64,000 nucleotides of DNA from Neodothiora populina (taxonomy: Eukaryota): positions 310,001 to 374,000 of the forward strand of contig NW_027191410.1 in the NCBI RefSeq assembly GCF_041146345.1, read 5' to 3'. Below the pieces are notes generated by a model, which worked only from the letters and a program-made list of their open reading frames with translations, ran no database searches and was not told the origin of the DNA. Of this stretch, positions 1 to 64,000 are shown piece after piece (positions within the stretch are counted from its first letter, which is position 1; each line of letters begins with the position of its first letter). Position numbers and translations under genes: made by a program.

Positions 1-1358
1 GTACACTCACACAATGATGCAGACTTTGCAGACTTTGCTTCGGCGCCAGACCCATCCCCGGTTTCGCTTTCGTCGAGTCTCAGTGCGCCTCCAGCGATGA
101 AGACGTTCGGAGCTCACATCAGCATGGAGGACCGTCCCTTCACGAAGTGGTACAACGTGCACGAGCGTGTGACGTGGTCAGACTTCAAGATGGAGGCTTT
201 CATCCTGCCCACCATCATCCTCATCCTCGCCACTCACTGGTGGGGAACCAGAGCGAACCGACGTCGCGCGAACGCCTGGTTGGGGAGTCACGTCAGCGCC
301 TTCGAGTCCGAGTTCGCCAGCGTCGGATTCTCCGGTCGTCGTGTCATCAGCGCCGCTCAGGTGCAGCAGGAGGGACTCGCCAAGGCCGTCGAGCAGAGTG
401 GAGCGAGCGAGAACGCGCTCAAGGAGAAGAGCAAGGACGTCTTCATGTCTTACGCCTCTGGACGACAGAACATCGCTTTCGTCGACGTCAAGATCAACCT
501 GCTGAAGCGCTATAACCCCTTCGCTCTTGTCGGCGAGGCCGTCCTGCCTTTTTTCGTCGAGTCCATGAACACTGTTGAGGAAAAGGTTGAGATCACCGCT
601 TACACTTTCGACGGCAAGGAGAAGGACTTGATCCCCCGTGTTCCTGGCCAGGAGCCCATCAAGGGCAAGGACTCTGCTTACGATGGTTTCGTTTGGGCTA
701 TTGTCCACAAGGACTCGATGAAGAGACTCCGCGACGAGCGCTACGACCTTAGTCTCACCTCCACCAAAGACCACGCCAAACTCCCCCAGTGGGCCTCTGT
801 CATGAGCGAGAGTGCCGAGATTACCGAAACCCTCTTGACCAAAGAGCTCTGCTCTGCCGTCGAGAAGATCGGCATGGATGGATTGGAGAGTATCATTATC
901 TCTGACATGCCCGAAGACGCACCCAAGACGTGAAGTTTTCCCCTTCTCTTCCCTCCTCAAAGCACAAGAAGACTAACAGGAAACACAGCCTCAACGACCT
1001 CGTCCCCAAGAAGCGTCTCCAACTGAACCTCCGCTTGAACGACCCCTCCTCGGCCGCCGACCTGCCCTTGATCCAAACCTTCTTGCGCCTAGCAGACGTC
1101 CTGGTAGCCACGGGTCACTTCCGCCCCGAAGTCATGCGCCGTGTCCGCACCACCCGTGACGACGAGCACAAAAAGATCAAGAAGCAGCAGGACATCGAGC
1201 AAGCCGAGGAGCGCAAGGGACAGTCGGACAAGCAGAAGAAGGAGGAGCGCGAGAGGAAACTCAAGGGCATGACTGCTGAGGAGCAGAGGAAGTTCCTCGA
1301 GAGGGAGAAGGACAAGGACATGAGGAAGAGAATGGGTAGGATGACGATGAAGGCTTGA
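1..1358 (+). CDS. CCDC47/DUF1682-family ER protein (PAT complex subunit-like), 5' end outside the window
   Basis: Frame is open from base 1 (..DADFADFASAPDP). One TM segment, YASGRQN and LLKRYNP motifs, K/E-rich coiled-coil C-terminus. Intron 930-988 (GTGAAG..CTAAC..CAG) joins the two ORFs. Confidence 0.85.
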
Positions 1359-1601
1359 GGTGCCTTGTCCGTGACGGTTTCTTGTTGTGAGACAGAAAAG
1401 GCTGAGCGAGGACTTTTTGTTGTCAAGACAAGTTTGCTTGGATAGCACAGGTCGGATGCTTGATCATCTGACATCGATTCTCCCCAGAGGAATTTCAAAG
1501 TGTTCGTAATTGCCCTTCTCAAAAGGACCCATCATACATATGAAGAAGCAGATAAAAAAGCCAATCATCGAAAGAGCCCTGTAGATCTCTCTCTCCATCT
1601 T

Positions 1602-2911
1602 TCATACTTCCTTTAACCTCTTCACAGGCCTAGACAACGTCGAGTCATCAGGCAGCCCACTCCTTTTCGTCCCCGGCAGACTTCCGGTGCGGATATCATT
1701 GTCCTCGGAGCTCACTTTGCGCGGAGGATACCTGTTCTCGATGCCCTCGAAGCAATTCTTCGGCGGCGCCGCCACATTGTCGCTTTCGTCGTGCATGAAG
1801 TAAGGGTGCTGCAGTGCCTGGTCTGCGCTTAGACGTTTCAACGGATCATACTCGAGGAGCCTCTTCAGCATATCCAGGCCGTCGCGATGGGGCGGAAGTA
1901 AGTTGGCTGTGGTGTAGTGGCTGTTCCTTATCACTTGGTCCCACCACTTGTCGAGACCAGTCGGGCGTGAAACAGCAGGGTTGCCCGCGGCCAGCGTGCT
2001 CAGCTGCGGGTACTCGGGCATCATCGAGAGTAAAGGCCAGTTTTCCTTGCGGGGCACACCTAGCACTTCGGCGATTTTGCCCATCTGGTTGCGCTGGAAA
2101 GGCACCGTCTTTTTGGAGTCTTGCTTTGCTTCCTCGCCTTTGAAAATGGGTCGCAGACTCATGAGTTCGGCGAATATGCAGCCGACTGCCCATGTGTCGA
2201 TCGCGGGCGTGTAGTGCCGGCTTCCGAGCAGGAGTTCGGGTGCACGATACCAGATTGTCACGACGACCTTGTCGCCACCGAAAAGGGTCTGCAGGGGTTT
2301 GTAGAACAGACGGGCGAGGCCGAGATCGCCGATCTTCACTATTCCAGAGGATGTGACCATGATGTTTGCGGGCTTGAGATCCCGATGCATGACCCAGTTG
2401 CGGTGGAGGTATAATAGACCGTTCAAGACTTGGAACATGATAGAACGTAATGTCGGTGCTGGTATGGGTGTGCGAGGATGTTGTGTGTGCCAGTGGATGA
2501 TTTGGAGCAGGTCATGTTCAGCATACTCGAAGACCATAAAGATGCATTTCGACTCGAGGATGATCTCGACCAAGGATATCACATTGTCGTGTGAAAGCTC
2601 TGTACACAGAGCCATTTCTCTTATCGCTGACTGTGAGATGCCCGTGTAACTTAACTCTCCATCCTTGTCTGGTTTGAATCTACTACATGTTAATATTCAT
2701 GAAAGTAGGGGTGTATATTTGCAGGGGTATCGCACTTTTTTATGGCGAACGCTTCTATCACACGGCCAGTCGTCTGATTGACAACAGGCTGAGCATTCTT
2801 GCCTTTGCCTTTGGCCTTGTACACCCTTCCATACGTGCCACTACTGATGAAGCCTACGACATCGTAGTAATCACTAATGTGTCGTGGAGTTCCGTACGTG
2901 CTCGAAGCCAT
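1602..2911 (-). CDS. SSN3: Cyclin-dependent kinase 8 (Mediator kinase module)
   Basis: GFISSGTYGRVYKA, AIKKFKPDKDG, HRDLKPANI, DLGLARLF and VVVTIWYRAPELLLG motifs; intron 2680-2735. Confidence 0.95.
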
Positions 2912-3929
2912 CTTAGCACTGGGAGTGTCTATAGGCTCTGCAGATGACAGAGTGTCAGTCCGTTTTGGTTCTACGGCTCTGAGAGCAGGTTTTCTTTTTT
3001 TTGTTTCGGACAACAGGGCCAAGTTTAAGAAAGTATGTTGACATGTGTCAAGACGAGGACAATAAATTTTGGAATTCGGACTTCACTTGAGCAGAGGTAA
3101 ATCGGACGCTCACGTACCGATGAACGACGCCTGCACACCTTTCTTTATACCGGAGGGGTTTTGGGCGGCAGGGTATGTATTGACATTTTTGACACTTGAC
3201 ACGGCATTGGATGTAGTCGTATCCGCCGCTGCGGATGGTGCTTTGGAGGAAGCAGTGGAGGCGAGCATGATGTCTCCAGTCTGAAAGGAATCTTAAATCC
3301 TAACACCGACCCCGCGCAGTCACATCTTCGATCGATTCATCTATCTTGAACAGGTATGTACTTGGTATTGAGATATTGCATATACGAGCAATGATTTGTA
3401 TGTAAGTGGTTTATCTCAAGATAGTCCTCTGGAGGGCGACCCTATGATAGAGTAGAGTCGCTGTTCTGGGGCACGGTCCATCCTCGACGTCACGTGACAT
3501 CTTTTCGCTATGCAGGTCGGGAGTTCACCCAGGATCAATATTCTATGGCTACGGCCTACTTGAGCTCAGTCTCGGGTCTAGTTCGAGTCTCCATGTCACT
3601 GCATTCGTTCGATTGCTCGGAGTCTGGTTTGCTGCTTACTGCATATCATCCAGCGAGCTGGCTGAGCAAGTGACCGACCGGCATCGGGGACCTCGAACGC
3701 CCCTCCACCCCGCCCCACAGACTATCAACCGGACCCTGACCAAAAATGAAAGCAGAGCGGAAGACGGAATTAAGAGTAGGTTGGTCAGCAAACACTAGAG
3801 CAAACCAGAATTATGATGACGGAAGCTTCTCTTGCTTTTACCATTGTCTCCATCACCACATTACCACTTCTACTCGGGATTATTGCTCCTTTGGATTGAA
3901 AGAGAAGTGAAGTGTTTCAGACGAAGATC

Positions 3930-5029
3930 ATGGCGCCTTCACGGATCGAAGACAACGAGGTGACGGACTTCGATGCGCCACTCAAGGCGGCACCAAAGTT
4001 GGTCGCGCCTGAACCGGGTATGTTGCTAGATAAGACGTTGATTTTTGACATCACAGAAGACTAGGAGGCTCATACATGACTTCATACACAGAACACTGTC
4101 CAGGACCGGAATCCGAAAAAGCAGGCCAGGGAGATGCCTGTGCCGGATGTCCCAACCAACAAATCTGCGCCACTGCGCCCAAAGGACCAGATCCGGATGT
4201 CCCTGCCATCACAGCCCGACTAGCATCGATAAAACACAAGATCCTCGTCTTATCTGGCAAGGGAGGCGTGGGAAAATCCACCTTTACGACAATGTTGTCT
4301 CACGCATTTGCCCAGAATCCCGACAGCACCGTCGGCATTATGGACACTGACATCTGTGGGCCGTCGATCCCCAAGATGATGGGCGTGGAGCAAGAGACCA
4401 TCCATGTCAGCAGTTCGGGCTGGAGTCCTGTCTGGGTGTCGGAGAATCTGGGAGTAATGAGCGTTCAATTCATGTTGCCCAATCGCGACGACGCAGTAAT
4501 TTGGCGAGGCCCCAAGAAGAATGGACTGATCAAACAATTTCTCAAGGATGTTGAGTGGGGCGAGCTTGATTATCTGGTTGTCGATACACCACCTGGAACC
4601 TCAGATGAGCATCTGAGCGTCAATAGCTATCTCAAAGAGTCAGGCGTCGACGGTGCCGTCGTCATCACCACACCTCAAGAAGTTGCCCTGCTCGATGTAC
4701 GAAAAGAAATAGACTTCTGTCGCAAGGCGGGTATTAAGGTGTTGGGTATTGTTGAGAATATGTCGGGTTTCGTCTGCCCTAAATGCACCCACGAGAGCCA
4801 AATCTTCAAGGCAACGACGGGTGGTGCGCGGAAGTTGGCCGAGGACATGAACATTCCGTTCCTCGGCGCAGTACCTCTAGACCCGAGGATTGGCATGGCA
4901 TGCGACTTCGGCGAGAGTTTCTTCGACGCTTACCCTGACAGTCCGGCCTGTAAGGCTCTGCGAGGAGTTGTCAAGAGAGTGAGCGAGGAGATGGGTGTGC
5001 CTGCCGATGAAATCTTCGATTCTGTCTGA
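3930..5029 (+). CDS. NBP35: Cytosolic Fe-S cluster assembly factor Nbp35
   Basis: N-terminal [16 protein letters not shown]-loop [20 protein letters not shown] and CPKC; intron 4018-4091. Confidence 0.95.
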
Positions 5030-5422
5030 GCGCCTCTTTCCAGACATTGATATACGGGATCTCTATGGCCAAGTGCCTTCTCCGCGTCGAAGCTCGTGGA
5101 TTTAGTTGTGACCCGGACTGCTATCCTCTACTGCTCGACTCGGAGAGCCACCTCTACCAGCGTACACGCCGGTTGTGACGCAACAAAAACCCATGCGCTT
5201 CCTGCGCTTCCGCCTCGAGGCTTCGGAGATACTGCAGACTCATAAAGTAATCATCCCACTTCTGGCCGATATCCTGGGCTTCCTTGATGCAGGCTTTCGG
5301 AGACAAGACGACTCGCACGTCAATTTGCCGTAGCGTATTTCTCAAGGTCTCTACAAGATGGAATACCTGCAGCGCGACATTCGCTCGCTTGACTGGGATT
5401 ATCATGATTCCCGGAACCTTTC

Positions 5423-6913
5423 TTAGTCGCGACTGCGGTTCGCAAGCCATCGTCTCAGTACAAACTCTCGCACTTTGTACTGGCGCAGAATACCACCGAT
5501 ATCATCTTTGCCCACAGCTTTGATGGCAGCCAGGGTGGGAACCTCGACGTAACAGATGACAAGGCTTTTCCTCACCTGACTCTGGACCCTGTTCACACAA
5601 TGGAACCACCACCAATCCCGGGACTGCTTCTTCTCTGCGTCGGGAGCATCTGCAGCGTACTCGGGGACGATGATGACGGCGAATTCGGCGTGAGAGAAGA
5701 CAGGGCCTCTGTTGTAGAGCATGTAATCTGCGGAGAACTTGACGCCTGGACGCACAACCCAGCCTAGCGAGCGGTAGTGGTGGTAGACTGCATAGTTGAG
5801 CAAGAAGGGATCATCCGCCCGCAGTGTTGATAGATCCAATGCAGGAGGGAAAATTGAATGTGTCCAAGAGAGTGTGAACAGATCTGTGGTGGTGATTGGA
5901 GCCATGTCGGGTCCTTTGCGGATCTCGAGCACACCGAGAGCATAGGAGAGGAAGAAAGCCTCCTCGAGACTCAGTTGCAGATGTTCTTGGTTGACGTCGA
6001 CGATGGGTTCTTCGGGCACGAATAAAGCTTGATCCTTCTCCTTCTTACCGGTTGCCTTTGTGATAGTAGATGTGTCCTCTTGTCCGGTAACAGTAGCAGT
6101 GCTCTCTTGTGCCGGGACTGCAAGGGTTGTCTCCTCTACGGCGGTAGCCGCAATCTCCTCTTGCATATTAGTAGTAAGATCCTGCTCTTGCACTTCAGAA
6201 GTGGAGGTCGTCTCGACATACTGTGCCTGCCAAGGGAAGACGTGAGAAAGAGAACTATGACTGGTCCGAGACGACACCTCCTCCGCCGAGGCCTGTCTCT
6301 CCGCCGTCGAAGCACTCCCAGGCCTCTCCAACTGTTCTGCAAGCGCTCGTTCCTGCCTGAGCTGCAACTCAATCTGCTCCCTCTCCAACCTCGCCCTCTC
6401 AAGCTTAAACATCTTCCGCTCCTCACGTCTCTTCCTCGTCGCCTCCTCCGCCGTGCCCCCACCCCCTACCCCTCCAGCTCTCAACCTCGCCTTCTCAGCA
6501 GTCAACCAATTCGGCTCACTTCGCGACAGCGTGCCCTTTCCGAAGAACCCCATCTCCCACAGCGCACGCACGTGCACTGGGTCAGTGATATGCACCGAGC
6601 GCGTCTCAGACGAGAAATACCCCACATACGGCGCTGAAGCATGCGAAGACGGGGGCTGAAAGAAGTGTCGGACCAGGGTCGCGGCGATTCGGAGCAAGGA
6701 AAGAGGAGAGTGCGGGATGAAGGCTGGAAGGGGGTAGGTCTCTAACGGCAGGGGTTTGGCGTGGATTTTGGCGTAGTTTGGTTTCTGGAAGCGTTTTCTG
6801 GGCGGTCGGGCGGGTTCGTCGCCGCTGCTGGCTATGCTGGACTTGGACTCTGTGGGTTTGGCGCTGTCGGTTGGCTTTTCGACTGCCGTGATGGGTTGGA
6901 TCGGGTCCGCCAT
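5423..6913 (-). CDS. SEN2: tRNA-splicing endonuclease subunit Sen2
   Basis: GFFGKGTLSRSEP, EHLQLSLEEAFFL and GVKFSADYMLYNRGPVFSHAEF motifs. First ATG is at 6913; the ORF track uses an upstream non-ATG start. Confidence 0.92.
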   Translation of the reverse strand: MADPIQPITAVEKPTDSAKPTESKSSIASSGDEPARPPRKRFQKPNYAKIHAKPLPLETYPLPAFIPHSPLSLLRIAATLVRHFFQPPSSHASAPYVGYFSSETRSVHITDPVHVRALWEMGFFGKGTLSRSEPNWLTAEKARLRAGGVGGGGTAEEATRKRREERKMFKLERARLEREQIELQLRQERALAEQLERPGSASTAERQASAEEVSSRTSHSSLSHVFPWQAQYVETTSTSEVQEQDLTTNMQEEIAATAVEETTLAVPAQESTATVTGQEDTSTITKATGKKEKDQALFVPEEPIVDVNQEHLQLSLEEAFFLSYALGVLEIRKGPDMAPITTTDLFTLSWTHSIFPPALDLSTLRADDPFLLNYAVYHHYRSLGWVVRPGVKFSADYMLYNRGPVFSHAEFAVIIVPEYAADAPDAEKKQSRDWWWFHCVNRVQSQVRKSLVICYVEVPTLAAIKAVGKDDIGGILRQYKVREFVLRRWLANRSRD

Positions 6914-7450
6914 TGTAAGGTGGTTGGATGTGTGTGTGTGTCGATCTTTTTTCTTTTGCTCTTCTTCTTCTAGCTCTTTCCTTTTCAAATACGCATGGCA
7001 GTAGAGGGAGGCTAGAGGACTGCTCTCTTTAGTGATGAGGGACCCGACAGCGCGAGTCCAAGACACGCACGCGCAAACACTGAGACTGACTCTGAATAAA
7101 ACCCAGCGATTTTTTCATGTCACGATAAATAATTCCAAGAAGCCGCCGCCGCAATCGGCAATAATCATATGTGGGGAAGAAGGAAGACGGAAAACCGCAG
7201 CTCGGGCCAACTTTCCTAGTCGCATGAAGGAATAGCATCATTCAGGTACTGTACAAGTAGCTTACGGACGTCTCGAATTAGAGCTGCACTTGTCTCTCGG
7301 CTGTGCACCTCTTTGTATGTCAAACAGTACTTGCGCATAGATATACTTCACCGTCCCTGTTTTGCAAAACAGAACACAAGCCCGATCGCGTCGCAGTACG
7401 ATACAACAACAGCATCCCCCCAACCCCCGCGCCAACCGCACACATATCCA

Positions 7451-8293
7451 ATGGACGACCCACCTCTGGCCTCTCTATCCCTGACCCACGTCCACTACGT
7501 GAGCGCCCGCCCCATTCGTCCTACGCATAAAGTGCCAAAAGCAACATCAAGCGTCTGACCCTCCGTGTGAAAACAGAACCCGAACGACCCCCTCTCCCAC
7601 GCCTCCGCCTGGCTAGCCCTGGTCCCTCAGGCGCTGTGCATCACCTATGCGACTCTGATATGGAGCACGCGCGAGGCCGAGGTGCTGCTGATGTTCGGCG
7701 GGCAGATGGCGTGCGAGGCTACGAACTGGGTGCTGAAGCGATTGATCAAAGAGGAGAGACCGCATAGTGAGTCCCCTTTCTCTTCTACTTTCCTGCGCTT
7801 TGTGAGGCTGACGATCGATCCTCGAGTCCACGGCAAAGGCTACGGAATGCCGTCCTCGCACGCTCAGTTCGTCGCTTTCTTCTCTGTCTCCTTGACGCTT
7901 TTCTTGCTGCTTAGACATAACCCTCATGCACCCGGTGCTTCGTCGACGCATATCCCGACTTCTGTGTTTGAGCGGCTTGTGCTCTCTGTGCTGGTCCTTG
8001 GGGGCGCATTCGCTGTGGCGCAGAGCAGGATCTATCTCAACTACCATACCCCGAAACAGGTCCTTGTTGGATGCGCTGCCGGCACTGTTTTCGCATTGGT
8101 TTGGTTCGGCGTCACGACTTATCTCAGGCGCGCCGGCTGGGTGGAGTGGGCTCTGGATTTCGCTGTGGCACGGTACTTTCGCATCAGGGATCTTGTTGTC
8201 AATGAGGACCTGGTGGATGCTGGATGGGAGAGATGGCAGCAGCGGAGACAGAAGAGGAGTAGTGGTGATCTGCAGGCAAGGAAACGGTCATGA
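7451..8293 (+). CDS. CAX4: Dolichyl pyrophosphate phosphatase (PAP2 family)
   Basis: KRLIKEERP, GYGMPSSHAQF and SRIYLNYHTPKQV motifs. Intron 7499-7576, plus a second in-frame intron-like segment starting at 7767. Confidence 0.9.
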
Positions 8294-8417
8294 CAGAGCA
8301 CCATATAGTCGCTGGCTTTTATGCAATTTTTTGGTTTGTTTGTCATAAAAAAAAGAAATTAATAAGAGTAAGGTAGGTGATAGAAACAAGAAAAACGAGG
8401 GAGAACAAAATTCGTTA

Positions 8418-9596
8418 CTATCTGAGCCGTTCCACCACCCGCAACACACTGATCATGAAAGTGATGAGCCAGGCGACGAGTGCGACAACCAAGACCCCGG
8501 CCAACCCTTTCTGCGAATGGCATATCTCGGCCGAGTTCGGACAGTTCTGAAACTGGGATTCATTGTCGAAGCAGGCCCATCGAGGATCGTCCAGCGAGTC
8601 GAAGGCTAAGGAAAGGTTTGATGAATAAAATACAATGAAATATAGGTCGATCAGGAGCAGTGACACCTTGGCTGTTGCACTACGTAGACCAAGACTAGAG
8701 GAAAGGAGAAATTAGTGTGCAAAATAGAACAATAGAACCAAAAAGAAAACTTACGGTTTGCTCAGATACTCATCCCAGGTGATATAGCATATGTATGGTA
8801 CGGCGATGCTATCCAAGATGATGGCCATGTACGTCGAAGCGCGCTTGTTGCAACTGAATCCCGAAGCGCGGGTCACGCTGTTGGCTTCATGATACACGCG
8901 GGCACCCAATCCGAGGCCGGCCAATGTGAAAGCCAGGACGGTGAGGCGGAAGACGAGCGGAACATAAGGATTCTTGAGGATGATGCGCTGGATGCGATAG
9001 AAGGTATGCCTCTGTCTCGCCGGAGACAATAACCAGTAGCCCTCTGCTTTCTCCGTCGCTTCCTCGTCTTCTCCGGGCGTCCATTCGGCGGTCATGTGAG
9101 GCATGTGCTCGTCCATCCAGGCATCTGATACAATCCTGGCGCCCTGTGTGACCCCCGGATGCGGTCCCGAGACCATATAAGGCAGCCATCTCCGCTGGTT
9201 CACGTCAATCGGCTGGTCGAGCATGGCGGGCTCGGCATCGCGCAGGTGATCCCATTTCCTGCCCGGGGCTCTGTGTTGATGCGGTGGTGCCGGAAGGTAG
9301 TGATGGCTCGCCGGCATGGCGGACGAAGGCGGCAGTAACCGATGGTGCTGTCCAGAGGCTCCGTCGTCCTCGTCGTCATCATCGTCTTCTTCGGTGCGGA
9401 CCCATGGCGGTATTGAGCGAACGACTCGATTGTCGTCGCTGGGCGAATGGGAGGGCTGGGCGGCGGCGGTATTTACGGTGGTGGTGGTGTTGGTGGTTGT
9501 GGCGGCGGGATCGGTGGGTAGTAGTACGCGAGGGGGAGAATGTTCGTTATTTACATTGATCGTCGTCGAGAGTGAGTCGCGCGCGGCTGGCTGCAT
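8418..9596 (-). CDS. SRF1: Srf1-like multi-pass membrane protein (phospholipase D regulator)
   Basis: SIPPWV motif, NPYVPLVFRL and WDEYLSKPLGLRS, four TM segments; intron 8695-8754. Confidence 0.75.
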
Positions 9597-9827
9597 CGCC
9601 GCGCTACAGGTCGGGGCAGAGGGGGCGGTGTGTGTACAAAAGAAAAAAAATGCAAATAATGAATGAGAAAAATGACTACGGCCGTCGGTAAGGGTGAAAG
9701 CGCAGAGTGCCAGACGCACACATTGTCACTGGTTTCTATCACAGTCTGGGTTTCCCTGGGAGCGGGCCTGGCCTGGGAAGCTGAAGTGAGCACCGCACCG
9801 CCTGCTCTCACGCCTGCTGCGGCTTCA

Positions 9828-9832
<5 letters not shown>

Positions 9833-9860
<28 letters not shown>
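9833..9860. repeat. (TC)14 microsatellite
   Basis: Seen directly, in the divergent SRF1/RPB9 intergenic region. Confidence 0.95.
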
Positions 9861-9866
<6 letters not shown>

Positions 9867-10357
9867 TGAGGTACGTGCGGCGTCTTATGACCTAATTACT
9901 GCGACCCCGTAGCGCAGTTCATAAAGCATGATTTGCAGCGATCGCCCGTTGCCGTTTCGTTGATGGGGATGATGGCAATTTGAGCTTGATTTCCTCGTGC
10001 TTGGCGGGTATTGTCTTATGCAGTAATTAGTGCATTGAGCATCGCAATAATACTGTGATCCGCAGGGTCAGGGAGCTTGGTGAGGCAGCCACATGTCAGG
10101 CATCAGTACCCTGGCTCCAGTGCTGCCTAACGTTTCTACCCCAGTCCGTTCCTGCTTGTCAAGCAATTAATCGTCAGTCATCCTCACCTTACTTCACTTA
10201 TCCTTGTTCGCGTGCGCCACTCTCGACACCACCGCCATCACTGCCTCACCGATACCGAGTTACACTTATCGGCAACTCCTCGTCTGCATTAGCACAGAAT
10301 ACAGGAATCCCACAGGAATCAGTCCATCCAACCAACCCGACTACCATCGCACTCACC

Positions 10358-11136
10358 ATGGCCTCCCCTGCTGGAGACGATGCGACCGATGCGCAGAACG
10401 AAAAGGTCGCATTCAGATTCTGTCACGAATGGTATGCTTTCTCACACTCAAAAGAACCATAACAACGGAACGAACAAAACTGACCGCCCCCTAGCTCCAA
10501 CATGCTCTACCCCCTCGAAGACAAGATGCTGAACCAGCTGATCTTCCGATGCCGCAACTGCAACTGGTCCACCGAAGTCGGTCCCACCTGCATCTACAGA
10601 AACGAGCTCTCGGGAAACGTGTCGGAAACCGCCGGTGTCATCCAGGACGTGGCCTCTGATCCAACGGTTGGTGATCCCATCCCCGACTTTTGCACCCTTT
10701 GCGGCGAAGCCATCCTCTGTCCCACCTGCGGCGAGCCCACAGACGGCGGCCAATATCTTGAGGTTGAAGAGCCGCCTGAAGACGAAGACGAAGACGATGA
10801 CGACCAACAAGTCGGCGCAGAGAGAGAAGAGCGGGAACAGCAGAGACATATGAACCCGTCTTGATTTTGTGTCGCGTTCTGTTTTTCTTAGCAACAGCAC
10901 GCTGACTTGAAACCACGCGACAAATAGCTGCCTCATGTCGACAGGGAATGTCCGAACAAGAGATGTGGTGCGCGGGACGCTGTCTTTTTCCAGAGTCAGC
11001 AACGTAACGCCGAGACGGGAATGGTATGTGCTTGCTACCACGCAGATGCTGAGAAGAGACCTGCTAATACTGCGCGCCAAAGAAACTTTTCTATGTATGC
11101 TGCGAGTGCAACAGAATCTGGACCGAGGCAAATTAA
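10358..11136 (+). CDS. RPB9: RNA polymerase II subunit Rpb9 (131 aa when fully spliced)
   Basis: Exons 10358-10431, 10495-10666, 10928-11023 and 11083-11136 give FRFCHECSNMLYP..CRNC..SDPTLPH..CPNKRC..VFFQSQQR..KLFYVCCEC. Confidence 0.95.
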
Positions 11137-11256
11137 AATGAAACGATGAATTTGATTGATTTAAAATTGGGGGATTATGGAGCAGGGAGTCTTGCAGCAC
11201 TTACAGGCGTTCTTGAGCTTCAACAAAAGCCAACTTCTCGACCGCTGCCCTTCTCT

Positions 11257-12534
11257 CTACTCTGTCTTAGACTGATGGTCCCGACACGGTTTCTCTTCGA
11301 CTGGGGCATCGGGAACCCTATCGCACTTGTCCATCTGGCCAAACGCCCACTTATCCGCCGCCCAATGATCTTCCGCATCAAACTCCTTGAGATAATCCCA
11401 ATCCTTGTCGTCCCCGTCCTGACTCATCTCCCAACCCCCGCGATTCTCTTCCTTCAATCTCGGCACATCTCCCAGGTTTCCGCCTTCGCTGTCCGGACCT
11501 TTGATCGCCTTGATGTCCTTGACCTCAGGATACTTGCCGCGAAAGGGCGTGTCGATGTAGTATTCGGGGCCGAAGTGGGTGTACGTGTGGTTCTGCTTGC
11601 CGCCCTTGGGTTCGAGCGTCTTGTGCGCGAGCTTGTGGGTAACGCGATGGTTCTGTCCCTTGGAGGATATGTATTTCGCAAAGGCCTCGTTGCCTGCTCG
11701 GGGGGAGTTGTACGTGTACTGTATCTCCATCAGTTGTGGCTCAGCGCAGCCTGAAAATCACGAGGAAACGACGATCAAAGCAAGGATAGACCAATGAACA
11801 GAAAAGAAAGCGCAACGTACAAGAGAAACCTCCACATCGCGCCGTCTCAACCACGCAGCCGCGACCGCACCCAGCGTGCCCCCTCTACTGTGCCCCGTGA
11901 CGACAACATGCCCATACATCTTGACGGCAAGATTCAACATGGCCGACATCTGCTCCTTGACGTCGTCCCACACTTTAAGCATCAGCGGGTCGACCTCACA
12001 CCCCTCACACATACCCGGCACAGGCGCCATCTTATCCTCGTCGACTTTCTCTTGGTTAACGGTCACAGAGGCATTATACGGGCGTTCATTGACCCGTCCC
12101 GCAAACGACAGAATCGACAACTTGCGGCCGTGGTCGACGCCCACATATCCGCTGACGGCATAATCGCCGTAGTCCTGGAAATTATAGATCGCGGACGTAT
12201 TACTCGCCGAAACGATGGCACACGGAGCGCCACCACCTTCTTCGCAATACAGCGGTTTGAGCACTTTGTCGGCCGTGTAGTCCTGGTTCGAGGCGCAGTA
12301 GGCCGCGACGGCGTAGTGCGAGAAGACTTCGAGGTTTTTGTAGGTCTTGTGCGTTACTGGTTTCGGTGTCGAGGGATCCGACGAGGAGTCGACGCTTGCT
12401 TGGGTCGTGCCGGAGGTGTCGTGACCGTTGATGGAGATCTTGAATACCGAGCCTGGGGGCAGGGAGCTTGCGGTGGCTGTGGCTAGGAGGCTCAAAAGGG
12501 AGGCTGTGAGATGCATGGCGTAGAGGACGTGCAT
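11257..12534 (-). CDS. Secreted class-3 lipase-like protein (degenerate active site)
   Basis: Signal peptide, AAYC, VVVTGHSRGG and YTYNSPRAGN; intron 11719-11820; TATA-like TATATATA about 110 bp upstream. Confidence 0.8.
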
Positions 12535-13046
12535 CTTAAAGGGGTTGTCAATTTGATTGGCCTTGATGCTTGGTTCTTGATCAGACCTGATGTGCCCAGG
12601 ACGGGGAAGATTTCTTGAGAATGACAGCGAGTATGTGTGGGATTATATATATACGAGAGACGAATCGATCATGTACAATAAGCCATGGGCTGCAATAAGC
12701 GGAGGGTCACAAATTATACTTAGCTGTAGACCCGATATTCGTGCGAGCTTAGCAAAGCCTATTGCACAACAAGCTACAGCCTGGCCAATCAACCTACCGC
12801 TTATTTGTATGACAATGTCCATATGCCGTTGATTTTGGCAATTGGACACATGAGTGCTACTGCTTCTGCCGCCGCCATCGCTATCACCACGACAGACGTT
12901 AGACACAGGTCTTGGCGAGTGTGGCATTAGATAGTGATGAAATCGTTTGCACTTGCGCGCCAGAGGAGAAAAGGGAGGCCAAGTTCGGATCACATGCAAT
13001 AATGGTGGTCCTGTGTGTGGGGTATCTGAGCCGTAAGTGAGACAAA

Positions 13047-14173
13047 TCACCAGCCATATTTGCTGCCGCCCTCGGACTTGTTCCTTTTACCCTGAGCCCA
13101 AGCATCCTCAAGGGCCTCTTTCTGTGACGAGGCAGCATTGACGAGCTGCTGCAAGCTGTGCTTTCCGGGTGCAATGGCCTTGACCGCTCTGTGCTCCTGG
13201 GCTTGTCCCTGTTGGCGTAGCAGTTCATTGGCCGAGTATTCCTGCTCCATATCGAAATGCATGATCTTGGCATTCCCGCCGTTCCTGTTCCGGCCGAACA
13301 GTTGACGGCGTGCCGATTCTGGAAGATTCAGGTCCTCAGCCAAAGCGTCGAGGGAATTTGAGTTGGTAGATTGCGGCGCTTGCGTCTGTTGTTGAAGCGT
13401 CGATGATCCTGTATTTGTCTGTGTCTCCGTATCCCTTGACTCTGCGAGTAAGGGCTTGTACTCTGCAACAGGGTCCACACTTCCAGCTGGGCTTTGCACC
13501 GGCTCTTCCTGCGTCACAGAAAAGAGGGAGACTTTTTCTTCTGCGGCGGTGGTGCGACAGGTGCCTTTTCCGGGACTGCAGAAGGGACTGACTGGCTTTC
13601 CGAAGGGGCTGGACTACCGGTGTCCGGAGAAGCTATTGCCGAAGCCTTTTTCTTGGGTTTTCTGTTCGCAACAGAGAGCGGCTTGAACCTCATTGCATTA
13701 CCAACGATCTTGACTTCCGTCGGTTTCTCTTCTTCTGCCGCAACGGTAGGAGCTTGTGCGGGAGCTGGGTCTGGCTGCGATTCTGTCGTATCTGAAGTTG
13801 CAACAGGAAGATCGGGCTCCACTCTTTCTCTGCTGAAAGCCGGTTCTGCGCCTGTCCTAAGATTGATTCCAGATGCGAGTCCGGGCTTTTTGGCTTCCGC
13901 TGTCCGTTTCGGCGCTGGCAGAAATGAATTGAACCCGCCGAGCGTTCCGGCGCGCGCCTTCTTCGCTGGCCGTTCGTCTTCTTTCTGATTTTCGTCAGGC
14001 TTGAGCGTGGGCAGGTCGACTTTGATCTTTCTGGCTCCAGATGGGTCGACAACTTTTTGGAATCCTGACTTTGCGGTACGGGTCGATGTAGGACCTGGGG
14101 TTTTGGCGGGAGAAGGTGCCTTAGGCGCATCGTCGTCTGAGCCTTCGCTGTCTGAGTATCCTACGAGACCCAT
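13047..14173 (-). CDS. PRCC-like proline-rich protein, interrupted by a frameshift near 13535
   Basis: N-terminal MGLVGYSDSE and FNSFLPAPK; C-terminal GKHSLQQLV..EGGSKYGW (PRCC C-terminal domain). The two halves lie in different frames. Confidence 0.8.
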
Positions 14174-14463
14174 AGTGAGGATGCCCCGGAGGCTATCGGA
14201 AAATGGGAGTTGTATTGAAGATATGAAAGATGAACAAACACACAGTGATGGTGGATGACGAACGTCTGTGCATTGAGTATCTGTAGGTGGAAGGAGTGAT
14301 CATCACCGCCCCCAGACTCTGGCCAAGACTTTCCGCCATGGTCCGAGCTCGTTGGTTTCACCGTTCCAGGAACAAGACGCCCGGATTTTCGCATCCATGT
14401 TGGATTTTTGCGTAGATTAATCTTTTTTCTATCCCATTTCTATCCACAACAACATCAGTCACA

Positions 14464-15845
14464 ATGAGTGTCGCACAAATCAGCCTGGCTCTGCCAGCTC
14501 TCACCGAGGCATGGTCCGCCGAGAAGGACTTCAAGCCCATCGGCCAGCTCTCTGGCTCTGTCAGCCGCAGCATCGAGCCTGTTGGCCCTCACTTTTTGGC
14601 CCACGCCCGCAGAAGAATGCACAAGCGCACTTTCTCCGAGGACGACCGCATCCAGGCCGAGAAGAACGTCAAGAAGGTCGAGGAAGAGGACGAGGGAGAG
14701 ATCAGCGAGCCTGAGGATCCCATGATGCTCGCGCGCGACCCCAAGGACTGGAAGGTGTGTTTTATCTTTACCATTTTATATTTTCCATGTACTAAGACGG
14801 CAAACAGAACCAAGACCACTATGCCGTCCTCGGTATAACCAGATACCGTTACAAGGCCACCGACGAGCAGATCAAGAAGGCCCACCGTCGCAAGGTCCTG
14901 AAGCACCACCCCGACAAGAAAGCCGCCTCCGGCGCCAACGAGGACGACGGCTTCTTCAAGTGCATCCAGAAGGCCACCGAGGTCCTCACCGACCCCGTCA
15001 AGCGTCGCCAATTCGACTCCGTCGACGAGGCCGCCGACGTCGAGCCCCCGTCCAAGAAGGAGGCCCAGGGCAAGAACTTCTACAAGCTGTGGAACAAGGT
15101 CTTCGACAGCGAGGCCCGTTTCTCCAAGATCCAGCCCGTGCCCAGACTCGGCAACGAGAACAGCACGCGCGAGCAGGTCGAGGAATTCTACAACTTCTGG
15201 TACTCGTTCGACTCGTGGAGGACCTTTGAGTACCTCGACGAGGACGTCCCCGACGACAACGAGAACCGCGACCAGAAGCGGCATGTCGAGCGCAAGAACA
15301 ACAACCAGCGCAAGAAGAGAAAGACCGAGGACGTCGTGCGTCTCCGCAAGCTCGTCGACGACTGCCTGGCCCTCGATGAGCGCATCAAGAAGTTCAAGAA
15401 GGAGGAGTCCGCCCAGAAAAACAAGAAGAGACTCGAAAAGGAGGCCGAGGCCAAGCGTGTCGCCGAAGAGAAGGAGAAGGCCAAGGAGGAGGCCGCCCGT
15501 CTCGCAAAGGAGAAGGAGGAGGCCGACAAGGCCGCGCGCGCCGACACCAAGAAGACCAAGGAGGCCGCGAAGAACGCCGCAAAGAAGAACAAGCGTGTCG
15601 TGCGCGGCGCCGTCAAGGACGGCAACTACTTCGCCGACGGTGAGGCCAGCCCCTCGCAGATCGAGAACGCCCTCAACGACACCGACCTCCTCATCACCAA
15701 GCTCGAGGTCGAGGATCTCGCTTCTTTCTCTGCCAAGCTCAACGGAAAGACTGGCGCCGACGTCAAGCCCATCTTCCAGGAGCAGGTCAAGAGCCTTGTC
15801 GATGCCGGCAAGCTCAAGGACGGTGAGCTCAAGTCTCTCGCTTGA
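14464..15845 (+). CDS. ZUO1: Zuotin, ribosome-associated J-domain chaperone
   Basis: J domain with HHPDK, FDSWRTFEYLDEDVPDD; intron 14755-14807. Confidence 0.96.
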
Positions 15846-16333
15846 AGGTCTTTTGTGTTGGTTAGAGATATATATATTAGACTGGCGTTTCCTTCTGATG
15901 TTTGTATATGACACAATGAGAAAAAGCACTGGTTATCACGTTTACCATACATTCCCTTTGTATTATGATGTTAGTATTACCCGTCGTTCAATTCCTGATC
16001 GCCCGACTTTTGTGAATGGATTTAGACTTAGTGAAGTGATATTGAAGAGTTTTTTTTTTGTGTTATTTGACGTTTACCCTTTTCGTACGAAAGATGAATC
16101 AGCAACTACGGCATCATGCATCTCAACGCTCAATGCATCTCACCTTACTTGTCCCACGTCTCGATATCCTCATCGATTGACCGTATTGATCAGAGTTCTG
16201 GCGCAAGGTTTCCAGCCGACTCCACTGCGACCTTGAGCGCGCGGGAATGTTGGTGACAGGGGCAATGGATCAGGACGGTCTTCAATCCACCTCGGCAGGT
16301 AAAGAAGTTGGAGCAAAATATAAGAGGCCGTTT

Positions 16334-17400
16334 TCAACCAGGGATAGCAGCCAGCTCTCTAGAGTTCTCGGAGCTCAACTCAGCCATCAATCCGCCCTTG
16401 TCCCGCCTCTTCTCATCCGCATCTAGTTTCCCCTGCACGAACTGATGCAGAGTCTTGACCTTCTCGTGCGCGACCGTTGTGCAATTAAGCATCGTCAACG
16501 GATCCACCGGCGCGCCGCCATATTTAGCAATCTGACACACTTCCCCATGGCGATTCATGGACACGACGATCTCGCCCTCGCGCACGTTTTCCTCGGCCAG
16601 GTTCGCGTCGATGAGCACGATCTCGCCGTGCTCGTAGTAGCTGAATGTGACGCAGAAGGGGTGGTGTTGCATGGCCAGCTTAACGGGCTCTCGCTCCCGG
16701 ATGTCGTAGACTGTGACGTCTTCGCCCTCGACGGACACGTCTGGTCGTCGGAAGTGTTGCAGGGCCGCGATCAGCGCAATGCAGCAGGCGTCGATGAGCC
16801 CGCCGTCGTGGTCCAGCACGTGTACGTCGGCGCGGAGTGCGAAGCATTTGCTTCCTGCTACTATACATAGGGACTCCGTGTCTAGGGCTCCGGAGCGGCG
16901 GATGGATTTCTCCAGCAGGCGCGACAGGAGGATCTCGATGTCGGTCTGGCTATTGATGTTAGGGTTAGGCTATGTATTTCGAGAAGAGGTTGCTTGATTT
17001 TTGAAACAGTAGGATGTTATTGTGGGACTGTACGTCGAGAAACAAAGACGTACCGGCCAATCTCGAACGCTGGTGAGGCCATTGGTGAGAGCTCTGTAGA
17101 TATTTGGAAGATGCCATCGAATTTGCGGTCCGGGAATGGCGTCGTCACTTCGGCTGACACTCTCACGACAACTCTGTTTTATGTCAGATCAGTATTGCTC
17201 ATCTCCAAGCAATTCTCCCAATAGGTAGTGACAAACTTGGTTTTCCCTAATTGAACATTGACCACGCCATATTCTTCGCCAAAATCCAAGCTCAGGTTGC
17301 GATATGCGTCGAAAGCACGACCATCGAGTCGTATGTTCTCGCGTAGTGCTGATGCGATGAACTCGCGCTCGTTGAGCGACAGTTCTACTTCTCGGGGCAT
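16334..17400 (-). CDS. RRP45: Exosome core subunit Rrp45 (RNase PH-like)
   Basis: MPREVELSLNEREF..RLDGR, DHDGGLIDAC and HFRRPDV; introns 17174-17236 and 16950-17053. Confidence 0.92.
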
Positions 17401-17798
17401 TGAGTTTTCTGTTATCGTGTCTTCATACAGAAAATTTATTGATTGTATCGAGCAAGTCTGTGACGTCTGTCTCATAGATTCTCGGGGGTGAAGGACAAAC
17501 GCCGCAACTGCCGAGGTTTTGCCAGGTAGGCAGAGGGGACAGTTCAGTCGGCAAGGCACTAAAACATCAATACAAGTGTGGGATGGTGATGACATTTATA
17601 GGCTGCACAGCAAGCAAGTAAAGATTGAAGGAAGACGATGAAATTCATCAACACAAGAAGTCCAAGCCTTGATCCCTGGTCTGCAGTGAGCTTCCTCGTC
17701 TGCTGGTATCAATTGTCTCATGGGAACAGTAGCTAAATAGTTTGTCGATAGATCGGAAAGAAAAAAGGAGATATACGTAGGTCTGATCGTCGAGCCAG

Positions 17799-18882
17799 TT
17801 ACAAGGCAGTACCGCGTTCGAAAGACTCTCTGATGTCGGCAGTATACTTGTTGTAGAATCTGGCCAGTTTTTGGTTGAACTGCAGGATAGTCAGTATTGG
17901 CGCACAACAACATAAATTGACGCAGCAATATTAGCAGCGACTGGCCTAGACTTACCTGCTTGTTCTTGTCGTTGATATAGGTGACATCGGCATCGTCTTC
18001 GCCGCCCTTTCTGTTCCTCCTATTCTTATTCCTAACTTCTTCCTGCTTTCGGATCTCGCCAACAAGCTTGTCGACAGCCTCCTTAGACGGCTTCTGTGAA
18101 ACAAAATCTGTGCTGTCGGCGGTCGAGTAAAAGGTGCCGTCCCTATCGACGGCGATCAACTCTCCGTCCTCGGTTTCTACCACTTCCAAGCCCCCACTAG
18201 CCGTAGCTCTCTCGATGAGATTCCTCTTTTCCTTCTCGTAATTCTCGCGATCGGGCTTCATTTCCTTGAGTTGACGCTTATACACTTTGTTCGCCTCGCC
18301 ACTGTAATCCTGGAATGCATTGTTCGCCTTGTTTCTGGCCTTCTTGCTGAGCTTGCGATCCCATTTCTCTGATTCGTCGATAGTCCAGTCCCAGGCGCGT
18401 TTGCGCTCGTAGTCTTCTCCTGCGTCTTCGGTATCGGCTTTGAGCAGCTTCTCGGCGGCAATGTCGCGTTTGCGTGAAAGCGATGAGAGAAGGCTTGGGT
18501 CCGTGGTCAGGCGTGCGGTTTCCGTCACTGTGGCTTTCTGATTCGCGGCGCGAGAGTCGTTGTTTCGTGCTCGAAGGGCGGCAAAACGTGCTAGGCGGTC
18601 TTTTTGAGGATCTGACTTGCTGGCGGTGCTTGTCGTCGGTGTTGATGCTTCTGATGGCGCTCCTTCTGCCTCTGCGTCTGCGGCGGCATCTTGTAATTCT
18701 GTCTGGGCTTGCGCTTCGGCTTGTTTCCGCGCTGCGTCTTCTTCCTTTTCTTCTTGTACGTCTTCGGCAATGTGTTCTGCGGTCTCGGTGGATTGTGGTT
18801 CGGCCTCTGCAAACCTCCTCTTAGGTGGTTCCGCTTCGTCTTCCGGCCCAGGCGAGGATTTGCGCTTCAGTGTTGTGGGCAT
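17799..18882 (-). CDS. SYF2: Pre-mRNA splicing factor Syf2
   Basis: YERKRAWDWTIDESEKW. Intron 17880-17955 joins DVTYINDKNKQ to FNQKLARFYNKYTADIRESFERGTAL*. Confidence 0.93.
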
Positions 18883-19224
18883 TCTGTGTGTGACAATGGC
18901 AGTACTGTTGCTACTGAAGTGAATGACAGGAAGAACAGGAGACTGTGTTCGGGATATGTTGAGATGGACGACAGGAAGTCTTATTTGAGTGGTGTGGTGA
19001 TGAGAGCAATAATAATTGTGCTTCTGAAGTGATGGAGTTACTCCACACTAACTACATCACCGTACCTTGGCTTTACATCTATACAAGCACCCTTAAGCAT
19101 ACACCAACCCCGCCTTGGTCAATGAAGTGCATGATTCCCTGGACAAGACAACAACACAACAGGATACACAACCAAGGCCAAAGTCGAGGAACTACTACAA
19201 AAGGGACTCGAAAAATCATTCAAC

Positions 19225-20202
19225 ATGTCAACAATAGCCTCCCCTCGTCCCTCAATAAACCTCTCCCGACGGACCTCGACATCATCAGCGGCGACAACAA
19301 CCGCACGCTCCCCCTCAGTCACACGAACGCCCTACCCTCCGCCGCCTGCACCCTCAACAACGCGGCGCAACCGCGCTGCCTTGCGTGAGTTCTACGGTCT
19401 CAAAGAACAGGAAAGAGACAAGGCAGCGGCTGCGTTTGCAGCAGAGAATGGCGTGGTCGCGGATGATAAACTGCCTGAGAGCGAGATTGATAACCCTGGA
19501 TTCGATGCCGACAAGTTCGTCAAGGATATCATGGACAAGGAGGGGCTGGAGGGGATCATGAGGACTGAAGCCGAGCTCGTCAGTGGTATGTTTGCCTTCC
19601 GACCTATCTCGTCCCTATTTCTACAGCTATAATGTGCGCGTATTCGTGAGAGAAATTATAAGGCAGTGTGAGAGACGGGCTAATCGATCATGGACGACAT
19701 TCAGAGATCAGAGGTCTAGATGGTGAAAGAAAAGCATTAGTCTACGATAATTATTCTAAATTAATCGCTGCTACGGATACCATCCGAAAGGTATGCCGGC
19801 ATCCTTGTTCTATGATATCTCTTCTCGCTGTTTAATGATTGGAATCAGATGCGCACAAACATGGACCCGTTAGCCCCGACGACATCGACTCTGACTCCAG
19901 CAATATCCCATATAGCAGAGACGGCAACCTCCTTGTCCGAGTCTATCAAGAAGCTGGCTCCGCAGATCCAGTCAGATGCATTTCTGGCGGAGGAAAGACG
20001 AGTAAAACAACAAGAAACTGTCCGGTATCTTTTGAAGACGCCAGATCGACTTAGAAGACTGCGACAAGAGGGTCATATCGAGAGTTCGCGCAAGGACTGG
20101 GAAGACGTCAAGATCCTGCTGGAAAAGCTAAAACACGTCAAAGGCACCGATGTGCTTCGCAAGCAGTGCGAGGAGGTCATGGGTGCTGAGGCGGGCACTT
20201 GA
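19225..20202 (+). CDS. VPS51: GARP complex subunit Vps51
   Basis: RRNRAALREFY, EIRGLDGERKALVYDNYSKLI and MRTNMDPL; introns 19586-19704 and 19791-19848. Confidence 0.9.
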
Positions 20203-20522
20203 GCATGGTGGAGCAATGCTATTAGTCTGTGCTTAATGATGAAAGGTTGCGCCTTGTCAGAAAACGCGGAATTCCGGTCGCAAATCCGAACTCTGATCCA
20301 CAATCAATGCGTCGGTCAAGGGACCCTGCCGTATCTTGGCAGAGCTGTTGTGTTCATGATCAGATACGGTACCTATTTTAATGTACCTTCACTATTGATC
20401 CCCCGTGGTACTGAGATATACAGTGAGGGACCTTGAGACTCCTAGTCACGCCTTGTGGTAAGTCCACCTGTCCAATGATACCGGAGATGTATGAAGCTAA
20501 GGTCCTGGATGTAAAAAGGCCT

Positions 20523-22088
20523 CTACGCCACGAGGTCACCCACACTCTCAGGCCACTCGCTGCCCCAAACTAGTGCTCTATCTCCCCAGCGACTGGGATG
20601 TGGTGCCAGAAACCTGATCCTTTTCCGTGTCTCGTCGACTTCGGCAACATAGACGAAACCCATGACGCAACTATCTCGTACGCTTTCGACGCTCGCATTG
20701 CCGGGACAGAACTTGATGGCCAGAATGCTGTTCAAGAGAGCCTGGGAGGCTGAGTCGAGGCGCTGAAGAAACATTGAGGAGGCCTGGAGGCTTTGCGCTT
20801 CGATCTCGTCTTCATCCATCCCTGGGGCGAGATTGAGATTCTGATTGTTGTTGGCGTTGGACGAGGCAGATTGCGACGCAGAAGAAGGATCGATTGCTTT
20901 GTAAATTGACAGATCTGCAAAATCCCACCATTGTCCGTGAGGGTTCAGAGGAAGTTTTGATGAGTCGCCGAAGAAGTAGGATTTGACCTGCTGGTGCGAT
21001 AGTTGGCGCATAAATGCTGCGTCGCGGGTTACTGCACCGCCTGTTGTGCTAATACGGAAAACATGCACGATCTCGTCAGGAGATTTTGCTGTTGTTTGTT
21101 GTTGCTGTTGCTGCTGAGTGGCGAAGCGGCGAACCATGTCGTTGTAGAGCCGTTCTGATCCCATAGTCAGCAATATTGAGATGCTGAACTCGGAGATTAT
21201 GTGCGCTAGAGTGTCGTAATTCGTTTTCGGGTTGTTGATGCTCCCCGGTGTATCTATGATTATCCCGCTGTCCTTCGCTGCTCGGTCCTCTTCTAGCCTG
21301 CTCGTCACTGCTAGTGCGGCTCGTGTCACAATCGGCTTGAACATATTCGTTGAGGCCACCTCGGGAGATGCAAACGGATAGTGATAGATCAGGGGCGTCT
21401 TGACAGGGTTATAAGTCGGCCCTGAGATGGGACTCGTTCCCCAGCCACCTCCACCACTGGAGTCTTCAATGTCCATCATGCTACTCATTGTCACCGCGGT
21501 AAGGGCACTGGGTATACTCAGTAATCCCTCTCTTGGGTCGAGGTTGACGACTGTCGGGGTCCTTCCGCTCTTCAGTGCCCACGCGGTGAGGCATTTCACG
21601 AGGCTCGATTTCCCGCTGTGATCTGGTCCGACCACTAGCACGCGTGGACCTCCATTGCTTGTCTCTGGTGTTGCTGATGCGCTGGCTTCATTTCTTGCTG
21701 TCTCGAGCATGCCGTGTACGTTCAGCCATTCGACCATAGCATCGGTCTCTGACCCCACATATTCACTCTCCGCTTCCCCCTGGATCTCTAATGCGCAGCC
21801 ATGCCATGTAAAGACAGCTCCCTTTGTGCCTCCACTGAAGGTATGTGTTGCGCTGGGTGCCAATTCTGTTCCAAACAGCTCAGCTGTACCACGTAAAAGT
21901 CGTATCGAGTATGTCCGTGTCAGGCCAACCTCGAATCGCAGTTCACTTCGCGGTGGGAGCTCTTCTGTCCGTGGAGGGAGCGAGGATGGGGCAGGTAGAT
22001 TCGTCGACTGAGGTCCATTGGTCGACGAAGGGTCTGGAGTCGACGCTGAAAGTGACAGACCGGGAAGTGAGAGGCCTGGTAATGCCAT
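20523..22088 (-). CDS. CLP1: mRNA cleavage/polyadenylation factor Clp1 (P-loop)
   Basis: GTAELFGTEL, AVFTWHGC, GPRVLVVGPDHSGKSS and IIIDTPG; single exon. Confidence 0.93.
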   Translation of the reverse strand: MALPGLSLPGLSLSASTPDPSSTNGPQSTNLPAPSSLPPRTEELPPRSELRFEVGLTRTYSIRLLRGTAELFGTELAPSATHTFSGGTKGAVFTWHGCALEIQGEAESEYVGSETDAMVEWLNVHGMLETARNEASASATPETSNGGPRVLVVGPDHSGKSSLVKCLTAWALKSGRTPTVVNLDPREGLLSIPSALTAVTMSSMMDIEDSSGGGGWGTSPISGPTYNPVKTPLIYHYPFASPEVASTNMFKPIVTRAALAVTSRLEEDRAAKDSGIIIDTPGSINNPKTNYDTLAHIISEFSISILLTMGSERLYNDMVRRFATQQQQQQQTTAKSPDEIVHVFRISTTGGAVTRDAAFMRQLSHQQVKSYFFGDSSKLPLNPHGQWWDFADLSIYKAIDPSSASQSASSNANNNQNLNLAPGMDEDEIEAQSLQASSMFLQRLDSASQALLNSILAIKFCPGNASVESVRDSCVMGFVYVAEVDETRKRIRFLAPHPSRWGDRALVWGSEWPESVGDLVA

Positions 22089-22250
22089 TGTGTGTCCTTT
22101 TGTCTTTCTATAGCATTTCCTTCTTCTGTATCATGTGATTTCTCGAACTGTAGGCTCGTTCTGTGTCTGCGAATAGGACAGTGTTGATGCGTGAAGCGTC
22201 GAAAGCAGATGTGGGGTCATTTGCGCAATCGAATTGAATTATTTAATTAA

Positions 22251-22381
22251 TGACTCTAAAGTATTGTTTCCCCAAGAAAACACTGAACTGACGTTGGAGG
22301 GGGTGGACCGTGAGTCAGCTGCGAGACAGTCATACCATATTGTACTCTACAATACTTTTATGCCACTGTATTGGTGAGTCA
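22251..22381. promoter_or_regulatory. Gcn4/CpcA response elements upstream of SER1
   Basis: TGAGTCA at 22311-22317 and 22375-22381, and TGACTC at 22251. Confidence 0.7.
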
Positions 22382-22557
22382 AGCAAAGAGATATTTATTA
22401 TAAGTCAGTAGTCGTCGTTTCTCTGTTGCTCTTCCATCTACCATATCATTAACTGGTAGGATTGGACCTGTAGCACTGCCCCACACTTCTTTTCCAGTCC
22501 TCGCTCTTTCTTTGCTCTTCATAGTCATACCCTCTTTCCTAAGAAAAATACTCCAAG

Positions 22558-23963
22558 ATGCCCTCGAGAGAAGAGACCGCCTACTTTGGCGCAGGACCTG
22601 CCCCTCTCCCCACCTCGGTACTAGAGAAGGCCTCTGAAGTACTCCTCAACTACAACAATGGTGGTATCGGCATAACGGAAATCTCCCACCGCAGCGCCGA
22701 CGCCACTGCGATTCTCGAACACACAAAGTCGTGCCTGCGCCAATTGTACGACATCCCAGAGAGCAAAGGACCCGATGGATACGAGATCATCTTTCTCCAA
22801 GGAGGTGGCAGCGGAGAGTTCAGTGCGAGCGTCTACCACATGACCAGCCTATGGGTCGGCCGAAGACAGGCACAGATCAAGAAGAGCCTCGGCGAGGGAG
22901 CCACCGACGATGCTGTCTTCGAGCAATTGCAGCAGGAAGTCAAGAAGTTGCGTCTGGACTATCTCGTCACTGGCTCATGGTCTCTCAAGGCCTCCCAGGA
23001 AGCCGCTCGTCTGGTCGGTGCTGAGCACGTCAACGTAGCTACTGATGCGCGCAAAGCAAGAGACGGCAAATTCGGTGTCATTCTCTCGGAGAAGGAGTGG
23101 TCGCTTACGCGAAACAAAGACGACAGCGCCATGGTCTACTTCTGCGACAACGAGACTGTTGACGGAGTCGAGTTCCCTTCTTTCCCTTCCACGCTCGCTG
23201 ACTCGGGCTACGAAGTGGTCGCCGACATGTCCTCCAACTTCCTCTCTCGCACAGTCGATGTCAAGAAATACTCAGCCATTTTCGGAGGAGCTCAGAAGAA
23301 CGTTGGTACAGCTGGCATCACCATCGCCATCATCAAGAACTCTCTCCTTCCTCCTGGCGCCGAATTTCCCAAGGCGGAGACATTGAGAAAGCTGGGTCTG
23401 CCTGTCGGACCTATTGTCCTCGACTGGCCGACCATCGTCAAGAACAACTCTCTTTACAACACACTTCCCATTTTCGACGTGTGGATCGCAGGACAAGTTA
23501 TGCAAGGCCTTCTGGACCGAGCCGCCGACGGTGCAAGAATTGCAACCCAACAGACCGAGGCAGAGAAAAAGGCTTCGCTGATCTACGGTGTTCTTGACAA
23601 GCACAACAGTGTCTACCAAGTCGTACCGGACAAGTCTGCTCGGTCGCGCATGAACATCTGTTTCAGAATCGGCGGTGCAGAGGACAGAGACGCCAAAGAG
23701 AAGGCATTCCTCTCAGGCGCCAACGAGAGGCTGTTGCTAGGGTGCAAGGGTCACCGCAGCGTCGGTGGCTGCAGAATCAGCAATTGTAAGTCGATTTCAT
23801 CTTGTTTCCGAATCCCTCGACCATCTTTGTACTCGCTCGTCCAGATTGGAGGCAACGATTGCTAATATCTTTGCACTATACAGACAACGCCGTAACCCTC
23901 CAGCAAGTCGAGAAGTTGGTTTCATACCTCGAGGAGTTTGCTCAGAAGCAACGAGTTGCTTGA
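22558..23963 (+). CDS. SER1: Phosphoserine aminotransferase
   Basis: FGAGPA, LQGGGSGEF, DMSSNFLS, GAQKNVG (PLP lysine) and KGHRSVGG; intron 23786-23883. Confidence 0.96.
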
Positions 23964-25026
23964 GAGTCATTGTAGACCGTTATTCTTCTAGATTTGCATT
24001 GCCAAAAATCAGTTCGCATCGAGGCGTCAGAGATACCGACCACGCAAAAGGAAAGTAAAGAATAGGTAAATGATTAGTAAATGAAAAGTCAAAATAGCAA
24101 AGATTCTTGCCTTGTCTCTCTCTTTCTGTCGTCTGACTTCGAACGCGTTGTGAGAGGTTACACTGCTGCCAATATCATAAAGGTAGACTACGACGCTCCC
24201 CATTATTTCCTGCGTAAGACTTACCTTATTGCTCGGATATCGATATCGAAGTCGAGCATAGTGGAAGATCCTCCTTCCATGACCTGCTCAGTGGTCACAC
24301 GCTTCTACGATCGGCATATGCAAAGCACTTAATGAACATAGTCAAGTAATATATGCATACGCGAAAGCACGAAACACTGCTGAACATTGGGCGACCCTGG
24401 CCAATCTTCACCAGAGGAGAGCTAATAATTGACCTGCTTTAGGGCTGGCGTCCTGGAGGATCGCGTTCTCACGAAACACCGTTACTATAGCGAATAGGAA
24501 AGCATGGCTATGTCGTTGGAATCCGTGATACGTCGACAAGCGAGGAGAGCATGTAGTAGATAGTAAGACCTTCAGGAAAAGTAAAGGTCGGAGAGCCGAG
24601 CGTGACGGAGTTGTCAAGCAGGTGTATCGTGATCTAGTCTGAACAAGGGAGTGAACAATTAGGTGACCAAGCCTACAAGAAATCATGACAGAAGCTGCTT
24701 AATTGACGTGCTGCGAGAACATTGTAAGACATTCTATATCTGATGCGAATGGCATAAATCCTAGTGTTATCGACGTTATTTCTCGAAACCACCATTATTA
24801 TGTTGGAATATGCAATGCCATGTTTGGCGGTACGAATGCAGTCCAACACAAAAACAACCAGGGTCACGAAGAAGAAGTACACGGCCGGCCAAACCCCGGG
24901 ACTGGTCAATCCCGACCTCCGACCTCCGTCGTGAGCAGTCAAGAAAGTTATACAAGCAGCGCAACGCAACGCAGCGCAACAGCGACAGCAGAAAGTCACA
25001 CACCGTCCACGCCCACACAAAAGACC

Positions 25027-25844
25027 ATGTTACTGCTACGACTACGCTCAGCACTCGCAGGCGCCCCGCAGCCTTGTGTGTCGACGATCGAGACGGCACT
25101 CTCAAACCTCAGGGTCTCATCACCACCAATCCGCCTCAGCAAACCCGTGACTGCGGTCCGTAACTCGACGAGTTTGGCTCAGGGTCGAGCCAACGGAGCC
25201 AAAGACGGAGCGGGAAAGAGATTGGGAGCGAAGAAGTCAGGAGGTACGTTTTTGGACAACGGAGAAAAAGCAGACAGGGCGCAAGCGTTGCACTGCAGCA
25301 TTGCCTGCATTCCACAAAAAGAGAACAGGACTAATCCACCGTCTCATCAGAACAATACGTGATACCCGGCAACATCATATTCCGGCAACGAGGCACACAC
25401 TGGTTCCCAGGCGACAACGTCGGCATGGGCCGCGACCACACAATCTACGCCACGCAAGCCGGCTATGTGAAATACTACAAGGACCCTCTGCGGCACCCGA
25501 AGCGCCAGTACATCGGGGTCGTGTTCGAGCGTAGCCAGACGCTACCGCAGCCGCCCAACGCCGTCAGGAGGAGGAAGCTGGGCATGCTGGCGTATCAGAT
25601 GGCGGAGACTGCGGAGAATGTGGTGGCGGAGAAACAGAGTATTGTTGGCCAGAAGGCCGTTGCTACGTTGAGGCCTGGATATCAGTACAGACAGGCGAAT
25701 TGGGAGATTGGTCGCGCGGCAGAGAGAGCGAATATTCAGGTCGAGCCGTTCAAGCCTGGTGATCGATTTGCTGCGTGGCGGAAGACGGCGATAAGGAAGG
25801 CGAAGAACGCGGAGAGAAGAGGTTTGGGAGGGCGCAAGAGGTAG
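25027..25844 (+). CDS. MRP7: Mitochondrial ribosomal protein bL27m
   Basis: Presequence [10 protein letters not shown], then [25 protein letters not shown]; intron 25244-25350. Confidence 0.92.
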
Positions 25845-26053
25845 AGTTACCCCAGGAGGGATTGATAGAGTGTAGTAAGACAAAAATGTACTTTATATAT
25901 GGATATCTTTATATATGGATATGCATCAAAGAGCTTATGCTTCCGGTCAAGAATCATACAGTCTGATTCAGTAAGGGCGAAAGTGAATCTCTCGGTATTG
26001 ACCCATTTTCTATTTGTTTTCATACAATAATATACAACGCACTTCAACCGAGA

Positions 26054-26960
26054 TCATCGCAGACCCAGAGGGTTCAGGATCTTCTCCTTTGCGATGCGAG
26101 TGGCGGCTTCTCCGCCACGATGCAGGGCGACTGCGCCGACGATTGAGTACAAAGTGTGAGCGAGCACGACGTGAACACCAGAGCTTTCCAGGTCATCCGT
26201 CTAAAGATTGAGTCAGTACGGAGATGAAACACGCGTAGAAGAAGCAAAAGACTGCTGACCTTGCGCGGTTTCCACCTGACAACCTTCTCCAGTCCGTAGG
26301 ATTGAGCAACCTGTGCCAACCTGTACTTGTCGAGCGTGTCTGACTTGGCGCTCGAGGTCAAGTTATCGAGTCCTTTTAGGGCCGGGTGGGAAAGTGACGG
26401 CGAATGAAGAGCCGACGAAGGCGCATTGAGCAGTGCCAATGAGCACTGAAGATCCACTATTCTCTTGCCTGTCGCCAGCGCATCAGCAAGCGATTTCCTT
26501 TCACTCTGAACAAATGTTACGAACCAAGATATGCCAATCTGTCATTGAAGCCTCTCCGTGCGTGATCGAAACTCTTGTGTGTCACTGCCAGCCACTTCAA
26601 TTCCTCGGGCAGCATGCGGTCTCCGTCCTTTCCTAATAGCCTCCGGTAGGCATTGTCCAGGACTTCGGGGCTCTCGTTCACGAGGAAGGCGGGCTGTTGT
26701 GGAGCGCGGCGAGTGCGGACGGGCATGGCCATGGCAGGAGGAGTGCGCTGCCATCTCGGCACTTGTGCAGCGGGGGCTTCTGCATCATGCGATGCAAAGG
26801 ATGTGGCGGCGGTGGAGAAGGAAGGGTGCTGCTGATGCTGGTGTTGTAAGGGTTGTGCAGAGCGAGTAGAGCGCAGACGAGCCTTGCGAGCGACAGGTCG
26901 GGTGCACGTCCGCGCTGCACCGAGGATGGAGGACGATGAGGATGATACGATGGTGCTCAT
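26054..26960 (-). CDS. MRPL15: Mitochondrial ribosomal protein mL57 (RNase III-like fold)
   Basis: KWLAVTHKSFDHARRGFNDRLAYLGKRIV, RWKPRK and YSIVGAVAL; introns 26469-26524 and 26201-26259. Confidence 0.9.
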
Positions 26961-27131
26961 CTTGTTGTTGGACAGCCGCAGGGGTGGAAGTGGTCGTCGT
27001 GAATTACTGCGAATGGCCAGCTTATTCCAATACAAAGTTCAGATGCAAGTCGGCTACTTTTGGACTTTGTCACTCTGTACCTGTGTTTTGAGGACTGCGG
27101 AACACGAAATCCTGGCGTGAATTGTTCAGAA

Positions 27132-27171
27132 CGACTCTTCGACTCTTCGACTCTTCGACTCTTCGACTCTT
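27132..27171. repeat. Tandem repeat (CGACTCTT)x5
   Basis: Five perfect 8-bp copies in the divergent MRPL15/IDP1 promoter. Confidence 0.95.
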
Positions 27172-27489
27172 CCTCTGCCCCGCGTATCGCACGAGAAAGT
27201 CACAGGCAAGGCACTAACACCCACGCGGAAGGCACTAAGACGCTCAAAGTTCACTGGCTCTGGCCGACCTCGGCAGCTGCTCTACAGTATCCAAAAGATA
27301 TGAAGGCAGGGAACTGACTACCGTCACTGTACCTTTGCTTCCACTTTATTCATGTCACCCGTCGGCTAAACCGAGACCCCTCATCTTCACTTCCCTCTAT
27401 CCTATCAGTCTCGAAGATCTCGTGCTCTCCGGCCTTCCGTCCTCTTTTCGGCTACCTCGTCGGTCGTCCTCGCCCTCGTCCTCGTCGTC

Positions 27490-29032
27490 ATGTCTTTCTC
27501 TCTCCGTCCTTCAACGGCGCGAGCTGTCTTCAGCGCATCCTCCTCAGCTTCTACTCGTCCTTCTTTTGCTTCTAGACCGCTGCTGGCAGCAATTGAGCAA
27601 AGACGCAGAATGGCAGACTTCAACAAGATCAAGGTCAAGAACCCCATCGTCGAGCTTGACGGCGATGAGATGACCCGCATCATCTGGAAGGATATCAAGG
27701 ACAAGGTGATTATTTCCGTTTCTGTTTCCGGATGTGACTCATATACTGATTTGCGAGTAGTTCATTCACCCGTACGTTATATCGCGAACAAAGCATGTGG
27801 AAGCTTTGTATGATTGACACTCAAAAGTTACCTTGATGTCGACCTCAAGTACTACGATCTTGGTCTTCCCTACAGAGATGAGACCAACGACAAGGTCACT
27901 TTGGATGCAGCAGAGGCTATCAAGAAGTACTCTGTCGGTGTCAAGTGTGCCACCATCACCCCCGACGAGGCCAGAGTGAAGGAGTTCAAGCTTAAGCAGA
28001 TGTGGCTTTCGCCCAACGGCACCATCAGAAACGCCCTGTAAGTTGCATTGGACTCTGAATGCGCCAACTGTCCCGAGGCTCGGCGCGCTGACATTGCTTA
28101 GTGGCGGTACCGTCTTCCGTGAGCCCATCGTCATCCCTCGCATTCCCCGTCTCGTGCCCGGCTGGAAGAAGCCCATCATCATCGGTCGTCACGCTTTCGG
28201 CGACCAGTACAGGGCCAAGGACCGCGTCATCGAGGGTGAGGGCAAGCTCGAGCTCGTCTTCACCCCCAAGGGCGGCGAGCCCGAGAAGATCGAGGTCTTC
28301 AACTTCGAGAAGCACCACAAGGGCGGTGTTGCGCAAACGCAATACAACACCGACGAGAGCATCTCCGGCTTCGCCCACGCATCTTTCAAGCTCGCCATTG
28401 ACAAGAAGCTCCCTCTATACATGAGCACCAAGAACACCATCCTCAAGAAGTACGACGGTAGATTCAAGGACATCTTCCAGGACATCTACGAGAAGGAGTA
28501 CAAGGGCGCGTTCGAGGCCGCCGGAATCTGGTACGAGCACAGACTCATCGACGACATGGTCGCCCAGATGATCAAGAGCGAGGGTGGTTACATCATGGCC
28601 CTCAAGAACTACGATGGTGACGTCCAGTCAGACATCGTCGCTCAGGGTTTCGGCTCTCTCGGTCTCATGACTTCCGTCCTCATCACCCCCGACGGCAAGA
28701 CCTTTGAGGCCGAGGCCGCCCACGGAACTGTTACCAGACATTTCCGCGAGCACCAGAAGGGCAACCCCACGTCGACCAACCCCATCGCTTCCATCTTCGC
28801 ATGGACCCGCGGTCTCGCCAAGCGTGGTGAGCTCGACGGCACCCCCGAGGTCACCAAGTTCGCCGAGAGCCTCGAGGAGGCTTGCGTGCACGTCGTCAAC
28901 GAGCAGGGCATCATGACCAAGGATCTCGCTCTCGCTTGCGGCAAGAAGGGCAAGGACGACTACGTCACGACCGGCGAGTACCTCGATGCTGTTGAGAAGC
29001 GCATGAAGGCTGTCCTTTCCGCCAAGTTGTAG
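27490..29032 (+). CDS. IDP1: NADP-dependent isocitrate dehydrogenase
   Basis: [22 protein letters not shown] and NYDGDVQSD; exons 27490-27705, 27761-27771, 27828-28037 and 28102-29032; C-terminal AKL. Confidence 0.96.
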
Positions 29033-29695
29033 AGAATTTATTCAGGATGATATTGTCTTCATGTGGGAAAGGAGAAAGGAGGATGAGATTTTTATATAAC
29101 GACATGTACAGATAATTTTACAAGAAGATGAGCATAGAGAATTACAAAAACCCTAGACTCCCTACCGTCCTGCTCCCTTTAATCTTCGACGGCTCGTGTC
29201 GTAGTCGTACTTGTCTTCAAAGCATCAAAGGTCTCTTATATTGTCCCCATGTCCATTCACTAAGTTCACAAAGACACGATAAGAACTAAAAACACAAGAA
29301 ATCCTCGTCCAAAGAGTAAACATTACAATCTTGTTTTTTTAAATTGTTAAGGAATGATGATTTTCATGAATTTTGATAACTTTCTACTTTACAATAGCCT
29401 CTGTGGCCGCCATAGTTGCCTGTTCTATTTCGGTCGAGCGAGATCAAGATGAAGTTGTCGTCGTCTTCGTCGTCGTCGCTATACGATTACCCGACGTAAC
29501 AGTCCTACTAAAGCCACGCACAATGTAAAGAAGCAAGACCTAGCTAGACAGCTCGGCAGTGTTATATTACTTGTAAACTAGATCCCAGAGATATTCGATC
29601 GAAAGAATATCCACGGTAAAGAAAATGTATATCATGAAGGACGGTCTATTCGCAAACGACCTTGACTGCAGCTTTCATCATGTGATTTGTTCCCA

Positions 29696-30715
29696 TCATG
29701 CATCATCATCATCGTCACTGCTGACCTCCTCTCCTGCCTCCCTAGCCTTCTCCTTGCGCCTCCTGATTCGTTCTCGCTTCTTATCAAGTAGCTTCCTCAG
29801 ATTCTTAGCCACACTGAACGTCCCACCCGTATCAGTCCCACAAGCCGCACACGCCTTGCCTCCCTTGGACTTATGTCTCTTGAGCGCACACGCCTCGCAG
29901 AAATAATGCCCACACTTCGTCACGACCGGCTGCCTGTAAGGCTCCTTGCAGATTATGCACGCGAAAGGAATGTTCTCCAACTTGGCCTCCTCCTCGCCAT
30001 CACTCTCGTCCTCGCCATCCCCAGCAGCCTTCGTCGACCCCGCCGCACTCCCAACCACAACCCCCTGCAGCTTTTTCCCTTTCGTCACCTTCTCCCACTC
30101 TTTGTCCAGCTGCCACCCCTGCTTGTAGTCCTCGCGCGCATGCAGGAACTTGCAGCTGTCTCCGAACCCACAGAAGCCCGTCTGCTTGTAGTCCTTGCAG
30201 ACGTCGGGCGCGAAGTCGGTGACGGTGATGGTGCGGATGTTGGTCGGCGCCTTGACTGGGCCGACGGATTTGGCGGCGCGCTCGGGGTTCTTTGCGATGA
30301 AGTTGTCGTAGGCGGCGGCGCCTTTGTATGTGCCACTGGTGCTGGACTGCTCGTGGGATGATGGTGTGCCGCTGGCTCGTCGTGGGACGGCGGTAGAGGA
30401 CTTTAGGGATGGGTCCGCCGCGCGGTCGAGTTCGACCCAGTTGGACTCTTTCGTGGCGTCGTCGAGCTGCGTGATGGTTGCTGAGCGGTCGCCCGCGAAT
30501 GATGTCGATTTGCTCAGGTCTGTCTTGACGCCGTTCTGATGCTGCGCTGAAGATGTCGTGATTCCTCCCTTTCGACGTCGCTTGACTCTGGCGCCGCTTT
30601 CGTCTTCGCTCGAGTAGTCTGAGCCATCTGATTCCGACGGCGGTGTCGCGGGTCGCTTCTTGATGTTGCTGGTCTTGCTGCGCTTTTTGAACACGACTGG
30701 ATGGACGTCAGTCAT
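29696..30715 (-). CDS. CWC24: Splicing factor Cwc24 (CCCH zinc finger plus RING)
   Basis: PDVCKDYKQTGFCGFGDSCKFLH and CIIC..CGHYFCEAC..CAAC. Confidence 0.95.
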   Translation of the reverse strand: MTDVHPVVFKKRSKTSNIKKRPATPPSESDGSDYSSEDESGARVKRRRKGGITTSSAQHQNGVKTDLSKSTSFAGDRSATITQLDDATKESNWVELDRAADPSLKSSTAVPRRASGTPSSHEQSSTSGTYKGAAAYDNFIAKNPERAAKSVGPVKAPTNIRTITVTDFAPDVCKDYKQTGFCGFGDSCKFLHAREDYKQGWQLDKEWEKVTKGKKLQGVVVGSAAGSTKAAGDGEDESDGEEEAKLENIPFACIICKEPYRQPVVTKCGHYFCEACALKRHKSKGGKACAACGTDTGGTFSVAKNLRKLLDKKRERIRRRKEKAREAGEEVSSDDDDDA

Positions 30716-31139
30716 GTTGACTTGTGATACTGATTGTCTGGTTGATCAGGATCTAAAAGTGCTGGACGGCGTTGTGTCGACAATTATAAATGTATGACAT
30801 GGGGTGTTTGAGGTTCACGTGGCGTTGTGGCTGACAAATGTGGCTGGAGGCTACCAACTTCACTTCCGAATCACGGTCTAGGACTTGCTTGCATAACAAA
30901 ACTAAGTAATTACATATTCCCACATACTCATTATCCCCATCAATTCGTTCTCGACTTGAAGAGCCATAAGCATAAAAGAAGAAAGAAAGAACCCTGTGAA
31001 AGCACACTACCACGGCTGACCGCTTCGACCAAGCCGCCACATGTGTCCTGGCCCAATGAAAATGTCCAGTCTATCCAAAAAATAATGATACAGTCAGTCT
31101 CGCGATTTACGACTTGATTTGTCGAAATACGAGAAAGGT

Positions 31140-32586
31140 TTACTCGGGGACCTCTCCGTCGTGAATCTCTCTGAACTTTTGCTTGATGCTCAGTCTCTTC
31201 TTGAGACCTTCGCCAGCCTTCCTGAGAGAGCTTGTTCTCGACATATGCTGGCCCACACTGGGTTGTTTGCCATGATGGCTAGAGGAGTGCTGCGCGACAT
31301 CAAGCTCATGATCGAGTTCGGCATATCTTGAGCTGCCACCGGCAATCTCGACAGGGTCGCGCTGGTCGACGCGCTTGCCTTCAGCTTGGTCTCTGGCATC
31401 ATAGTTGGACATGAGTGGTCTGTCAGACATCTCGATGCCACGATGACCGTCAAAGTCACGCTCGTGGATAGTATGGGCCTTGAGTGCCTTGTCGAGAGAA
31501 AAGGCAGGCTCTCCCTTGCCGGTGATGTCATCTCTGGCGTAGTCCTAACCAATAGTGTTAGTCCTCAAGACGTGCTCGGTCGAGAAGAGCTAGGATACGA
31601 AGGAAAGTGAAAGAAGAGAGGGCAGAACTTACCACACCGGGCCACTGCTTGTAAGGACCACCTGGCGCATCGGGATCCCTCATCATGTCGGTACCTTCTT
31701 CATAGTGGTATACTCTACCAAGCTGGTCTCTCTCGCCTGGTGGCACCATAGCCACGCCTTCAATGGGGACGTGTCTCTCGAGAGCATCCTTTATCTTCTC
31801 GGCAGGAGTCGCCTTGAGAGCCTCTCTGTTAGAGTTGGCAACGGCAGCTATGGGAGAGATGGCGTAGTCAGTGTTCCTTGCTAGTAAGGCAGCATCATAA
31901 GGCCCCTCATGGTGGTATGGAATGGTAGGACCGGTCGAGTCTAGACGATCAACGGTGTCGGCACCGGGAATGTGTCTCTTGTTGAGATGAGGAGAGCGGT
32001 GCGCCTTCTTGCTGTCACGACGGATAATATCCAATGGCTTGTGGGAGTCGTCACCGGGGTAGCGGGCAGATAGAGAGCTCGTGCGACGGCGGTGCGAAGA
32101 CTGACCGACAACCTGATCGTAGTTCGGCGGGGTCCGGTCTCCACTGCCGCTGCGACGGCGGCCTTCGTTGAGTTCTCCGAAAGCAGCTTCACGGTACTTG
32201 GGAAAGGGCTTCGGGCTGCCGCCGGGCGAAGACGAGGCGTAGGGTGGGACGGCGCCGTGGTGAAAGTCACGGCTGGTCTGACGGGAGTGACCTCCGGTCT
32301 TGCCGCTGCTGCTGACCGAGCTCTTGCGGTAGGGATTTGTGGACGAGGAAGGCGAGGCAGGCACTCGGGGGGACGTGGGAGATGCTGGCTTTGCTACCGA
32401 AGAGGGCACCTTCGCATCAGGAGGGTAGAAGTGGCTTCCTGGCCCGGTCTCTTGCGAGGGTTCCGGGGCGATGAGGGGATCGATCAGATAGGCAGCGCCC
32501 TACATGGTTGAAAGATCTCAGTCGCAGCGCACAGAATGACATGTTCCGACAGTCCTTACCTCTTTCGAACCGTATGCTTGCGACAT
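31140..32586 (-). CDS. PAL1: Pal1-family cell morphology/endocytosis protein
   Basis: YLIDPL, NPY, RYPGDDSHKPLD, YHHEGPYDA and GKGEPAFSLD; introns 32500-32559 and 31545-31632. Confidence 0.85.
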
Positions 32587-33482
32587 GGCTGTCGGCTACG
32601 ATTGTCGCGATCAGATGTCGCTTTGCGGGATTGTCGGCAGTTTGTGTCGTACGAGAATTAATTTATTGCGAGGACAGAGACAACACAGACAAGTGAGAAA
32701 GATGATACGGAAGTTTTAGTGCTTAGGAGGAAGAAGGAGTCGGCGGCACTCAACACTTTCTATGGGATGGACTCAAAAACGGGAGGCACGATGGAGCTAT
32801 GAGGTGAGTATTATTGATCCGTTTCCTTCCAGTATTACAGCATGTGTGACTTGACTGCGGGTGCCCTGCACCGCCCGTTGTGCCCCGGGGAGGAAACAGA
32901 ACCATTGAGTCTACATCATCCTACGACGTCATCAGCCGCGTGGAACACCAGAGGTTTTGCTTGGGTGAGACCTCTGGTGCTGCCCAGTGATAGGCAGGTA
33001 CTGCTACCTTGAACTTTACACACTGCAGACACACATTAAAAGTGGTGCGTGTGCCGTACTGTATTCGGCAGCTTGCGAACTCTAAATAGTCCAGAATTGG
33101 CGCTTGTGTCGAGGTGCGTCATCATCAATGGGTCACTGCGGCATTGCGACAGTCTTGACGACTGCGAAACAACTCAGCACAGCACCGATCCAGCTTGGCG
33201 ACACATCGGTTTTGTAATTGGCGTGCGCTTGTGAGTACCGTTAGTGCACTCATAGTAATACCTATCCATGCCTCGACATCACATTGTTGTGTTTAGGTGT
33301 TTACCACTTCGCGAAGAAGCTCTGGCCGTCTCCACAGCCAGCAAAGACCGATCGACGGGGCTGCATGCTTCGAATCCCAGATCAGGGAAAAATCAGAGAG
33401 TAGGATCATGTCATCAGGTAATTGATCATATGGAATCAGGATTGGATTTGCCGTTGCTTCCTCTGGCCTCTGAGTAGCGAAG

Positions 33483-34804
33483 ATGGTGCTTGTATCCTAT
33501 TCTGATTCCGAGGAGGAGGTTAATGCTGGGAATGACAATATCAGTGCCCTGTCCGCTGTTTGTCATGATGTTGTTTCCCACCCTCCTCGCAAAAGATTAA
33601 AAATATCAAAGACAAACACCACAAAAGACCGAGATCCTCCGCCACTCCCCGCAGACTTCCATAATTTATACTCGTCCTCGGTCCGTGTCAGCACCAGCGA
33701 CGATCCGTCTCTGCACGGAGGTCGCAAACGTGTGGTCCCCCACGTCCAAGGAAACTGGCCCGCGCACGTCTATCTCGAGTGTAAGCAGCATCTTGACCCC
33801 ATTCCTATGACTTTGTTGACTGAGATAGTCGGCGACGATAAGGGTTCCCTGATCCCGCCCAGCAGAAGTGCATCGATAATCTCCTGCTTGCTGTGTCCAA
33901 GCAATCTGGTTCCCTTGACCATTCCCCGGACACAAAACCTGGGGTCAACTCTCTGTTGGAAACACCTCTCGGAGTCCCACTGCCCCTGCACATCTCATTG
34001 AGCGCACCTCTAGTTCTGCGCACCGAGATCAAGGAGGCCTACCTTGATGCGCTGACTGACGCATTACAGCCATTGGCGAAACAATTCCGGAACGGCATCA
34101 CTGTATCACCGGACGATCTCTCCTGGCATCTCAACGAGAATGGTAGTCGCCGCTTTCTTGTCCTTCGTGTACTGGAAAGGACTGACCCTGGTGACCAAGG
34201 TGGTCGAGTATCGCCAGGACAAGGAGACCCGCAAGGAAGAGAGACGGCGGTCCAGCGGCTCGATGGTTTCCAGCCACAGCAAGCGAAGGAGCTCAACGAC
34301 GTCCAGGTCGAGGCGCAAAAGCTCGACCAGAAGACCATCAACAGCCAGGCCTGCCAGCGACGAGCGAAAGCACACGGTGACAGAGCCAACAGCACCGGGC
34401 TGAACAGTCTTCTGAGCACGAGTAATCGAACCGCCAAGACCTTCAATCAACCCGAACTTTACGTCTCCAGGACGACACCAACCAAACGACCACTCCCCCG
34501 TGCATCAAGCCACGCGACCCTCGACAATCGAGGTGATTTCTCAGGCTACTTCCACATCAGCATAGCCTGGTCGCTAGCTGAGCCAGGCTCCTGCAGTGTG
34601 TCTGAGGATAAGCACAGCAGTGACGTTGAGCACGAAGCATCGTGGAACCAGGAGGTGCGAGATGCTTTGAGGGCAGTTGAGAGTATGCGCATCACGTTCA
34701 GCGAGGTCAAAGTCCGAGTCGGGAAAGATGTCACTACTCTGCCTTTTGGCATCAGACGGACAGCACAAAGGAGTCTATTCGGGGGCGGCGCTGCTGTCCC
34801 CTAA
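33483..34804 (+). CDS. USB1: U6 snRNA phosphodiesterase Usb1 (2H family)
   Basis: MVLVSYSDSE and [23 protein letters not shown]; two HxS motifs (LHISL, FHISI); intron 33781-33842. Confidence 0.9.
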
Positions 34805-35636
34805 TTTGCTTTATCAAGAACCGAACATCTGAAGACAGGAATAAAATTCTATTTAGAAATTGATGCGATCATGCATCTCACGACGAGGTGACTCGGACGA
34901 AAAGGAAAGCAGGCAATTGGTTCTGAAACAGATGCGTATTTTTCATCTTCGGTCCTTTTGCCCATACTGGTGAATGTACTAGGCACAATCGACTAGCTAG
35001 CTACGTGCTCCCCGCTCCTTGTACATAGAAACGAGTCCAATCCACACCTCTCCACAGAGTCGCCGCACTCGCAACAAATGTTTTGCCCCTTTTCTGGACA
35101 GTGTCAAGAAGTGGCAAGTCTCGAGTGAAGACGCAAAGACCTCAATGCTGTGCTAGCTATCAGACCAAGGGCAAAAGGACGAGAGAAAACAGAGACTCCC
35201 TGTGTTTGCCGGTTTCTTTTTCCCCAACGCCGTGCGCGATAAAACGATGCCCCCTATGCCTGATCTGACTGCACTCAGTCACGACATGGTCACTGAAGAT
35301 AAGCAAAGAAACAAGGAGAGTGGAGGATTTCCTTCTCGACTGTGCTAGAGAGATACTGTCTGGCATTGCAGCACTCCCTACACCAGCATAAAACTCTCAG
35401 ACCCCCGACTTGCTGGGAACGACACTCTGCAAAGTATTTTACTTCTTCCCTTTTCCTAGGCATCTGAAACCTTCCTATTGTAGCTCTTCGCGCCATATCC
35501 AGGAACAAACAAGTGGGCGACTGCTTGGTGACGCGCGCGCTGTTCGTCCGATGAAAAGAAATGCATGGTCTGTCGCTTCCGGTCATCAGAGCGCTGCTCA
35601 TGGGCCAGAAGTCGGTGGTAAGCTCGGCGTCCATTT

Positions 35637-36173
35637 CTAGTGGACCGGAGGTTGATAATTGATCGGGCGCCTGCACTGTGGTCAATCATCCATGAGAATG
35701 ATTCCGTTCTGCGCGTACTTACTTGAAGAGCAGAATGTGTGGCTCGGGCTCATGCACTTCGTAATGTTCCCAGCCGAGACTCTGTCGATCACACACTATC
35801 AGTTTCATGCCTCCAACTAGACGAAATCATGCTTTCGCGTCGCATACCTGGGTGATGCCAAGCGCTCTCCACTCCTCCTCCCACAATAGCTTGAGAGTGC
35901 CTCTCGTGCCGTCAAAGTACTCTTTCGGTATCACTTTGAGCATCTGCTTAGGTAGCTGCACGTGTCGGTACTCATAGTGGTCATCCGAGTATCTGCGAGA
36001 TGGGGATTTGCATCAATATGGAGGATTCCGGCGAGACGGAAGCAGGCGGATACTTAATACCTTGAGGAATAGTGTATGCTCTCAATGAATTCTTCCAGGC
36101 GCTCACGCTCCGGCTCACTCAGAGGACGCGGCTTCTTGTTGCGGCGCGTGACGTCAATGTCCATGTTTGCCAT
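35637..36173 (-). CDS. CKS1: Cyclin-dependent kinase regulatory subunit Cks1 (116 aa, 4 exons; not in the ORF track)
   Basis: Exons 36173-36061, 35992-35848, 35781-35723 and 35670-35637 translate to [81 protein letters not shown]. Confidence 0.96.
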
Positions 36174-37568
36174 TCTGCGAACTTCGTGGCTGGTAGATTT
36201 TCGCTATAGCCCGGTCTACGCTATGATAGAGGGGCAGATATAGTGAAAGAAGAAAAAACAGCGCAGGCGGTCGACTGAGTACGTCGGAAGATGTACAATA
36301 ACCCCAGACAGTTGCGATTTTCAACTCTGCGATACGATGAATGCCTAAATCAGGCTTTCGCCGTGAATTTCGCAGTCTGGCTCAGGGGGATTGACAGAAG
36401 ATGAGTGTGGCGGGATTGGTCAGATGCGCGAGGGTGCAGGTTAGGCAGGACACAAGGTGACTGCAGGTTTTGCGACGTTGATGATGTGGGTGAAATTGTA
36501 TGTTGATATGTCGGCTCTGTATAGAGGACGAAGTCTTGATGCAAATTGAGCTTTGTCGGGAGTGGGAAAGAAAGAGGAAGAAGCGGTATGTTGATCTGTT
36601 GTTGTCTTGTTGACAGACGAAAGGTGGATCAAATAAAGTGGCCCTAATGAGTCGGCGCTCGTGCTTGCCTTCTGTTTATTGCTTTTAGCGTCAAAGCTGC
36701 CCGCCCTAGCCGCTTCGGGACAGGATGAAGTCCGGGAGAATTGTGACTCCCTACATCGCACCCCGCGCGTTATATAAGATACAGGCCTGCGCTGCAGACA
36801 GTATTTGGTAATTAAGTATCGCACATCTATAGGGTCTCGTACAAGGCAACTATAGTACCATAACATAGATAGCCTGTCTGACTCGATCTCGGTACTTGAG
36901 ATCGCTCTTGACGTATACTCGTATAATGATGCCGCGGTTTCTCAGCGGGACTTTTCGGCACTCGGCATCCATTACCCCCTGGGGACCCTGCGTTAGAATA
37001 CAGTGAACATCTCATGAACATGATCGCACAGTGCACACATTCTTCTAATGATGCGCACTAAAAGCATAAGCATGTCTATACACAGAGATCGGCACGGATG
37101 CTCAAATGAATGACAGATTCTGGCGTCGGCTTATATGAGGTTTGCTGGAAATTGCAGCTTTCTATGGCATCCACCCCATCACAACGCCAGTAAATAAACA
37201 CCACCATCGTATATCCCACCCAGTTTGTTTGGCTTGGAAAGCAAGGTCGTTAAATGAGTGAACAGGAGGATTCGAGGATCGCTCCCAAAGTAGAGACTGC
37301 GACCCGAGAGTCGACAACTTGACTCACCCGGAGAAAAGGCTTCGTTGCGTCGTTATCCATTTTCCATACCGAATGACGCCACGTTTGTTTGCCCTGGACC
37401 CAGTCTCTAGTGACAAAAGACAAAAGAAATAAAGTAAAAGCTTGTGAGATAGTTGAGCACACGAAGTGAAAGCTTTGGCACTCCTTTTTCTTTTTGCGAA
37501 AAGGAGGCTGATCAGCTACAAGATACCAGTCCTGCAACACTGACGATACAAGTGACGACGATGAACCT

Positions 37569-38384
37569 TTAAATCCACCCAGCCTGGACGTCTTCCTCCT
37601 CGAAGACGGTGTCGAGCATCTCCTGAACCTCCATCATATAGTCGGTGGCGGAGAAGTAAGCCAGACCGTGGGCCTCCATGAAGTGGTAATCGGCGTCTGC
37701 TTCGGCGTCGCGAACGACACCTCCGAATTCTTCTGCAATCTCGTTCAACTGCTCCAGTTCCTTACCAAAGGGATGGATCTGCTCGCTGGCGAAGTTCTCG
37801 CTAGACTCCCTGACCATCTCCTGTGCGGTCGAAGGAGGGGATCTCAGGCGCGATATAGAGCGCTGCCTGCTGACATGCATGTGAGCCTTCTTGCTGTGAG
37901 AGGGGGCGCGCTGTGGCACCGCAGGCGCATCAAAAGAAGGCTGAGAAGTCTGAGAGCTCTGTGAGCCAGGGCGGTCAGGGAGATCGGTGTAGACTGATGG
38001 CTTGAAGTAGCAGCTCAGGTGGTTTGGCTCGGGCGAGTTGGGTGAGCTGGTCAGGGATGATGCATCCGTGGAGTAATCCCTAGCACTGGCACTGCTGACA
38101 TCGCTGTGGTCTCCGGAGCTCCGGCTGCTGGAGTCTGATGCTCCAAAAGACATGGAGCGCTCGACATAGGCAGCAGTAGCATATGGGGTAGGCACGGTTC
38201 CCACAATGTCCGGGGCGTCAAATGACAAGACGTTGGTGGAAGAGATCAAGTTGATCGGAGCAGAGATCTGAGGCTTGGTGGGCTTAGCTGGAGAACGATG
38301 GCTAGTTGAGCGACCAAGGAAGCCGCCAGTGCTAGGCTTGTCTGCGCGGTTGCGCCTGGTGGTGAAGGCACGGGCAAGAGACAT
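37569..38384 (-). CDS. Ser/Pro-rich hypothetical protein
   Basis: 271-aa ORF with coding-like codon usage: MSLARAFTTRR, ISAPINLISSTN, EPNHLSCYF, HPFGKELEQLNEIAEEF, ending in GWI. Confidence 0.8.
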   Translation of the reverse strand: MSLARAFTTRRNRADKPSTGGFLGRSTSHRSPAKPTKPQISAPINLISSTNVLSFDAPDIVGTVPTPYATAAYVERSMSFGASDSSSRSSGDHSDVSSASARDYSTDASSLTSSPNSPEPNHLSCYFKPSVYTDLPDRPGSQSSQTSQPSFDAPAVPQRAPSHSKKAHMHVSRQRSISRLRSPPSTAQEMVRESSENFASEQIHPFGKELEQLNEIAEEFGGVVRDAEADADYHFMEAHGLAYFSATDYMMEVQEMLDTVFEEEDVQAGWI

Positions 38385-41205
38385 CTTTGTGCTTGGAGTG
38401 ATAGCTTTCGAGAGTTCAAGGTGCGAAGGCTGTTAGGAAGGTTATGACAGCAAAGGTAGTACAGATGATGTCAAGTGATGCGCGTGATGAGATCGCAAGG
38501 CTTGTGACTGTGGTCGTGCTAGCGCGACCTTGTGATGGGATCTAAATGACTGTGGTTGATGACTTTTGGGTGGCTATTGTGTATCGCGACTGTCTGGCAG
38601 CGCTGATGAAGGTCTGGTAGCGCGGTATGAATGTCTCGCTATGACTCTACAAGGCTCGCTTTTGATTTCTTTTTGATTGATATAATGAAGGAGTTACCGA
38701 GACACTGTCCTGAGGTCTTGGCGAATTTTGGGGATGTGAAAGTGATTTAAAGTGGAAATGAAGGGAATATAAAGAATGAGTAGACTGCTGTTGCTTGAAG
38801 GAGAGGCAAGTGAAGCAATTCTGGGCGATAGCCTGGCGACTAAACGCACGAGTGCAAGGAGTGACTTCGCTGAGAAGGGATGGTGGTTTTGGACTGAGGA
38901 GGAGAGGGTGTGCGCGGCAAAAGAATGCATGCAGTAGAGCACAAAGTCGGGCGACGCACTGGCGGCAGCCAACAAACCGTTGCTTTGCTCCACGATTGAA
39001 ACCTTGAGGGTTGGGCCACGTCTGTCTATGCGACACGCTTAGAACGTATTTGCCGCCACCTTTCTGATTGCTAGCAAGTACTGCATATTTCACGCTTCTC
39101 CATTTCTCGGACATTAGTGGGATTGATCCTCCGCTTTCTTTATTTCTCCCTATTATTGCTCAATGTTAATCGCAGGCTTCACGTCCATCACTCGCAAATC
39201 TACAAAGTGTATTACATTGCACGGTGACCTGACCACATCTTAAAGAGCTTTTACCAGACGTGACATGTGTGAACCAATAGCAGTGGATCTGAGACGAAGG
39301 GGTGTCTCTAGACATATTAATTGTGCCGATAACTTTTCGTAGCCAAATGCCAGGGACCAAAGCCTTCTCATTCGCCCGGCACGATTGCGCCGCCGCACCT
39401 GTTGCAATCTAGCGGCCCGCTTGCGTCAAACGATCACCAATCGTGTGAACTGTAATTCTCACCAATCGAGACCCTATCTAGCAGGTCAGGAGAAAAGTGG
39501 ATGAAAGCCCTGAGACTCGAGGGCCTTTTTTCCTTTCTCTGCCAGCGAAAAGCAGCTCTTCAAGGGGGCCCAGGTGCGAGCTTTTGCGACTCGTGTACCC
39601 TACTGTTCCACCCAACAGGAGCCTTTCTGTCTGGGTCTCGTGAGGAGGGCGAAAGCAAAACCTTACACATTTGATCAAACAGCCGCCGACACATGTCATG
39701 CGGAATCCTTGTTCGCTATCGGAAACAACAATATACTTCGCAGGCGACTTCACATATTGTGAGACGTCGCTTGAGTGCTTCGCTTCCTGAGGTGAAACGA
39801 ATGGTCAAATTCTCTTGTTACGTCGTTTTCCTCGTTACTCTGGTCCCTCTTCGTTGCTATCTCTTTGCATTATCGATACCCAAGGTGCTTTATCTACCGC
39901 CTCGAAGTTGTCGTGACCTCGGCTGGACTGGCCATAGCCAAACCACGACCGTTAGCAACGCCTTTTTATCCTTTTTTTTTCTTTCCTGCGAGTCGAAAGG
40001 GGCATGGTCGAGCACAAGTATTAGGTGTTACTTTCTCGAAGCGGCATTCTCGTCCTATGTCTTGCAAAACGCCTTTTCTTTTTGCGTTATTGTTTGCTTT
40101 CGAGGACGACGAGTCTAGCCCGGAGAAATACGACACAGCCCAAACCTGTGAGTCCCTGATGATCGGATTATGCACTGATGCCAGTGAGTGACTGTCATAA
40201 GATAGCCAGACGTGATATACCTTAAGCTGCGTTCATGACCGACCGATCTTCATGGCCCCTTGGCCTTCGGCTCGTCGTGACTTTTCCCGAGTAAAGCCTC
40301 TAGACGTACTGTATGTACGTCCAATGCACTGCAGACAGGGTATCTACTTGTTTGTTCTTATGCACGTGTGAATGACATGTTCAGCCCACAAGTCCAACCT
40401 ACCTACCTCTGAACCCCTCCCTTCTATATATCAAAACCTCAATCGTCCCATTCCACACTCCCCCTCAACTCCCCAAAGCATCATCTCAATTCCTCACTCG
40501 CATCTCAAACCGATCGACAAAGCCACATCCCCCAATCTCTCTATCGAGTGATAAGCGTAGCAACAGCAGCACGTAACAAAAGGCTCGTGCGTGGGCGTGT
40601 GCTCATCAGCGCGGGCGGGGATCAAGCTCAGACTCAAGCTCAGGTCACGATGCGATGCGATGCAACGCGATGGCGACACGCGGCACGTGGGAGAGAAATA
40701 GATCGAAGGGTGGACTTGACTACTTATTTCGCTGGCTCTACTGACTGACTGATTGATGTAGCTGACTGACTGCACTGCACTGCGTCCTGTTACACTAGAA
40801 TGAACTGAGCAAGACTCGACGTGCAACAAGCGAGTTGTATAAGTAAACCTGGTGTGTGTCGTACAACATATTCTTAAATCTGCAGAGAACTATGGCTGTG
40901 GACAGGGACAAGTAATGGTAATGGTGAAGAAAGTATGGTACAGATATCTACAGTCATGGTATAGAATCGTCTACAACGAGCAACGAAATCGAAAAGAAAA
41001 AAAAACCAAGTTCCCAAGACCCGGTACTGGGAGTGTCTAATTTGATACAGCAGAAACAGAAACTAAAAGCAGGCAGACTGCCTTTTCCCAAGAAACGCCG
41101 ACGCTTTGTATGATGTGTGTAAGATGCAACAGGGGAGCATGGGAGATCTCCCAAGACATGCTTTTCTTCCATCGCAAACGAAAATCGCAAGTGGAGTCTC
41201 TAAAA

Positions 41206-43107
41206 TCAAAGCTCTTCCTTGTACAAGTCCTCTACGGTGGGAAACTCGAAGCCGTAGTTGCGCTCCCAGATTTCGAGGCCGAGCCAGCGCTGCCACAGGC
41301 GTCCTGTCTCGAGGAGGAAAATATGCCATCTGTCGCGAAAAGGTCAGAAAGGCATTCATGAACCAAAATATAATGGAGTTGACTTACACAACAATGGGGA
41401 ACCTGAACCAAGACCCCACGATGTACTTGAACGCACGCCAAAAGAGATCCAGCTCGTCAAGAGCTGACTCGACGGCGCTCATGGCCTCCGAGTCCTTTTC
41501 CGTGTCCGAGTCCGAGTAGTCATCGTCTTCAAGTTGCTCTGCGGTAGCACCAGGATTGAGACCTTGCTCCGAGGCAATCATTTCCCGGAAGTCCTTGACG
41601 GCCTTGATGGCAGAACTGATCTTGTCAAGCAGGTTGATCAAGGCGACGAGTTCGGTCCTGCGCAGCGTCGGCTTGGGCTTGCTGACGTCGTTGTCGCCAA
41701 ACTCAAAAAGCACCTTCAATGCGGTTCCGAATCCGTTGGTCTGGAGCTTGCCCCATAACCTGCACTTGTCACAGCCGACGCAGTCCATGATGCGGCTGAC
41801 ATTTCGGAAACGATTGCGGAAGTCTTCCTTCAGGGTGATTCCGGTCTGCTCGGGGTAGTTGTCCTGGAACATAACAGACTCGTCGAATATCTCAGAGCCC
41901 GCCGGTAGTTGCTCTGCGAGTTGGATGATCATCTGCTTCGTGCGCCTGTCTTCTACAGGATCTCCGGTACAGAAGGTGTAGTCTTGAACATAGTCCTTCA
42001 GCTTGCTCACGGCGCGGGACACAAGGGCGAAGTTGAAGTACAGGTTGGAAATTCTCTCGGGGTATTTGTGGAGACGCCACTTGTAGCATTCCAGGTTGGG
42101 ACCCCATTGTCCGGTGGTTTGATTCAGATAATCGTAGCACAAGTGGGTGGAGATAGAAGCATGAAGACCAGAGACAACACGATAGAAGACGCGCTTCTCC
42201 AAGCAGGTGTCCTCAAATTCAAGCTTGTCTTCCATGCCGCCCGTTTGCATCGCTTGCTGTCTTCCGTGCTCTTTCATGACAGACTTGAGGTCTTGGGCTG
42301 CTTGGCCCTGCGAGCCTGTGAGGCCGCCAAAGGGAGCGATCGGGTTGCCGGAGCTCTTTGCTTCACTTTCGGCGGTCTGCTTTGAAAAGCAGTTCTCCTG
42401 ATAGATGGCTTTCCAGACTTGATGTGTGCCTTCTCCTGAGTAACCAGTAAAGCGCTCCGGGTTGTCGAGGAGACTGACGTAGTCTCCCTTTGAGGTTGCG
42501 CTCTCGTCTTCGGGAACACAGTAATCCCGCTCGTCACACTCATCGTCATATTCCACCACGCAGCTCTCGTCGACGTTTTCGCCTAGTTCGCCCATCAACG
42601 GCCGCTCAGGCCTCTCCTTCTGCTGCTTCTTGCCGGGATGTTGTGCTTTGGGACCCTCCAGACGACTCAGCTCTTCGGCTCGCCACACGCTGGGTATGTC
42701 TTCCTCATTGTCGATGGTGTTGACGGCACATGCGATGTTGCCGCACATGCCATTCTCGTCGGACCAGAAGGGGCAGACTTTGTGGAAGAGGTTCAGGCGG
42801 TAGTAGGAAAAGAAATCGGTCTGGGTGCAGAGACTCCTGACGTAGGGATGTATTCTGGTGTTGAGTGTATCCAGGTCCTGGTAGGAGGCACAGGCGTCGG
42901 ACACTGTGGCATCAGGCTGGAACTTGGGGTAGGACATGTCAGACTTCCTCGAGGGCCATTTCAGGGAGGATTGCTTACTGCGCAGACTTCTCCAGAACTC
43001 AAGCCATCTGGGTTGGTGCCTGCGGCATCATTAAGTTGACCAGCTTGTGCGGGTCCTAGCAATGCAAAGACGGCGAGGAAGAAGGACCCCGCTGCGGATG
43101 TCCGCAT
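41206..43107 (-). CDS. ERO1: ER oxidoreductin 1
   Basis: Signal peptide, CPFW..CGNIAC, NPERFTGY and MDCVGCDKCRLWGK; introns 42923-42978 and 41330-41387; ends in KEEL. Confidence 0.95.
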
Positions 43108-44917
43108 TTTGAGAGTGGCTGGAGTGTCTTCTGGAGTGTGAGGAATAAGCCAAAGATGGACATGGAAATGTGAAGTCGACTACAGAACAACTAACATGTG
43201 GGCAAAAGACAACGGTGAGGGGCGGGATTTCAAAGCAGCCAAAAGCTCATTCACAACTGAGTCCGGGGAAAGGAAGACAACAATGATGTTGGGTCAAGTC
43301 TTTGTATGATGGTGGCGAGGCGAGCCAAAAAGAAGTTGCTGACTATGACAACAAAGGGTTGAGTTGGAAACCCGAATGGTGAACAGGAAGTACAAGTATA
43401 ATAATACGATACGAATGCAAAGACTCGCATTCAATACGTGACCTTTTCCCGTATCGCCTCTGGAGATGTGTCTAATTCAGGCCCGAGTCATGGCTCCATC
43501 ACCCGATATCAGGGTCTCGGTGGTGCATTCATCAGTGCAGAGACGTTGTGTGCCATCAGCATACAAAGGTACCGTGTCTCAACCCGTGATGATCATGATA
43601 CTTGCTACTTGTTACTGTATCTGCTGCACAAAAACCAGGGGAACCCGTGGCGTCAAGCTGTGGCTGTGTACCTGTCCTCATCCTCGAATTACCATACTTG
43701 TACTCAGTCGTCTTGGCAGTCAGTGGCCGCGCTTGGACATCTCCGCCTTACAAGGAGCCGAACGACATTGAAATTTTCTGAGCCCGAGGAATTCGTGCTC
43801 TTTTGTCAACGCAACCAAATCATATTTCGACACTCAGAAACGAGAAGGGATGCCGTCCGGCTGTGTCGAGGTGTCTCATATCTACAATACTGTATGAACG
43901 ATGCACGACTGCTGTGACCGGATATCCCATCTCTTCTCCTCCCCAATGGTAAGTCTGAGTAGAATAACACTGCAATTTTTTTTCCCCTGCCGCTCTGTTG
44001 CCATCATACAAGGATGAGATATTCGATACCATATAATCTTATAGGAAGAGCCGGAAAAGGTACATTGGTATCGACACATACCATTGTCGCTGCTTATAAA
44101 CGGTACTCTGAAAACTATTGTTGGCAACACTTGGAGTCGACATGGCGAATTTGCTTTTTTGGGTCCACCTCGCACATCAAGCTGACTTGGTACTAGGAAT
44201 GTCCATATCGAACAAGTTGCAACGTGTGATATCACGTCCGAGACTTTGGGAGACTGGTCTATGGGATTAGCTTTGTCAAGGTGGGTGTGTTGGTCGTGTG
44301 TGGTTTGGGGTCTGTTCTATGTACGCAAATAAATTCACGATTCTTTCTACAACATATCGATGTACAATGCTTCCCTCACCAGGGCTTCATTCTATAACCT
44401 CTATCCGTCAACCGAGCAACGAGTAATTCTGAGCTCGCTTCCGTTCAACATGTGTGCCAGATCGACTTGATGAATACAACTGACATGATCCTAAATCACG
44501 ATTATAGGACAGGGTCTCCCTGTCCATTTTCGATTGGACACTCCTATGCAGTGACTACCATAATTAATCCCCGTGTGTTACTGTTTCGAGATACTATGGC
44601 TAGGCAGCCTGTGTACAGATTTGTTCGCTATATTATATCGCGTGACAGTGTATCCTCCCATGCTATGCGAATGCGAAACCAGCCAGGTGTGAAAAAAAAA
44701 CCCTCGCTCTCAAATCTTGTACTTGTAAAAAGTGGATCAAGCACTCCCTTCGATCAGCCCTGTACATAAGGCTAAAACTTGCCTACTCAGAATATCTCAA
44801 GTCGATCCAATCTCCAGCATTGAGTGAGGGTATTGTTGACGGGCCCGAGGATGGGCGACAACACACGCGCGACTGACTATGGTAGCCGCGAATGGTACGA
44901 GGCTGACAAGGTATCAC

Positions 44918-46536
44918 TCAAACAACATCGGGATGATACGACCTCTGCAACGGTGTAAGCCGACCGGACTCGACTATATCGTAGCTTTCATCGTCTCTGA
45001 CGGGGTATGTGCCAGGGTCTGGGTCGGCACCGGCCACGAGCGTGTACTGAGAAGTAGTGCTGCGGAAAGTAGGCATCCTCGAGAACGATGGTCCGACGTC
45101 CGGTTTTGGTAAGAAAAAGCTACTGGCGTTTGGGCTCGGCGAGAGACTTTCCATGAGTCCCACACTTGATGTGGATCTTGAATGTGACACCGATACTTTT
45201 GTCGTCATGGGAAGCTGATTAAGCTCTGCCAATATTTTGTGGTAATCGGAACGCTCTTCTGCATAACAATTAGTCCTTTGATGACAAGTCATGTCCATGA
45301 GAGCTAAGGCAAACCTTGATATGTCTCAAGAGCTGCCAAGAAGGGCAGAATGAGAACAGACATGGCTAGCATCTGACCAAACCCCCACTGGTTCTCGCTT
45401 TGATTATCGAGACCGGAGCAAAAGAGATCTGCATGAAAATCTGGCGGGGGCGGCGAGGGCGGCGGGACCGCAAACTTCTGTATGAGGATGAATGTGACCG
45501 AGATGATAGCGAACATGATTTGCGCTGCGAATATGACAGGAGGGTTAAGGAAGAGACAAAACCAAAAGATACGCTTGGTAATCTGTCCAACCCGATCTGA
45601 CCATCGTGGTCCCAGAAGTCGATCCAGAAGCCTTGTAGGTACAAGTCTGCGTCCACGGTTCCTATACAAAGACCTGATAGCGTTCTTGATCGAGTCTCGT
45701 ATGGACGGCATGAGCTGAAGAGCGGCGATCAAGTACACGTGAAGTGCCACCATTGGTGGGATCACATACATTATGATGTCACCAGCACTCGTCGAGACAT
45801 CTCTGCCGTTGCCTTGTTGGTGACTGGAGAAGATCCACGAATAAAAGATGCTGAGAACGTAGTAGGTCTGTCCGAGGCCGATAGAAATGGAGAGGAATAG
45901 GGCAAATATGATGATAAGGATCATTCGAAGCTTGGCGAGGACTGGGTGTCTTCTCAGATACTTGTGTAGCGAGAGCATACATGCCAGATGTGAACTGCTG
46001 GATAAACAGCTGAGGTAAATGACAAGAGACAGTCGGGCTGGCCATAGTCTGCCCTTCTCCGACAACGGCCACGGCTGTACGATGTAGCCTATGACAAGCA
46101 GAGAGATACCCGTGATAAGTTGTTGATCAGCCAGGTTCAAGATGAGCCTTTCCAGGATATTTCGCCAGAATCGGCATCGCGCAAGTTCTCTCTGGGTCAT
46201 CTCACTTGACAGCCTGGCATGGACAAAGCGAGGCATGAATATAAATCCACCCTCATTGTCGCTTATCATCGCCTCGAGCACTGCAGCGGTGATAGATGCC
46301 AGTGTTGTCATCAATCCAGCAATCAAGAAGGAAGTAATAACGCCAACGCCTGCAATGTCCGCATCAGGAGCCGGACATACCCAGTGATTACGTTGGGCGT
46401 TCAACTTGAAGCTTTGGCTGCATTTGTCTGGGTACTCTCGAATATATGTCGTGATGTTCATATCCGCGATGGCGAACCCATGGCCATAAGAAGGCACCCC
46501 CTGCGACATATCCTCATCGTTAGGCCACGACATCAT
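44918..46536 (-). CDS. Uncharacterised multi-pass membrane protein (5' end uncertain)
   Basis: About 7-8 hydrophobic segments; DADIAGVGV, LADQQLITG and WGFGQ motifs. Intron 45259-45314 extends the frame into ORF 44918-45298. Confidence 0.75.
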
Positions 46537-47699
46537 ATGGAGCGACAGAAGTTAGTAAAAGAAAGTAGATGATGACCTACGCAACAAGGACTTGTCCCTA
46601 CATATGGTGGTTCTAGATGATGGCCGTCTTGATGCTTCGTATAGACGCTTGGCGAGGCGCCTAAAGTATGCGATAGTCCTCATGCCAGTCTCGGACAAAT
46701 AAGATAGAGGCTGATGTCCTGGATTCTGACCAAGAGAAATCGGAGCCTGACCAACCTTGGCTTGGTGCCTCACTTACATACATATTTTGCGGCTTAGCCC
46801 AGAGTGCAGCGGGTAGAAGCGCACTGATTCGTCGACTTTGAGGGCGGAGGAGTGGCTGTGATGGCAGAAGAAGTGCAATGTAAGCAGCAGCAGTGCCTCT
46901 ATATCGATACTGATAAGCCTCATAAATGGCCTATGTGACCTTACTCCGATCATGCAGGAGGATGGCTGAAAACATGATCAGACGAGAGATGCGCAGTATA
47001 TGTATCTGGCGCTGCGACTCTTCAGATGACGACGACCAGGCTGCAGAACAAGAATACCTACGGAACAGCACATGCATATGACGCCTGTACACCATCCCGT
47101 TTATGTGGATGAAGAAGAGGTGTGAATGCGAGTCTGCCCAGAATATGCAAAGATGCAGCAACAAGAGCCGCTCGGAGAACTTCCCCACTCCCGACTATAG
47201 ACTTTTGGCTCTCACGTACCAAGCATTCGGTTACCATCACAGCTAACTTGGAACTTTTGTGAAAACAAATCAGACTCACCGTCATTCGTCGGAGATTCAT
47301 TCTTTGGCTTGGGTCAAAGATGATTGCATCCTTCCCGCCCGCCGCCACAAGCCGTGCCCGGGGGCACGCACCTGCGTCGTCGCAGAACGCCTACCGTACT
47401 TGTCTACCACACAGGGTTGCGCGGGTAAAGAGGACCCACATGGAGGGCGAAAGAAACGTTGTGGTACAAAGCAGCTTACCTTAATGACCTTTACCCTACG
47501 CTAGTTTGCTTTCAAAGCAGGAAATTCCGACGCAGTGATTCACCAATTGATTATCACCGACGCCAAACGCGGACCCCCATCCTTCCTCCACCTCAACATA
47601 CAAAGCCAGAATATTCTCCAAACTCTCAAATACAACAAAAATCACAAGTTTCGACTCTAAATTGACCTGACGTAAATTACCAAAAATAACATCGAAACC

Positions 47700-48377
47700 A
47701 TGGACAAAGACAATGCCAACCCCGCCATCCTCAACCCTTCCGACCTACCGTCTCGACGCCGCATCGACGACGACAACGACGACCTGATCATAAACACGCA
47801 ATCGACCAAGACCAACAGCATAGGAGGCGGACTCTTCGACGGTCTGATCCCATCATACCCATACTACGACTCCCTCAACACAGCGACGCCCCTCTCGCCC
47901 CCCGAATCCCCCACTCTCTCACCCGCCTCGGCCGCTTCATCCAGCATCTCAACCTCTGACCTCGAGGACAACGAGCCCGCCGAGGAAATCGACACGCAGG
48001 AAATCTACGACCTGATAAGCACCATTTCGGACCCGGAGCACCCGCTCTCGCTCGGCTCGCTGGCCGTCGTGAATCTGCCGGATATCAGTATCAAGGGCCC
48101 TTCGTCGCCTCGATCGCGCATTTCCACCGTGCGAGTGCTCATCACCCCGACCATCACGCACTGCTCGCTGGCGACGGTGATTGGGCTGGGCGTGCGCGTG
48201 CGTCTCGAGCAGGCTCTGCCACCGAGGTTCCGCATCGATGTGCGCATCAAGGAGGGCACTCACGCTAGCGACGAGGCCACGAATAAGCAGTTGGCTGATA
48301 AGGAGAGAGTCGCTGCTGCTATGGAGAATGCTACGCTCGTAGGCGTCATTCGCAAGATGTTGAGCACTTGCGAATGA
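47700..48377 (+). CDS. CIA2: MIP18/FAM96 family cytosolic Fe-S targeting factor
   Basis: MDKDNANP, DPEHPLSL, TPTITHCSLATVIGL and NKQLADKERVAAA. Confidence 0.93.
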   Translation: MDKDNANPAILNPSDLPSRRRIDDDNDDLIINTQSTKTNSIGGGLFDGLIPSYPYYDSLNTATPLSPPESPTLSPASAASSSISTSDLEDNEPAEEIDTQEIYDLISTISDPEHPLSLGSLAVVNLPDISIKGPSSPRSRISTVRVLITPTITHCSLATVIGLGVRVRLEQALPPRFRIDVRIKEGTHASDEATNKQLADKERVAAAMENATLVGVIRKMLSTCE

Positions 48378-48927
48378 GGCTAGTCACTTCGAGAATTTCT
48401 AGGGATTCTGACCCTTGGAGAATGGAGCGTTTCAATTGGAAGCTTCACATGTGAAATAACAACAGCTGCGGCTTATGTGGAGGCAGAGACCAGCCGGCCA
48501 TGGTGAAATGAAGACGCTGCTGCGATCAGACCCCAAGATAGAGCCGCAATTGGGCGACCCGATGGTGTAAGCTCTGAATCACTATTCGCCAACAATGAGT
48601 ATCATCATCGGGTCGAGTGATGCAAAGGCAGGACGGTACGAGCAAGCGAGACGAGGAGAAGTGTCAGAATGTGTCATTGTACCTCTTCGGTTTTGCCCTG
48701 TTCTCAAGGCTAAGTTGCGATATTTTATCTCTGTCGTATCAAGTCTGTATAAAAAGAGGAAAAGGGAAACATGTTCACATCCGTTGACGGATGAGAAACA
48801 GAGTGACATAAGGGACTCGGCGGGTGGGGTATCTACTTGTTGCTGGAGGAGAAAACGGAGAAGAAGGAGAAAAGGGAAATGAAGATCATCATCGCTACGC
48901 AGCCACATCTGTCCTTGCATCTCCGGT

Positions 48928-49575
48928 TCACTGAGTGATGATGTGCTCATTCCTCAGAGGAGCCTGATATGTCTGTGCCGGAGGCGGTAGATCCGAACTT
49001 CCCTCTCCGTTCAGTCTGTTCACTTCGCTCACGGTCTGGTCCGCAGATGCTTTGCTTGCACCAGGAGGTGGTTGGTAGACAGGCGGGGTGTCCCAGACAT
49101 GTTGACCGTAAGCCGGAGGAGGGGGAGCCCACCCATTCGGTGGCGGTTGCTGCTGCGCTCCGTTGCCGTTCATGGGGTACATGGGTTGCGACTGCGATGG
49201 GTTGTTGGCGTAATAGGCGTAGGTGTTCTGCTGTGGCGGCTGGCGATGAGGATCCCATCTCGAGCGACGCACCAACCATCGGTGGTATGGAAGAGGTTGC
49301 AGACCGCGACGGATCCGTCTTGTAGCGTGGTAGTAGGCGCCGAGAACAAAGACAATTATACAGAAGAATATGGCGGCGACTACTGCGTAGCGGACATAAT
49401 ACTATTGGAGCGAAAGAAAGGAGTCAGCTTTGGCGAGACGGGTACAAGAGTTAGGTAAATAACGTACATCAGTCCAGGAGTAGTGGCCATCATCGTCTAT
49501 GCAGTTCCCATAGTAGTCGCAGGTCATTCTCTTGGAGAGTTGTGGTCGCTGCTCTAGTGATCGTGGTAGAAACAT
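48928..49575 (-). CDS. RCR-family single-pass membrane protein with PY motifs (Rsp5 adaptor-like)
   Basis: Exon 49575-49468 and intron 49402-49467. TM segment followed by RRIRRGLQPLPYHRW, then PPPAY and PPVY. Confidence 0.8.
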
Positions 49576-50780
49576 TTTTGTGGAAGGTGTTTATCCGAGC
49601 GATTATGTATATCAGTGTATGTGTGTGATTGGTTGCAAGTAAAGGTAAGATAGTCGCACAGCCAGTGGCAAACAAAACACTGTTTCCTTGCCCCCTTATA
49701 GTTCCAGGATGGAAGGTGTGGGTGAAGTGGCGTTGGGCGGCGGCTGACTGACTCTCCTCCCCACTATTGTGAAGATTGGAGTAAGGTAGGATGTGTTTAT
49801 TAACGACTGGGGAAATTTGGAAACGGTTTAATCGACAAAGTAGATGGGAAAGTAGACGATTAAAGTTTCAGAGTTGACAGATCGTTGTGAGATGTGCCGT
49901 CGTCGTCGCTCGTGTGTCTCGGTAACGCAAGCCTTTGCGATGACCTTGTTTCAGTGCCTCGAGAGGTGGATTGCGACGGGCGCAAGGAGTGGATGAGCGA
50001 TATGATTGTCGATGATAAGAAGGAAAGGCTGGTCAGGATAATGATGGAAGGGGCAGGCGAAAACGAAAGAGAAAATGCGACACTGGCAAAAAGAAGGTGG
50101 GATGGATAGAGGCCGAGGAGTTGATTGACGGGTGGGCAAATGGTGGGCGAATGTGTTGGTGGCTCAGCTTGTTATGCCTTGGATGCTAGAGTCACGGCAG
50201 CCTTACGCAATGCGGCCAGGCGGAGAGACGGGGAAGCTGGGTATCACAGGCGCCAATGGGGGCTCGGGGGCTAAGACACTCACGCTGGTCCTGTTATGCT
50301 GTCTGTGCATCAAGAGCAGTGCAATCGCAGCGCCTACAGTAATATGAGAGCTGGCGAATGATGTAAGTCATGGAACTTGTAAGTAATGCGAACTTGTACA
50401 TCCTGTGGGCGAAGGCGCTTGACCCAGCCACAGTGAGGATCATCCTGGCGGCTTTGTTTCCAAAGTTGAATTCACGTTAAAGTCATTACTCGAACCAAAA
50501 TCATTCATTTTTTAACTCCTGCTTGCAGTCTTGACACGAAGAATGGGACAGACCAAACGAAATGCTTACACGACCATCATTGTAAGCCTGTATGAAACTA
50601 CTGACTTTTTTTTTTTTTTAAAACGAACTTCAATGTCGATGCTGTCATGATATAGAGCTGACCTATATGGGACGATACTTATCAATATCGCAGTCCGCCA
50701 GCCGATCACCAGCCACCACCACCTACCAATGTTTTACTTGGCAAGCTATAGATATGTTTCGATAACCGCGATAGCACTCC

Positions 50781-51656
50781 TTACAGATAGCCACCGCCAG
50801 AAAATTTGGTGGAGAAGTCGCCGGCCTTCTTCAGCATTTCATTGCGTTGCACCCTGCTCACGCCACCGCCGCCGATATCCTTCTCTCTGTCAAAGGCACG
50901 CTTGCTCGGGTCGTCATCTTCTACCTTTTGAACTTTGCGATGCTGTTCGACCAGACTGGGTCCCCTGTAGGCTTGTGTTTGCTCCTTGATTTTATCCGCC
51001 TGTGAATGCTGCTCCCGATTCCTTGCGTATTCTTTGGCATTGAAGTCTCCAGCAGCACTGCCCTTGACTCCCATGGCTTCGTTCTGCAGGCGCTTGAGTT
51101 TCTCCTCTGGTGTCTCTGTCCATGCTGCAGCCATGCCTCCTGATTTGTCTGCAGGTGCGCGAGCGCTCTTGCCCGTGTTGAAGCCTTTAGCTCGGATCTT
51201 GGTCGGATCCAATCGCGCGGACAGATCATCCGCAGTGGGTGGCACCATCATCCATTCATCGCGACGGGCTTTTGTAGGCTGCTCATCTGGACCGGGGCGT
51301 GTGGGACGTTTTATGGGATCGTCCAGATCATCACCCGGATGCAAGTCTTTGGCGCTGGGAGGAGCCGGGCCAAAGTCATCGTCGTCGTCGCTGCTACTGT
51401 CATCGTCCTCGCGATCGCTGTTTGCAGGATGCGAGGGACGTTGGTCAAGCGGCGCTGGAGGTGGAGTAGGTCCCAGGACTGGTGGTGCAGGTCCTGCCAC
51501 TCTCGGTCTCTTGTCTCCCTGCGTCTCTTCTGCTCCTGGACTCTTTGCCTTCTTTGCGCCGGGAGTGATGTCGTGGTCGTCTTGTGAGCTCTCTTCTTGT
51601 TGTCGCTTCCTCTTGGCCAGCAAGTGAGGCGGCAATGACGCACCTATCGCCGACAT
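50781..51656 (-). CDS. GPALPP1/DUF3752-family protein
   Basis: SLPPHLLAKRKR, FGPAPP, RDEWMMVPP, WTETPEEK and RAFDREKD. Confidence 0.85.
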   Translation of the reverse strand: MSAIGASLPPHLLAKRKRQQEESSQDDHDITPGAKKAKSPGAEETQGDKRPRVAGPAPPVLGPTPPPAPLDQRPSHPANSDREDDDSSSDDDDDFGPAPPSAKDLHPGDDLDDPIKRPTRPGPDEQPTKARRDEWMMVPPTADDLSARLDPTKIRAKGFNTGKSARAPADKSGGMAAAWTETPEEKLKRLQNEAMGVKGSAAGDFNAKEYARNREQHSQADKIKEQTQAYRGPSLVEQHRKVQKVEDDDPSKRAFDREKDIGGGGVSRVQRNEMLKKAGDFSTKFSGGGYL

Positions 51657-52220
51657 ATTGGTTGTGTGTGATGATATCGATGGGACTGTTTGACCAGAAG
51701 TATATGCGAGAGTATGCGCACTGTTGCACTGCTATGAAGCTCCAACTAGTATCGGATTCGCGTGTATCGGACCGCATCTCCGGACCATATTATGACGTGG
51801 ACCCTTGTGCGTGTCGCCTTGTGAGAGAGCGTGAGGCATTCGGCAATACCTTCCTCCTCTGATGCCTCAGGCACATCTGATAGGTACAGCACGGTGTCTC
51901 ATATAGCGTAGAGATGTGCACATGAATAACCGCGTATCTTCTGCCTTCGTAATTACTCAGTCTATAATCTGAGCTTGCTACCTAGCTGTCGCCCTCGTAG
52001 ATTCACGGAATTCAGGACGAACGCAGTCTACATCACGTGAACTCACTTGCCTCAGGCATCCCGGTGGAACGTTCCCAGCTACATCAACACTCCATAAGAT
52101 ACTCTCGAACCACTGCTGAACCACGCGGCATTAACCTTGCGCCGTCGGTTCGGACATTCAAAGACTTGGAAAGAGGAGCGGTGATAGATTCAAGGCGATG
52201 CTGGCCTCGGGACTAAGCTC

Positions 52221-55200
52221 ATGAGCTCCCCCAATGACGACAGTGATGCCGGCGCACCATACACAACCGACGACGACGACCACCACCACCATGACCGAAT
52301 CACCCACTTTGATTCAGACGCTGCGCCACGCGAACATGACGAAGTCGAGGAAACGTTCATGACAGCGAACGAACATGTCCCACACACGCCCAGTCCACCG
52401 GGTGTCGATCTGGGTCGCTTCGACACCGCCAGGCCTGCTGCTTCTCCCGGGCCAGACGTCGACTTCGAGGCCGACAATGCATTTCACACGCCGGGAAAGT
52501 CACTGGACGAGGAACTCAGGGAAGAAGAGGACATGACTGCCTCCGACATGGACAATCTGCCGGACATGACTGCGCAATCGCGGTTTCCTATGCTCTCTAC
52601 CGATCTGGGAAGCCCCTTGGATTCCGGGTCCATACCTGACGACACACCCTCACTTCAGGGTTCATTCCGGGGCTCCCAGCTCTCGCTTCCTCTGCGACCA
52701 GGTCTGAGCCCTCGCAGTAGTCTACCACGCACTCCTTCCGGTGCCCTTCAGCCCTTTGAGCGGCGTTTCGCTTCCCGCTTCTCTTCCTCCCCGTCTCCTT
52801 CACCTCGTCGAGCAGCTTCTCCTGCATTTCTGTCGCCACACTCGCGACACTCTTCCATGTCCTCCCACTTGCCCGCCTCCGACACTTCCGAGCTTGCCGA
52901 GACACCTGAAGCGCCGTGGGACGTGGTGAGGTGGACTAAACTCAAGAAAATCACTGGCCAAGCTTTCTCGGAAGTGGGCAAACGTAATTTCGGCTCTCCT
53001 ACCTGTCTCGCTGTAACATCCATCATTGCAATCGGCACGTCTAAGGGTTTGATCCTCATTTTCGACTATCACCAAATCTTGAAGAGCATTATCGGACAAG
53101 CGACGAAAGCCATCGAGTCGGGAGCCATCACTTCACTAGCCATTGCTGCCGACCACAGTACCATTGCCGGAGGCCATGCATCTGGCAACATCTTTACCTG
53201 GGAGATCGCGCGCCCCGCTCGTCCCTTCCTTCACATCCCACCGGTGTCGAGGACCGATGGCGCTACTGGTCGGGACGGTCATGTCCCCGGACGCTCTGTT
53301 CTGCACATAGGTTTCCTCGGCACTCGCCACACTGCCCTGGTGTCTGCCGACGATGGCGGCATGGCATTCTCCCACCTGGCTACGAGAGGCCTTGGAGCTG
53401 TCACTCGTTCAGTCAAGTCTACACGTCTGCTTGGTCGCTATCCCCTGCCACCCGCACCAGAAAAGCCTCTGCAGAAACCGAGCTCTGTTCTGGCCTTGGC
53501 ACCCCTGCCGCTTGGTAATGTCGAGCAGTTGACCGACGAGATGGGCCTGACAGCGCTGCTCACTCCTTATCTGCTGGTCATAGTTTCCACCACCCCCATT
53601 GCTCAGACTCAACACAAGGCTTCCAGACCCAAAGACCTGCATGCTCATGGTGCTCTTAGTGGTTGCCTCGCTTGGTTTCCATCTGTCAAGCTAAAAACTG
53701 CCAAGGGCGGCAAAGCAAATTCCAACACCAAGCTGGTCTACTGCTGGTCGAACATCCTGACTGTTCTTGATGTGGAAGCCCGTCAGCCCGAGTCGTCTGC
53801 CGGCAAAGACAAACCCCCCGAGCTGTATTTCCAGTCAAGGAGCCGCTGGAGGTGTGAGGAAGCCATCGTTGCCGTGCAGTGGTTAAGCCGTTCTGTCATT
53901 GGTGTGCTCACTATCAGTCAGCAGATGATCATCCTGGAAGATCCCAGTCTACATGTCATGGAGTCCGTCGATCTGCTGCAGAAACAGATCTACCATCTCG
54001 ACCTCTTCTCCGGTCAACTACATCAGGTAGTCGAGCAGACGGATAATGAACATTCCGAACTGCACGGTGTCATCGCCGACGCTTTCTACCAGAGCTTCCG
54101 CGTGTACAAGGGCCGCATCTTTCTCCTTGGCGTCAGCGATGTGTCTATCGGTGTCGTTTCTAATTGGGCTGACAGACTCACTGCTCTGTTGGAACATGGT
54201 GACAACATCGCAGCCATCCGTCTCGCCAAGAATTACTGGACCGGCGAATCTGGAGGTGTCACGGTGGGCATGCCCGAGGATCCACAGGCACGCCATGCTC
54301 TTGTGGGCGATCGCGTCCTCGAGCTCATCACAGCTTCGATCACTTACACCCTCTCCGAAGCCTCAGAGGACCGTCCCCTGCGTGCGCTGGTGGTCGAATG
54401 CTTTGACGCCTGTGTCACCATGGACGAACAAGACTTTCTATTCGACCAGGTTTACGAGCCTTTAAAAGATGCTGGCCAAGGAACTCCCTTTCTCGATATC
54501 CTCGAAACATATATCATGGATGAAGAGATCAACTTTGTACCACCGCCTGTAGTCAAAGATCTTGTCGAACTTTTTGTCGACAAAGACGACATTGCCCGCC
54601 TGGAAGAGATCTTGTGCAGATTGGACCCTAGAACACTGGACCTCGACCAGATCACGACGTTGTGTAAAATGCACTTTCTCTATGACGCGCTTATCTTTGT
54701 GTGGAACGAGGCACTTCAAGACTACGTGACGCCCTTTATGGACCTGCTGGCTTTGATCAGGGATACGAAAGACACGGAAATGGATGATGACGATATTGCT
54801 GTGGAGTCGGCGAGGAAGATATTTCCTTATATGGCCTTCGCTCTGACAGGCCGGAAGTACCCTCAAGGGGACTTTATCGATGAAGACGAAGCTGACAATC
54901 ACAAGACGGCTTTGTACAAGCAACTATTTGCAGACGAATATGTCGCGTGGCCGACCGCAGATTCTCCGAAGTTCAGCACTCGACTCGATGGCACTGATGG
55001 ACCTTCGTTCCCATACCTCACTCTGCTTCTTGAGTACGACACAGCAAGTTTCATGAGCATGATGAGCGAAGCGTTCGAGGATCCTTTCTTGAACGGAGGT
55101 CAAGAAGCAATTGGAGATGGCCCTCTCTCCAACGGCAGTGGAGTGAAGATCACCAGGCAGCACATTGTGAGCATTCTGCTCGATGTCATGGCAGACTCCG

Positions 55201-57227
55201 GTTTCGCGCCTGAGCACACCATCTATCTCGACATGTTCATAGCCAGAAACCTGCCGAAATACCCTCAATTCATGATCTTGTCCGGATCGCAACTACAACA
55301 TGTGCTTGATCGCCTTTGCACATTCCGTTCAGACGACCTGACCGCCGACTGTCAACTGAGTGTCGAGTACCTGTTATCTGTCTACCATCCCTCAGTGACA
55401 CCGACACTCATAGAGCAGCTACGAGACGCCAGATTTTATCGTGTACTTAAGTCACTTTACAGGGCTGAACAGAGGTTCGTAGATTTGATTAGCATCTACT
55501 TTGAAGATCCATACGACAAACAGGAACTCTTCCACGACTTATCACAAGCCCTCAAAGTTGTAGCTCCCCAAAAGCAAGCAACGCAGGTCAAACAGCTTTT
55601 GTATGACCATGCTGATGATATTGCGACAATCAACACGCCTCAAACAGCGAGGACCCTGGCACGATTTGCACCAGATACCTTGGACCATTTTGTCGATGCA
55701 TTAAAAGAGACCTATCACCGCTTCATCTTCCTTCGCACTCTTCTCGAGCCTTCGCGCCTTCACGGCAGCGCTGGCCGAGCTGCGGCCGTCGACGCCATAG
55801 CGGAAGAGATGACAGCGGAATTCTGCGAACAATACGTGCAACTCATGTGCATACACGATCCCCGGCACGTCGCTGAATACATCGGCATTCTCGACTCTGG
55901 CGACCTTAACCTTGACAAGGTACTTCCGGCAATGGAAAAGAATGGAGTGATAGATGCTGCCGTACTTTTGCTCGCGCAGGACGGCCTGGCCAGAGATGCC
56001 ATAGACAGACTTTGCAAGCATATGTTGACGTTACAGAATGCGCTCTGCGGTCTGATCGAGGCTGCCACATCCGCGCCTGATCCGACCAGCACAGAAGAGA
56101 CTGCGAACGATCTCACAGCAGCCGTAGACAAGTATGTTCGTTTGGGCATGTGGCTGTGTCAAGGACAGACAGCTGCCGCTGCAAAATCGAGGCGCCCACG
56201 GCCGAGGACCAACGTGGCATGGGACGTTCATGAGTCCGATCTGGATCTTGACGAGCAGCTGTGGCTGGATCTACTGGACTCAGTAGTAGCCTTGTCAAAA
56301 GCAGTAACATCAGAGACCGTCGATATTCCCATATCGGACTACACCGATTTATCGACAGCTTTCGACCTGGACAAAGTCAACAACACCCTTCGGGGTACAG
56401 TCCAAAGCGCATTCACCGCCCTACTGGCATCCACATCCTCAACACCAGACACGCAGACCTCGCTGAGCAACAGCCATCAACACCGCTTCAACCAATCCTT
56501 CTTGCGCGTCTTCCGCGCCTTCCTAAGCCGAGCATCCAACTCCTACGCTCCCACCCTCAGTGATCTGCGTAAAGTGCTCCTCGACATCTTCACAGCCTAC
56601 ACGCACGAGTCCTCGGTCCTGACCCTCGCATCCCAGCTCCTGGACCAAGACGTCTTCACCGACGTCAACGACATCCGCGTGCTCCGACAACGCGGCTGGC
56701 GGCCCAAAACCCAAGTATGCGAGCTATGCAAGCGTCGAGCGTGGGGCACAGGGACGATGCAAGATTTCCACTTCTCGGACCCCAACGCCAACGCCAACAA
56801 CGCCACCAACGACGATGAGCCCCGGATCACTTCTCGCCCCAATCATCAAGGAACAGAGATCATCTGGCGCGAGTGGCAACACATGACTCTGGAAGCCGCC
56901 ATGGCCAAGACGGAGCGCACGCAGAAGAAGCGCGAGCAAGAGCAAGAACCGAGCGACAACAGAGGCAAAGGCAAGAGACCGTCCGTCGCCGTCGTCCACG
57001 AGCGCAGCCCGGAGGAAGTGGCCGCAAAGGAAAGAGGCACGCTGGTCGTTTTCGCCTGCAGACATGTCTTCCACCGCGCGTGTCTTGATTCTAGGATCAA
57101 AGAGAGGCACGAGAGTAATAATATCCGAGGCGGGGCAAGGAATGGCGGAGCGGTGAAGGAAGGTAATGATGCAGGAGACGACGACGATGACGATGAGAGA
57201 GAGGGGTACTGGTGTCCTTTCGACTGA
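52221..57227 (+). CDS. VPS8: CORVET complex subunit Vps8
   Basis: 1668 aa with WD-like N-terminal region (GTSKGLILIFDY), LYDALIFVWN, helical solenoid and C-terminal RING-like CELC..CRHVFHRAC..C. Confidence 0.9.
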   Translation: MSSPNDDSDAGAPYTTDDDDHHHHDRITHFDSDAAPREHDEVEETFMTANEHVPHTPSPPGVDLGRFDTARPAASPGPDVDFEADNAFHTPGKSLDEELREEEDMTASDMDNLPDMTAQSRFPMLSTDLGSPLDSGSIPDDTPSLQGSFRGSQLSLPLRPGLSPRSSLPRTPSGALQPFERRFASRFSSSPSPSPRRAASPAFLSPHSRHSSMSSHLPASDTSELAETPEAPWDVVRWTKLKKITGQAFSEVGKRNFGSPTCLAVTSIIAIGTSKGLILIFDYHQILKSIIGQATKAIESGAITSLAIAADHSTIAGGHASGNIFTWEIARPARPFLHIPPVSRTDGATGRDGHVPGRSVLHIGFLGTRHTALVSADDGGMAFSHLATRGLGAVTRSVKSTRLLGRYPLPPAPEKPLQKPSSVLALAPLPLGNVEQLTDEMGLTALLTPYLLVIVSTTPIAQTQHKASRPKDLHAHGALSGCLAWFPSVKLKTAKGGKANSNTKLVYCWSNILTVLDVEARQPESSAGKDKPPELYFQSRSRWRCEEAIVAVQWLSRSVIGVLTISQQMIILEDPSLHVMESVDLLQKQIYHLDLFSGQLHQVVEQTDNEHSELHGVIADAFYQSFRVYKGRIFLLGVSDVSIGVVSNWADRLTALLEHGDNIAAIRLAKNYWTGESGGVTVGMPEDPQARHALVGDRVLELITASITYTLSEASEDRPLRALVVECFDACVTMDEQDFLFDQVYEPLKDAGQGTPFLDILETYIMDEEINFVPPPVVKDLVELFVDKDDIARLEEILCRLDPRTLDLDQITTLCKMHFLYDALIFVWNEALQDYVTPFMDLLALIRDTKDTEMDDDDIAVESARKIFPYMAFALTGRKYPQGDFIDEDEADNHKTALYKQLFADEYVAWPTADSPKFSTRLDGTDGPSFPYLTLLLEYDTASFMSMMSEAFEDPFLNGGQEAIGDGPLSNGSGVKITRQHIVSILLDVMADSGFAPEHTIYLDMFIARNLPKYPQFMILSGSQLQHVLDRLCTFRSDDLTADCQLSVEYLLSVYHPSVTPTLIEQLRDARFYRVLKSLYRAEQRFVDLISIYFEDPYDKQELFHDLSQALKVVAPQKQATQVKQLLYDHADDIATINTPQTARTLARFAPDTLDHFVDALKETYHRFIFLRTLLEPSRLHGSAGRAAAVDAIAEEMTAEFCEQYVQLMCIHDPRHVAEYIGILDSGDLNLDKVLPAMEKNGVIDAAVLLLAQDGLARDAIDRLCKHMLTLQNALCGLIEAATSAPDPTSTEETANDLTAAVDKYVRLGMWLCQGQTAAAAKSRRPRPRTNVAWDVHESDLDLDEQLWLDLLDSVVALSKAVTSETVDIPISDYTDLSTAFDLDKVNNTLRGTVQSAFTALLASTSSTPDTQTSLSNSHQHRFNQSFLRVFRAFLSRASNSYAPTLSDLRKVLLDIFTAYTHESSVLTLASQLLDQDVFTDVNDIRVLRQRGWRPKTQVCELCKRRAWGTGTMQDFHFSDPNANANNATNDDEPRITSRPNHQGTEIIWREWQHMTLEAAMAKTERTQKKREQEQEPSDNRGKGKRPSVAVVHERSPEEVAAKERGTLVVFACRHVFHRACLDSRIKERHESNNIRGGARNGGAVKEGNDAGDDDDDDEREGYWCPFD

Positions 57228-57629
57228 ATAAAGTGAACGAAGAACACTAATTTCGAGGGCAACGAAAACAAGAAATCTCAATAATCATATTGCTGCCTCC
57301 TTTTGATTTTCCCTCTGTCTCTATCCGTTGCTCCGTCCTAAGAAGTCTTGTCTAGCTGTCTGTCCCAACCCTTTTGTCCTGTCAACCATCTCTTCCAGCT
57401 GGGGTATATACATCTATCTCCCGAAAACCCCAGTCCAAAAGTTACATGTACGTGAAGGAAATTAAATTCATAGAAGACATGGCGTGTCATCCCAATCCTC
57501 CCTAGCCCAGCATAAAAGGAAACAAAAGAAACAAGCAAGGGGAATAGCCCCTAAAAGTAAAACAAAATCTCATAAGAGAAAAAGAATTATAGAGAAAAGA
57601 AGAAGAAAGAGAACCAGAAAAGAAACAAA

Positions 57630-59260
57630 TCATCGACCACCAGCAATAACAGCATGATGAGTCAGCAAGACAGGATGCACAGCCGCGCGCACGGGATTCG
57701 CATCATCAGCGCTCTTGACCAGATCCTCCTGCGAGGACCCCGCGCTATGATGCTCCAAGTCCAACTCTCCCGTAGCGGAGAGGCTGTAGCGTCGCAAGCT
57801 CGTCAGCTCGACGCTGGCTTTCCGCGTGATGCCGCCGGACGCGGTTGATGCCATGGTCATGGCGGCGTGGGAAGAGGAAAAGGGTCCGAATGTCGAGGAT
57901 TGCTGCGTTATCCAGCTCCAGAGCGGCCGTAAGGGCAGCGAGAGTAGTGAGCCGGTGAGGATTATTATGTTGGCTTCTAGGATCACCCAGATCATGAGCT
58001 TGACGAAGTTGTCTGCAGTGGAGGATTGTGTTAGTGCTACGGTCTACACCCTGTTTTTTTGTCCGAGGATTGTTGCTGCTTGGGATGCTGAGGTGGAAAG
58101 ATGGGCTTACAGGTTATGTCGGTACTGCTTGAGAGTTCTTTGATCTCGACGGCCTTCACTACTGATGCTGCAACAGCGCTAGGAGACTTGGTCAGTACAC
58201 ACCAAGAATGATCATCAGCAAAGACACTTACACATAGCTGACCATAAGAACCAGGCACAGTGACGTCTTTTGCTGTCGAGTGAGCTGGAGACTGAAGATG
58301 ATCAGGAGCGGAAATGAAGACAGCAGCAAGTCAACCAAAGAATTCAAGGCTGACGTATGAACAGATGTTAGCTTCCTATCACACAGACGATCGAAGATCC
58401 CTGTGACATGCACAGGTTCGCAACGCACCACTCTGGCCATATCCAACATTAGTCTCGATGCTCATAGATTGGCAATGAGCAGTAGCAGCCACAACAGGAT
58501 CCCACACTGCACTAAAGTCCTTTCCGCACTCGGTATATACTTGCACCACCGTGGCAAGGTTGAAAGCAGTACTGAGACCGACGACCGACAGCACCACGAT
58601 ATAAGCGTTCCGTTGCTTGCTGCGTCCCGTGTTTTTGACGTACTTGCCCTGGTCCAAACCCACGGAGACACGACCTAGAGTAGCGGGAACAATGGTGAAG
58701 CCTTTAGTGATGGCAATCCACTTCTTGGTCTGCATCAGCTGACTCTCTGTCAATGTCGTCGCATGGCGACCGAGGCCTTCAGCTACGCCACCGGTTATGC
58801 AGATTGCATGTCCGATAATAAAGATCTTTCATTGTCACTCGTTAGCCAATGAGTCCAGGATAACATGCGGAGAACAAAACCATTGTTCGTAAGGACAGGA
58901 CCAAAGGCACCGAGAATCGGAAAGAAGATACATACCAGAGACAGGAACATGAACCAATCCGAGGCATTGATCCTTCGAAAGTTGTATCTATGATGACCGC
59001 CTGCCTCAGCATTGAATGCCGTCCTAGCCCAGAACCGTAGAACCAGGATCGACACCGAGGCCGATATCATCGCCCAAGCGAATGCAACGAGCCACATATC
59101 GACGGTCGTTATGCAGAACACAGACAAGGGATCATGCGACACCTATGTAGGAAACCTCAATCCAGTGGATTTGTTTTCTTATGCTTCTTGATTACAACGG
59201 TCGCCAGCTGAGTCTTACCGGAGCAAGATTATGATGTAGTAGTTCACCGGTGCCGCGCAT
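57630..59260 (-). CDS. PTH11-like (fungal rhodopsin-domain) integral membrane protein
   Basis: LRFWAR, SDWF, GLGRH, NSLVDLLL, LQL..QK and W..LEAN motifs. Introns 58826-58935, 58350-58428, 58179-58230 and 58013-58110 give an intact frame. The first exon 59260-59219 (intron 59143-59218) is tentative. Confidence 0.8.
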
Positions 59261-60898
59261 ATACTGCTTCTTGGACCCGAATGAATGGCGAGGAGGGGTG
59301 CAGATCACAGGACATGATGGGATCCATAGGGTTTATCAGAGCCCACTCACAACGTGGTTGCAAAGAGGTTGGTCCCGAGGCCTGGGAATATACAATAGAT
59401 GACCCCACCCACGCCGCCGGATCCGCAATCATGCACTGGCTAAGTTTTTAGTATCAACGGCTGCGGAACGTCGTGCGATTCTGTACAAGACACCGGAGGC
59501 TTCCCTGAACCGTTCCCCGGCACTCTCCCCGGCACCCTCCCGTAATCCATAAATTTGAGATCCGTAAGAGAAAGGCGTTACGTCCGTAACCGAACAGGAG
59601 GTAAGGTTTGTAGGGTGATACTGGTACCTGTATGTGCTGTATATAGTACTTGTATAGGGCATGCTGTGGGAGTTAGACTTCATCAGTTGGTTCTCGAGAT
59701 AGACCAAAGCCCATGCGGCAGATCATTTTAGCTCCGAAGATGCGCTAAACGATCGAGAGCCATCAGGCCTGCAAGTCGTATGGTTTTTCTTATCCCCCAA
59801 TGCCAAGATGCATACCTAGTTTAATGAACGAATACAGCATATGCACGCCGCCTTTTGTTAAGCGACCAGTTGAAAAGCGAGACAGAAACAACCAAGAATC
59901 AGCCGAGGCCGAGGACCCGCTTGCTTGTTCTCTATATTACTTGCATGATGGGAGAAATGCCTATGAACCTTATCACGGACGATTAACCCTGTTGCGGGTA
60001 ATCTTGCGAGATGTATTTTGTGCGTAATCCTCCGAGACCCCCAGCATGTCATTTAGTCTACATATTCGTGGAATGTTCGACACCAGAAAGATCTCCGTTT
60101 TTTCCGTTGGTATGGTTGATGTGAGGGATTGGACTAAAGCTTGCACGTTGCTTTGACCTCGATCTTTCTGACTTTGGAGTCAACCGAGTCAGGATTTGCG
60201 ATGTGCGTGGGCGCACTGTCATTGTAGCACGTGTTGGAGCACGGAGAATCGAGGGCACAGATTTACCGGGAGCGAACGAAGGGTCTCCGTGCTGGTGGTG
60301 TCGATTCTTCATCGTTAAGCCTTCGTTTCGGGAAGAGCGGCGGAAGAGTGCTTAGGGTAGTGTTGTGCATCTTTTAAGGTGAGACAAGCTCACAATCGCG
60401 TAAGCACTAGGAAGGAACATTTGTGTATTGTAAAACTTGGTCGGATAAAAGCGTTGGACTCAGCTCTGTGTGCCGTACAAATTCCACCTTCCACTTAAGG
60501 TACTCGTCGAACTGCTGGCCCGCGTGGTGTGTCGCACATCTACGTTATATGGTCTACGCCCCAGATACACAATCTCGTCTTGATCTCCATTAATTATGGC
60601 TCTCGGAGACGACCCTTTTGTCTATCGTAAGATTGCATACAGGCGCGAAGGTCACTGACTCATAAAAATTGAGACTATGCGGACCTGCAATCTAATGACG
60701 AACTCTGTTGTCGCCGAGAAGCGCCGTTACGGGGATCCACGAACCAGTTCGCCCTTGCGGCTTTCGCTTAGACAATACAAGGTACGAACCGCGGCAGCTG
60801 TAACCTCAAGTAGCTGTTAGACGAAGGCTTAGGTGCAGCAAGTGGATACTAACCATACGTCTGTGTACACCTTTCCTTGACCTTCCCTATCGAGTCGC

Positions 60899-60931
60899 AT
60901 CTTGTCTGGCCATATCTTGTCTGGCCATATC
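60899..60931. repeat. 15-bp tandem duplication (ATCTTGTCTGGCCAT)x2
   Basis: Seen directly in the sequence. Confidence 0.9.
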
Positions 60932-61553
60932 GTACAGGTATAGTATTAGCCAAGACGGTCTTCTTATATCGCTCTAAGGGTCGCGACTGGTATATGCACA
61001 ATGAAGTCGGCGAGATAGTGTGTCCCCATAAATGATGGACAATCTACAAAGGACCGACCTAGCCCGGCACATATCGATTTGGATTCAAGAAGGGGCCCAC
61101 CAAGTCGTCCCACATTTTTAGAATAGGGAAGGTAGGCGACGAGTGGTGTAATGGCAGCTACAGCTCAGACCATATTCTTCATCTTTTCCATATGGCCCAC
61201 CGGGAGTGAATCCCGGTGGAACTTGACGTTATGGGGCCTCGGTGGGCAGGCATAGAAGTAGCACATATTGATTTCCAACTACTGTAGGTCTGAGCCCAGC
61301 AAGTCCCGTAAATAAGATTCCAGACCAAGTAAACCCTTCATGGCGAGAGAACTATGATTAAGTTTCAATACCATTGACCACTGCGAAAGCGGTGGTTGGT
61401 AATCCCATTAATAGCTGGCTTCGTAGAGCCTTTATCTTTCCACTCTCCTCACAATCAGTCCACCGTTCTGCCAATTGATATTCTGTTGGTAACCAAGGTC
61501 GAGAAATCACGCGGTCATACTCAAAGGAAGAGAAACGTAACATCTAGACCAAA

Positions 61554-62275
61554 ATGCCGAGTATCAAGCATCTAGCTGCGTGGGCTGCTGCAACCTCAGG
61601 CCCATTGATGGCCTTCTGCCAGACCCCAGCAGGGTGGGAACCTACGGCGAACACCTCCATCGGTATCGAGTTTGGATCAACAGCCGTGACGCCGGCGGGG
61701 CTTTTGCTTCCTCAATCCTGTAAGCTTGCTCCTTCATCTGCTCTATCTCCCTTCTCGACATGTGCCCTGAAAGCGTCCGAGAGCCCGGAACTAACAGCCA
61801 TGCCCTCAACCAAAAAGTGGTCGACGCAGGACAACCCCGAGTGTACTCCCCAGCGATCTACCCCTCGACCTACGTCTTCGCACTGATCGACGTGCGCGTG
61901 CCCCGAAGCGCAGTCGAGACGTCCGATCCCACGTCTCTATTCCCAGGCCTCGGCGCCGACCGCACGACGCGTCTGCACTGGTGGCAGGACAACGTGTCGC
62001 AGACCAATGGCACAGGCGACTTCAGCGCGTCGTCGCCTCCTCTCGCCGACTATCAGGGCCCTATGCCGACGCTCAACGATGCGCCTCATGATTATATCTT
62101 GTATCTGTTTGATCAGCCGGCCGATTGGGTCAGTCCTGCTGGCGCAGAGGAGTATTATGCTAATCCGGCTGATATGCACCGTATGAGCTTTAATGTCACC
62201 CAGCTGGTTGAGGAGTTGGGCAAGCCCATTGCGGCGAATTATTTCACGGTTCAGAATGAGAATAATACTGTTTAG
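61554..62275 (+). CDS. Secreted phosphatidylethanolamine-binding (PEBP) family protein
   Basis: Signal-like N-terminus, ALID..VP, RLHWWQ, YQGPMP, PHDYILYLFDQP and PIAANYF; intron 61720-61817. Confidence 0.85.
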
Positions 62276-62694
62276 AGGACTAGGAGGGAGGGAGCATCAG
62301 GGGAGTATGTGTGTCATCTTTCTAGTGATAGGAAAAGTAAGGTAGTGGACAAGACATAAAAACTTCCTTGTGAGAGTAGGACCTCGACAGTCAAACAACC
62401 ACAACTTTTCGCTTTGCTATCGGTGACTCCGGTGGTCTGGTCTGGGTCATGAGACCTTTAAGTTGCATTTGCGTAAAGGGGGTTTCCATCATTTTTGGAA
62501 TTCCTGTATATCGTAGAGGACAAGACTTTTTCGTCCTTTGCTAAAGCTTTTAAATATCGTTCTTGTGGGAGGCGGCAATGATGATAAAAGCCTACATCTG
62601 TCCCAGCGCGCAGGGAAAAGCTGCCATGGTCGACCTCCACTTCTATCCCATCATTGACTCTTTGCCATCTATAACGTGGCTGCAGGTCTGACAC

Positions 62695-64000
62695 CTATAA
62701 GCTCAGAGTCTCAGTCTTGGCGGCAATGGTCTCAACGGCGCTGCTCTGGCTCTTCGCAATCTTCTCCTTGACCTCCTTCTCCAGGTTCTCCATGGAGATG
62801 GGCACACCGTCCTTCTCCGGGTGTCCATCAGGCAGACCCATCTCCTTGAACTTTGCCTGACCGGCCTTGAGCTCCTCCTCGCCGAGGATAATAGCAAAGG
62901 GAACGCCGTTGGTCTCGGCAGCCTTGAACTGCTGTGGTAGCTTGGGCTTGACCTTCCAGCTGAACTCGGCCTTGACGCCGGCGTCCCACAGACGTTTGGC
63001 CACCGCCATTCGCTGGGGCAGCAGGCCGTCGAAGCCCTTGCCGCCGAATGCCATGACGTAGACGTCGACCTCGTTTGTTCGCACCGCCTTGGCGCTGGCG
63101 TCGGCCTCCATGCGCGACTTGGTGATGCTGAAGATGCGCTCGACGCCGAAGGAGATGCCGACGCAGGGCACGTTTTGCTTGCCGCTGAACATGCCCACGA
63201 GTTCGTCGTAGCGACCTCCTGCGGCGATGGAGCCGACACCAACGCTCGGGTCGTTGCTGCGGTCCTCGTCGTCGTTCTTGGGCTTGCCTTCCTTCTTGGC
63301 CTTTGCGGCGCCGGCTGAGCTAGCCTTGGGTGCTGAGCCTTCGGTGACGACTTCGTAGATGACGCCAGTGTAGTAGTCGAGACCGCGTGCTAGTGACATG
63401 TCGAAGGAGATGTGGTTGAGGACGCCGAAGCTCTCGAGATAGTTGAAGAGGAGCTCCATGTTCTCGAGGCCGAGCTTGGCAGATTCGTTCGAGAAGAGAG
63501 TGTCGTCGGCCTTGAGGTCGGCGAGGAGCTCTCGTCCTCCCTTGCGCACAACGTACTTGCCAATCTTGTCTGCCACTTCCTCGTCCAGGCCCTTGTCGAC
63601 GACCATCTCCTTCTTGACTTCCTCCCACGGCAGCTTGTCCAACTTGTCGACGGCTGATGAAATGGTTCTCAGCTTGTCCTGTGGCACACCGCAGACGGAG
63701 AATATGCCGTCTAGGATCTTTCGGTGGTTGATCTTGATTGTGTATCTGCCGTTCCAGCCCAGATCGTCAAAGATCTCGCACGCTATCCTCAGGATCTCGG
63801 CGTCGGGGAGCATGGGGTCGTACTGTCCGGCAATGTCGAAGTCACACTGGTAGAACTCTCGCATGCGGCCCTTGGTCATGGCGGGCTGGTCGCGTCGGTA
63901 GACCTTGGCGATGTGGTAACGCTTGATGCTCTGGACGGACGAGTTCATTGCCAGCCACCTGGCAAAGGGGACAGTCAGGTCGTAGCGCAGGGAGCACAGT
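62695..64000 (-). CDS. HTS1: Histidyl-tRNA synthetase, 5' part outside the window
   Basis: [40 protein letters not shown] and AAGGRYD. Confidence 0.96.

What the first reader, a model, noticed from the sequence alone, without database searches (positions are those of the whole stretch)
10667..10927. RPB9 intron hides an alternative Cys-motif and acidic C-terminus: two possible Rpb9 isoforms
Seen: intron 2 is 261 nt, while the other introns here are about 50-120 nt, and it has a weak donor (GTTGGT). It is phase 0 and stays open for 65 codons: VGDPIPDFCTLCGEAILCPTCGEPTDGGQYLEVEEPPEDEDEDDDDQQ...*, with the stop at 10864. This frame carries CxxC-x5-CxxC followed by an acidic run. Known: the canonical Rpb9 C-terminal zinc ribbon follows SDPT-LP and influences start-site selection, fidelity and transcription-coupled repair. 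Inference: intron retention or intronic polyadenylation would give a 147-aa Rpb9 that keeps the N-terminal ribbon and linker but swaps the C-ribbon for a different metal-binding/acidic module. That would be a splicing-controlled variant Pol II subunit. My unverified recollection is that similar tails appear in other Pezizomycotina RPB9 models.
Basis: partly seen in the sequence, partly recalled or inferred. Interest (0 to 1): 0.8.

Follow-up and report, generated by a model that had tools for sequence, protein, structure and literature searches.

The report
Conserved alternative Rpb9 tail inside intron
The long second intron of this fungus's RPB9 gene carries an in-frame, evolutionarily conserved coding stretch, so the gene probably makes a second form of this RNA polymerase II subunit with a different four-cysteine, acidic end.

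Summary
RPB9 intron 2 (10667-10927, 261 nt, donor GTTGGT) continues exon 2 in frame for 65 codons. It encodes CxxC-x5-CxxC, an acidic run and a stop at 10862-10864, which would give a 147-aa product.

In this one sequence the open frame is barely beyond chance: 6-7.5% of shuffles reach 65 codons. The comparative evidence is strong.
- The same in-frame tail follows the DPT splice point in 28 of 31 related metagenome loci.
- It also appears in annotated RPB9 models from Dothideomycetes, Sordariomycetes and Lecanoromycetes.
- The four cysteines are invariant in 98 of 98 aligned tails.
- In eight related loci the tail has dN/dS 0.08-0.31, against about 2.5-2.9 in the shifted frames.
- Variation sits at third codon positions, and all 36 indel runs are multiples of three. 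Just past the stop, indels of 1, 2, 5 and 7 nt appear.
- The canonical exon 3 lies downstream wherever the DNA reaches.

My reading: translation of intron-2-retaining mRNA yields Rpb9 with its N-terminal ribbon and linker but a new tail in place of the TFIIS-like ribbon. No RNA or protein data could be obtained, and I found no published description. Metal binding and incorporation into Pol II are inferred.

The parts
10358..10431 (+). RPB9 exon 1 (start codon; first CxxC of the N-terminal zinc ribbon)
   Evidence: The spliced product is identical to annotated protein P0175.
10432..10494 (+). Intron 1, 63 nt, donor GTATGC
   Evidence: The donor scores 7.6 bits.
10495..10666 (+). RPB9 exon 2: rest of the N-terminal ribbon plus the linker, ending in ...SDPT
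   Evidence: The complete tail-bearing relative P0180 aligns with yeast Rpb9 residues 3-71 in solved structures.
10667..10927 (+). Intron 2 of the canonical mRNA, 261 nt, weak donor GTTGGT (10667-10672), branch-site CTGAC at 10902-10906, acceptor AG at 10926-10927
   Evidence: The exon 2 to exon 3 junction is confirmed by P0175 and by the unbroken canonical ORFs P0009 and P0177.
10667..10864 (+). Alternative terminal coding segment: 65 codons in frame with exon 2, plus the stop at 10862-10864
   Evidence: It is conserved in relatives with dN/dS 0.08-0.31 and indels in multiples of three only.
10679..10765 (+). Conserved core IPDF-CTLC-GEAIL-CPTC-GEPTDGGQYLEV; the four cysteine codons span 10691-10729
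   Evidence: The four Cys are invariant in 9 of 9, 30 of 30 and 98 of 98 aligned tails. AlphaFold2 pLDDT is 74-81 over this stretch of P0180.
10766..10804 (+). Acidic run (EEPPEDEDEDDDD), variable in sequence and length among relatives
   Evidence: The median net charge after the cysteine motif is -9 across 98 tails.
10820..10840 (+). Conserved C-terminal charged motif EREEREQ, within a predicted helix
   Evidence: E109, E112, R113, E114 and Q115 are invariant in 9 of 9 close relatives. A helix is predicted with block pLDDT 73-76, and 84 over residues 131-140 of P0180.
10865..10927 (+). Non-coding remainder of intron 2 (63 nt) with the branch site and acceptor
   Evidence: GC is 0.44 against 0.58 in the tail. 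In relatives this part carries indels of 1, 2, 5 and 7 nt.
10928..11023 (+). RPB9 exon 3: first half of the TFIIS-type C-terminal zinc ribbon
   Evidence: PF01096 E=8.4e-07.
11024..11082 (+). Intron 3, 59 nt, donor GTATGT
11083..11136 (+). RPB9 exon 4: second CxxC of the C-terminal ribbon, and the stop codon

Best explanation
RPB9 here, and across much of Pezizomycotina, is a two-product gene. When intron 2 is spliced out, the canonical 131-aa Rpb9 is made: N-terminal zinc ribbon, linker and TFIIS-type C-terminal ribbon. When intron 2 stays in the mRNA, or the transcript ends within or after it, the ribosome reads on from exon 2 for 65 codons. That gives a 147-aa isoform with the N-terminal ribbon and the whole linker. 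The C-terminal ribbon is replaced by a small Cys4 (CxxC-x5-CxxC) motif, an acidic spacer and a short charged helix. The consistently weak 5' splice site is the likely control point. Shown here: the frame, its conservation, purifying selection on it, and the canonical exons downstream in relatives. Inferred: the tail is made by intron retention; the isoform docks on Pol II through its ribbon and linker; the cysteines bind a metal; and Pol II carrying it lacks the functions of the C-terminal ribbon while gaining an acidic appendage near the jaw.
For: (1) The tail is found only behind the Rpb9 splice point. A phmmer search of the 65-aa tail against 1.84 billion representatives gave 20 hits at E<=0.001. 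I read all 20, and each carries the motif. Sixteen continue directly from a recognisable Rpb9 exon 2 ending in DPT. Three start inside the tail, and one (P0047) has a divergent upstream part.
(2) It is common at related loci. A scan with DVA[SQ]DPTV[GS] returned 31 confirmed loci, and 28 carry CxxC-x5-CxxC in frame after DPT. The spacers vary in length but never contain a stop. Across 98 aligned tails they range from 6 to 59 residues.
(3) The canonical gene is intact as well. Exon 3 lies downstream of the tail's stop in 20 of these 28 loci and partly in one more. The other 7 contigs end too early to tell.
(4) The frame is under purifying selection. In 8 related loci (28 pairs) the tail has dN/dS 0.08-0.31 with dS 0.05-0.72. 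The median is 0.14, against 2.93 and 2.48 in the two shifted frames. Variable sites at codon positions 1, 2 and 3 number 6, 9 and 32 of 77 (chi-square p=2.5e-6). Past the stop, 27 of 83 sites vary.
(5) Indels respect the frame. All 36 pairwise indel runs inside the ORF are multiples of 3 in a nucleotide-level alignment. Past the stop only 11 of 52 are.
(6) The window's own clade shows the same pattern. In 9 of 9 sequences the four Cys, TD.G.YLEV and E..EREQ are invariant, and length differences are in frame.
(7) The tail is taxonomically broad. Named models that carry it come from three classes.
(8) The donor is weak wherever the tail exists. Intron-2 donors in tail-bearing loci score -1.4 to 5.5 bits, and position +3 is A in 1 of 29. 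In introns 1 and 3, position +3 is A in 42 of 54. Lineages without the tail have 53-55-nt introns.
(9) Canonical splicing does occur in close relatives. P0009 and P0177 are unbroken canonical ORFs on Logan contigs of about 1.3 kb.
(10) A ribbon-plus-linker fragment can function. In yeast, Rpb9 1-52 was reported sufficient for Rpb9's role in autophagy and ATG1 transcription (passages read in PMC9638876).
Against: There is no RNA or protein evidence. No RNA run was available, so retained-intron transcripts, their 3' ends and their translation are not shown for any species.
Openness of the frame in the window alone is only weakly unusual.
The samples are biased toward the tail. The locus scan pattern includes the first two tail residues, so introns with donors such as GTATGT or GTACGT were not sampled and 28 of 31 overstates prevalence. 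The alignments of 30 and 98 tails were collected by similarity to the tail, so cysteine invariance there is partly by selection.
The loci are not independent. Several are identical or nearly so (L001=L003, L004=L017, L024-27, L020~L030), and the eight used for dN/dS are one clade.
The tail is absent from some Dothideomycetes: Aureobasidium read-throughs, and L023, L028 and L029. It is therefore dispensable there.
The tail matches no Pfam family above its cut-off; the best is DZR at 16.3 bits against 27.3.
AlphaFold2 confidence is moderate.
Five annotated models join the tail to the C-terminal ribbon, which suggests another arrangement.
Confidence: 0.7

Rival explanations
1. The tail is an internal insertion rather than an alternative end. 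A second, downstream donor near the end of the tail ORF would join it to exon 3. The real or additional product would then be a long Rpb9 carrying the N-terminal ribbon, linker, Cys4/acidic insert and C-terminal ribbon.
For: Five of the 120 listed models carry both the tail and PF01096: P0071, P0072, P0084, P0091 and P0110, 234-287 aa. Hortaea werneckii models of 235-244 aa (P0165, P0166, P0172) join ...EKRER to the C-terminal ribbon.
Against: These models disagree on the junction, and some skip the LP... start of exon 3. Other annotations of the same species end at the tail's stop (P0162). In the window the only in-frame alternative donor with a positive score is GTCGGC (0.5 bits) at tail nt 144, and using it would cut out the conserved EREEREQ motif. 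Across 18 loci no well-scoring alternative donor sits at a conserved position. The tail ends at a stop a few codons after a conserved C-terminal motif in many lineages. Indels become non-triplet immediately after that stop.
Confidence: 0.1
2. The intron is an ordinary intron in this organism. The tail is a real coding feature in other lineages but is no longer used here, or conservation reflects RNA-level signals rather than protein.
For: The open frame in the window alone is not significant. Some Dothideales relatives (Aureobasidium) have lost the tail. The public annotation of this gene is the canonical model only (P0175).
Against: The window keeps every residue that is invariant among its close relatives, and it keeps the frame and the stop position. 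Frame-specific dN/dS, third-position variation and triplet-only indels cannot come from RNA-level constraint. There is no Rfam match in 10200-11300.
Confidence: 0.08
3. The tail-bearing product is made but is not a Pol II subunit. It would be a free regulatory or decoy protein that shares only its N-terminus with Rpb9. It might, for example, compete for Rpb9's binding site or for partners outside the polymerase.
For: Nothing here tests incorporation. The tail is highly acidic, with a median net charge of -9, as in many decoy or chaperone-like tails. Yeast Rpb9 fragments act when overexpressed (PMC9638876 passages).
Against: The retained part corresponds to yeast Rpb9 residues 3-71. From recalled knowledge of Pol II structures, that is the ribbon and linker through which Rpb9 is attached. 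A product with this part intact would be expected to occupy the Rpb9 site.
Confidence: 0.1

Closest known systems
Canonical Rpb9 / POLR2I (Pfam PF02150 + PF01096)
   Same: It is the same gene, with the same N-terminal zinc ribbon and linker. The canonical spliced product of this locus is a full member.
   Different: The alternative product lacks the TFIIS-type C-terminal ribbon. In its place is a Cys4 motif with only 5 residues between the two CxxC pairs, an acidic spacer and a short helix. Profile-profile comparison finds no similarity between the tail and the C-terminal ribbon.
Engineered and truncated Rpb9 variants: the Rpb9-C11 chimera in PDB 3qt1, and yeast Rpb9 1-52
   Same: The idea is the same: keep the ribbon and linker and change or remove the C-terminal module. 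The chimera was assembled into Pol II (entry title). The 1-52 fragment restored autophagy and ATG1 transcription in yeast (PMC9638876 passages).
   Different: Those are laboratory constructs. This variant is natural, is encoded inside the intron, and is under purifying selection across three fungal classes.
Rubredoxin-type or zinc-ribbon knuckles, and the adrenodoxin-type C-x5-C-x2-C loop
   Same: The tail's CTLCG and CPTCG resemble paired metal-binding knuckles. There are weak matches to Pfam DZR (E=0.011), rubredoxin 1t9p (E=0.5) and the [2Fe-2S] ferredoxin 2wlb (E=0.078).
   Different: None of these matches is significant. The 5-residue spacing is much shorter than in rubredoxins or zinc ribbons. 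The metal, if any, is unknown.
Functional intron retention that gives alternative C-termini in fungi (general phenomenon; recalled, not searched)
   Same: A weak 5' splice site, an intron in phase 0, and an in-frame extension ending at an intronic stop.
   Different: Here the retained frame is deeply conserved and sits in a core RNA polymerase II subunit. Eight literature searches found no description of it.

Membership tests
Rpb9 (canonical Pol II subunit) | N-terminal Zn ribbon (PF02150) above the curated cut-off | tested here: met
   P0175, identical to the window's spliced product, scores 31.2 bits against a 25.2 cut-off. The complete tail isoform of a relative (P0180) scores 37.0 bits.
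Rpb9 (canonical Pol II subunit) | C-terminal TFIIS-type Zn ribbon (PF01096) | tested here: met
   Met for the canonical product at 48.1 bits against a 21 cut-off. Not met for the read-through product: P0001 and P0180 have no PF01096 match.
Rpb9 (canonical Pol II subunit) | Sequence match to Rpb9 chains in solved Pol II structures | tested here: met
   P0180 residues 22-90 align with yeast Rpb9 3-71 at E=4.6e-23, and the alignment ends at the splice point. Foldseek's top hits are chain I of Pol II entries.
Protein-coding alternative terminal exon by intron retention | The retained sequence continues the upstream exon's frame to a stop | tested here: met
   for the window. The same holds in 28 of 31 related loci.
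Protein-coding alternative terminal exon by intron retention | Purifying selection specific to that frame | tested here: met
   dN/dS is 0.08-0.31 against about 2.5-2.9 in shifted frames. Third-position variation and triplet-only indels agree. This was tested on relatives; no DNA of the window's closest relatives was available.
Protein-coding alternative terminal exon by intron retention | Retained-intron mRNA with the other introns removed; tail peptides | not testable with these tools
   No RNA run was listed. Logan ORFs with exons 1 and 2 contiguous plus the tail (P0070, P0074, P0085) are only a lead, because intron 1 may be absent in those species.
Zinc ribbon / double zinc ribbon (Pfam DZR, PF12773) | Score above the curated cut-off | tested here: not met
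   16.3 bits against a 27.3 cut-off, E=0.011.
Cys4 metal-binding motif (generic) | Four invariant cysteines with fixed spacing | tested here: met
   C..C.{5}C..C is present in 98 of 98 aligned tails. The sample was collected by similarity to the tail.
Cys4 metal-binding motif (generic) | Bound metal | not testable with these tools
   This needs a purified protein and metal analysis.

The most novel reading that the evidence does not exclude
Pezizomycotina have kept, since before the split of Dothideomycetes, Sordariomycetes and Lecanoromycetes, a splicing-controlled switch between two Pol II forms. One carries canonical Rpb9. The other carries an isoform in which the TFIIS-like ribbon is replaced by a Cys4 metal module, possibly redox- or Fe-S-sensitive, and an acidic tail lying near the jaw and downstream-DNA channel. 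Use of the deliberately weak donor would depend on Pol II elongation and splicing kinetics. The gene would then sense and feed back on the transcription machinery it encodes.
Probability: 0.15. Interest if true: 0.9.

Novelty: new variant of a known kind. Interest (0 to 1): 0.75.

Why it matters
Rpb9 affects start-site choice, fidelity, TFIIS-assisted cleavage and the response to DNA damage. I recall no natural isoform of it in the literature, and eight literature searches found none. A conserved second product that keeps the part attaching Rpb9 to Pol II but swaps its C-terminal module would mean that the largest group of ascomycete fungi can build two kinds of Pol II from one gene. It would also explain why public RPB9 gene models in these fungi disagree: some are canonical, some end in the tail, and some carry both the tail and the ribbon. 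The claim can be tested directly with existing RNA-seq, proteomics and simple isoform-locked alleles.

Tried and rejected
Own genome: none is held, so a second RPB9 copy could not be looked for.
RNA element: there is no Rfam match in 10200-11300 at E<=1, so an intron-hosted snoRNA or similar is not supported.
Tail derived from the C-terminal ribbon: I tested whether the tail arose by duplication of exon 3, since both begin hydrophobic-P...CxxCG. The hhalign comparison of 98 tail-bearing against 10 canonical sequences aligns only up to DPT plus about 3 residues, so I dropped the idea.
Known folds: PDB sequence matches to the tail are all non-significant. Foldseek on the P0180 model hits only Rpb9 chains through the N-terminal part. 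The ESM Atlas gave only Rpb9 clusters, with scores below 0.9.
First AlphaFold2 model: 30 sequences, mean pLDDT 63.8, too weak for the tail. The 98-sequence model was better but still moderate, with mean 69.5 and pTM 0.29.
Logan ORFs as cDNA evidence: Diaporthales genomic contigs also have exons 1 and 2 contiguous (P0033, P0034, P0067). Contiguity therefore does not prove an RNA origin, and I did not use it as evidence.
Antisense ORF 10448-11200 (250 aa): no Pfam family, so I treat it as a chance open frame opposite coding DNA.
Literature: eight searches found nothing on an Rpb9 isoform or a conserved intronic frame. Subscription journals and supplements were not covered.
Complex prediction: not run, because no binding partner is claimed.

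Full report
**The gene and the observation**

The region holds RPB9 on the + strand, with four exons (10358-10431, 10495-10666, 10928-11023, 11083-11136) and three introns of 63, 261 and 59 nt. The spliced product is 131 aa and is identical, residue for residue, to the annotated Neodothiora populina protein P0175. That protein passes the curated cut-offs of both Rpb9 Pfam domains.

Intron 2 (10667-10927) starts with GTTGGT directly after the codons for ...SDPT. It is in phase 0 and stays open in the exon-2 frame for 65 codons, to a TGA at 10862-10864. The translation has CTLC-GEAIL-CPTC, then PTDGGQYLEV, an acidic run and EREEREQ near the end. Reading through would give a 147-aa protein.

**Is it more than chance in this one sequence?**

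Only weakly. Of 5000 shuffles of the intron, 293 (mononucleotide) and 377 (dinucleotide-preserving) stay open for 65 or more codons, and frame +1 is itself open for 61 codons. The tail matches no Pfam family above its cut-off; the best is the double zinc ribbon at E=0.011, 16.3 bits against 27.3. There is no Rfam match in 10200-11300. The case rests on comparison with relatives.

**Relatives at the protein level**

- **Word-index search with the tail.** Searching with the 65 tail residues found 5 proteins. All are unspliced ORF calls that run from Rpb9 exon 2 into the same tail.
- **Search with exon 2 alone.** This returned 34 proteins. They include more read-through ORFs with the tail, and canonical models. 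Aureobasidium read-throughs have no tail. Diaporthe and Cytospora models of 204-208 aa continue after DPT into CGCC-GQVIM-CSDC and a long acidic tail and lack PF01096.
- **The window's clade.** In the alignment of nine sequences, the four cysteines, T82, D83, G85, Y87-V90 and E109/E112-Q115 are invariant. The acidic part varies and differs in length by whole codons.
- **Exhaustive search.** A phmmer search of the tail against 1.84 billion representatives gave 20 hits at E<=0.001, all carrying the motif. Sixteen follow a recognisable exon 2 ending in DPT in the same ORF. Three begin inside the tail, and one has a divergent upstream part. The tail was not found in any other protein context.
- **Profile search.** Using 30 tail-bearing sequences, this listed 120 of 934 hits.
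- **Named carriers**:
  - Dothideomycetes: Elsinoe, Sphaceloma, Cladosporium, Pseudocercospora, Lecanosticta, Friedmanniomyces, Hortaea, Venturia, Coniosporium, Zalaria
  - Sordariomycetes: Diaporthe, Cytospora
  - Lecanoromycetes: Lobaria, Ikaeria, Pleopsidium, Circinaria
- **Motif across 98 aligned tails.** C..C.{5}C..C is present in 98 of 98. The spacer from DPT to the first Cys is 6-59 residues. The median net charge after the motif is -9. These sets were gathered by similarity to the tail, so invariance is partly by selection.

**Relatives at the DNA level**

A metagenome scan with the peptide pattern DVA[SQ]DPTV[GS] gave 31 confirmed loci.

- **Tail present.** Twenty-eight carry the Cys4 motif in frame after DPT.
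- **Tail absent.** Three (L023, L028, L029) do not, and their intron 2 is only 53-55 nt.
- **Canonical exon 3** (LP..C..C..[AV]..FQSQQR.ETGM) lies downstream of the tail's stop in 20 of the 28 and partly in one more. The other 7 contigs end first.
- **Intron size.** The tail's stop sits 20-229 nt before the acceptor, and tail-bearing introns are 176-586 nt.

Two caveats apply. The pattern includes the first two tail residues, so loci with donors such as GTATGT were not sampled. Several loci are also identical or nearly so (L001/L003, L004/L017, L024-27, L020/L030).

**Selection**

I analysed eight related loci (L005-7, L009-13; 28 pairs).

| Measure | Tail, exon-2 frame | Comparison |
|---|---|---|
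| dN/dS range | 0.08-0.31 (dS 0.05-0.72) | exon 2: dN/dS 0-0.06 |
| Median dN/dS, same ungapped columns | 0.14 | shifted frames: 2.93 and 2.48 |
| Variable sites at codon positions 1 / 2 / 3 | 6 / 9 / 32 of 77 (chi-square p=2.5e-6) | past the stop: 27 of 83 |
| Pairwise indel runs that are multiples of 3 (nucleotide alignment of the whole intron) | 36 of 36 | past the stop: 11 of 52 (runs of 1, 2, 3, 5, 7 nt) |

Other pairs give tail dN/dS of 0.29-0.53. Comparisons of the window with its nearest DNA relatives are saturated at synonymous sites (pS 0.75-0.88, pN 0.21-0.38). This is the signature of a translated frame that ends at that stop. RNA-level constraint cannot produce it.

**Splice signals**

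Donors of introns 1 and 3 in these loci (54 sites) are mostly GTA[AT]G[TCA], and position +3 is A in 42 of 54. Intron-2 donors in tail-bearing loci are GTGGGT (12), GTTAGT (8), GTTGGT (7, including the window), GTCAGT (1) and GTAGGT (1). They score -1.4 to 5.5 bits against 7.5-9.5 for typical constitutive donors. The valine codon could take A at its third base without changing the protein, yet it does so in 1 of 29. This is consistent with a donor kept weak, although the loci are not independent. Aureobasidium, which lacks the tail, reads V-C or V-R after DPT. I infer consensus-like donors there, but I did not see that DNA.

**Which products?**

Canonical splicing is supported by the annotation (P0175). 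It is also supported by the unbroken canonical ORFs P0009 and P0177 on Logan contigs of about 1.3 kb from close relatives.

For the tail form, no RNA evidence could be obtained. Some Logan ORFs have exons 1 and 2 contiguous plus the tail (P0070, P0074, P0085), while genomic relatives (L018, L020) keep intron 1. That would fit cDNA with intron 1 removed and intron 2 retained. However, Diaporthales genomic contigs also lack intron 1, so this is only a lead.

A rival arrangement joins the tail to exon 3. It appears in five listed models and in some Hortaea models. I enumerated all in-frame donor and acceptor combinations in the window and 17 loci. No well-scoring alternative donor sits at a conserved position. 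In the window the best candidate (GTCGGC, 0.5 bits) would remove the conserved C-terminal motif. Together with the conserved stop and the change in indel pattern right after it, this favours a terminal tail.

**What the isoform would be**

The complete tail isoform of a relative (P0180, Zalaria obscura, identical in its shared part to P0108) aligns with yeast Rpb9 residues 3-71 in solved Pol II structures and no further. It therefore keeps the first zinc ribbon and the whole linker.

AlphaFold2 with 98 sequences gives pLDDT 81-86 for the ribbon, 74-81 for the Cys4 stretch and 84 for a C-terminal helix, with low pTM of 0.29. Profile-profile comparison finds no similarity between the tail and the canonical C-terminal ribbon.

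Weak, non-significant matches to rubredoxin (E=0.5) and to the cluster-binding loop of an adrenodoxin-type ferredoxin (E=0.078) leave the metal open.

In yeast, passages of PMC9638876 report that Rpb9 1-52 suffices for its role in ATG1 transcription and autophagy and that the second zinc domain is dispensable for it. A natural form without that domain could plausibly act. That Rpb9's ribbon and linker attach it to Pol II, and that the C-terminal ribbon contributes to TFIIS-stimulated cleavage and other functions, is recalled knowledge and was not tested here.

**Comparison and novelty**

The canonical product is an ordinary Rpb9. The tail isoform is not a full member, because it lacks PF01096. 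It works like the laboratory variants in which the C-terminal module is swapped or removed: the Rpb9-C11 chimera in PDB 3qt1, seen by title only, and yeast 1-52.

Eight full-text searches found no description of an Rpb9 isoform or of this conserved intronic frame. Subscription journals and supplements were not covered. The tail does sit unremarked in many public gene models.

I rate it a new variant of a known kind. The coding claim is strong. The mechanism of production and the function are inferred.

Noticed in passing
window 9833-9861: There is a (CT)n dinucleotide repeat of about 14 units roughly 500 nt upstream of the RPB9 start codon.
   Followed up: no
window 11257-12642, minus strand: A class-3 lipase gene (PF01764, E=2.9e-09 on ORF 11758-12642) converges on RPB9. 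An adjacent minus-strand ORF ends at 11257, about 120 nt from the RPB9 stop, so the two 3' ends may overlap.
   Followed up: partly
L005-L013, just after the tail's stop: Directly after the TGA there is a purine-rich block (GGGAGGCAAGAGGAGG) that is nearly invariant among eight loci, although the rest of the post-stop intron varies. It could be a splicing or 3'-end signal.
   Followed up: no
P0054 (and cluster members P0058-P0060): In this lineage the residues after DPT are A-S rather than V-G or V-S, so there is no GT at the usual donor position. The codons could spell a GC-AG donor (GCAAGT).
   Followed up: no
Public RPB9 gene models (P0162 vs P0166 in Hortaea werneckii; P0083 vs P0084 in Friedmanniomyces endolithicus; P0175 here): Annotations of the same gene, even within one species, fall into three kinds: canonical, tail-terminated, and tail joined to the C-terminal ribbon. 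This locus confuses gene predictors.
   Followed up: partly
L023, L028, L029; P0012-P0014, P0017, P0020: Lineages without the tail (Aureobasidium and a group near Dothideomycetes sp. NU457) have a very short intron 2, 53-55 nt where DNA was seen. Loss of the tail thus goes with intron shrinkage.
   Followed up: partly
window 10542-10853, frame +1: A second frame across exon 2 and intron 2 is also open (103 aa from stop to stop). In relatives the shifted frames have dN/dS above 1, so I treat it as chance.
   Followed up: yes
P0047: This 162-aa ORF carries a well-conserved tail behind a strongly divergent, very acidic Rpb9-like upstream part without the DPT junction. It may be a diverged paralogue or a pseudogene.
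   Followed up: no
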